Virus record (IMG/VR): IMGVR_UViG_2706794664_000015
Length of the DNA stretch: 34,883 nucleotides
Direction: 5' to 3' (one strand)
Source of the DNA: a virus
Taxonomy: Duplodnaviria > Heunggongvirae > Uroviricota > Caudoviricetes
Part shown: in pieces, positions 1 to 34,883 of the stretch
How positions within the stretch are numbered: position 1 is the first letter of the stretch
Layout of the letters: every line of letters begins with the position of its first letter
Program-made: the position numbers and the translations under genes
The notes under the pieces: model-generated
Told to the model about the DNA's origin: nothing
Seen by the model: only the letters and a program-made list of their open reading frames with translations
Databases searched by the model: none

Positions 1-1011
1 TTATAACGTCACTCCGCCTTTTAGTGGATTCAGAGCGACGGCATTTTGCAGATAGTCAGGCGCAAGGTGCGCATAGGCCATCGTCTGCTGAATGCTCGCA
101 TGTCCCAGAATCTGTTGCAGTGCGATTATATTGCCCCCATTCATCATGAAATGGCTTGCGAATGTATGCCGCAGGATGTGGGTTGCCTGATTGGGTGGTA
201 TATCAGGTTTCACTCTGCGTAAAATCCCGCAAAATTTCTCATAATCAACTTTGAATAATTTGGCGCTGGCCTCCTCTTTAACTTTTTTCTCCAGTTCCTC
301 AGAAATCGGCACGGTTCGCTTTTTACCGTTTTTGGTTTTCAGGAAGGTAACCCTGCAATTTGTAATCTGTGCTGGTTTTAGCGTGGCAACTTTCGTCCAT
401 CTTCCTCCAGTGCTCAGACATAAAAGCGCGACAAGTAAGTCATCACCAGCCAAAACATTTAACAGTTTTTCGATTTCTGCTTTTTCCAGGAACGTCATTT
501 CAGGGTTGGCCTCCGCCAGTGGCGGCAGTCCGTGAATTGGGTGTTGCCCGGAAAATTCATCCAATTGAATTAATTTTGTGAACATGCCGGATAATCTGTA
601 CATGTCACGGTTTATCGTTGCGGCACTGATACCATCACGTAGTCGCATGGAACGATAATCCATCAAAGCCCTTTTGCTCATCCTGCTCACTGGTATATCA
701 CCTATGCCGCTGATGGTTTTGAGTAGATGATTAAACTCTTTTGTTCCATGCTCGTGGTTTTGCCCGTGATATTTCCACCAGATGTCCAGCAACTCACTCA
801 AAGTCCGGCGGTCTGCTCGCTGGCCTCCCCATTCTTTCTGACTGGCATTGGCGATTGTGTATCGCTCAAATGCTAGTGCTTCAGCTTTTCTTTCGAATTT
901 CCTGCGGATGCGTTTTCCGTCGCGACCGCGAGGTCTAATGTCCACTTCATAGCGACCATCATCGAGCTTCTTAATTGCCATAAGAAAGCCCTCCGGCGCT
1001 GTATTCACCAT
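1..1011 (-). CDS. int: Tyrosine recombinase / phage integrase (P2 Int-like)
   Basis: 336-aa ORF ending at window position 1; C-terminal HxxR...Y catalytic region (LRHTFASH ... MAYAHL); first gene of a P2-type immunity region, followed by C and cox. Confidence 0.93.
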   Translation of the reverse strand: MVNTAPEGFLMAIKKLDDGRYEVDIRPRGRDGKRIRRKFERKAEALAFERYTIANASQKEWGGQRADRRTLSELLDIWWKYHGQNHEHGTKEFNHLLKTISGIGDIPVSRMSKRALMDYRSMRLRDGISAATINRDMYRLSGMFTKLIQLDEFSGQHPIHGLPPLAEANPEMTFLEKAEIEKLLNVLAGDDLLVALLCLSTGGRWTKVATLKPAQITNCRVTFLKTKNGKKRTVPISEELEKKVKEEASAKLFKVDYEKFCGILRRVKPDIPPNQATHILRHTFASHFMMNGGNIIALQQILGHASIQQTMAYAHLAPDYLQNAVALNPLKGGVTL

Positions 1012-1050
1012 CTTGGTAGCAAATGGTGAAAATGTAATCTTTATATAGAG

Positions 1051-1344
1051 TTAGCCAATCCTTTTCGCGGAGTGGTTGGACTCTGTTGACTCTGGCCCAA
1101 TGTGCGCGAGAGCCGGTGCGATTTGTCCTGCGTCCGGCGCGGTTTTATCTGTCATAAGCCATAGAGCATATTTTTGGAATGTGGGATGCATAGTGATTTT
1201 TAGCAAAGCTGTGCCACCGGGTTCAAAGTTTCCTCCTTCATATTTTTTAAGTGTGCTTAGCGGTAACTCTATGATTTCACAGAATTTTGATTGGCTTAGC
1301 CCTTCAGCCTCACGCAAGGCCTTAATCTTTTCGCTTAATTTCAT
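1051..1344 (-). CDS. C: Immunity repressor (P2 C-like)
   Basis: 97-aa ORF between int and divergent cox; C-terminal segment FQKYALWLMTDKTAPDAGQIAPALAHIG resembles P2 C repressor as I recall it; N-terminal HTH-like region. Confidence 0.82.
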   Translation of the reverse strand: MKLSEKIKALREAEGLSQSKFCEIIELPLSTLKKYEGGNFEPGGTALLKITMHPTFQKYALWLMTDKTAPDAGQIAPALAHIGPESTESNHSAKRIG

Positions 1345-1465
1345 TTGACATGGTGCCTATATAGGGACTAAATTCCCTCAAAACTGGAACCTATATAGGT
1401 TCCATTGATTTGAGAATAAACCAGCGTCTAAACGGTTTTGAGTGGTTTAGAAAGGGCTGGATCCT
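1345..1465. promoter_or_regulatory. Divergent early promoter/operator region (Pc/Pe) between C and cox
   Basis: 121-bp intergenic region between divergent C and cox; contains CCTATATAGG twice (1356-1365 and 1390-1399), the second inside a perfect 20-bp palindrome TGGAACCTATATAGGTTCCA (1385-1404). Confidence 0.5.
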
Positions 1466-1753
1466 ATGAGGGTACCATATATGGACGCTGAAAATTATGT
1501 GATTCAGTATCCGCTTGATGCGGTTCATGTGGATAAATTTGCTGATTTATTAGGGAAGCCAAAGACAGCCGTCAGTGAAATGGTGAAGGCAAATAAATTA
1601 CCAATTATTGAATTGCGTGATCCTTGCAAACCGAAGGCTCGTGCCGGTGAAAAATGGGTTTTCATTCCTGAGTTTAATCGCGCTGTACGTGAGGCGTTTT
1701 ATAACCGACCGGTTGAACAGCGTGATGCATGGCTTTTGTGGATGGGGTTGTGA
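1466..1753 (+). CDS. cox: Cox-like excisionase / transcriptional regulator
   Basis: 95-aa ORF divergent from C; similar to P2 Cox as recalled (GEKWVFIPEFN ... RDAWLLWMGL); expected position. Confidence 0.8.
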   Translation: MRVPYMDAENYVIQYPLDAVHVDKFADLLGKPKTAVSEMVKANKLPIIELRDPCKPKARAGEKWVFIPEFNRAVREAFYNRPVEQRDAWLLWMGL

Positions 1754-1755
1754 TT

Positions 1756-1926
1756 ATGAATGAGCCGCGTTGTATTGCTCAGTTATTGCGTAACGAAAGC
1801 CCTAGGGCGATTGACTTCACCATCACCCACGGGAAGGGTCGCAAGGGAATCATTATCCGCACCAAAAAACAGAGTCCGTTAAAAAAGGCTCTGACCTTTC
1901 TGAAAAGCCGGAGGGTCTGGAAATGA
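1756..1926 (+). CDS. Small hypothetical early-region protein
   Basis: ATG at 1756 immediately after cox stop; 56 aa, basic; sits where P2 has a small ORF between cox and B. Confidence 0.45.
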   Translation: MNEPRCIAQLLRNESPRAIDFTITHGKGRKGIIIRTKKQSPLKKALTFLKSRRVWK

Positions 1927-2423
1927 CAGTGATGACGCTCAATCTCGTCGAAAAACAGCCAGCAGCTATGCGCCGGATAATTGGTAAGCATCTTGCCGTC
2001 CCTCGTTGGCAGGATACATGTGATTATTATAATCAGATGATGGAGCGCGAACGGCTAACAGTTTGCTTTCATGCGCAGTTAAAACAACGTCACGCAACGA
2101 TGCGTTTTGAAGAAATGAACGACGTCGAACGTGAACGGCTGGTTTGTGCAATTGATGAATTGCGTGGGGCATTCTCAAAACGCCGTCAGGTTGGCGCAAG
2201 TGAGTATGCATATATTAGTTTTTTAACAGTCAGTCAGCGTCGTACTTTATTTATGCATGCCGGATTGACTGAAAAAGAATTCAATCAGCCATACTGGCGA
2301 ATTAATGAAGAGTCATGTTACTGGCGTGATGCTTTATTCCGTGCATTACGTGAACTATTCAGTCTGTTTGAGTATGCACCGACAATTCTGACGTCGGTAA
2401 AACCAGAGCAATATTTGCATTAA
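1923..2423 (+). CDS. B: Replication protein B (helicase-loader-like, P2 B)
   Basis: 166-aa ORF overlapping the upstream stop (ATGA); length and sequence match my recollection of P2 gpB; synteny cox-B-A. Confidence 0.85.
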   Translation: MTVMTLNLVEKQPAAMRRIIGKHLAVPRWQDTCDYYNQMMERERLTVCFHAQLKQRHATMRFEEMNDVERERLVCAIDELRGAFSKRRQVGASEYAYISFLTVSQRRTLFMHAGLTEKEFNQPYWRINEESCYWRDALFRALRELFSLFEYAPTILTSVKPEQYLH

Positions 2424-2486
2424 ATAATTAACCAGAGTTTTTAACGCACTTAATTGTGCGGGGCTTCTTTTTGCCTGGAGAAAGTC

Positions 2487-2681
2487 ATGCATACAGTTTC
2501 TGAAAATCAGTGCGGTAAATACGCATTACTGCTGCAACAGGCCAGAACCGAAGCACAGGCCGACGCTGCGACGCGCTTTTCTTCTCATCTTGACGCCATG
2601 ATTCGCCATATCACAAAGGCGGAGTTATCCCGCGTGGAGTGCTTTGATGTCCTGTTCTCATTCAGTTGTATTACTGAATAA
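2487..2681 (+). CDS. Small hypothetical protein (P2 orf80-like position)
   Basis: ATG at 2487 preceded by GGAG 6 nt upstream; 64 aa; between B and A as in P2. Confidence 0.5.
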
Positions 2682-2700
2682 CGCCTTAAAAATCGCCGTT

Positions 2701-2946
2701 ATGAAAAATGGCGACTTGTCTCTTATTCAACTTTGTCTTGATAAAGAAAAACGCGACATCACTGAATCTGTTATCGCGATTTATCAGAATGAATTAAACC
2801 TCCTGTCTGATGTGGTCAATTTACTTGTTAAACGCGCTGTATTCCACAAGCAAATTTCCTCAGTGGATGAACTGACAAAATTAACGACAGAACTTGCCAG
2901 TTATTGCGCTGATGTATCCAGGAAACTTAACGATAAAAGGAGCTGA
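2701..2946 (+). CDS. Small hypothetical protein (P2 orf81-like position)
   Basis: 81-aa ORF from ATG 2701 (alternative upstream starts at 2644/2647); early-region synteny. Confidence 0.5.
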   Translation: MKNGDLSLIQLCLDKEKRDITESVIAIYQNELNLLSDVVNLLVKRAVFHKQISSVDELTKLTTELASYCADVSRKLNDKRS

Positions 2947-2948
2947 TA

Positions 2949-3173
2949 ATGCCGGACAACATAGATTTTATTCAGGAACAACAGGCTGAATTACTGGAGC
3001 GCCAGATTAACGCGGCAAGGGTAAAACATTGCGGTGCTTCTGCGCTGGTTTGCGAAGAGTGTGACGCGCCAATTCCTGCTGCCCGTCGTGCGGCTTATCC
3101 GTCAGCCACGCGTTGTGTTTCCTGTCAGTCAGTCTTTGAAGCAAAAAACAAACATTACCGGAGAACGGCATGA
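2949..3173 (+). CDS. DksA/TraR-type C4 zinc-finger protein (P2 orf82-like)
   Basis: 74 aa with CEEC ... CVSC cysteine pairs; overlaps the downstream start (3170). Confidence 0.65.
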   Translation: MPDNIDFIQEQQAELLERQINAARVKHCGASALVCEECDAPIPAARRAAYPSATRCVSCQSVFEAKNKHYRRTA

Positions 3174-3445
3174 GTATTCGTATTGAAATTGGCGAACGTT
3201 ATGTCGTTACCAGTGACAGCTTCCAGTTTATTCTCCACGAGAAAAAGAGAGCGGAAAGCGGTAAAAACGCCGGTCAGGAATGGCTGGCGGTGGTTGGTTA
3301 TTACCCGAAATTAAGCCAGCTCGTTTCCGGCCTGATGCATCACGATATTCTGACCGGAAGCGCAAAGTCTTTTGCTGATTTAAACGCGCAGGTTGAGCAA
3401 CTCAGCAAGCGTTGTTCAGAGGCTTTTGGCTCATATGGCCGTTAA
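3170..3445 (+). CDS. Small hypothetical protein (P2 orf83-like position)
   Basis: 91-aa ORF, overlapping neighbours on both sides, directly upstream of A. Confidence 0.5.
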   Translation: MSIRIEIGERYVVTSDSFQFILHEKKRAESGKNAGQEWLAVVGYYPKLSQLVSGLMHHDILTGSAKSFADLNAQVEQLSKRCSEAFGSYGR

Positions 3446-5501
3446 AGCCTCCGGGCGTTTTGTCCCTCCGTCAGCATTTGCTGCAGGCACCGGTAAGGCG
3501 TTTACCGGTGCTTATGCATGGAACGCGCCACGCGAGGCTGTCGGGCGCGAAAGACCCCTTACACGTGACGAGATGCGTCAGGTGCAAGGTGTTTTATCCA
3601 CGATTAACCGCCTGCCTTACTTTTTGCGCTCGCTGTTTACGTCACGCTATGACTACATCCGGCGCAATAAAAGCCCGGTGCACGGGTTTTATTTCCTCAC
3701 ATCCACTTTTCAGCGTCGTTTATGGCCGCGCATTGAGCGTGTGAATCAGCGCCATGAAATGAACACCGACGCGTCGATGCTGTTTCTGGCTGAGCGTGAC
3801 CACTATGCGCGCCTGCCGGGAATGAATGACAAGGAGCTGAAAAAGTTTGCCGCCCGTATCTCATCGCAGCTTTTCATGATGTATGAGGAACTCAGCGATG
3901 CCTGGGTGGATGCGCATGGCGAAAAAGAATCGCTGTTTACGGATGAGGCGCAGGCTCACCTCTATGGTCATGTTGCTGGCGCTGCACGTGCTTTCAATAT
4001 TTCCCCTCTCTACTGGAAAAAATACCGTAAAGGACAGATGACCACGAGGCAGGCATATTCTGCCATTGCCCGTCTGTTTAACGATGAGTGGTGGATTAGT
4101 CAGCTTAAAGGCCAGCGTATGCGCTGGCATGAGGCGTTACTGATTGCTGTCGGGGAGGTCAATAAAGACCGTTCTCCTTATGCCAGTAAACATGCCATTC
4201 GTGATGTGCGTGCACGCCGCCAGGCAAATCTGGAATTTCTTAAATCGTGTGATCTCGAAAACAGGGAAACAGGCGAGCGCATCGACCTTATCAGTAAGGT
4301 GATGGGCAGTATTTCTAATCCTGAAATTCGCCGGATGGAGCTGATGAACACCATTGCCGGTATTGAGCGTTACGCCGCCGCAGAAGGTGATGTGGGGATG
4401 TTTATCACGCTGACCGCGCCGTCAAAGTATCACCCGACACGTCAGGTTGGAAAAGGCGAAAGTAAAACCGTCCAGCTAAATCACGGCTGGAACGATGAGG
4501 CATTTAATCCAAAGGATGCGCAGCGTTATCTCTGCCGTATCTGGAGCCTGATGCGCACGGCATTCAAGGATAATGATTTACAGGTCTACGGTTTGCGAGT
4601 CGTCGAGCCACACCACGACGGAACGCCGCACTGGCATATGATGCTTTTTTGTAATCCACGCCAGCGTAACCAGATTATCGAAATCATGCGTCGCTACGCG
4701 CTCAAAGAGGATGGCGACGAAAGAGGAGCTGCGCGAAACCGTTTTCAGGCAAAACATCTTAATCGGGGCGGTGCTGCGGGGTATATCGCGAAATACATCT
4801 CAAAAAATATCGACGGCTATGCACTGGATGGGCAGCTCGATAACGATAGCGGCAGACCGCTGAAAGATACTGCCGCGGCTGTTACCGCATGGGCGTCAAC
4901 GTGGCGCATTCCGCAATTTAAAACGGTTGGCCTGCCGACAATGGGGGCTTACCGTGAACTACGCAAATTGCCTCGCGGCGTCAGCATTGCTGATGAGTTT
5001 GACGAGCGCGTCGAGGCTGCACGCGCCGCCGCAGACAGTGGTGATTTTGCGCTGTATATCAGCGCGCAGGGTGGGGCAAATGTCCCGCGCGATTGTCAGA
5101 CTGTCAGGGTCGCCCGTAGTCCGTCGGATGAAGTTAACGAGTACGAGGAAGAAGTCGAGAGAGTGGTCGGCATTTACGCGCCGCATCTCGGCGCGCGTCA
5201 TATTCATATCACCAGAACGACGGACTGGCGCATTGTTCCGAAAGTGCCGGTCGTTGAGCCTTTGACTTTAAAAAGCGGCATCGCCGCGCCTCGGAGTCCT
5301 GTCAATAACTGTGGAAAGCTCACTGGTGGTGATACTTCGTTACCGGCTCCCACACCTTCTGAGCACGCCGCAGCAGTGCTTAATCTGGTAGATGACGGTG
5401 TTATCGAATGGAATGACCCGGAGGTTGTGAGGGCGCTCAGAGGTGCATTAAAACACGGACTGAGAAGACCAACCGTCAGCAAAGAAACGGAAGCCCGTTA
5501 A
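3435..5501 (+). CDS. A: Rolling-circle replication initiator A (P2 gpA-like), apparently truncated at the C-terminus by a frameshift
   Basis: ATG at 3435 (MAVKASGRF...) matches P2 gpA N-terminus as recalled; 688 aa here versus about 761 aa for gpA; homology appears to continue in another frame in ORF 5549..5731. Confidence 0.85.
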   Translation: MAVKASGRFVPPSAFAAGTGKAFTGAYAWNAPREAVGRERPLTRDEMRQVQGVLSTINRLPYFLRSLFTSRYDYIRRNKSPVHGFYFLTSTFQRRLWPRIERVNQRHEMNTDASMLFLAERDHYARLPGMNDKELKKFAARISSQLFMMYEELSDAWVDAHGEKESLFTDEAQAHLYGHVAGAARAFNISPLYWKKYRKGQMTTRQAYSAIARLFNDEWWISQLKGQRMRWHEALLIAVGEVNKDRSPYASKHAIRDVRARRQANLEFLKSCDLENRETGERIDLISKVMGSISNPEIRRMELMNTIAGIERYAAAEGDVGMFITLTAPSKYHPTRQVGKGESKTVQLNHGWNDEAFNPKDAQRYLCRIWSLMRTAFKDNDLQVYGLRVVEPHHDGTPHWHMMLFCNPRQRNQIIEIMRRYALKEDGDERGAARNRFQAKHLNRGGAAGYIAKYISKNIDGYALDGQLDNDSGRPLKDTAAAVTAWASTWRIPQFKTVGLPTMGAYRELRKLPRGVSIADEFDERVEAARAAADSGDFALYISAQGGANVPRDCQTVRVARSPSDEVNEYEEEVERVVGIYAPHLGARHIHITRTTDWRIVPKVPVVEPLTLKSGIAAPRSPVNNCGKLTGGDTSLPAPTPSEHAAAVLNLVDDGVIEWNDPEVVRALRGALKHGLRRPTVSKETEAR

Positions 5502-5548
5502 AACCGCATGAAATAGCGCCATCGGCCAGACTGACCCGGTCGGAACGA

Positions 5549-5731
5549 ATGCAAATTACCCGTATCCGCGTTGACCTTGCTCAGAACGGTATCAGGCCGC
5601 AGCGATGGGAGCTTGAGGTGCTGGCGCGTGGGGCAACCGTAAATTATGACGGGAAAAAATTCACTTACCCGCTCGCTGATGAGTGGTCGGGATTCTCAAC
5701 AGTATTAGAGTCAAACTCAGTGAAGCGTTAA
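5549..5731 (+). pseudogene. A: Out-of-frame 3' remnant of gene A
   Basis: 60-aa ORF in a different frame directly downstream of A; its reading frame continues upstream without stop to about 5453, overlapping the A frame; combined span 3435..5731 gives about 764 codons, the canonical gpA length. Confidence 0.6.
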
Positions 5732-5817
5732 CTCAATAAATATGAGTTTATAAGTTAGGCCTCGAGATTTTGTAGAAAGGGATGTATACTGAGTATCGTA
5801 TAGATTTGGAGTGAGTG

Positions 5818-6840
5818 ATGACTGTAAAGGTGATAGACCTTTTTTGTGGTGCTGGCGGATTAACTCATGGTTTGCAGCTTGCGGGGCTTGATGTCGTTGC
5901 AGGCATTGACCTTGAGGGGGAATGTAGGTTTCCCTATGAAAGAAACAATAAATCTAAGTTTATTGAGCAAGATATCGCTAAAGTAACAAAAGAGGAACTG
6001 CTGAGGCTTTATGGTGATGCGTCTGTAAAAGTATTGGCAGGATGCGCACCTTGCCAACCTTTTTCAAAATATACTCAAGGAAAAGATAAGGCTGATGATA
6101 AAAAATGGCCTCTTCTTTATGAGTTCGAACGTTTAATTCGCGAAGTATCTCCAGAAATCGTAACAATGGAGAACGTTCCTGATGTAACTAAACATAAAGT
6201 TTATAATGATTTTTATAATTCATTGTTAAAGTTGGGCTATTATGTTTGGGCGTCTAAGATTGATTGTGTCGAATATGGAATCCCACAAAACCGTTCCCGT
6301 CATGTATTGTTGGCCTCAAAATTGGGGGCGATTGAGTTAGTAAAACGTGACGATGTTATTTTGAAAACAGTTAGAGATGCAATAGGAAATCTTCCTCCAT
6401 TAGAAGATGGCCAAACAGATCCAAATGATATATTACATAGAGCCAGTAAATTAAATCCGATTAATAAAAAAAGAATTATACACTCTGTTCCTGGTGGTAC
6501 ATGGAAGGACTGGCCGAAAGAGTTGGTTGCCGCTTGTCATATGAAATCCAGCGGTAAAGGGTATGCTAGTGTATATGGGCGCATGTCTTGGGATAAGCCA
6601 AGTCCAACAATTACAACTCTTTGTTATGGTTTCGGGAATGGGCGTTTTGGACATCCAGAACAGCATAGAGCGATTTCTCTTAGAGAGGCTGCTTTATTGC
6701 AAACTTTCCCGATGGATTATATTTTTGTAGAAGACAAAAACAAGTTTGTTATAAGAAGTATTGGGAAAATGATAGGTAATGCTGTTCCTGTGGAACTAGG
6801 AAAAGCAATTGGGCAATCAATCAAGAACCATTTAGAATGA
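5818..6840 (+). CDS. DNA (cytosine-5)-methyltransferase
   Basis: Motif I FCGAGG, motif IV PCQPFS, motif VI ENV, motif VIII QNRSRHV; ATG at 5818 with GGAG 6 nt upstream; AT-rich relative to the phage backbone; lies in the tin/old slot. Confidence 0.9.
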   Translation: MTVKVIDLFCGAGGLTHGLQLAGLDVVAGIDLEGECRFPYERNNKSKFIEQDIAKVTKEELLRLYGDASVKVLAGCAPCQPFSKYTQGKDKADDKKWPLLYEFERLIREVSPEIVTMENVPDVTKHKVYNDFYNSLLKLGYYVWASKIDCVEYGIPQNRSRHVLLASKLGAIELVKRDDVILKTVRDAIGNLPPLEDGQTDPNDILHRASKLNPINKKRIIHSVPGGTWKDWPKELVAACHMKSSGKGYASVYGRMSWDKPSPTITTLCYGFGNGRFGHPEQHRAISLREAALLQTFPMDYIFVEDKNKFVIRSIGKMIGNAVPVELGKAIGQSIKNHLE

Positions 6841-6846
6841 TAAAAT

Positions 6847-6863
6847 GGCCTGCTTTACAGGCC
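6847..6863. terminator. Bidirectional stem-loop between convergent genes
   Basis: GGCCTG (6847-6852) / CAGGCC (6858-6863) stem with 5-nt loop, flanked by A/T runs, in the 29-bp gap between the MTase stop and the HEPN-like gene stop. Confidence 0.5.
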
Positions 6864-6869
6864 TTATAA

Positions 6870-7550
6870 CTATTGTTCTAAATATTCATTATTATTTATA
6901 TAGTGCTCTATATTATTCACGATAGCATCAAGATAGGCGATTACTTCTAATGAAATATTCTCTAAGTCCTGATATGAAACATTTTTTCCAATCTCAGCAA
7001 ATGATACATTGCCATGAGATAAATCATTACGATGTTGTTTAACAGTGGCTAATTTTTCACCATGTTTAGTGTGAGTGTAATCGGAATGTGTAGAAAAACC
7101 ATATATTTTCGATTTTTCTTTGATTTCCTCTCTATCAATATTTCCTGAGAATATTTTCTTTTTGTTGAACGTGCCATAAGATATACCGCAAGATATACCT
7201 TTGGTAAGGTGATTAACTAAACTTTCAACATTTACAGATTCATTTTTTAATCTTTTTAATATTTCTGACCTGAGATTTTTCCTGAGTTTGTCAAATTCTA
7301 CGTTTCTATCATAAATAGTCTCATGAATAAGGCAGATAGCTTCTCTCATTGTTGATTCAATGAGGTTATATAACAGTATATATACTGCTCCCTTTAGAGT
7401 TTTTCGTGATTGAGCAGTAATGGAGAACTTATGTTCTTTATCATCAGCTGATATCAGTTCTGCACCGGCATACTCAATAAATTTCAAAAGATCCAAATAG
7501 GCCAAGATCTCTCCTGACCTTTCGTCAAAATCCTCACGAAAACGATCCAT
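6870..7550 (-). CDS. HEPN-like protein (Rx4H motif), second gene of a two-gene cargo operon
   Basis: 226-aa ORF; ATG (7548-7550) lies 1 nt from the upstream gene's stop (7552-7554); C-terminal KQHRNDLSHG fits the HEPN Rx4-6H motif; AT-rich. Confidence 0.65.
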   Translation of the reverse strand: MDRFREDFDERSGEILAYLDLLKFIEYAGAELISADDKEHKFSITAQSRKTLKGAVYILLYNLIESTMREAICLIHETIYDRNVEFDKLRKNLRSEILKRLKNESVNVESLVNHLTKGISCGISYGTFNKKKIFSGNIDREEIKEKSKIYGFSTHSDYTHTKHGEKLATVKQHRNDLSHGNVSFAEIGKNVSYQDLENISLEVIAYLDAIVNNIEHYINNNEYLEQ

Positions 7551-7551
7551 G

Positions 7552-8694
7552 TTAATCCTCTAATAATTTATCCCGAACATATTCAATTCGTTCAATTACC
7601 TTCACGCGACTATTAGCTCCGTCGGAAGTGGTCAATCGTTTGAATTCTTCTGAGCTTAGCCAATCTAAGTTCTTGGGAACAAGGTCAGGGACTTCACGTA
7701 ATGCAAGTGCTGCGCCAACAGCGAGAGATTCGAATCTAACTCGAGGTGTAGATTTTGCAGTAATAGTTTTCTTGAATCCTGCTGGGAAATAGTTTTCAAC
7801 AAAAGATAGAACATTAGCAAACTCTTGTTTCATTGAGTTTTGTTTAGTTTCGTCTATATCTCGATTTTCTGACATATAGTCATTTAGAAAATCCCGTACG
7901 GAATGATCAAAGTTCTTGTACTTATCTACGTAGGCAAAGAATCTTAATGTAAATTCTAACCGTTCATCTCGTTTTTCTTTAGTCTGAGATAAAGGTGCTA
8001 ATTCTTTAAATTTAGGTATTGTTGAGCATGGCTTAATAACCTGTGTATATAAATTTGTTGAACCAAGTTCTGATCCTTTACGGACTTCCATATCTTTCAA
8101 TATATCGCTGCCAGAGTTAATACGCTCAAAAAGATCTCTACGGGTTTCTTCATTGCATTTAGAACTCAATTCTATAACGCGGACAGGAATTCTCATGAAA
8201 CGACGTTGACGTGATAATGGTAAATCTTGGAATTTGAAACCATTAAGGACGTCTAAAGATTTCAGGTCTTGTAAAACTAATTCATTTTGGATAAAAGCGT
8301 GTATAGTCCTAACTCGTTGTGAGCCATCAACAATCTCAATTCGCCCATCTAAATCGGGATCTTCGGAGAGAACATCTGCTATAAATATATATGGTATAGG
8401 AAAACCCAAAATCAAAGACTCTATCAATTTTGATTGTCTTTTTTCACTCCAAACAAAATCCCTTTGATAATCAGGAACAAAGAGTTCGTTAGTATCATCC
8501 TCTAATCCGTTATGATACTTATTAACTAATAACTCAACGGTAAATTCTTTGGTCTCAAAATCCACATCCTTTTGCTCAGCACGAATTTGCTCTTCAGCGT
8601 TTTGCTTTATCACCTCTAGCTGAGCAAGCAACTCTGCTCTTTTCTTGGCATTATCTTCATTTTCTAGTTGAGATTTTAAATCAATAATGTCCAT
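7552..8694 (-). CDS. DUF262 / ParB-like (GmrS-type N-terminal domain) protein, first gene of the cargo operon
   Basis: 380 aa from ATG 8692-8694 (AAGGGA RBS upstream; ORF track extends to a TTG at 8712); PDYQRDFVW and DGSQR motifs characteristic of DUF262; AT-rich. Confidence 0.8.
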   Translation of the reverse strand: MDIIDLKSQLENEDNAKKRAELLAQLEVIKQNAEEQIRAEQKDVDFETKEFTVELLVNKYHNGLEDDTNELFVPDYQRDFVWSEKRQSKLIESLILGFPIPYIFIADVLSEDPDLDGRIEIVDGSQRVRTIHAFIQNELVLQDLKSLDVLNGFKFQDLPLSRQRRFMRIPVRVIELSSKCNEETRRDLFERINSGSDILKDMEVRKGSELGSTNLYTQVIKPCSTIPKFKELAPLSQTKEKRDERLEFTLRFFAYVDKYKNFDHSVRDFLNDYMSENRDIDETKQNSMKQEFANVLSFVENYFPAGFKKTITAKSTPRVRFESLAVGAALALREVPDLVPKNLDWLSSEEFKRLTTSDGANSRVKVIERIEYVRDKLLED

Positions 8695-8879
8695 GTCTAG
8701 TTCCCTTAACAAGTGTTAAAAATTGAAGCGGATAGCATACCGCATAGATCATGAAAAATGCCATCATGTGCATGGATTTGCATGCGTCAGAAGTCGCTTT
8801 TATTGTTAGTTATCACTAGCGCTGGCGTGCTCTTGGAGTGTTCATGCAACTGCATTAAAACCGCCCCATGAAGCGGGCG

Positions 8880-19066: not shown

Positions 19067-19492
19067 ATGAAGAAATTATCCCTTTCACTGATGCTGAACG
19101 TGTCGCTGGCGCTGATGCTGGCACTGTCCCTGATTTACCCGCAGAGCGTGGCCGTCAGTTTTGTCGCTGCATGGGCGATTCTGGCGACGGTTATCTGTGT
19201 GATTGCCGGTGGTGTCGGCGTGTATGCCGCGGAGTATGTGCTGGAACGCTACGGGCGGGAGCTGCCGCCGGAATCGCTGGCCGTGAAGATTGTCACGTCG
19301 CTGTTTTTGCAGCCGGTGCCGTGGCGCAGACGGGCAGCGGCTCTGATGGTGATGGTGGCGACGTTTATCTCGCTGGTCGCTGCCGGGTGGATTTTTACCG
19401 CACTGATTTATCTCGTGGCATCGCTGTTTTTCCGGCTGATACGTACGGCCTGCCGTCAGCGTCTTGAGGGGCGGGAACCATGTCAAAACTGA
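19067..19492 (+). CDS. lysA: Lysis-associated membrane protein (P2 LysA-like)
   Basis: 141 aa, highly hydrophobic with several predicted TM segments; follows K. Confidence 0.75.
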   Translation: MKKLSLSLMLNVSLALMLALSLIYPQSVAVSFVAAWAILATVICVIAGGVGVYAAEYVLERYGRELPPESLAVKIVTSLFLQPVPWRRRAAALMVMVATFISLVAAGWIFTALIYLVASLFFRLIRTACRQRLEGREPCQN

Positions 19493-19905
19493 TGATTGTG
19501 CTGGTTGTGTTGTTATCGCTGGCGGTGGCCGGTCTGTTTCTGGTGAAACACAAAAATGCCAGCCTGCGCGCCTTGCTGGACAGGGCGAACAACGTCGCCA
19601 GTGAACAGCAGACGACCATCACCATGCTGAAAAACCAGCTTCATGTTGCCCTCACCAGGGCAGACAAAAACGAGCTGGCGCAGGTGGCACTGCGTCAGGA
19701 ACTGGAGAACGCCGCGAAGCGTGAAGCTCAGCGCGAGAAAACCATCACGAGGTTACTTAATGAAAACGAAGATTTTCGCCGCTGGTACGGTGCTGACCTG
19801 CCTGATGCTGTGCGCCGGTTGCACCAGCGCACAGCCTGCGCAGACGCCAGTGATTGTCCACAACGCCTGCCCGAAAGTGAGCCTTTGCCCGATGCCGGGC
19901 AGTGA
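19480..19905 (+). CDS. lysB: Rz-like i-spanin (P2 LysB-like)
   Basis: 141 aa; N-terminal TM segment followed by charged coiled-coil-like region; overlaps the lysA end. Confidence 0.75.
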   Translation: MSKLMIVLVVLLSLAVAGLFLVKHKNASLRALLDRANNVASEQQTTITMLKNQLHVALTRADKNELAQVALRQELENAAKREAQREKTITRLLNENEDFRRWYGADLPDAVRRLHQRTACADASDCPQRLPESEPLPDAGQ

Positions 19906-20050
19906 CCCGCAGACGAACGGCGATTTAAGTGCTGATATCCGGCAGCTTGAGAACGCGCTGGCACGCTGTGCCAGCCAGGTAAAAATGATTAAACACTGTC
20001 AGGACGAAAACGATGCTCAAACCCGACAGCCTGCGCAGGGCGCTGACTGA
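19760..20050 (+). CDS. lysC: Rz1-like o-spanin lipoprotein (P2 LysC-like), embedded out of frame in lysB
   Basis: ATG 19760 with GAGG 7 nt upstream; lipobox-like LCAGC signal peptide; Pro/Cys-rich mature part; starts inside lysB in another frame and extends beyond it. Confidence 0.65.
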   Translation: MKTKIFAAGTVLTCLMLCAGCTSAQPAQTPVIVHNACPKVSLCPMPGSDPQTNGDLSADIRQLENALARCASQVKMIKHCQDENDAQTRQPAQGAD

Positions 20051-20480
20051 TGCCGTCACGGTGCTGAAAACAAGCCCCGAGATGCTGCGGATATTCGTGG
20101 ATAACGGGAGTATTGCCTCCACACTGGCGACGTCGCTGTCATTCGAAAAGCGTTACACGCTCAACGTGATTGTGACCGACTTTACCGGTGATTTTGACCT
20201 GCTCATCGTGCCGGTGCTGGCGTGGCTGCGGGAAAATCAGCCCGACATCATGACCACCGACGAAGGCCAGAAAAAGGGCTTCACGTTTTATGCAGACATC
20301 AACAATGACAGCAGCTTTGATATCAGCATCAGCCTGATGCTGACCGAGCGCACGCTGGTCAGTGAGGTGGACGGCGCGCTGCATGTGAAGAATATCCCGG
20401 AACCTCCGCCGCCGGAGCCGGTCACCCGCCCGATGGAGCTTTATATCAATGGCGAACTGGTGAGTAAGTGGGATGAATGA
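20013..20480 (+). CDS. R: Tail completion protein (P2 gpR-like)
   Basis: 155-aa ORF in the conserved position after the lysis genes. Confidence 0.8.
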   Translation: MLKPDSLRRALTDAVTVLKTSPEMLRIFVDNGSIASTLATSLSFEKRYTLNVIVTDFTGDFDLLIVPVLAWLRENQPDIMTTDEGQKKGFTFYADINNDSSFDISISLMLTERTLVSEVDGALHVKNIPEPPPPEPVTRPMELYINGELVSKWDE

Positions 20481-20925
20481 GTTTAAGCGTTTTGAAGACA
20501 GGCTGACCGGACTTATTGAGTCGCTGTCACCGTCAGGGCGTCGGCGACTGAGCGCCGAACTGGCGAAACGTCTGCGTCAGAGTCAGCAGCGTCGGGTGAT
20601 GGCACAGAAAGCCCCGGACGGCACACCCTACGCACCACGCCAGCAGCAGAGCGCCAGAAAAAAGACCGGTCGCGTTAAGCGAAAAATGTTTGCGAAACTT
20701 ATCANNNNNNNNNNNNNNNNNNNNNNNNNNNNNNNNNNNNNNNNNNNNNNNNNNNNNNNNNNNNNNNNNNNNNNNNNNNNNNNNNNNNNNNNNNNNNNNN
20801 NNNNNNNNNNNNNNNNNNNNNNNNNNNNNNNNNNNNNNNNNNNNNNNNNNNNNNNNNNNNNNNNNNNNNNNNNNNNNNNNNNNNNNNNNNNNNNNNNNNN
20901 NNNNNNNNNNNNNNNNNNNNNNNNN
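20473..20925 (+). CDS. S: Tail completion protein (P2 gpS-like)
   Basis: ATG 20473 overlapping the R stop; N-terminal 77 aa visible, remainder in N-mask 20705-20968; end estimated from a 150-aa gpS. Confidence 0.65.
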
Positions 20926-20996
20926 NNNNNNNNNNNNNNNNNNNNNNNNNNNNNNNNNNNNNNNNNNNGGTATGACCCGGCGGCATCCTTCCCGTT

Positions 20997-21632
20997 ATGA
21001 ACACTCTCGCAAATATTCAGGAACTCGCGCGCGCACTGCGCAACATGATCCGCACCGGCATTATCGTCGAAACCGACCTTAATGCCGGTCGCTGCCGTGT
21101 GCAGACCGGCGGCATGTGCACCGACTGGCTTCAGTGGCTGACCCATCGCGCCGGACGTTCGCGCACATGGTGGGCACCTTCCGTGGGGGAACAGGTGCTG
21201 ATTCTGGCCGTAGGCGGTGAACTCGACACGGCGTTCGTTCTGCCGGGGATTTATTCCGGTGATAACCCCGCGCCGTCTGCGTCGGCGGATGCCCTGCATA
21301 TCCGTTTCCCTGACGGGGCGGTGATTGAGTATGAACCTGAAACCAGTGCACTCACGGTAAGCGGAATTAAAACGGCCAGCGTGACGGCTTCTGATTCTGT
21401 TACTGCCACGGTGCCGGTGGTCACGGTGAAAGCATCAACCCGCGTCACTCTGGACACGCCGGAGGTGGTCTNNNNNNNNNNNNNNNNNNNNNNNNNNNNN
21501 NNNNNNNNNNNNNNNNNNNNNNNNNNNNNNNNNNNNNNNNNNNNNNNNNNNNNNNNNNNNNNNNNNNNNNNNNNNNNNNNNNNNNNNNNNNNNNNNNNNN
21601 NNNNNNNNNNNNNNNNNNNNNNNNNNNNNNNN
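20997..21632 (+). CDS. V: Baseplate assembly protein (P2 gpV-like)
   Basis: ATG 20997; 158 aa visible before N-mask 21472-21736; end estimated from a 211-aa gpV. Confidence 0.7.
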
Positions 21633-21647
21633 NNNNNNNNNNNNNNN

Positions 21648-21995
21648 NNNNNNNNNNNNNNNNNNNNNNNNNNNNNNNNNNNNNNNNNNNNNNNNNNNNN
21701 NNNNNNNNNNNNNNNNNNNNNNNNNNNNNNNNNNNNGCGCACGCCGGTCGGCTCACGGGTGATGCGTCGTGATTACGGCTCGTTGCTGGCGTCAATGATT
21801 GACCAGCCGCAGACCCCGGCGCTTGAGTTGCAGATTAAGGTCGCCTGTTACATGGCCGTGCTGAAATGGGAAGCCCGCGTCACCCTGTCATCCGTCACCA
21901 CGGCGCGCAGCTTTGACGGGCGAATGACGGTCACGTTAACCGGCCAGCACAACGACACCGGCCAGCCACTTTCGTTAACCATCCCTGTGAGTTGA
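21648..21995 (+). CDS. W: Baseplate wedge protein (P2 gpW-like)
   Basis: C-terminal 86 aa visible after the mask, ending at 21995; start is masked and estimated from a 115-aa gpW. Confidence 0.65.
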   Translation, partial: XXXXXXXXXXXXXXXXXXXXXXXXXXXXXXRTPVGSRVMRRDYGSLLASMIDQPQTPALELQIKVACYMAVLKWEARVTLSSVTTARSFDGRMTVTLTGQHNDTGQPLSLTIPVS

Positions 21996-21999
21996 AACC

Positions 22000-22908
22000 A
22001 TGCCGATTATCGACCTGAACCAGCTACCCGCACCGGATGTGGTCGAGGAGCTGGACTTTGAAACCATTCTTGCCGAACGCAAGGCGACACTGATTTCCCT
22101 TTACCCGGAAGACCAGCAGGAGGCGGTCGCCCGTACCCTGACGCTGGAATCCGAGCCTCTCGTCAAACTGCTGGAGGAAAATGCTTATCGTGAGCTTATC
22201 TGGCGTCAGCGTGTGAATGAGGCCGCACGGGCGGTAATGCTGGCCTGTGCCGCCGGTAATGACCTTGATGTGATTGGTGCCAATTACAACACCACGCGCC
22301 TGATTATCACCCCGGCAGATGATTCGACCCTCCCGCCGACACCGGCAGTGATGGAATCTGACACGGATTATCGTCTGCGTATTCAGCAGGCGTTTGAAGG
22401 TTTAAGCGTCGCCGGGTCGGTGGGGGCCTATCAGTATCATGGTCGCAGTGCCGACGGGCGTGTCGCGGATATTTCTGTAACCAGTCCGTCTCCGGCCTGC
22501 GTCACCATCTCTGTGCTGTCACGTGAAAATAACGGTGTCGCATCCGAAGACCTGCTGGCGGTGGTGCGTAACGCCCTTAATGGTGAGGACGTCAGGCCGG
22601 TGGCCGACCGCGTGACCGTGCAGTCTGCCGCCATCGTTGAATACCAGATAAACGCCACGCTTTACCTTTACCCTGGTCCCGAAAGCGAACCCATACGCGC
22701 TGCTGCCGTGAAAAAACTGGAAGCGTACATCACGGCACAGCACCGGCTGGGGCGCGACATCCGTCTGTCTGCCATTTATGCCGCTTTGCATGTGGAAGGC
22801 GTGCAGCGTGTCGAACTGACTGCACCGCTGGCCGACATCGTGCTCAACAGTACGCAGGCGTCTTTCTGTACCGAATACCGCGTCGTGACCGGAGGCTCGG
22901 ATGAGTGA
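22000..22908 (+). CDS. J: Baseplate protein (P2 gpJ-like)
   Basis: 302-aa ORF, start 5 nt after the W stop; overlaps the I start. Confidence 0.85.
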   Translation: MPIIDLNQLPAPDVVEELDFETILAERKATLISLYPEDQQEAVARTLTLESEPLVKLLEENAYRELIWRQRVNEAARAVMLACAAGNDLDVIGANYNTTRLIITPADDSTLPPTPAVMESDTDYRLRIQQAFEGLSVAGSVGAYQYHGRSADGRVADISVTSPSPACVTISVLSRENNGVASEDLLAVVRNALNGEDVRPVADRVTVQSAAIVEYQINATLYLYPGPESEPIRAAAVKKLEAYITAQHRLGRDIRLSAIYAALHVEGVQRVELTAPLADIVLNSTQASFCTEYRVVTGGSDE

Positions 22909-23440
22909 TTCGCGACTGCTGCCGACCGGCTCATCACCGCTTGAAGTTGCCGCCGCAAAAGCCTGTGCGGAAATTGAAAAAACGCCGGTCAGGATTCGTG
23001 AACTGTGGAACCCGGATACCTGTCCGGCAAATCTGCTGCCGTGGCTGGCGTGGGCGTTTTCGGTCGACAGGTGGGATGAAAAGTGGCCGGAAGCGACAAA
23101 ACGCGCCGTTATCCGCGATGNNNNNNNNNNNNNNNNNNNNNNNNNNNNNNNNNNNNNNNNNNNNNNNNNNNNNNNNNNNNNNNNNNNNNNNNNNNNNNNN
23201 NNNNNNNNNNNNNNNNNNNNNNNNNNNNNNNNNNNNNNNNNNNNNNNNNNNNNNNNNNNNNNNNNNNNNNNNNNNNNNNNNNNNNNNNNNNNNNNNNNNN
23301 NNNNNNNNNNNNNNNNNNNNNNNNNNNNNNNNNNNNNNNNNNNNNNNNNNNNNNNNNNNNNNNNNNNNNNNNNTCCCGGCTACCTGTTCGCCGGTGGTGT
23401 GGCTTACGACGGCGATGTAATTACGGTTTACCCCGGATAA
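22901..23440 (+). CDS. I: Baseplate protein (P2 gpI-like)
   Basis: ATG 22901 overlapping the J end; interrupted by N-mask 23121-23373; ends at 23440 just before H. Confidence 0.7.
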   Translation: MSDSRLLPTGSSPLEVAAAKACAEIEKTPVRIRELWNPDTCPANLLPWLAWAFSVDRWDEKWPEATKRAVIRDXXXXXXXXXXXXXXXXXXXXXXXXXXXXXXXXXXXXXXXXXXXXXXXXXXXXXXXXXXXXXXXXXXXXXXXXXXXXXXXXXXXXXPGYLFAGGVAYDGDVITVYPG

Positions 23441-23450
23441 GTGAGGAATA

Positions 23451-25769
23451 ATGAGCACAAAATTCAGAACCGTTATCACCACTGCCGGTGCAGCAAAGCT
23501 GGCAGCGGCAACCGCACCGGGAGGGCGGAAGGTCAACATTACCACGATGGCCGTCGGGGATGGCGGTGGTAAATTGCCTGTCCCGGATGCCGGACAGACC
23601 GGGCTTATCCACGAAGTCTGGCGACATACGCTGAACAAAATCAGCCAGGACAAACGAAACAGTAATTATATTATCGCAGAGCTGGTTATTCCGCCGGAGG
23701 TGGGCGGTTTCTGGATGCGTGAGCTTGGCCTGTACGATGATGCGGGAACGTTAATTGCCGTGGCGAACATGGCCGAAAGTTATAAGCCAGCTCTTGCCGA
23801 AGGCTCAGGGCGTTCGCAGACCTGTCGCATGGTCATCATCGTCAGCAGTGTGGCCTCGGTGGAGCTGACCATTGACACCACAACGGTGATGGCGACACAG
23901 GATTACGTTGATGACAAAATTGCAGAGCACGAACAGTCACGACGTCACCCGGACGCCTCGCTGACCGCAAAAGGTTTTACTCAGTTAAGCAGTGCGACCA
24001 ACAGCACGTCTGAAACACTGGCCGCAACGCCGAAAGCGGTAAAGGCCGCCTATGACCTTGCTAACGGGAAATATACCGCACAGGACGCTACCACAGCTCG
24101 AAAAGGTCTTGTCCAGCTCAGTAGTGCCACCAACAGCACGTCTGAAACGCTTGCGGCAACGCCAAAGGCGGTTAAGACAGCGTATGACCTTGCTAACGGG
24201 AAATACACTGCACAGGACGCCACTACAGCGCGAAAAGGTCTTGTCCAGCTCAGTAGCGCCACCAACAGCGATTCTGAAACGCTTGCGGCAACACCAAAGG
24301 CGGTTAAGACAGCGTATGACCTTGCTAACGGGAAATACACTGCACAGGATGCCACCACAGCGCGAAAAGGTCTTGTCCAGCTAAGTAGTGCCATCAACAG
24401 CGATTCTGAAACGCTGGCCGCAACGCCAAAAGCAGTGAAGTCTGCCTATGACAATGCTGAAAAACGTCTTCAGAAAGATCAGAACGGTGCGGATATTCCG
24501 GGAAAGGATACCTTCACGAAAAATATCGGTGCCTGTCGTGCTTATAGCGGCGCTTTGAGCACTGAAGCCGGAAACTGGACAACCGCTCAGTTTATTGAAT
24601 GGCTGGATTCCCGTGGTGCATTTAATCATCCGTACTGGATGTGCAAAGGCTCCTGGTCATATGCAAATAACAAAATCATTACGGATACCGGATGTGGTGA
24701 TATCCACCTGGCTGGTTGTGTCGTCGAGGTCATGGGAACTAAATCTGCAATCACTATCCGAGTGACCACGCCAACAACATCAAGCGGTGGCGGTACAACC
24801 AGCGCGCAATTCACTTACATAAATCATGGGGACGGCTACTCCCCCGGCTGGCGTCGTGACTGGAATCGTCAGGGCGACTCAATGACCGGAACGATTAATC
24901 AGGATGGCGGAAGCCAGAATGCCTATATGTCTACGGCCTTATGTTCAGGCACCAGAGGCGGCAAAAAATATCTCAGAAAGTTTCGTGGTGGAGAAGGAGA
25001 TACTATCTGGCATGAAACAGTTCAGGGCGGGGTAATTCGCTGGGCGACAGGAAACAATGACGCTCAGGAAGAATTATCACTCAGCTCCGCTTATGGTCTC
25101 CGTTCAAGAGGTGAAATTACATCACTCAGTGCTAATGGTCTGCGCATTGCTTATGGCAATTATGGATTCTTTATCAGGAATGATGGCGGCAGCACATATT
25201 TAATGCTGACGGCCTCTGGCGATAAATTTGGGACATGGAACGGCTTAAGACCGCTGACTATCAATAACGCCAATGGCGGAGTGTCAATGGGGCATGGCCT
25301 GAGTGTTACAGGTGATATTGTCTCAAGTACCAAAGTACGTGCCGGTAGCGGGAAAAAGTTCACGGTCAGCAGCAGCAATACATCCACGAAGGAAGCCGCA
25401 TTCAATTTGTGGGGAAACTCAAGTCGTCCTGTGGTGGCTGAATTAGGTGATGATGCAGGCTGGCATTTTTACAGTCAGAGAAATACAGATAACAGCATCA
25501 CTTTTGCTGTTAACGGGCAGGTATCACCATCTAACTATGGCAACTTTGATTCACGCTATGTCCGGGATATCCGGCTTGGTGGTGCTGCCACATACAAACC
25601 TGCGAACAATGGTATGACATGGACACATCAGGCACCGTCCGGGTGTGTATATTCCGGCATTATTGTTCAGGATACCGGCTCAAACTCTGCCGATAACATT
25701 GGTGGCGTATATTACAGACCGGTGCAGAAATACATTAACGGGACTTGGTATAACGTGGCACAGGTATAA
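23451..25769 (+). CDS. H: Tail fiber protein (P2 gpH-like) with internal tandem repeats
   Basis: 772-aa ORF; conserved N-terminal tail-fiber region; 44-aa repeats in the middle; C-terminal region is the presumed receptor-binding part. Confidence 0.88.
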   Translation: MSTKFRTVITTAGAAKLAAATAPGGRKVNITTMAVGDGGGKLPVPDAGQTGLIHEVWRHTLNKISQDKRNSNYIIAELVIPPEVGGFWMRELGLYDDAGTLIAVANMAESYKPALAEGSGRSQTCRMVIIVSSVASVELTIDTTTVMATQDYVDDKIAEHEQSRRHPDASLTAKGFTQLSSATNSTSETLAATPKAVKAAYDLANGKYTAQDATTARKGLVQLSSATNSTSETLAATPKAVKTAYDLANGKYTAQDATTARKGLVQLSSATNSDSETLAATPKAVKTAYDLANGKYTAQDATTARKGLVQLSSAINSDSETLAATPKAVKSAYDNAEKRLQKDQNGADIPGKDTFTKNIGACRAYSGALSTEAGNWTTAQFIEWLDSRGAFNHPYWMCKGSWSYANNKIITDTGCGDIHLAGCVVEVMGTKSAITIRVTTPTTSSGGGTTSAQFTYINHGDGYSPGWRRDWNRQGDSMTGTINQDGGSQNAYMSTALCSGTRGGKKYLRKFRGGEGDTIWHETVQGGVIRWATGNNDAQEELSLSSAYGLRSRGEITSLSANGLRIAYGNYGFFIRNDGGSTYLMLTASGDKFGTWNGLRPLTINNANGGVSMGHGLSVTGDIVSSTKVRAGSGKKFTVSSSNTSTKEAAFNLWGNSSRPVVAELGDDAGWHFYSQRNTDNSITFAVNGQVSPSNYGNFDSRYVRDIRLGGAATYKPANNGMTWTHQAPSGCVYSGIIVQDTGSNSADNIGGVYYRPVQKYINGTWYNVAQV
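23970..24460 (+). repeat. Tandem 132-bp repeats (about 3.7 copies) inside tail fiber gene H
   Basis: Unit starts at 23970, 24102, 24234 and 24366 (period 132 bp, 44 aa: ...LSSATNSTSETLAATPKAVKAAYDLANGKYTAQDATTARKGLVQ...); near-identical copies with a few substitutions. Confidence 0.9.
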
Positions 25770-25772
25770 TTT

Positions 25773-26300
25773 ATGCAGCATTTGATAAATATAACGGCAG
25801 GTAATCCAAAAACGGTTGAACAATATCAATTGACAAAGGACTTTGATGTTGTCTGGTTTTTTTCAGAAGATGGTAAGAACTGGTACGAAGAACAAAAGTA
25901 TTTTGCTGATGACACGATAAAAATAGCGTACGACAAAGATAATATTATCCGCTATGTGGAAAAGGATGTGACAGCTATCAGACCGGATGGATTAAGTGTT
26001 GTTGAAGTGCCGGATATTACTGCTAACCGACGGGCGGACATTTCAGGGAACTGGATGTTTAAGGACTGTACAGTGATTAAACGAATTTATACGGCAGAGG
26101 AATTGCAGCAGCAGGCAGAAAATCGGAAAGCCAGACTTCTTGCAGATGCTGAATCCGTGATTTTGCCGCTGGAGCGCGCTGTCAGGCTGAATATGGCAAC
26201 AGATGAGGAGCGCAGTCGACTGGAGGCATGGGAACGCTACAGTGTTCTGGTCAGTCGTGTGGATCCTGCAAATCCTGAATGGCCGGAAATGCCGCAATAA
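25773..26300 (+). CDS. G: Tail fiber assembly chaperone (P2 gpG-like)
   Basis: 175-aa ORF directly downstream of H; conserved position and length. Confidence 0.82.
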
Positions 26301-26381
26301 GTTGTATGAGCTCTGGTGTGAGCTTACATATCTATGGCACAGAGTAAAGCCTAATCTGAGAGTCCGCTCTGTGCCAGAAGT

Positions 26382-26408
26382 AGACGCACAAGGTGGGCGT
26401 GTCTTTTT
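26382..26408 (+). terminator. Putative rho-independent terminator after G
   Basis: Imperfect GC-rich stem-loop (AGACGCACAAGGTGGGCGTGTCT) followed by TTTTT at 26404-26408; located between G and the convergent cargo gene. Confidence 0.45.
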
Positions 26409-26414
26409 CTTAAG

Positions 26415-27833
26415 CTACATCGGGCTCTTATATGGGGAATGAGAGTTTTTGAAACGCGGTTCTTCATGCTTCGGACTGTAAATTCTTGCATGATTATCTA
26501 TCACAACTTTACTTCCAAGAATATCTCGAGCTTCTCCTAACGACCACACAGTAGAAAGATCATTAGTCAAATTTCGATAGAGAGCACGAAACCCCTTGGG
26601 TTTTTTAAGATCATATAAGAAATCAGGAACTTTAACTTTAAAATTAAAGGTCGGTAGTTTCGGAAGGGAATTAATAGCCGCAACAGTATTGTATACATGT
26701 ACAAGCTTAGTTACAGGTACACCTTGTCTAGTCTTGAGCCCATACTTAGTTCGAATATAATCTGATTCTTTCGATACTTCAGTAAGCAATGCTCTTACTG
26801 ACTTATTAGCTTGAGGCAATTCATTTTCATCAAACAAGCGCTTTATTTCTCGCATTTTCTCACGGGCCCTTACAAATTCGTTGTTGTCCCTTATGTTATA
26901 AGCAGCTTCAACAATACAACTTGGATCACCAGTTTCTTTTGCGAGCCATGCCGAAAATAAAGGAAGCGAAGTTGCTGTTGCTACAGCTTTACCACCAGAA
27001 TGAATATCAATGAGATCATGACTTAACGAAGTGGAAAAGTTTTCTACAATATGTTTAGCATAGTTAAAACCATACTGACAGTTTTGGCTTAAATATGTCT
27101 GTTGATACGCCTGACGTAATGGATATAAAAAAGTATCTGCTTGAAGGTACTTAGCTGTGAGAGAATAAAATACTGCCCGATTAGCCAGCCATACAAGCGA
27201 AGCCACGAATGCTTTGATTGCATCTGATGCTTCACCAGCAGATGTGCCATCCCCCCATTTTGCTCCGGGAACTTTGTACCCCTTGCGAATAGGGTTGCCA
27301 AATCGATCGAGAAGTTCAACATCGCCATTTGTTCTATTACCAGACTCAGCAGCATCACGCAGTTCTGAAAAAATGGCAGCAGCAATGTTACCATATTTTT
27401 CAAACTCCTTACCTCCATCAGATAAGTTCTTCAGTGTTAGATGATAAACACTTGAACTAATGTCCCATGTACATATGATATGTGTCTGAAGAAGTTCAAT
27501 TAGTTTTTTAAAATCGTCATTAACAAATGTTCCACCACGAATTTTAGGTTTCAATGCATCAGATATTTTTTTTGCTTCACTTTCAATTTCATCCAACCCA
27601 TATTGTGCTTTATCAAGAAATAATATCTCTCTGAAACTTGAAATCCTACTCCCACGGTACTCTGGAATATAATCATCAACCGCGATAACGTGATCATAGA
27701 ACAAAATAGACTGTATATAGTTCTCAAATGCTATTATGTCTGTATCTACTGAGTCCTTCGATCTTGTTTTTACTTTCCCCTCGATTCTTTGGACTGCAGT
27801 TAGAGTTGAATTATCAATCAGTGCGTATGTCAT
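26415..27833 (-). CDS. Uncharacterised 472-aa cargo protein in the Z/fun slot (candidate defense gene)
   Basis: ATG 27831-27833 with AAGGAA RBS; AT-rich; antisense to the late operon between G and FI; no catalytic or NTP-binding motif recognised by eye. Confidence 0.8.
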   Translation of the reverse strand: MTYALIDNSTLTAVQRIEGKVKTRSKDSVDTDIIAFENYIQSILFYDHVIAVDDYIPEYRGSRISSFREILFLDKAQYGLDEIESEAKKISDALKPKIRGGTFVNDDFKKLIELLQTHIICTWDISSSVYHLTLKNLSDGGKEFEKYGNIAAAIFSELRDAAESGNRTNGDVELLDRFGNPIRKGYKVPGAKWGDGTSAGEASDAIKAFVASLVWLANRAVFYSLTAKYLQADTFLYPLRQAYQQTYLSQNCQYGFNYAKHIVENFSTSLSHDLIDIHSGGKAVATATSLPLFSAWLAKETGDPSCIVEAAYNIRDNNEFVRAREKMREIKRLFDENELPQANKSVRALLTEVSKESDYIRTKYGLKTRQGVPVTKLVHVYNTVAAINSLPKLPTFNFKVKVPDFLYDLKKPKGFRALYRNLTNDLSTVWSLGEARDILGSKVVIDNHARIYSPKHEEPRFKNSHSPYKSPM

Positions 27834-28099
27834 TTACATTCCTTAAATAAAAAACATTAATGGTTGCTCCAAAAATACTAGCAACCTTATTTCAGTGAAG
27901 TCAATTTTTTAACATTAATCATTTACACACGCTTGAAAAGTGATCGCTGAAAATGGCATTTACTACATTATCAAAGTTCCCATCGAAGATAATCGAAATT
28001 TTTCCCGGTAGCAGATATCGTGAGATTTAACGCTTTTCGCTCATAGCAGGCTGTCAGATTTGATAGCGTTTGGGCTATGTAAACTGTCAGTCGGAAAAT

Positions 28100-28170
28100 G
28101 AGTGTGTACAAATCAGGACATGCGGGCGAATTGCCCGCATTTTCTTTATCTGTTGTTTCATCCACTGACC
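28100..28170 (+). promoter_or_regulatory. Candidate Ogr-dependent late promoter upstream of FI
   Basis: TGT-N12-ACA element at 28103-28120, as described for P2 late promoters, about 125 bp upstream of the FI start; adjacent GC hairpin GCGGGC-GAATT-GCCCGC (28122-28138). Confidence 0.35.
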
Positions 28171-28243
28171 AGCCAGGTCAAATAGCGTCTCATGCACTGC
28201 CCAACAGAAAATAGTTGCACCCATTAACCACGGAGTTAAACGG

Positions 28244-29434
28244 ATGAGTGACTATCATCACGGCGTGCAGGTGCTGGAGATTAACGACGGCACCCGCGTC
28301 ATTTCCACCGTATCCACTGCCATTGTCGGCATGGTCTGCACGGCCAGCGATGCGGATGCGGAAACCTTCCCCCTCAATAAACCGGTGCTGATTACCAATG
28401 TGCAGAGCGCAATTGCAAAGGCCGGTAAAAAAGGCACGCTGGCGGCATCGTTGCAGGCCATCGCCGACCAGTCAAAACCGGTCACCGTTGTCGTGCGTGT
28501 GGAAGACGGCACCGGCGACGACGAGGAAACGAAACTCGCGCAGACCGTTTCCAATATCATCGGCACCACCGACGAAAACGGTCAGTACACCGGACTGAAA
28601 GCCCTGCTGGCGGCGGAGTCGGTAACCGGTGTTAAACCGCGTATTCTCGGCGTGCCGGGACTGGACACCAAAGAGGTGGCTGTTGCACTGGCATCAGTCT
28701 GTCAGAAGCTGCGCGCTTTCGGGTATATCAGCGCATGGGGCTGTAAGACCGTTTCCGAGGTGAAAGCCTACCGTCAGAATTTCAGCCAGCGTGAGCTGAT
28801 GGTCATCTGGCCGGATTTCCTCGCATGGGATACGGTCGCCAGTACCACCGCCACCGCGTATGCCACCGCCCGTGCGCTGGGTCTGCGCGCTAAAATCGAC
28901 CAGGAGCAGGGCTGGCATAAAACGCTGTCCAACGTCGGGGTGAACGGTGTTACCGGCATCAGCGCGTCCGTATTCTGGGATTTGCAGGAGTCCGGCACCG
29001 ATGCTGACCTGCTTAACGAGTCAGGCGTCACAACGCTGATTCGCCGTGACGGTTTCCGCTTCTGGGGTAACCGTACCTGCTCTGATGACCCGCTGTTCCT
29101 CTTTGAAAACTACACCCGCACCGCGCAGGTGCTGGCCGACACGATGGCTGAGGCGCACATGTGGGCGGTGGACAAGCCCATCACCGCAACGCTGATTCGC
29201 GACATCGTTGACGGCATCAATGCCAAATTCCGTGAGCTGAAAACAAACGGCTATATCGTGGATGCGACCTGCTGGTTCAGCGAAGAATCCAACGATGCGG
29301 AAACCCTCAAGGCCGGAAAACTGTATATCGACTACGACTATACCCCGGTGCCTCCTCTTGAAAACCTGACCCTGCGCCAGCGTATTACCGATAAATACCT
29401 GGCAAATCTGGTCACCTCGGTTAACAGCAATTAA
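28244..29434 (+). CDS. FI: Tail sheath protein (P2 gpFI-like)
   Basis: 396-aa ORF; conserved position and length. Confidence 0.9.
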   Translation: MSDYHHGVQVLEINDGTRVISTVSTAIVGMVCTASDADAETFPLNKPVLITNVQSAIAKAGKKGTLAASLQAIADQSKPVTVVVRVEDGTGDDEETKLAQTVSNIIGTTDENGQYTGLKALLAAESVTGVKPRILGVPGLDTKEVAVALASVCQKLRAFGYISAWGCKTVSEVKAYRQNFSQRELMVIWPDFLAWDTVASTTATAYATARALGLRAKIDQEQGWHKTLSNVGVNGVTGISASVFWDLQESGTDADLLNESGVTTLIRRDGFRFWGNRTCSDDPLFLFENYTRTAQVLADTMAEAHMWAVDKPITATLIRDIVDGINAKFRELKTNGYIVDATCWFSEESNDAETLKAGKLYIDYDYTPVPPLENLTLRQRITDKYLANLVTSVNSN

Positions 29435-29446
29435 GGAGCCTGACCG

Positions 29447-29965
29447 ATGGCAATGCCGCGCAAACTCAAGTTAATGAACGTCTTTCTGAACGGCTACAGC
29501 TATCAGGGCGTTGCAAAGTCCGTCACGCTGCCAAAACTGACCCGTAAACTCGAAAACTATCGCGGTGCGGGGATGAACGGAAGCGCACCGGTAGACCTCG
29601 GCCTTGATGACGATGCGCTGTCAATGGAGTGGTCGCTCGGGGGCTTCCCGGATTCGGTTATCTGGGAGCTTTACGCCGCAACCGGTGTGGATGCCGTGCC
29701 GATTCGTTTTGCAGGCTCTTACCAGCGTGACGATACCGGCGAAACGGTGGCCGTAGAGGTGGTCATGCGTGGCCGTCAGAAAGAAATCGACACCGGCGAG
29801 GGTAAACAGGGAGAAGACACCGAGTCGAAAATCTCCGTGGTCTGCACCTATTTCCGGCTGACGATGGACGGTAAGGAGCTGGTCGAAATCGACACCATCA
29901 ACATGATTGAGAAGGTGAACGGCGTCGACCGGCTGGAGCAACACCGCCGCAATATCGGCCTGTAA
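29447..29965 (+). CDS. FII: Tail tube protein (P2 gpFII-like)
   Basis: 172-aa ORF immediately after FI. Confidence 0.88.
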   Translation: MAMPRKLKLMNVFLNGYSYQGVAKSVTLPKLTRKLENYRGAGMNGSAPVDLGLDDDALSMEWSLGGFPDSVIWELYAATGVDAVPIRFAGSYQRDDTGETVAVEVVMRGRQKEIDTGEGKQGEDTESKISVVCTYFRLTMDGKELVEIDTINMIEKVNGVDRLEQHRRNIGL

Positions 29966-30021
29966 TTTTCATCCGGTCAGCCTGGCTGACCGGTTAACCC
30001 CGATTCAGAAGTGAGAAAACC

Positions 30022-30297
30022 ATGAACAAAGAAAATGTGATTACCCTGGACAATCCGGTCAAGCGTGGTGAGCAGGTTATCGAACAGGTCACGCTGATGA
30101 AACCCAGTGCGGGGACGCTGCGCGGTGTCAGTCTGGCTGCGGTCGCAAACTCAGAAGTCGATGCACTGATTAAGGTGCTGCCGCGCATGACGGCACCGAT
30201 GCTGACCGAGCAGGAAGTCGCCGCGCTGGAACTGCCTGACCTTGTGGCGCTGGCCGGTAAGGTGGTCGGTTTTTTGTCGCCGAACTCGGTGCAGTGA
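30022..30297 (+). CDS. E: Tail assembly chaperone (P2 gpE-like)
   Basis: 91-aa ORF upstream of the tape measure gene; contains slippery run GGTTTTTTG near its 3' end. Confidence 0.82.
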   Translation: MNKENVITLDNPVKRGEQVIEQVTLMKPSAGTLRGVSLAAVANSEVDALIKVLPRMTAPMLTEQEVAALELPDLVALAGKVVGFLSPNSVQ

Positions 30298-30449
30298 CGC
30301 TTCCGAAAAATCTGTCGGTCGATGACCTGATGGCGGATGTGGCAGTGATATTTCACTGGCCGCCATCAGAACTGTATCCCATGAGCCTGACCGAACTCAT
30401 CACATGGCGCGAAAAGGCGCTCAGGCGAAGCGGAAACACGAATGAGTAA
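30022..30449 (+). CDS. E: Tail assembly chaperone frameshift product (P2 gpE+E'-like, -1 frameshift)
   Basis: Six-T run plus G at 30270-30276; the -1 frame after it is open to TAA 30447-30449 and encodes ...FVAELGAVTLPKNLSVDDLMADVAVIFHWPPSELYPMSLTELITWREKALRRSGNTNE*; its stop overlaps the T start. Confidence 0.7.
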
Positions 30450-32926
30450 CAATGTAAAATTACAGGTATTGCTCAGGGCTGTTGACCAGGCGTCCCGCCC
30501 GTTTAAATCCATCCGCAGAGCGAGTAAGTTGCTGTCGGGGGATATCCGGGAAACACAAAAATCACTGCGCGAGCTGAACGGTCACGCATCCCGTATTGAG
30601 GGATTCCGCAAGACCAGTGCACAGCTCGCCGTGACTGGTCATGCACTTGAAAAGGCACGGCAGGAGGCCGAAGCCCTTGCCACACAGTTTAAAAACACCG
30701 AACGCCCGACCCGTGCTCAGGCGAAAGTGCTGGAATCCGCAAAGCGTGCGGCGGAGGACTTACAGGCGAAATATAACCGCCTGACAGATTCCGTTAAACG
30801 CCAGCAGCGGGAACTGGCCGCTGTGGGAATTAATACCCGCAATCTTGCACATGATGAGCAGGGACTGAAAAACCGTATCAGTGAAACCACCGCCCAGCTT
30901 AACCGGCAGCGTGACGCGCTGGCGCGTGTCAGTGCGCAACAGGCAAAACTTAACGCAGTCAAACAGCGTTATCAGGCCGGAAAGGAACTGGCCGGAAATA
31001 TGGCCTCAGTGGGCGCTGCCGGTGTGGGGATTGCTGCTGCGGGAACGATAGCCGGAGTTAAGCTGCTGATGCCAGGTTATGAGTTTGCGCAGAAAAACTC
31101 AGAATTGCAGGCTGTGCTCGGTGTGGCAAAAGACTCCGCCGAAATGGCTGCACTCCGCAAGCAGGCGCGCCAGCTCGGTGACAACACCGCCGCCTCAGCG
31201 GATGATGCGGCCGGTGCACAGATTATCATTGCGAAAGCGGGTGGGGATGTTGATGCCATTCAGGCGGCAACGCCGGTCACGCTGAATATGGCGCTGGCGA
31301 ACCGCCGCACAATGGAAGAAAACGCCGCCCTGCTGATGGGGATGAAATCCGCCTTTCAGCTTTCAAACGATAAGGTCGCTCATATCGGGGATGTTCTCTC
31401 CATGACGATGAACAAAACCGCCGCTGATTTTGACGGCNNNNNNNNNNNNNNNNNNNNNNNNNNNNNNNNNNNNNNNNNNNNNNNNNNNNNNNNNNNNNNN
31501 NNNNNNNNNNNNNNNNNNNNNNNNNNNNNNNNNNNNNNNNNNNNNNNNNNNNNNNNNNNNNNNNNNNNNNNNNNNNNNNNNNNNNNNNNNNNNNNNNNNN
31601 NNNNNNNNNNNNNNNNNNNNNNNNNNNNNNNNNNNNNNNNNNNNNNNNNNNNNNNNNNNNNNNNNNNNNNNNNNNNNNNNNNNNNNNNNNNNNNNNNNNN
31701 NNNNNNNNNNAGAAATGCAGGCCAGCTTTGAGAAAAACCGGCTCGGTACTGCCCAGCAGGCCGAATACATGAAAACCATTTTCGGGGAGGAGGCCAGCTC
31801 AGCCGCCGCTGTGCTGATGACTGCCGCGTCAACCGGAAAGCTGGACAAACTGACCGCTGCGTTTAAAGCCTCAGACGGGAAGACCGCAGAGCTGGTAAAT
31901 ATCATGCAGGACAACCTCGGCGGTGACTTTAAGGAGTTTCAGTCCGCTTATGAGGCGGTGGGGACAGACCTGTTTGACCAGCAGGAAGGCGCGCTACGTA
32001 AGCTCACGCAGACGGCCACAAAGTATGTGTTAAAACTCGACGGCTGGGTACAGAAAAACAAATCACTGGCGTCAACCATTGGCCTCATTGCCGGTGGCGC
32101 GCTGGCGCTGACTGGCATCATCGGTGCAATTGGTCTTGTAGCCTGGCCGGTTATCACCGGCATCAATGCCATCATCGCGGCAGCAGGCGCAATGGGGGCA
32201 ATCTTCACGACGGTTGGTAGTGCCGTTATGACGGCCATCGGGGCGATTAGCTGGCCGGTTGTGGCTGTGGTGGCCGCCATTGTCGCCGGGGCGTTGCTTA
32301 TCCGTAAATNNNNNNNNNNNNNNNNNNNNNNNNNNNNNNNNNNNNNNNNNNNNNNNNNNNNNNNNNNNNNNNNNNNNNNNNNNNNNNNNNNNNNNNNNNN
32401 NNNNNNNNNNNNNNNNNNNNNNNNNNNNNNNNNNNNNNNNNNNNNNNNNNNNNNNNNNNNNNNNNNNNNNNNNNNNNNNNNNNNNNNNNNNNNNNNNNNN
32501 NNNNNNNNNNNNNNNNNNNNNNNNNNNNNNNNNNNNNNNNNNNNNNNNNNNNNNNNNNNNNNNNNNNNNNTTAATGCGTTCAACAAATTGCGCAGCGGCA
32601 TTGACTGGGTACTGGAAAAGCTCGGGGTCATCAACAAAGAGTCAGACACACTTGACCAGACCGCCGCCAGAACTCATGCCGCCACGTATGGCACCGGTGA
32701 TTATATTCCGGCGACCAGCTCTTATGCAGGCTATCAGGCTTATCAGCCGGTCACGGCACCGGCTGGCCGCTCTTATGTGGACCAGAGTAAAAACGAATAT
32801 CACATCAGCCTGACGGGTGGTACTGCACCGGGGACACAGCTTGACCGCCAGTTACAGGATGCGCTCGAAAAATACGAGCGGGATAAACGTGCGCGCGCCC
32901 GTGCCAGCATGATGCATGACGGTTAA
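30442..32926 (+). CDS. T: Tail tape measure protein (P2 gpT-like)
   Basis: About 827 codons; coiled-coil-rich N-terminus, Gly/Ala-rich hydrophobic segment; interrupted by N-masks 31438-31710 and 32310-32570, with reading frame differing between unmasked segments. Confidence 0.85.
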
Positions 32927-32940
32927 GGAGGTGACGAAAA

Positions 32941-33420
32941 ATGATGCTCGCGTTAGGTATGTTTGTTTTTATGCGCCAGACGCTGCCACACCAGACCATG
33001 CAGCGTGAATCAGATTATCGCTGGCCGTCAAATTCCCGTATCGGTAAACGGGATGCCTATCAGTTTCTCGGTGTAGGTGAGGAGAACATCACACTTGCCG
33101 GTGTGCTTTATCCCGAACTGACTGGCGGAAAGCTGACGATGACCACGCTCAGACTGATGGCAGAGGAAGGCCGGGCGTGGCCGTTGCTGGATGGCACCGG
33201 CATGATTTACGGCATGTATGTCATCAGCAAGGTGAGTGAAACAGGGAGTATTTTCTTTGCAGACGGCACACCACGGAAAATTGATTTTACGCTGTCGCTC
33301 ACCCGCGTTGATGAGTCACTGGCCGCGCTTTATGGCGATATCGGTAAACAGGCGGAATCGCTCATCGGTAAGGCTGGCAGTATGGCGACTAAATTCACGG
33401 GTATGACGGGGGCGGGATAA
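32941..33420 (+). CDS. U: Tail protein (P2 gpU-like)
   Basis: 159-aa ORF; conserved position between T and D. Confidence 0.85.
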   Translation: MMLALGMFVFMRQTLPHQTMQRESDYRWPSNSRIGKRDAYQFLGVGEENITLAGVLYPELTGGKLTMTTLRLMAEEGRAWPLLDGTGMIYGMYVISKVSETGSIFFADGTPRKIDFTLSLTRVDESLAALYGDIGKQAESLIGKAGSMATKFTGMTGAG

Positions 33421-34583
33421 TGCTGGATGCGCTGACATTTGATGCAGGCAGTACGCTGACGCCGGATTACATGCTGATGCTCGACAGCAGGGATATTACC
33501 GGCAATATCAGCGACCGTCTGATGAGCATGACCCTGACGGATAACCGGGGCTTTGAGGCTGACCAGCTTGATATTGAACTGAACGATGCCGACGGGCAGG
33601 TCGGGCTGCCGGTTCGTGGCGCTGTCCTGACGGTGTATATCGGCTGGAAAGGTTTTGCCCTGGTATGCAAAGGGAAATTTACCGTTGATGAGGTTGAACA
33701 CCGGGGCGCGCCGGATGTGGTCACCATCCGCGCCCGGAGTGCAGATTTTCGCGGGACGCTCAATTCCCGCCGTGAAGGCTCATGGCATGACATTACGCTC
33801 GGTGCGATTGTTGAGGCGATAGCCTCCCGTAACAGGCTGGAAGCCAGTGTCGCTCCGTCACTGGCCGGAATAAAAATTCCACACATCGACCAGTCGCAGG
33901 AGTCTGATGCGAAATTCCTGACCCGTCTTGCTGAACGCAACGGCGGCGAGGTGTCGGTAAAAATGGGAAAACTGCTGTTTCTCAAAGCGGGGCAGGGGGT
34001 GACGGCCAGCGGTAAAAAAATCCCGCAGATTACCATCACCCGCAGCGACGGCGACCGTCATCATTTTGCGATTGCTGACCGTGGAGCTTACACCGGCGTA
34101 ACGGCAAAGTGGTTACACACCAAAGACCCGAAGCCGCAAAAGCAGAAGGTAAAACTGAAACGCAAAAAGAAAGAAAAACACCTGCGCGCACTGGAGCACC
34201 CGAAAGCGAAACCGGTCACGCAGAAGAAAGCGCCAAAAGTACCGGAAGCGCGCGAAGGTGAATACATGGCCGGTGAAGCTGACAACGTTTTTGCCCTGAC
34301 CACGGTATATGCCACAAAAGCGCAGGCCATGCGCGCCGCTCAGGCGAAGTGGGATAAACTGCAACGGGGTGTAGCGGAGTTCTCCATCAGCCTGGCTACC
34401 GGTCGTGCAGATATTTACACGGAAACACCGGTTAAAGTGTCAGGCTTTAAGCGCGTCATAGACGAGCAGGACTGGACCATCACTAAGGTGACACATTGTC
34501 TCAATAATAGCGGCTTCACGACGTCCTTGGAGCTTGAGGTAAGGCTTTCTGATGTGGAGTACGAAACAGAAGATGATGAGTGA
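33420..34583 (+). CDS. D: Tail protein (P2 gpD-like)
   Basis: 387-aa ORF overlapping the U stop; length matches gpD. Confidence 0.88.
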   Translation: MLDALTFDAGSTLTPDYMLMLDSRDITGNISDRLMSMTLTDNRGFEADQLDIELNDADGQVGLPVRGAVLTVYIGWKGFALVCKGKFTVDEVEHRGAPDVVTIRARSADFRGTLNSRREGSWHDITLGAIVEAIASRNRLEASVAPSLAGIKIPHIDQSQESDAKFLTRLAERNGGEVSVKMGKLLFLKAGQGVTASGKKIPQITITRSDGDRHHFAIADRGAYTGVTAKWLHTKDPKPQKQKVKLKRKKKEKHLRALEHPKAKPVTQKKAPKVPEAREGEYMAGEADNVFALTTVYATKAQAMRAAQAKWDKLQRGVAEFSISLATGRADIYTETPVKVSGFKRVIDEQDWTITKVTHCLNNSGFTTSLELEVRLSDVEYETEDDE

Positions 34584-34664
34584 CGTGGTTTATTTATCTG
34601 TTTGTTTTATAAGGATAAATTAACTAAAATGGCACCATCAACAAAACCGGAAGAGGTGCTCGCG

Positions 34665-34883
34665 ATGTTTCATTGTCCTTTATGCCAGCATGCCGCACAT
34701 GCGCGTACAAGTCGCTATATCACTGACACGACAAAAGAGCGTTATCACCAGTGCCAGAACGTGAATTGCAGCGCCACGTTCATCACTTATGAGTCGGTAC
34801 AGCGATACATCGTGAAGCCGGGAGAAGTCCACGCCGTAAGGCCGCACCCGTTGCCGTCAGGGCAGCAAATTATGTGGATGTGA
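34665..34883 (+). CDS. ogr: Late gene transcriptional activator Ogr (zinc finger)
   Basis: 72 aa from ATG 34665 (MFHCPLCQHAAHARTSRYITDTTKERYHQCQNVNCSATF...), Cys4 zinc-finger motif; AAGAGG RBS upstream; last gene before the expected attR. Confidence 0.9.
   Translation: MFHCPLCQHAAHARTSRYITDTTKERYHQCQNVNCSATFITYESVQRYIVKPGEVHAVRPHPLPSGQQIMWM

Follow-up and report, generated by a model that had tools for sequence, protein, structure and literature searches.

A one-base deletion that appears to split replication initiator gene A in a P2-type prophage of Shigella sonnei

The window analyzed here, the whole 34,883-nucleotide stretch of DNA held as IMG/VR record IMGVR_UViG_2706794664_000015, carries a P2-type prophage in which gene A appears to have been split by one lost base. 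Two A residues are present at positions 5471–5472, where intact alleles have three, and we estimate a probability of roughly 0.88 that this deletion is genuine and heritable, an instance of ordinary pseudogenization in a decaying prophage. In the course of events that we propose, the change from AAA to AA would have arisen in the S. sonnei lineage, within gene A of a P2-type prophage located beside cpxP. Ribosomes passing codon 679 would translate nine wrong codons before reaching the stop at 5499–5501, giving a 688-aa product that would retain the HUH/two-tyrosine nuclease core and be 86 residues short at its C-terminus. The rest of the gene, at 5471–5731, would stay in the −1 frame and go untranslated.

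The reading frame of gene A and the site of the lesion

Based on ORF listing and translation, gene A extends from an ATG at 3435, equivalent to the P2 start, to a TAA at 5499–5501 on the plus strand and comprises 688 codons, in agreement with the initial annotation, which had also reported a second ORF on the same strand in a different frame at 5549..5731. We found the latter to encode 60 aa in the −1 frame. Three-frame translation showed that the −1 frame is open from 5417 onward, with the preceding stop at 5414–5416, rather than from about 5453 as had been proposed; the overlap between the two frames is 85 nt (5417–5501). This frame encodes ...TNRQQRNGSPLKPHEIAPSARLTRSERMQITRIRVDLAQNGIRPQRWELE..., a sequence that the initial annotation had assigned to the C-terminal region of P2 gpA, and both tblastn and alignments confirmed the assignment. 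In the tblastn search, residues 1–679 of P2 gpA matched positions 3435–5471 with 97.9% identity, and residues 671–759 matched positions 5444–5710 in the other frame, where the displaced tail is 85% identical to P2.

At the DNA level, the identity of the region to gene A is 96–98% for P2 and many P2-type phages. When aligned with P2, phage 12474III and two Escherichia coli prophages, the window showed one gap, a single base long; it reads CCAACC at 5469–5474 where every intact relative reads CCAAACC. With the nearest allele, from E. coli PSS-08-2, the alignment pairs GAGAAGACC-AACCG of the window with GAGAAGACCAAACCG. The missing base is one A of the AAA run (window 5471–5472), and the gap is the sole indel between this gene A and those of P2 and the closest alleles. 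The alignments thereby localized a lesion that the initial annotation had suspected to be a single-base deletion near 5469–5473.

Putting one A back produces an ORF of 765 codons; the earlier figure was about 764. At every residue (100% identity) the repaired 765-aa protein matches a natural replication endonuclease present on 786 contigs (UniRef A0A376FTK0_ECOLX, 'MULTISPECIES' Enterobacteriaceae). Such an exact match is not one to be expected by chance, and it settles the nature of the lesion.

The disrupted gene can be described as two pieces, both on the plus strand: (i) a 5′ fragment at 3435..5501 (688 codons plus TAA), of which residues 1–679 are authentic gpA and residues 680–688, TVSKETEAR, are out-of-frame read-through, the first aberrant residue being 680, and (ii) a displaced 3′ part at 5471..5731, corresponding to codons 680–765 of the intact gene and now in the −1 frame. 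The 60-aa ORF is the last portion of this displaced tail and begins at an internal Met codon.

What the truncated protein keeps and loses, and the state of the prophage

The 688-aa product is matched by the Phage_GPA family (PF05840) at aa 133–462 with a score of 412 bits (cut-off, 31.4). It keeps the HWH motif at 399–401 and the YIAKY motif with Y450 and Y454; in line with the P2 literature, we take these to be the metal-binding H-x-H and the two active-site tyrosines, respectively. The origin is likewise preserved. The nick site given at P2 position 29892 in the P2 record was mapped by alignment to window position 5293 on the plus strand, a point within gene A that lies 178 nt 5′ of the deletion, and the surrounding sequence is conserved, so the ori DNA is untouched. 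What is missing is an uninterrupted ORF of ~755–770 codons with a conserved P2-type tail, since the frame stops after 688 codons, and the window gene A is a disrupted copy and not an intact member of Phage_GPA.

The lost residues are the last 86 (680–765), in place of which stand the nine aberrant residues TVSKETEAR. A motif of the tail, APSARLTR.ER..I..IR.DL....I..QRWELE.LARGA, is kept in the A protein of a Yersinia phage that is 57% identical, and dN/dS of the tail ranged from 0.09 to 0.42 among intact alleles, values indicating that the tail is under purifying selection in intact P2-type phages. A proteins that are 31–38% identical (other Peduoviridae, such as SopEPhi, SEN1 and Klebsiella phages) align only to approximately residue 626–693, and the C-termini of more distant gpA proteins are unrelated to the lost tail. 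Because the nuclease core is kept and these distant proteins align only that far, residual nicking may have survived the truncation. Compared with its closest intact counterpart, the displaced tail shows just one further non-synonymous change, which fits a recent event.

A single-sequence AlphaFold2 model of the lost tail was weak (pLDDT 63.8), with two helices and a β-hairpin; a Foldseek search of this weak model against the PDB returned no fold match, the best E value being 2, and a search of solved structures with the intact gpA sequence returned no relatives. Literature searches yielded nothing specific on the role of the gpA C-terminus or on a described P2-type prophage of S. sonnei.

In P2-type phages gpA is the essential origin-nicking initiator, and the tail lost here is under purifying selection where the gene is intact. 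The most likely consequence of the deletion is therefore loss or severe impairment of prophage replication. The initial annotation had used the word inactivating; as the catalytic domain is kept, this is a property that we infer for the mutation.

An IS21-family insertion in the portal gene Q is an independent sign that the prophage is defective. The element occupies 9240..11875 on the minus strand, with istA at 10111..11778 and istB at 9339..10337, and its products match the expected profiles (IstB_IS21, 202 bits; IstA with rve and Mu-transpos_C_2). P2 positions 354–360 align on both sides of the element, and repeated terminal motifs, ATGCCAAA..GATCGA, were identified. With Q interrupted as well as gene A, the prophage is best regarded as a decaying, non-inducible remnant that still carries accessory genes, and selection on it has presumably been relaxed.

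These accessory genes lie downstream of gene A and include: (i) a C5 cytosine methylase at 5815–6840 on the plus strand, (ii) a HEPN_MAE_28990 protein at 6870–7550 on the minus strand, and (iii) a GmrSD_N/DUF262 protein at 7552–8712 on the minus strand, which is matched by the PADLOC models NsnA and PD-T4-2_A. They are cargo of the gpA–gpQ variable region, a known anti-phage hotspot (PMC9122126). E. coli CFSAN064036 has the same cassette, corresponding to 5815–8712, behind an A gene that is intact.

The position of this cargo bears on a different explanation, in which the mutation is real and was tolerated or even favored, either because the truncated gpA still nicks ori or because the loss of replication locks in a cargo-bearing prophage. 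We regard it as unlikely. It gains from the intact nuclease core, from the absence of a similar tail in distant gpA proteins and from the location of the cargo in the gpA–gpQ hotspot (PMC9122126), and the tail DNA differs from the nearest intact allele by just one extra non-synonymous change. However, the tail is under purifying selection in intact phages, Q was independently destroyed by an IS element so that neutral decay is enough, and a recent mutation would account equally well for the one additional change. The more specific version, in which a selected 'locking' mutation or a nicking-competent truncated gpA keeps a non-replicating P2 remnant as a carrier of the methylase and DUF262/HEPN genes, is slightly less likely again. 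If it were true, the 86-residue tail would be a separable module required for productive replication and not for nicking.

Source and recurrence of the deletion

The source of the window is S. sonnei GCA_001255555.1, contig CWSV01000010.1; window positions 1–15501 are 100% identical to it over the unmasked overlap. This is a draft assembly, the contig being 62 kb in length, and the prophage is integrated beside cpxP/cpxRA. The depositors gave both pieces of gene A the name 'replication protein A' (CSE30979.1 and CSE30983.1). In the host flank (L006, 1884–2552), the gene call for kdgT gives a product of 211 aa, overlapped by an antisense ORF; against a usual length of ~327 aa, this hints at a further pseudogene in the Shigella chromosome around the prophage.

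The exact 688-aa product and the same deletion were also found on a Logan contig, L007 (SRR11142356), which has been seen in 13 samples. The two sequences can be told apart by a second deletion, of 64 nt, with its junction at 2639..2640 on the plus strand of the window. This deletion removed the 3′ end of orf80 (DUF2732), is of the slippage type, being flanked by the near-identical 9-mers CGCGTGGAG and CGCGGGGAG, and is absent from both L007 and P2. Hence L007 does not represent the same assembly as the window, and the occurrence of the gene A deletion in an independent assembly that differs by a 64-nt indel makes a random sequencing error very unlikely. The Logan contig stops 29 nt inside the same Q/IS junction, showing that the IS insertion is common to both assemblies. 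The 13 samples may stem from one clone or outbreak; they would then exclude random error and leave room for a reproducible artefact, which at a run of two to three bases is improbable.

To place the deletion allele in a wider context, it was counted in E. coli complete genomes, metagenome contigs and species-representative genomes, a survey whose scope lay outside Shigella chromosomes. None of 1035 matching records among the E. coli complete genomes (a collection that excludes Shigella) carried it, and the best of these records, at 71/72, had the intact allele with identical flanks. Five metagenome contigs shared the same flanks, and the deletion allele occurred in 0 of the 5, all being intact. 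In an exact-pattern scan of the species-representative genomes, neither allele was matched.

The quality of the assembly was assessed over the unmasked P2-homologous genes, ~20 kb of which were alignable, and neither tblastn nor alignment revealed further frameshifts; the assembly is thus not indel-ridden. The ORF list and the tblastn gaps in P, Q, N, T and other genes had given that impression, and they were traced to ten N-masked blocks and one IS insertion. The N runs, 250–290 nt each and 2630 N in total, are located at 12230–12495, 12603–12892, 16068–16325, 16520–16769, 17607–17856, 20705–20968, 21472–21736, 23121–23373, 31438–31710 and 32310–32570. The genes partly covered by them are Q, P, N, M, L, S, V/W, I and T, and the lengths of the runs do not exactly match those of P2. 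They also create spurious long ORFs, such as one of 805 aa at 12182..14599, and hide whether the masked segments are intact. Masking, and not mutation, accounts for what had looked like additional disruptions of P, Q, N, L, S, V, W, I and T.

These observations leave little room for a sequencing or assembly error, in which the genome would truly read AAA and contain an intact 765-codon gene A, and which we consider improbable. The intact allele is far better represented, on 786 contigs versus 2 for the exact truncated protein in a cluster look-up (3 by contig look-up), and the source is only a draft assembly. Against this, the deletion and the 688-aa product recur in the Logan assembly, the run concerned comprises only two to three bases and is not a long homopolymer, and the ~20 kb of alignable P2 genes are free of other frameshifts. 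The initial annotation had left the choice between a real mutation and a sequencing error open, and the independent Logan contig strongly favors the former.

Recoding of the split gene is highly improbable. A programmed or leaky −1 ribosomal frameshift, or transcriptional slippage, within 5417–5501 would restore full-length gpA, and the 85-nt overlap of the two frames offers a place for it; at a lone lysine codon (A AAA, position 5451) re-pairing in the −1 frame is conceivable in principle, and the P2 record documents a −1 frameshift elsewhere in that phage, in E/E′. However, the overlap does not contain an X XXY YYZ heptamer, and its longest homopolymer, A4, is too short for transcriptional slippage. 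The predicted fold of 5440–5560 has an energy of −25.1 kcal/mol (z = −0.70 versus shuffles), which is not a significant downstream structure. Moreover, gene A is single-frame in all intact relatives, and the two-frame layout is not conserved, as evidenced by the counts of 0/1035 in E. coli and 0/5 in the metagenome contigs. Lacking the slippery heptamer, the stimulatory structure and a conserved layout, programmed frameshifting was rejected, and any slippage that occurs would be at background level.

A further reading takes the layout as natural: the A protein would be a short one, and 5549..5731 would be a small gene in its own right, expressed from signals of its own. It has a negligible chance of being correct. 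The 60-aa ORF has an ATG start and was called in the source assembly as CSE30983.1, but homologues read through the region with an internal Leu in P2 at its 'start' codon. The database cluster to which the 60-aa protein belongs is made up of gpA pieces labelled 'partial' that come from the ends of contigs, no Pfam family matches, and the Logan gene call omits the ORF. The sole promoter-like site, at 5762–5790, is not upstream of the ORF and serves the methylase gene. The 60-aa ORF is left over from gene A by accident, and the refutation that the initial annotation had named fails on both counts: intact homologues do not stop at this position, and no conserved gene of its own lies at 5549..5731.

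Implications and comparison with known systems

For annotation purposes, positions 3435–5731 should be treated as one disrupted gene A and not as two genes, and with the frameshift and the IS element in Q taken together, the P2-type prophage of S. sonnei should be scored as defective. The deletion-bearing 41-mer, GGACTGAGAAGACCAACCGTCAGCAAAGAAACGGAAGCCCG, could serve as a lineage marker. The natural truncation could also be used to probe the conserved C-terminal 86 residues of gpA.

Other regions of the window differ from P2 in ways that are separate from the fate of gene A. The integrase, the repressor C and cox, within positions 1–1753, are 43–52% identical to those of P2, whereas the replication and late genes of the prophage are 96–100% identical; the low identity of the former group points to a different immunity and integration module. 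The tail-fiber gene H (23451–25769) has 772 codons versus 669 in P2 and diverges in its C-terminal part. Internally, a segment of ~130–210 nt is repeated with overlaps, and the P2 segment 13252–13461 matches four times at 23969–24452. Where P2 has fun(Z), between G and FI, the window has a 472-aa ORF (26415–27833, minus strand) that neither Pfam nor PADLOC models matched; this may be an uncharacterized accessory or defense gene in the second P2 variable locus.

The gpA protein of P2 is a cis-acting rolling-circle initiator that nicks ori within its own gene. The P2 protein (NP_046795.1, 761 aa) is 97.9% identical to the window product over residues 1–679 and 85% identical over the displaced tail. 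The gene order B, orf80–83, A is the same in both, and the ori nick-site sequence, HWH, Y450 and Y454 are common to both. The difference lies in the frame, which is unbroken in P2 and which in the window is broken after codon 679 by the 1-bp deletion. The last codons also differ, those of the window encoding …FSTVLESNSVKR and those of P2 …FSTVMEWT, because the variable hotspot begins there. A closer counterpart is the 765-aa A0A376FTK0_ECOLX, to which every residue corresponds once one A is restored, whereas the window as it stands yields 688 aa and an orphan 60-aa ORF. E. coli CFSAN064036 carries a related 765-aa allele (WP_000382628.1) with the same C-terminal ending and the same methylase/HEPN/DUF262 cargo.

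Gene A is a well-characterized gene, and its disruption here by a trivial 1-bp deletion is ordinary prophage decay that suggests no new mechanism. Prophage genes disrupted by frameshifts or IS elements are established features of Shigella genomes. The point frameshift in gene A, the IS insertion in another essential gene and the small slippage-type deletion in orf80 are all alike to this general pattern of decay, from which nothing sets the present prophage apart.

Follow-up and report, generated by a model that had tools for sequence, protein, structure and literature searches.

A C5-cytosine DNA methyltransferase (MTase) gene in the tin/old cargo position of a P2-like prophage is viewed here, with modest confidence, as the likely source of modification (self-marking) in a conserved defence module of three genes; the other two encode an NsnA-like DUF262 protein, a predicted NTPase, and a predicted HEPN RNase of the MAE_28990 family. 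The triad is co-inherited across phyla and unrelated genomic contexts. All three of its genes are intact and carry their catalytic motifs, and the module contains neither a DNA endonuclease nor a fourth gene. An association of HEPN, ParB (DUF262), and DNA methylase genes was noted computationally in 2013 by Anantharaman et al. (PMC3710099). The triad family is therefore computationally known and its gene content is unsurprising to a specialist; RefSeq already names all three genes. What is newly described here is that the MTase is ancestral and has been lost in places, and that its target-recognition region is conserved.

The cargo cassette

The window, which is the whole stretch of DNA analysed (34,883 nucleotides; IMG/VR record IMGVR_UViG_2706794664_000015), is a P2-like prophage. 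An integrase gene (1-1011, - strand) and the Cox/C region are followed by the gpA replication gene (3393-5731), and then by portal, terminase, capsid, and tail genes. The triad is located in a cargo cassette (5732-8760) at the P2 gpA-portal (tin/old) hotspot. An earlier reading of this DNA from its letters alone (the sequence-only reading) had described AT-rich cargo in the tin/old slot, and both the position between gpA and the portal gene and the GC content agree with this: 0.387 for the MTase gene and 0.359 for the cassette, compared with 0.533 in gpA and 0.557 across the capsid/terminase region.

Two neighbouring genes converge on the MTase gene. The gap between the stops of the MTase and HEPN genes is exactly 29 nt (6841-6869) and contains a hairpin (GGCCTG-CTTTA-CAGGCC, 6847-6863; free energy -10.8 kcal/mol, z -3.4 vs shuffles), in keeping with the sequence-only reading, which had reported a gap of this length with a hairpin before a convergent HEPN-like gene. 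There is a terminator-like call on the - strand of the gap, and the hairpin is probably a bidirectional terminator. That reading had also seen no obvious restriction endonuclease gene, and this too holds: in searches with Pfam and PADLOC the two neighbours show DUF262 and HEPN domains and nothing else, and neither a restriction endonuclease domain nor a DUF1524 His-Me nuclease is identified in the cassette. An ATPase gene (NsnB-like) additional to the DUF262, HEPN, and MTase genes is likewise absent from the cassette, where HEPN alone follows DUF262.

The methyltransferase and its target-recognition region

The MTase gene (5818-6840, + strand) encodes 340 aa when read from the ATG at 5818. The 341-aa protein of the sequence-only reading corresponds to a real ORF on the + strand (5815/5818-6840), but that length is obtained only from a GTG at 5815. 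Reading of the sequence places a Shine-Dalgarno GGAG (5808-5811, + strand) 6 nt before the ATG. Further upstream, a consensus scan picks out a sigma-70-like promoter candidate (TCGAGA-17-TATACT, 5762-5790, + strand; 9/12 matches), which is weak evidence because sites of this kind are no more numerous than expected from shuffled sequence. The protein is 100% identical to protein cluster P0001.

Several lines of evidence identify the enzyme class. The Pfam family PF00145 matches residues 4-336 over profile positions 2-323 of 324 (E 3.4e-58; 198.1 bits, cut-off 22), and the score for TIGR00675 (dcm superfamily), 130 bits, exceeds its cut-off of 100.65. In contrast, PRK10458 reaches 17 bits against a cut-off of 710, and by NCBIfam the enzyme is therefore not a Dcm (CCWGG) orthologue. 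The best PADLOC matches are DrmMII (1.2e-90) and MTase_II (6.7e-89), and the enzyme fits best to the DISARM/Druantia MTase models. When aligned to M.HaeIII (1dct), the protein has its motifs in canonical order: I (FCGAGG), IV (PCQ, with the catalytic Cys79), VI (ENV), VIII (QNRSR), and X (GNAVP). The first four had been picked out in the earlier reading, to which the alignment adds motif X. The catalytic motifs are kept in 45/45 orthologues and, as judged from the sequence, the gene in the window encodes an intact DNA cytosine methylase. A full-length alignment with CmoX (8yf3) raised carboxymethyltransferase chemistry as a candidate, which is excluded by the Asn in motif X; CmoX has Arg350 where HhaI has Asn304 (PMC12783734).

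The target-recognition region is strongly conserved. We expressed conservation per column as the share of sequences carrying the most frequent residue, in blocks of 20 residues, over a set that spans Gammaproteobacteria, Cyanobacteria, and Acidobacteria. Residues ~201-300 (the variable/target-recognition region) gave values of 0.76-0.93, which equal or exceed those of the catalytic core. This suggests that a single recognition sequence is shared family-wide. The target sequence itself is not predictable from the solved relatives HaeIII, HhaI, DNMT1, 3g7u, and CmoX (8yf3), which are too distant (E 1e-14 to 1e-22).

The HEPN and DUF262 partners

The first of the convergent genes (6870-7550, - strand) encodes a MAE_28990-family HEPN protein of 226 aa, predicted to be an RNase effector (PF18737, E 5.8e-29, 102.2 bits, cut-off 26.8; PF18735, 8e-09). 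Its Rx4H motif is RNDLSH (R174, H179), which is kept in 87 homologues, and an AF2 model (pLDDT 88.7) is all-alpha. Searches gave no PADLOC model match even at E 10 (PD-T4-2_B included), no PDB-sequence match, and no significant Foldseek match.

The second gene (7552-8694, - strand) encodes an NsnA-like DUF262 (ParB-fold) protein of 380 aa, a predicted DNA sensor/NTPase (DUF262/GmrSD_N, E 8e-26). The ORF reaches 8712, and the RefSeq-annotated start, the ATG at 8694 that gives 380 aa, is more likely to be the true one. Among PADLOC models the protein matches NsnA, the Menshen sensor, over its full length (1.7e-54), as well as PD-T4-2_A (2.5e-35). The motifs defined in the literature for such proteins are present (QRxxxW as QRDFVW, DGxQR as DGSQR, FxxxN as FERIN), and a search of PDB sequences returned no match. 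Only 1 nt separates the DUF262 stop from the HEPN start, which indicates that the two genes form an operon.

Linkage of the three genes

The exact cassette is found in 9/5426 complete E. coli genomes, always as the whole triad and always in the gpA-portal slot, and two further alleles of it occur in 4 and 3 genomes. Among more distant homologues of the MTase, seven were chosen across the range of 60-87% identity, from Pantoea, E. coli, Klebsiella, Pseudomonas sp. OIL-1, P. aeruginosa, Shewanella, and Stenotrophomonas, and in 7/7 the HEPN and DUF262 genes are directly downstream and convergent. Their contexts differ: the Pantoea triad is in a 186-like prophage, those of E. coli and Klebsiella are in P2-like prophages, that of Pseudomonas sp. 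OIL-1 is in a chromosomal, non-phage island, and that of P. aeruginosa is in an integrase island where a Vsr gene is inserted between MTase and HEPN. The Vsr mismatch endonuclease of this island (locus L092, 5528-5938) implies the presence of real genomic 5mC. In IMG/VR the DUF262-HEPN pair adjoins the MTase in 11 of 13 close relatives, and more than 20 MTase and HEPN matches come with a longest contig of the same size. The triad is also present in phage P2_4B2 and in the Moraxella catarrhalis temperate phages Mcat24-32; in the latter, for example in Mcat32 (locus L111, 3486-6401), the genes are annotated merely as hypothetical proteins.

The same linkage is seen when the search starts from HEPN. 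Scanning of the GTDB species representatives yielded 410 relatives, of which the best 80 were inspected; these are mostly cyanobacterial and phylogenetically clustered. Within this set of 80, DUF262 is immediately upstream of HEPN at every locus (80/80), and an orthologous MTase (phmmer E 1e-115 to 1e-131 against the window enzyme) is adjacent at 34. It is convergent in 31 of these and co-directional and upstream in 3, in one of which (L077) the MTase reading frame stops 3 nt before the DUF262 frame starts. The motifs of the partners, Rx4H in HEPN and DGxQR in DUF262, are conserved. The arrangement of the triad is conserved in 60 loci, and clustering of their flanks in search of a hidden fourth gene (a restriction endonuclease or Vsr) showed P2 backbone genes alone to recur.

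The history of the three genes also appears to be shared. On a neighbour-joining tree of concatenated DUF262 and HEPN, presence of the MTase is the root state and changes three times: in a monophyletic cyanobacterial clade that is MTase-less, in Dolichospermum/Aphanizomenon (L020/L021), and at one contig end. The MTase is ancestral to the sampled DUF262-HEPN family, with ~3 losses. The pairwise identity matrices of MTase, DUF262, and HEPN are correlated, with r of 0.85-0.90.

These observations bear on the role of the MTase. The sequence-only reading had left two options, an orphan anti-restriction methylase or the modification component of a three-gene system. An independent orphan might protect P2 DNA from restriction or bring about epigenetic conversion of the lysogen, and merely share its slot with DUF262-HEPN. 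Consistent with this, the gene has its own promoter-like site, its own ribosome-binding site, and the opposite orientation; unrelated cargo is stacked in P2 hotspots (PMC9519451); pair-only systems exist; and the same MTase clade is found with other partners. Yet the genes stay next to each other over an MTase identity range of 51-87%, whether in non-phage islands, other phage families, or other phyla, and they do so in either of two gene orders. The three genes also diverge in a correlated way, and the MTase is ancestral on the tree of the pair itself. We consider the orphan option improbable and therefore disfavour it, while an added benefit of the methylase to the phage may still exist. The second option is the one supported by this conserved, co-inherited adjacency across phyla and mobile-element contexts: an MTase that travels with DUF262-HEPN across distant bacteria is most likely a self-marking partner rather than a stand-alone methylase.

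Pairs without a methyltransferase, and methyltransferases without a pair

Departures from the triad are informative about how its parts depend on each other. In the MTase-less cyanobacterial clade the pair is located between housekeeping genes, which include acnB (17 Nostocales loci) and clpB (~10 Microcoleus loci), and it keeps Rx4H and DGxQR across many genera. A substitute type of MTase was sought beside these pairs and none was found, the flanks being the housekeeping genes acnB and clpB. In Dolichospermum (L020) the MTase is reduced to a remnant of 92 aa (7713-7988) beside an intact pair. The L020 and L021 loci (Dolichospermum, Aphanizomenon) are unique in having DGAQR instead of DG[S/T]QR in the DUF262 NTPase motif, which may be an attenuating change that accompanied loss of the MTase. 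A further example is Peduovirus P24B2 (phage P2_4B2; NC_049387; locus L110, 1997-3179), where the triad is next to gpA and DUF262 and HEPN are intact, while the MTase is split into two ORFs that cover residues 1-229 and 225-339; the split could be a sequencing error. These cases, in which an intact pair has a lost or split MTase, are viewed at the level of the locus, and an MTase with this specificity could be encoded at an unlinked position. In addition, a 1.8-kb clone that carries the DUF262 and HEPN genes of PD-T4-2, but no methylase, protects E. coli K-12 from T4 (PMC9519451). Taken together with PD-T4-2, the intact pairs with a lost or split MTase make it unlikely that the pair acts simply as a nuclease lethal to cells that lack the methylation.

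That loss of the MTase is tolerated makes a licensing model a serious rival. Here the MTase, or its 5mC on self DNA, would be required for DUF262-HEPN activity, as in Type III restriction-modification (R-M), BREX, or SspE: the MTase might supply sequence recognition, or methylated self DNA might activate the sensor, and a pair without the MTase would be silent rather than toxic. Such dependence would fit with an MTase that can be lost or frameshifted beside an intact pair, with the strongly conserved target-recognition region, with the near absence of intergenic space in the co-directional loci, and with SspE, where the modification that its own linked genes introduce activates the DUF262 domain (PMC10952713, PMC12065111). 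It is harder to reconcile with the MTase-less cyanobacterial clade, whose intact motifs over many genera suggest that the pair works alone, with the ability of PD-T4-2 to defend without a methylase, and with the organisation of MTase and pair as separate convergent transcription units in most loci. On this evidence licensing is unlikely, with perhaps a minor share of the probability.

Conversely, two MTase orthologues (53-60% identity) occur without the pair and beside other restriction-like partners. One is next to Vsr and a 714-aa GHKL ATPase (locus L106, 5016-7569), and the other is next to a 1056-aa SNF2 helicase (locus L108, 5059-8229). Along with the matches to DISARM/Druantia models, these partners suggest that the MTase behaves as a portable unit of modification among R-M-like systems.

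Relationship to known defence systems

The closest relatives of the triad are the MAE_28990 operons (PMC3710099, PF18737), in which the same three gene families are adjacent. The window HEPN is above the PF18737 gathering score and has Rx4H, and the cyanobacterial operons, including those of Microcystis, are orthologous (38-43% identity for HEPN and 51-60% for MTase). These operons have been known as a comparative-genomics table entry without experiment, whereas here they appear as cargo of a P2-like enterobacterial prophage. A search of the literature found no paper other than that of Anantharaman et al. that mentions the MAE_28990 HEPN-ParB-methylase family.

The validated anti-T4 system PD-T4-2 of E. 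coli (Vassallo et al. 2022, PMC9519451) is similar in having DUF262 followed by HEPN, and the window DUF262 matches PD-T4-2_A, though NsnA is the better match. It differs in that its clone has no methylase, its two ORFs span ~1.5 kb, and PD-T4-2_B does not match the window HEPN. Since the HEPN has no PADLOC match, direct membership of PD-T4-2 is not claimed. Our literature search found no mechanistic characterisation of PD-T4-2, and the text of Rousset 2022 mentions neither DUF262 nor a methylase. Menshen (NsnABC; Millman 2022; Li et al. 2025, PMC12065111) provides the best likeness for the sensor, with a ParB-DUF262 and a C-terminal helical domain as in NsnA, and nuclease-less methylases adjoin some Menshen loci (Li et al., PMC12065111). 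However, the triad lacks the NsnB ATPase and the NsnC inPIN-nuclease effector, and HEPN takes the place of the effector.

Other systems share single features with the triad. GmrSD, BrxU, and SspE combine DUF262 with DUF1524, whereas the triad has no DUF1524, uses a separate HEPN effector, and would involve 5mC rather than phosphorothioate. Type II R-M systems with a C5-MTase, such as that of M.HaeIII, resemble it in having a canonical, non-permuted enzyme and a convergent M/R-style layout with a shared hairpin, but the triad has no restriction endonuclease. For DISARM and Druantia, DrmMII is the best model for the MTase, but the neighbours are DUF262 and HEPN, and there are no Druantia genes; in PADLOC the MTase model alone matches, with no match for DrmA, DrmB, or DrmC/D/E. 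In PrrC-EcoprrI, a HEPN RNase is genetically coupled to DNA modification in a proposed two-layer logic (PMC3710099). There, PrrC fuses an ABC-ATPase to HEPN and is restrained by a complete type Ic R-M enzyme, whereas the triad is without a DNA-cleaving partner.

Possible mechanism and its significance

Analogy with GmrSD/BrxU/SspE and PrrC-EcoprrI, along with the general proposal of Anantharaman et al., allows a mechanism to be sketched. The MTase would methylate one short, fixed motif in the DNA of host and prophage, and the DUF262 protein, as a member of a family that acts as modification sensor in GmrSD and SspE (PMC12065111), would read the methylation state of this motif on incoming DNA. 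An unmethylated motif would mark DNA as foreign, following the logic of R-M, BREX, or DISARM. By analogy with GmrSD, BrxU, and SspE, NTP hydrolysis by DUF262 might then switch on the HEPN partner, and the predicted RNase would cut RNA and stop phage growth, the outcome being abortive infection or an arrest of translation, not restriction of DNA. The persistence of the pair after loss of the MTase in several lineages makes it probable that the restriction arm is not lethal by itself. Counting against the reading of unmethylated DNA as foreign, the known DUF262 sensors GmrSD and BrxU recognise modified, not unmodified, DNA. We put forward only tentatively, as a possibility a little short of even, the full scheme of an R-M-like immunity without a DNA endonuclease, in which a fixed-motif C5-methylase marks self, DUF262 reads the mark, and HEPN cleaves RNA, amounting to methylation-gated abortive infection.

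The opposite polarity leads to a different view of the pair, as a Type IV-like system. In this case DUF262-HEPN would sense the hmC or glucosyl-hmC of T-even-like phages, and the 5mC made by the MTase would have another use, such as the masking of self sites. The selection of PD-T4-2 on T4 and the targeting of modified cytosine by the DUF262 enzymes GmrSD and BrxU are in its favour. Hosts of the triad family include cyanobacteria, Acidobacteria, and Moraxella, and hmC-DNA phages are not known to threaten such hosts generally. A Type IV-like pair would also leave the conserved target-recognition region and the strict co-inheritance of the MTase unexplained, and no DUF1524 nuclease is present. 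Such a role for the pair therefore seems a long shot, and a self-marking role for the MTase is retained as our preferred interpretation.

If the MTase does gate DUF262-HEPN, then an epigenetic self-mark on DNA would be coupled to an RNase and not to a DNase, a logic that was predicted by Anantharaman et al. in 2013. The module is compact, with three genes in ~3 kb, it occurs in E. coli P2 prophages, and it has a validated methylase-less relative in PD-T4-2, which make it testable in K-12. Such work would also make clear which signal is read by the DUF262 sensors of Menshen, Dazbog, and PD-T4-2. There is also a consequence for genome annotation, where a 'DNA cytosine methyltransferase' of this type should not be scored as an orphan.

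Other features of the prophage

Outside the cassette, the structural genes are interrupted by ten masked stretches, each a run of N of ~250-290 nt, from the first at 12230-12495 to the last at 32310-32570; ORFs called across such a run are not reliable. An AT-rich ORF of 472 aa (26415-27833, - strand) occupies the second cargo slot of P2, which lies between the genes for tail-fibre assembly and tail sheath. It has no match in Pfam or PADLOC and is a candidate cargo or defence gene.

The backbone shows two interruptions. Compared with E. coli JNE120442, gpA has a 1-nt deletion near 5470, with the result that the ORF ends at 5501 and its final 60 codons (5549-5731) fall in a different frame (region 5465-5731); this frameshift represents either a pseudogene or a sequencing error. 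The portal gene is interrupted by an IS21-family element (9240-11877) with a 5-bp overlap/target duplication, which carries the istA (10111-11778, - strand) and istB (9339-10337, - strand) ORFs. The insertion in the portal gene and the gpA frameshift suggest that the prophage is defective, with its cargo triad still intact.

Follow-up and report, generated by a model that had tools for sequence, protein, structure and literature searches.

HEPN RNases were proposed as an arm of restriction-modification (R-M) systems by Anantharaman et al. 2013 (Biol Direct 8:15), whose in silico prediction includes, in Table 1, the entry "MAE_28990: operon with ParB nuclease and DNA methylase". For the three-gene system, searches of the later literature, including Rousset 2022 and DefensePredictor 2026, gave only this prediction of 2013. 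A DUF262+HEPN system, PD-T4-2 of E. coli ECOR65, was described as active against T4 both in its native setting and when cloned; its ORFs comprise 1540 bp, the cloned region of 1824 bp contains no methylase, and its HEPN protein was matched by HHpred to HEPN_RiboL-PSP and HEPN_MAE_28990 with spans ending at about residue 163 (Vassallo et al. 2022, Nat Microbiol). Among other DUF262 proteins, GmrSD, BrxU and SspE have been published as readers of DNA modifications, namely glc-hmC, 5mC or phosphorothioate. Menshen (Millman 2022; Li et al. 2025, NAR) combines the ParB-DUF262 protein NsnA with the ABC-ATPase transducer NsnB and the inPIN effector NsnC. Finally, in PrrC-EcoPrrI and RloC a HEPN RNase is tied to a DNA modification or restriction module as an abortive-infection arm; their regulators are ABC-ATPases and their R-M partner is of Type I.

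In the present study a locus in a P2-like prophage was compared with these systems. The window, i.e. the whole stretch of DNA that was analysed, has a length of 34,883 nt. The features of the locus, in which the three genes are designated M, B and A, are the following:

5818-6840, plus strand: M, C5-cytosine DNA methyltransferase of 340 aa from the ATG at 5818, matching PF00145, with its motifs read in the translation
6847-6863, strand not given: GC-rich hairpin within the 29 nt that separate the M and B stop codons, found by terminator scan and folding
6870-7550, minus strand: gene B, HEPN protein of the MAE_28990 family (226 aa), predicted RNase effector, motif R174-N-D-L-S-H179-G
7548-7554, minus strand: A-B junction, a translational-coupling junction read in the sequence
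7552-8694, minus strand: gene A, 380 aa from the ATG at 8694, with a ParB-DUF262 NTP-binding domain and a C-terminal helical ParBDB-like domain
8695-8860, minus strand: non-coding region upstream of A-B, carrying a Shine-Dalgarno-like AAGGGA 8 nt ahead of the start codon of A
8861-8880, minus strand: hairpin resembling a terminator, found by scan, upstream of A-B and adjoining cos
8880-8898, plus strand: cos cohesive-end sequence GGCGAGGCGGGGAAAGCAC, exact match, bounding the cargo slot

The original prediction had described A and B as two minus-strand genes separated by 1 nt between stop and start, and both the ORFs and the junction sequence GAG GAT TAA c ATG bear this out: the stop of A (7554-7552) is followed by a spacer of 1 nt (7551) and the start of B (7550-7548), and a GAGGA Shine-Dalgarno-like sequence is present 6-10 nt upstream of the start of B. 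Since the A-B spacing ranged from -8 to +10 nt in the relatives examined, the tight or overlapping junction is conserved, in agreement with the translational coupling that had been proposed. An alternative in-frame start of A upstream, a TTG at 8712, would give 386 aa; the RefSeq relatives are annotated at 380 aa. Both genes are intact, with full-length identities of 97-98% to RefSeq relatives and of 100% to one IMG/VR prophage, and A-like and B-like proteins are already named in RefSeq. The pair had been called AT-rich, which the GC contents of A (0.36) and B (0.32) support, as compared with 0.54-0.55 for the P2 backbone; M has a GC content of 0.39. Apparent AT-rich insertions in the late genes, where GC values of 0.25-0.30 alternate with 0.57, were discarded as an artefact of ten masked N runs.

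The assignment of A to the DUF262 proteins and of B to the HEPN proteins was upheld by Pfam profile searches. A matched GmrSD_N/DUF262 (PF03235) with an E-value of 7.7e-26 and carries the motifs PDYQRDFVW (residues 74-82) and DGSQR (residues 123-127), which had been read in the translation and whose core positions (P74, D75, Y76, Q77, R78 and W82; D123, G124, Q126 and R127) were invariant among 30 homologues with identities down to 43%; in the same set F189, R191, N193 and G195 of the FxxxN motif were also invariant. The N terminus of A forms a long helix, and the solved folds closest to the model of A were BrxU, SspE and a DUF262 protein of a DndI system. A is predicted to be a sensor of DNA or of its modification. 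A nuclease domain was not detected in A by Pfam, which returned GmrSD_N and neither DUF1524 nor HNH, and therefore B is the only recognisable effector. B matched HEPN_MAE_28990 (PF18737) with an E-value of 5.8e-29 (score 102 bits, cut-off 26.8) and also HEPN_RiboL-PSP (E 8e-9). The motif KQHRNDLSHG is present as previously noted, with R174, N175, L177, H179 and G180 invariant and D176 nearly so among 30 homologues with identities down to 34%, and the predicted structure of B is a HEPN fold, comprising a four-helix core with Rx4-6H opening the last core helix. B is thus a predicted RNase effector with an intact Rx4H site.

M matched PF00145 over its full length (E 3.4e-58) as well as TIGR00675 (dcm), and the m5C catalytic motifs FCGAGG, PCQ, ENV, QNRSR and GNAVP are readable in its translation; as in Type II R-M systems, the methyltransferase thus has intact catalytic motifs. 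A GTG at 5815 is in frame with the ATG start as well. Its relatives in the PDB are M.HaeIII and M.HhaI, with an alignment that covers the catalytic core only and not the target-recognition domain. The gene faces B in a convergent orientation and runs in the direction of gpA, which ends about 87 nt upstream. Relatives of M with 53-60% identity adjoin other restriction-type partners, namely Vsr and a GHKL ATPase on one contig and an SNF2 helicase on another, and this arrangement would fit M as a modular self-marking arm.

Judged by its components, the PF18737 HEPN family and the Rx4-6H motif, all three of which are shared, the cassette is an instance of the operon predicted by Anantharaman et al. 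2013, and its architecture is neither different nor new; the reading as R-M-linked is common to both as well. PF18737 takes its name from this clade. The A-type protein is called a 'ParB nuclease' in the prediction of 2013, whereas A has NTP-binding and DNA-binding domains only and resembles NsnA. As new points beyond that prediction, the present analysis puts numbers on the linkage, identifies a sister clade without the methylase as well as repeated losses of M, and places the cassette in phage hotspots.

Like A-B, PD-T4-2 occurs in E. coli and has the gene for a HEPN protein placed after that for a DUF262 protein in one operon; its components are RCO39066.1 and an unannotated ORF in QOYX01000002 (338334-339873). 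Based on the PADLOC models and the published description, its HEPN protein is shorter than the 226 aa of B, and B matched neither the PD-T4-2_B model nor any other PADLOC model at E<=1. The best PADLOC profile for A was NsnA of Menshen (E 1.6e-54, 184 bits; residues 25-374 against positions 23-376 of 385 in the model), while PD-T4-2_A was matched over residues 73-372, i.e. most of the model, with an E-value of 2.4e-35 and 120 bits; NsnA outscored PD-T4-2_A in every relative tested as well. By the PADLOC models the cassette is not PD-T4-2. A tblastn search with A against a phage collection revealed DUF262+HEPN modules in P2_4B2, in Moraxella Mcat phages and in Klebsiella phage ST16-OXA48phi5.4, none of which was scored as PD-T4-2 by PADLOC; the B proteins of P2_4B2, Mcat28 and ST16-OXA48phi5.4 had no PADLOC match at E<=0.01.

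A has the ParB-DUF262 plus ParBDB layout of NsnA, with its motifs QRxxxW, DGxQR and FxxxN, and the proposed logic of Menshen, in which a DNA sensor acts on an RNase effector, would be shared too. In the cassette, however, A is coupled directly to the HEPN protein and a methyltransferase is linked. No ATPase corresponding to NsnB was found in 5500-9100, where the genes after A are B and then M, and no ORF at the locus corresponds to NsnC (inPIN and nuclease), B having no PADLOC match. Due to the absence of NsnB and NsnC, Menshen was ruled out. GmrSD, BrxU and SspE share with A the DUF262 NTPase fold and the DGxQR motif followed by a helical DNA-binding domain, but they have 560-820 aa and carry a C-terminal DUF1524 His-Me nuclease that A, with 380 aa, lacks, so that a GmrSD-type Type IV enzyme was likewise ruled out. 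The effector here is a separate HEPN protein with RNA as its predicted target, as opposed to DNA for GmrSD, BrxU and SspE, and, like the Ssp and Dnd systems, the cassette includes a writer of its own (M). The original likening to a GmrSD-like sensor with a HEPN protein in place of HNH/DUF1524 was therefore fair in its domain logic, since DUF1524 is indeed lacking, yet the closest profile is NsnA and not GmrSD. The fold comparison that had been suggested as a check gave a HEPN model for B and placed A near the DUF262 proteins named above. PrrC and RloC resemble the cassette in linking a HEPN RNase to DNA modification, with the difference that a DUF262 protein and a Type II-like m5C methylase take the place of their ABC-ATPase regulators and Type I partner.

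No named system had been assigned in the original prediction, and by the PADLOC models the cassette is neither PD-T4-2 nor Menshen; the operon nevertheless appears in Table 1 of the 2013 prediction, and RefSeq names the proteins. A match to a characterised system, which had been listed as evidence against the original prediction, was found in part, for the architecture and for the phenotype of a relative (PD-T4-2), and not for the mechanism.

The genomic position of the pair, between the replication endonuclease gpA and cos with the portal gene, corresponds to the P2 tin/old hotspot, as had been proposed. The sequence GGCGAGGCGGGGAAAGCAC has one exact match, at 8880-8898, with 0 expected by chance, and we take it to be P2 cos. 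The hairpin at 8861-8880 would keep transcription that runs on from the late Q-P operon out of A-B. Region 8695-8860 is conserved with one of the relatives (L001); a promoter scan of this region found no strong sigma-70 consensus upstream of A, and the A-B promoter is presumably located within it. At the opposite end of the pair, the hairpin at 6847-6863 folds at -18.1 kcal/mol (z -4.3), which none of 200 shuffles equalled (0/200), and it is probably a bidirectional terminator shared by M and B. The prophage is damaged by an IS21 insertion that abolishes portal function and by a frameshift in gpA, and is now defective; the cassette is still intact.

Among relatives, A was located directly upstream of B at all species-level loci (80/80) and in all viral contigs (29/29), the contexts of which include P2-like prophages, so that the recurrence of the pair that had been named as a check was observed. 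An orthologous M with 50-89% identity adjoined A-B at 42 of the 77 scorable species-level loci and in each of the 28 scorable viral contigs (28/28). The M-linked contexts comprise Gammaproteobacteria, Cyanobacteria, Acidobacteria and one Bacteroidales MAG, and the linkage of M to the pair was also found at non-phage chromosomal sites; on the phage side, the contexts comprise P2-like prophages, lambdoid prophages of Klebsiella and phages of Moraxella. Three gene orders were observed, i.e. the convergent one, which is the commonest, a co-directional A-B-M order (L047) and an M-A-B order (L091, L094, L133 and L134). About 380 species-level genomes, plus many P2-like and lambdoid prophages, carry the cassette, and it moves between unrelated mobile elements as one unit. 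Accordingly, comparison across relatives points to a conserved cassette of three genes, encoding a DUF262 protein, a HEPN protein and a cytosine methyltransferase, in place of the pair that had first been taken as the unit with the convergent M at 5818-6840 left out.

The pairwise divergences of A and M are correlated (Mantel r=0.94; 0/999 permutations reach this value), and the presence of M requires only three changes on the tree of A. The A-B pairs without M form one large cyanobacterial clade with 31 of the 77 scorable loci, or 32 with L035. In L035 no M is present while its sister L034 retains an M fragment, which represents a recent decay of M with A-B intact, and in phage P2_4B2 M is frameshifted. 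M was thus lost on at least three occasions while A and B stayed intact. P2_4B2 represents a divergent subtype in which M is 72-76% identical as compared with 45% for A and 30% for B; because M is far better conserved there than A and B, the co-evolution of A and M is not uniform.

We interpret the locus, with about even confidence, as a modification-linked defence cassette of three genes that occupies the gpA-cos hotspot as cargo, and in which M would mark, A would read and B would cut RNA. The interpretation builds on the observed domain identities and catalytic motifs, on the strict adjacency of A and B, on the linkage and co-divergence of M and on the mobility as a unit; we infer every biochemical step, which RNA is cut and in which sense the methyl mark acts. 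M would write a sequence-specific 5-methylcytosine mark on resident DNA, i.e. that of host and prophage, and would probably mark replicating phage DNA too, because it is in line with the early gpA operon. A, belonging to the same sensor class as NsnA, would bind DNA and read the mark using NTP; made in fixed proportion with B via translational coupling, it would control B. When A meets DNA of a non-self modification state, B would be released or activated, and activated B would cut RNA (tRNA, rRNA or mRNA), with the consequence that translation stops and the infection aborts. The defence or abortive-infection module of the original prediction is plausible, with PD-T4-2 as a validated DUF262+HEPN precedent, although as a two-gene unit it omitted M.

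The mark may act according to R-M logic, where methylation protects self, or according to SspE logic, where methylated self DNA licenses the sensor, and both polarities were kept because M was lost at least three times from intact A-B. Such losses are hard to reconcile with a strict R-M logic, under which the loss of M is lethal, and would fit it only where the host has another methylase for that site. As a more specific and tentative form, which we regard as possible but somewhat doubtful, the cassette may provide R-M-like immunity with RNA cleavage as its output: an m5C writer and a DUF262 reader that directly gates a HEPN RNase would convert the methylation state into translational shutdown with the DNA left uncut, and the methylase-less clade and PD-T4-2 would be derived forms with another trigger. 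In this context, PD-T4-2 works without a methylase in its 1.8-kb cloned region, which stands against a model dependent on M.

Alternatively, A-B may be a self-contained pair of the Type IV-like or infection-sensing Abi kind, similar to PD-T4-2, in which A senses hypermodified cytosines, replication intermediates or ends and switches B on, and M is a frequently co-travelling orphan methylase that takes no part in the self/non-self discrimination by A, maybe with an anti-restriction or epigenetic role for the mobile element. We consider this unlikely. The pairs without M (32 of the 77 scorable species-level loci) do look intact, the two cloned genes of PD-T4-2 protect against T4, the DNA of which has modified cytosines, and in both phage contexts M is placed in line with the early operon, as is often the case for phage orphan methylases. 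However, a linkage of M that extends across phyla, non-phage sites and three gene orders with r=0.94 is not predicted by hitch-hiking, and the retention of M in 28/28 evaluable phage-borne copies likewise argues for M as a part of the cassette.

The lack of a recognisable nuclease domain in A (GmrSD_N being the only Pfam match) speaks against a classical R-M system with a back-up toxin, in which A would be the DNA-cleaving restriction subunit acting with M, and B a suicide RNase kept inactive by A and freed only once phage anti-restriction factors or DNA damage have put the first line out of action (Anantharaman 2013; PrrC-EcoPrrI-like). This reading draws on how Anantharaman et al. 2013 describe the operon and draw the analogy to PrrC, on a weak match of A, over the DUF262 region, to PDLC03418, a 'Type II restriction enzyme' model of PADLOC (E 9e-6), which suggests that REBASE-derived sets contain A-like putative REases, and on the conservation and convergent orientation of M, a pattern shared with many Type II systems. 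It is rather improbable, since in GmrSD, BrxU and SspE the DUF262 domain is the NTPase or sensor while cutting is done by DUF1524, which A lacks, and M was lost at least three times with A intact, whereas a solitary active REase is not normally tolerated. Very unlikely, finally, is a role mainly as an addiction or stabilisation module (toxin-antitoxin or selfish R-M) that kills cells losing the cassette or prophage, with a secondary anti-phage effect: the intact state of the cassette in a prophage with an IS21-hit portal and a frameshifted gpA, its movement between unrelated mobile elements as a unit and the commonness of HEPN proteins as toxins would suit it, but the decay of M with A-B intact argues against M as an essential antidote, and the location in defence-cargo hotspots together with the PD-T4-2 phenotype points to defence, the two roles not being mutually exclusive.

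For the modification-linked defence cassette favoured here, the methylase-linked locus is small (about 2.9 kb) and resides in an E. coli P2-type prophage. DUF262+HEPN is, through PD-T4-2, a validated defence architecture in E. coli, and the cassette gives a handle on what a DUF262 sensor reads: its own m5C writer makes the mark, the methylation preference of the reader and the removal of M testable by standard methods. The PADLOC v2 models would miss the cassette despite its wide carriage in genomes and prophages. If methylation status indeed gates an RNase, this would represent a new output for restriction-modification logic and would explain the frequent occurrence of HEPN genes within R-M loci, an association noted in 2013.

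The DUF262 and HEPN genes of the window, put forward in the original prediction as a candidate anti-phage pair, are part of a three-gene cassette, the third member being a convergent methyltransferase gene located directly past the HEPN gene:

8694→7552, minus strand: gene A, DUF262/ParB-type ORF of 380 aa
7550→6870, minus strand: gene B, HEPN ORF of 226 aa
5818-6840, plus strand: gene M, intact C5-cytosine methyltransferase gene (PF00145, E 3.4e-58)

The two minus-strand ORFs are arranged as had been described, with the stop codon TAA of A (7554-7552) separated by one base from the start codon ATG of B (7550-7548), and a Shine-Dalgarno-like GAGGA is located within the 3′ end of A. Both proposed domains were borne out by Pfam, A matching GmrSD_N/DUF262 (E 7.7e-26) and B matching HEPN_MAE_28990 (E 5.8e-29) and, more weakly, HEPN_RiboL-PSP. 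The motifs quoted from the sequence are the functional ones and are invariant across 30 homologues each; invariant in A are QRxxxW (Q77 R78 W82), DGxQR (D123 G124 Q126 R127) and FxxxN (F189 N193) at identities down to 43%, and in B the residues R174 N175 L177 H179 G180 at identities down to 34%. The structure predicted for A (pLDDT 83) begins with a long N-terminal helix, continues with a ParB-like DUF262 domain and ends in a C-terminal domain made up entirely of helices; among solved proteins it is closest, in sequence profile as well as in fold, to three DUF262 proteins, namely BrxU, SspE and one from a DndI system. Neither DUF1524/HNH nor any other recognisable nuclease domain was found in A by the domain search. 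In M every catalytic motif is readable in the translation. A stable hairpin in the 29-nt spacer separating the stops of M and B resembles a terminator serving both genes. M shares the AT-richness of A and B, and the predicted difference from the phage backbone was confirmed, with a GC content of 0.32-0.39 for the cassette vs 0.54-0.55.

M belongs to this module rather than adjoining it by chance, since the linkage is kept across loci and rearrangements and the divergences of A and M are correlated. For a species-level scan the B alignment was run against one genome per species, which gave 381 relatives; A is located directly upstream of B in all of the best 80 of these 381 loci. M was scored in 77 tree loci, taken from the 80 and from loci fetched earlier, in which A is full-length and the flanks are long enough for M to be scored, and an orthologous M adjoins A-B in 42 of them. 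In IMG/VR, A adjoins B in 29/29 loci and M adjoins in 28/28 evaluable loci. The usual gene order is A→B←M, with A→B→M in one locus (L047) and M→A→B in four (L091, L094, L133, L134). Pairwise divergences of A and M correlate at r = 0.94, a value reached in 0 of 999 permutations.

The cassette is located between the P2 replication endonuclease gene gpA and cos (8880-8898) with the portal gene, i.e. in the tin/old hotspot of Vassallo et al. and Rousset et al., as had been predicted. It recurs in this slot: all three genes are present in 9 of 5,426 complete E. coli genomes, each time between gpA and the portal gene, also in Salmonella P2-like prophages, and most IMG/VR copies are flanked by the portal gene and gpA, in Peduoviridae that are themselves highly diverged (gpA 30-98% identical). 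A Klebsiella copy occupies a different site, in a lambdoid prophage, with the replication genes on one side and the nin/Q region on the other; at 40-60% identity the triad is also present in cyanobacteria, a Vibrio chromosome and metagenomic contigs without phage context.

Unlike the intact cassette, the surrounding prophage is decaying, as indicated by an insertion in the portal gene and a 1-nt deletion in gpA; the insertion is listed here together with masked runs of N:

9240-11877, minus strand: IS21-family element (istA 10111-11778, istB 9339-10337) with imperfect terminal repeats and the 5-bp target duplication CCCAT
12230-12495, 12603-12892, 16068-16325, 16520-16769, 17607-17856: masked N runs in P2 late genes
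20705-20968, 21472-21736, 23121-23373, 31438-31710, 32310-32570: further masked N runs in P2 late genes

Because the IS21-family element interrupts the portal gene Q, of which a C-terminal fragment is left at 9066-9239, the prophage should have lost its capacity for packaging. The gpA gene (about 3434-5731) has its deletion at ~5490 relative to two related prophages (GACC-AACCG vs CGCCAAACCG), leading to a frameshift with a premature stop at 5499-5501 and a 60-aa ORF (5549-5731) representing the displaced C-terminus; either gpA is truly a pseudogene or the assembly is in error here. A second IMG/VR record (IMGVR_UViG_2558860170_000011, 32,198 bp; L106) encodes A, B and M with 100% protein identity and has full-length gpA and portal genes; it seems to represent this prophage in its intact state. 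The ten N runs, 2,630 nt in total, and the blocks of apparent GC 0.25-0.30 that they cause are non-biological, and so are the artefactual long ORFs they create, for instance 12182-14599. In the second P2 cargo hotspot (fun/Z region), between the tail-fibre assembly and tail sheath genes, a 472-aa minus-strand ORF (26415-27833, GC 0.38) without a match in Pfam or PADLOC is a candidate cargo or defence gene; in one related prophage this slot holds different genes, including one for a DUF2971 protein.

A defence role, as originally proposed, is likely, but the pair was incomplete as a unit and its novelty was overstated. No named system had been assigned to it, yet the exact triad was already listed computationally by Anantharaman et al., and RefSeq carries the names 'MAE_28990/MAE_18760 family HEPN-like nuclease' and 'DUF262 domain-containing protein'. 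Among the PADLOC defence-system models, A matches NsnA of Menshen over its full length (E 1.6e-54), followed by PD-T4-2_A (E 2.4e-35), but B has no match. NsnA was described by Li et al. 2025 as a DNA sensor composed of ParB-DUF262 and ParBDB; Menshen was rejected as an identity for the cassette, NsnB and NsnC being absent. PD-T4-2, recorded as 'DUF262, HEPN' with a B protein that is HEPN_RiboL-PSP and HEPN_MAE_28990 by HHpred, is a defence against T4 validated in both ECOR65 and K-12, and it functions as two genes. By the PADLOC models this identity was likewise rejected for the window cassette, whose B has no hit and which also carries a methylase. A GmrSD-type enzyme was rejected because DUF1524 is missing. 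The literature search found no paper characterising a three-gene A-B-M system. The cassette is of a kind already predicted computationally and, by architecture, kin of a validated two-gene system. A second two-gene module, an NsnA-like DUF262 protein of 407 aa with a RiboL-PSP-HEPN protein of 220 aa, was observed in the Klebsiella phage ST16-OXA48phi5.4 (Peduoviridae; L105 2863-4766); it has no methylase and occupies another position, flanked by tail fibre and tail genes, and its HEPN protein does not match the PADLOC PD-T4-2_B model.

When presence or absence of M is mapped on a neighbour-joining tree of A, it switches only three times. A single deep loss of M lies at the base of a large cyanobacterial clade of 31 A-B-only loci, and two losses are recent: a Dolichospermum MAG (L034) retains an 83-residue M remnant (6716-6964) and its sister (L035) has no M left. 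In phage P2_4B2 (L102 2021-3041) M is split by a frameshift, with A and B intact. The other genes also decay, B being truncated in a Klebsiella copy (L005) and A in some Microcoleus copies with DGxQR spoiled (L086 5337-5870: 177-aa A, DGAER in its place). Between P2_4B2 and the window, M is 72-76% identical vs 45% for A and 30% for B, and M is likewise far better conserved in a few other loci; the sensor-effector pair can therefore change, by divergence or by replacement, next to a methylase whose type stays constant. M relatives with 53-60% identity occur without any DUF262 or HEPN neighbour in two IMG/VR contigs (L145 3998-7569, L147 3962-8229), one adjoining a Vsr mismatch endonuclease and a 714-aa GHKL ATPase, the other a 1,056-aa SNF2-type helicase; the methylase clade thus appears to be a modular partner of various restriction-like modules.

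The cassette combines, in conserved linkage, a predicted m5C writer, a protein A of an NTP- and DNA-binding class and a HEPN protein B whose catalytic dyad is intact and whose synthesis is tied to that of A. Characterised members of the class of A read DNA modifications. From these domain assignments and the linkage we infer a model, to which we give about even chances, in which M would put an m5C mark on resident DNA, A would check DNA for this mark in an NTP-dependent manner and govern B, and upon detection of foreign DNA the RNase activity of B would stop translation, with abortive infection or growth arrest as the outcome. The mark could have either of two polarities. Strict restriction-modification logic, with unmethylated DNA read as foreign, accounts for the convergent layout and for how tightly the genes are linked, but fits poorly with a loss of M tolerated three times and with PD-T4-2 working as two genes; SspE-like logic, with the sensor licensed or tuned by the self mark, is compatible with those losses. 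That A-B works independently of M, a reading to be weighed between the A-B-only loci and the correlated divergence of A and M, is unlikely. The 2013 proposal of A as a DNase with B as back-up toxin keeps the same three genes and is similarly improbable, as A has no recognisable nuclease domain. A primarily addictive module is the least probable reading. The cassette is ordinary in its architecture but offers a good, tractable way into an unsolved mechanism.

Follow-up and report, generated by a model that had tools for sequence, protein, structure and literature searches.

A P2-like prophage of E. coli/Shigella carries, between the tail genes G and FI, an orphan gene whose 472-amino-acid product most likely contains a cryptic PIN-like nuclease domain, as judged from structure prediction. 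This prophage is the source of the window, that is the whole 34,883-nucleotide stretch of viral DNA analysed here. As to its function, we tentatively propose that the protein is a stand-alone, autoinhibited PIN-like nuclease acting in phage defence or abortive infection, a proposal to which we give slightly less than an even chance.

The gene is present exactly as described in the initial annotation, that is as a minus-strand ORF with an ATG start located between G and FI, and it runs antisense to both of these late genes:

25773-26300, plus strand: G, tail fiber assembly protein (RefSeq annotation in the 99.9%-identical E. coli prophage)
26386-28030, minus strand: swapped cargo module delimited by backbone breakpoints, comprising the gene, ~30 bp downstream and ~197 bp upstream (GC 0.372 versus 0.512 for the window)
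26415-27833, minus strand: coding sequence of the 472-aa orphan protein from the ORF list, ATG start, stop codon at 26415-26417
28244-29434, plus strand: FI, phage tail sheath protein (RefSeq annotation in the 99.9%-identical E. coli prophage)

The gaps towards G and FI measure 114 bp and 410 bp, respectively, precisely the lengths originally given. The ORF corresponds to WP_000220361.1, listed in RefSeq as a 'hypothetical protein' of E. coli, and the exact protein sequence is recorded from Shigella sonnei. Over a 2.7-kb stretch around the gene, prophages of E. coli chromosomes match the window with 99.9% identity, and in them the genes on either side carry the annotations tail fiber protein, tail fiber assembly protein, phage tail sheath protein and tail tube protein. 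The GC content of the gene is 0.378, as compared to 0.573 for FI and 0.512 for the window. Alignment with three P2-like prophages carrying other cargo revealed that backbone homology stops at 26384-26386 and restarts at 28031-28034, and the swapped module therefore comprises ~1.65 kb (26386-28030). Only the gene-proximal 197 bp of the 410-bp upstream gap (27834-28030, GC 0.31) belong to the cargo, whereas the adjoining 213 bp (28031-28243, GC 0.465) are conserved P2 backbone. Of the two flanks previously reported as AT-rich, the 114-bp downstream gap is not markedly so (GC 0.474). The backbone just 5' of FI contains a terminator-like hairpin on the plus strand, i.e. the strand of the late genes (28120-28140; ATGCGGGCGAATTGCCCGCAT followed by TTTCTTTATC), and its position would allow it to insulate transcription of the FI operon from the hotspot cargo.

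The window is broken by ten N runs of 250-290 nt, which add up to 2,630 nt and none of which touches the 472-aa gene. These runs account for apparent low-GC bins and for stretches of X in translated ORFs, e.g. in the tape-measure gene:

12230-12495, 12603-12892, 16068-16325, 16520-16769, 17607-17856, 20705-20968, 21472-21736, 23121-23373, 31438-31710 and 32310-32570: N runs

The tail fibre gene H harbours, at 23991-24452, a tandem repeat of 132 nt (44 aa) in 3.5 copies with 89% matches, whose units encode '...LSSATNS.SETLAATPKAVK.AYDLANGKYTAQDATTARKGLVQ'.

The G-FI position is one of the two classical hotspots of P2, at which tail-fibre genes are swapped as well (10.1101/2024.10.15.618418). 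G and FI flanks are present in 2,075 of 5,426 complete E. coli genomes. The 472-aa gene occurs in only seven of these, always in the G-FI slot and with at least 99.5% identity, and the strains carrying it came from humans, chicken, cattle and a wild bird. A survey of the slot in related prophages, as recommended by the initial annotation, identified as other occupants a 197-aa 'lysogenic conversion protein' of the Z/fun type, a restriction endonuclease, a RES-family NAD+ phosphorylase and an HTH/acetyltransferase pair. Together with the naming of this hotspot in the literature, the presence of the flanks in more than 2,000 genomes, of the gene in seven and of varied cargo in others bears out the view of a variable cargo slot. 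The gene resembles Z/fun of P2, which confers T5 exclusion, in being a moron-type gene in the same slot, with breakpoints that agree within a few bases. It is nevertheless a different gene, as the Z/fun-type lysogenic conversion protein has 197 aa and is encoded on the opposite strand, and only the flanks align at the DNA level. Hotspots of this type commonly contain uncharacterized genes, which often turn out to be defence genes when tested (PMC13586616). Rousset et al., in a large experimental survey, mainly addressed the other hotspot, old/tin (PMC9122126). We found no mention of WP_000220361 or of other family locus tags in the literature, and the gene is absent from the supplements of the P2 hotspot and DefensePredictor papers.

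In the window, the old/tin position (5815-8712) is occupied by AT-rich cargo too, which by its profile matches looks like a Menshen/PD-T4-2-like pair of DUF262 and HEPN proteins beside a methylase:

5815-6840, plus strand: C5 cytosine DNA methylase (PF00145, 3e-58)
6870-7550, minus strand: HEPN_MAE_28990 protein (6e-29)
7552-8712, minus strand: GmrSD_N/DUF262 protein (PADLOC NsnA 2e-54, PD-T4-2_A 2.5e-35)

The family to which the 472-aa protein belongs is uncharacterized and unseen by current annotation resources. The query sequence produced no match in Pfam, NCBIfam or PADLOC at E <= 10, and searches of PADLOC-DB v2.0.0, which covers systems described up to 2023, with 77 family members returned scattered single matches only (E >= 0.012). 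Hmmscan against Pfam detected a PIN family neither for the query, nor among the 25 families listed from the 77 members, nor for 10 further divergent members. Weak matches to PF20515 (Tet-like 2OG-Fe(II) oxygenase) in seven of the 77 members (best E 0.008) are probably noise, though it is the same family in all seven. Matches to PDB sequences were insignificant (E >= 0.13), both with the single protein and with family profiles. The sole family match is PHROG 13435, which covers the full length and has no assigned function. Structural protein families, a homology that according to the initial annotation would speak against a defence role, were matched neither in Pfam nor in PHROG. The family is absent from 50,697 phage genome records searched by tblastn, and Foldseek against BFVD returned nothing below E 0.1. 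The protein has neither a signal peptide nor a transmembrane segment.

Relatives were nevertheless retrieved from bacterial sequences. A word-indexed search yielded 282 homologues, nearly all of 472-474 aa, with those of 50-90% identity residing in Pantoea, Serratia, Pectobacterium, Acinetobacter, Halomonas, Vibrio, Psychrobacter, Desulfotalea (72%), Citrifermentans and Ca. Tenderia. Among 1.84 billion cluster representatives, an exhaustive profile search identified no more than 326 members, of which the full-length ones measure 440-485 aa, almost all of them ~460-475 aa, with no added domain in any. Because the sequences recovered in both searches are nearly all full-length, the ORF is, on this comparative evidence, a real gene rather than a chance ORF. 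When one genome per species was considered, the family was present in 44 of 185,579 species, including Nitrospira (72%), Cyanobium (60%), Verrucomicrobia, Chloroflexi, Clostridia, Bacteroidota and Leptospirales; eleven Pseudomonas species carry it at ~36% identity. Plasmid-borne copies are present in Clostridium kluyveri and, on megaplasmids, in P. aeruginosa, the latter matching in two pieces. The family is rare, patchily distributed and highly identical across phyla, a combination indicating that it has spread by horizontal transfer under strong purifying selection. The fixed length of ~472 aa and the identity of up to 72% between Enterobacteria and Nitrospira or Desulfotalea suggest tight intramolecular constraints. 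Shortened copies of 379, 157 and 140 aa, not flagged as contig-end partials, are recorded for E. coli and for two Shigella species, S. sonnei and S. boydii. Like the two-piece matches on the megaplasmids, they hint at recurrent inactivation, as expected of a costly or toxic gene.

A first structure model, based on 39 close sequences, was poor (pLDDT 62). The model that included divergent representatives (down to 21% identity) reached a pLDDT of 80 and a pTM of 0.84, with residues 1-140 at pLDDT ~87-95. It divides the chain into two domains:

27423-27833, minus strand: predicted PIN-like alpha/beta domain, codons 1-137, acidic (pI 5.2)
26418-27422, minus strand: family-specific, mostly helical domain, codons 138-472, basic (pI 9.3)

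The predicted fold and the positions of conserved residues make it likely that the N-domain has a PIN-like fold. The three-layer alpha/beta/alpha fold of the PIN superfamily (Pfam clan CL0280), which spans ~130 aa around a central parallel sheet, is indeed the one predicted for this domain. The PIN pocket contains three or four metal-binding acidic residues, namely an Asp after strand 1, a Glu ~35 residues later and two further Asp/Glu residues. In the 472-aa family, D7, N8, T10, R16, G19, D32, E37 and D47 are near-invariant, and D53/D54 are found in most members. Among 77 sequences, D7, which forms part of a D-N-x-T motif where strand 1 ends, is conserved in 75, D32 in all, E37 in 74 (the other three have D) and D47 in 71; R16, G19, D53/D54, Y55, R63, W123 and S128 are also kept. 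D7 and E37 match PIN motifs 1 and 2 by position and are retained at 19% identity. The candidates for motifs 3 and 4 are weaker, as position 107 is D/E in 50 and position 124 is D in 59 of the 77 sequences. Invariant residues of the C-domain are R219, P238, R240, P291, R324 and G433, and W215 and Y223 are kept in the 77 sequences as well. Even in the most divergent members (19-26% identity), D7, T10, R16, G19, D32 and E37 are invariant, together with all six of the invariant C-domain residues. A C-terminal tail, H-S-x-(F/W)-K-x-P-M, is conserved in most members and missing from the most divergent subgroup; its pLDDT in the model exceeds 90. In the model, the ~335-aa C-domain is without a known structural relative. 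The earlier statement that the protein lacks a catalytic signature thus holds for the sequence libraries (Pfam, NCBIfam, PADLOC and PDB), but not for structure prediction, which yields a PIN-like N-domain with near-invariant D7, D32 and E37 and thereby offers a candidate mechanism.

On the basis of this model, it is plausible, with perhaps somewhat better than even chances, that the 472-aa protein is an active nuclease. Alternatively, it could be a defence or exclusion protein whose PIN-like domain is a non-catalytic or nucleotide/ligand-binding Rossmann-like module, which may for instance block a phage protein, bind nucleotides or assemble into a complex. We regard this explanation as rather improbable.

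The closest functional precedent for a PIN-like nuclease of this kind is DS-3 (WP_022645725.1), a validated single-protein defence system of E. coli that consists of a PIN nuclease without antitoxin and loses protection when catalytic residues are mutated (PMC13092281). The two have in common that one gene, devoid of an antitoxin, encodes a PIN-type nuclease, a predicted one in the case of the 472-aa protein, together with a large helical region, that they belong to the E. coli accessory genome and that they are proposed to be autoinhibited until infection. However, DS-3 comprises 340 aa and its PIN domain is split between the N- and C-termini according to HHpred, whereas a contiguous PIN-like fold (residues 1-137) is followed by an unrelated 335-aa domain in the 472-aa protein. 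Moreover, DS-3 is experimentally validated, while the 472-aa protein is known from its sequence and predicted fold. Homology between the two was rejected, as hhalign of the family profile with DS-3 gave a probability of 0.2%. As compared to VapC (PIN, PF01850), the 472-aa protein is 3.5 times longer and has an extra C-terminal domain, and its family retains the third and fourth acidic residues in part of the members only. Alignment of residues 1-140 to the VapC profile by hhalign yielded a probability of 0.3%, the VapC profile being narrow and of low diversity. A VapBC-type module was rejected as well, as no conserved partner that could serve as antitoxin emerged from 48 loci and a small divergent upstream ORF has no coding signature. 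A third system of comparable layout is CapRel-SJ46, a prophage-encoded single chain composed of an N-terminal toxic enzyme and a C-terminal regulatory/sensor domain (PMC9712102). For the 472-aa protein this arrangement is proposed by analogy; the enzymes are unrelated, as CapRel-SJ46 contains a RelA/SpoT-like pyrophosphokinase instead of a PIN-like fold.

Candidate expression signals are located upstream of the gene:

27840-27844, minus strand: Shine-Dalgarno sequence AAGGA, 6 nt upstream of the ATG
27875-27904, minus strand: sigma-70-like promoter candidate, TTGACT-18 nt with TG extension-TAGTAT, 9/12 matches in a consensus scan
27953-28047, no strand assigned: conserved non-coding block from the upstream alignment, 120-215 bp upstream of the start codon

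The Shine-Dalgarno sequence, in agreement with the earlier claim that the gene has its own ribosome binding site, is conserved as (A/G)AGG(A/G) in Enterobacterales relatives. The promoter assignment is tentative, because such sites are no commoner in the region than in shuffled sequences; in relatives the TTGA of the -35 element is kept, but the -10 element is not. In Enterobacterales relatives residing in non-P2 contexts, ~215 bp upstream and ~50-96 bp downstream move with the gene, and these co-travelling flanks agree with the borders of the E. coli module. The block itself, which includes TGAGCGA(A/G)(A/G)AGCG and a TTCGAT...TTCGAT direct repeat, accompanies the gene in Lonsdalea, Pantoea and Serratia outside of P2 prophages, and a four-sequence upstream alignment from non-P2 contexts (239 columns, containing the block) has a mean column identity of 80%. 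A hidden RNA or peptide partner in this block is not supported. Rfam gave no match, and RNAalifold calculated -7 kcal/mol with neither covariation nor a conserved RNA structure, albeit from four sequences only. The small divergent ORF (27953-28030) does not behave as coding, since differences are distributed 37/44/46 over the codon positions, i.e. without third-position bias, and the copy in the window has a premature stop. The block is probably cis-regulatory DNA and may represent an operator for some regulator. Enterobacterales copies start with ATG. In Acinetobacter, Halomonas, Zobellella and Nitrospira, the initiation regions are near-identical, with TGAGGAAATAAA followed by a TTG start, and the DNA further upstream is unrelated.

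To characterize the neighbourhoods, ORFs within 6 kb of 48 homologues were clustered all-against-all. No conserved partner gene emerged at the 48 loci, which upholds the earlier classification as a single-gene system; the only recurrent neighbours were lineage-specific Pseudomonas synteny and generic families at variable positions. At the individual loci, the following neighbours were observed:

Pseudomonas: complete Hachiman system (HamA 8e-276, HamB 1.6e-250) and an LmuB-like SMC ATPase, directly adjacent
Desulfotalea: MksB/MksE/MksF just upstream
Pantoea: OLD-family nuclease, integrase and relaxase close by
Pectobacterium: HEPN_Toprim_N/HEPN_RiboL-PSP protein 120 bp upstream, CcdAB, and an SMC-MComp1-CTD1 cluster
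Halomonas: ParDE immediately downstream
Metagenomic copy inserted in a T2SS cluster: flanked by a TIR protein and a DUF4062 protein
Tenderia, Serratia and Citrifermentans: IS elements, conjugative-element cargo or a TrwC fragment
Acinetobacter: the only copy among housekeeping genes

In several Pseudomonas species, a 1,321-aa protein with DUF4365, TPR repeats and a weak PIN match is encoded ~300 bp upstream; the match is to the PIN domain of the TPR-GreAB-C-PIN conflict system, and PADLOC does not recognize the protein. Assessed qualitatively and without a statistical background model, the neighbourhoods are a classical guilt-by-association signature of a defence gene. The gene is hence found both as cargo of the P2 G-FI hotspot and beside recurrent defence neighbours in unrelated genomes, and it is from this context that we infer a defence role for the 472-aa protein.

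The same loci bear on the possibility that the gene is selfish or serves its element, be it as a fused toxin-antitoxin-like addiction module, as a counter-defence gene or as a factor in inter-element competition. Consistent with this idea, the gene always resides on or beside mobile DNA (P2 prophage, integrative/conjugative elements, IS elements, plasmids) and adjoins classical toxin-antitoxin pairs, the truncated Shigella and E. coli copies suggest a cost, and distant homologues use the weak TTG start. However, anti-defence genes are usually phage-restricted, while this family is missing from all 50,697 phage genomes and has no structural relative in BFVD, and it occurs in chromosomal defence islands beside Hachiman. 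Addiction and defence are, in addition, compatible with each other. We consider a selfish or element-serving role improbable, although it is, next to a defence mechanism without nuclease, one of the main rivals of the nuclease proposal. A role in phage morphogenesis, host range or lysogenic conversion tied to the tail genes, or a housekeeping function, is very improbable: the location between tail genes and the exchange of tail-fibre genes at this hotspot (10.1101/2024.10.15.618418) would fit, but the gene lies on the strand opposite to the late operon, has a foreign GC content, is missing from >99% of P2-like prophages with the same flanks, occurs in non-phage contexts across many phyla and encodes a product lacking a signal peptide, a transmembrane segment and any match to a structural-protein family; the distribution of the gene already largely refutes this explanation.

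Returning to the autoinhibited nuclease, the following scenario can be envisaged. The gene would represent a self-contained, horizontally mobile anti-phage module of the abortive-infection type, carried as a moron in the Z/fun hotspot and expressed in the lysogen from its own promoter. Its product would be a cytoplasmic two-domain protein, in which a metal-dependent nuclease of PIN-like fold, made up of the first ~137 residues, serves as the effector, with D7, D32, E37 and D47, plus D53/D54, as candidates for catalysis or metal binding. The basic C-terminal ~335 residues with their three invariant arginines may bind the nucleic-acid substrate and hold the nuclease off in uninfected cells. That is, the C-domain would sense a phage cue much as fused toxin-antitoxin proteins do and, upon infection, the nuclease would cut host or phage RNA (tRNA, rRNA or mRNA), thereby stopping phage production. 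The analysis itself established the gene, the borders of its module, the hotspot, the missing partner gene, the neighbourhoods with defence genes, the PIN-like fold as a prediction and the conserved acidic and arginine residues, whereas nuclease activity, an RNA target, autoinhibition, phage sensing and a protective phenotype are what we infer. A more far-reaching version, which we regard as possible but doubtful, sees the protein as founding member of an undescribed group of single-chain immune nucleases that combine a profile-invisible PIN-like domain with an unseen sensor/regulatory domain of ~335 aa. In such proteins, the arginines and the K-S-P-M tail would gate the active site, and the group would have reached at least ten phyla by horizontal transfer while keeping a near-constant length.

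If the proposal holds true, the 472-aa protein would establish a new one-gene anti-phage family that is invisible to Pfam, NCBIfam and PADLOC, and a second antitoxin-less PIN-type defence architecture that is unrelated in sequence to DS-3. The C-domain would presumably be the seat of phage sensing or autoinhibition. With a size of 1.65 kb and a candidate promoter of its own, the module should be easy to clone and to test, and this, along with the rigid length, the spread across phyla and the new C-domain, makes the family a good candidate. The gene also demonstrates that the Z/fun hotspot of P2-like phages, the less studied one, holds unrecognized candidates for phage defence.
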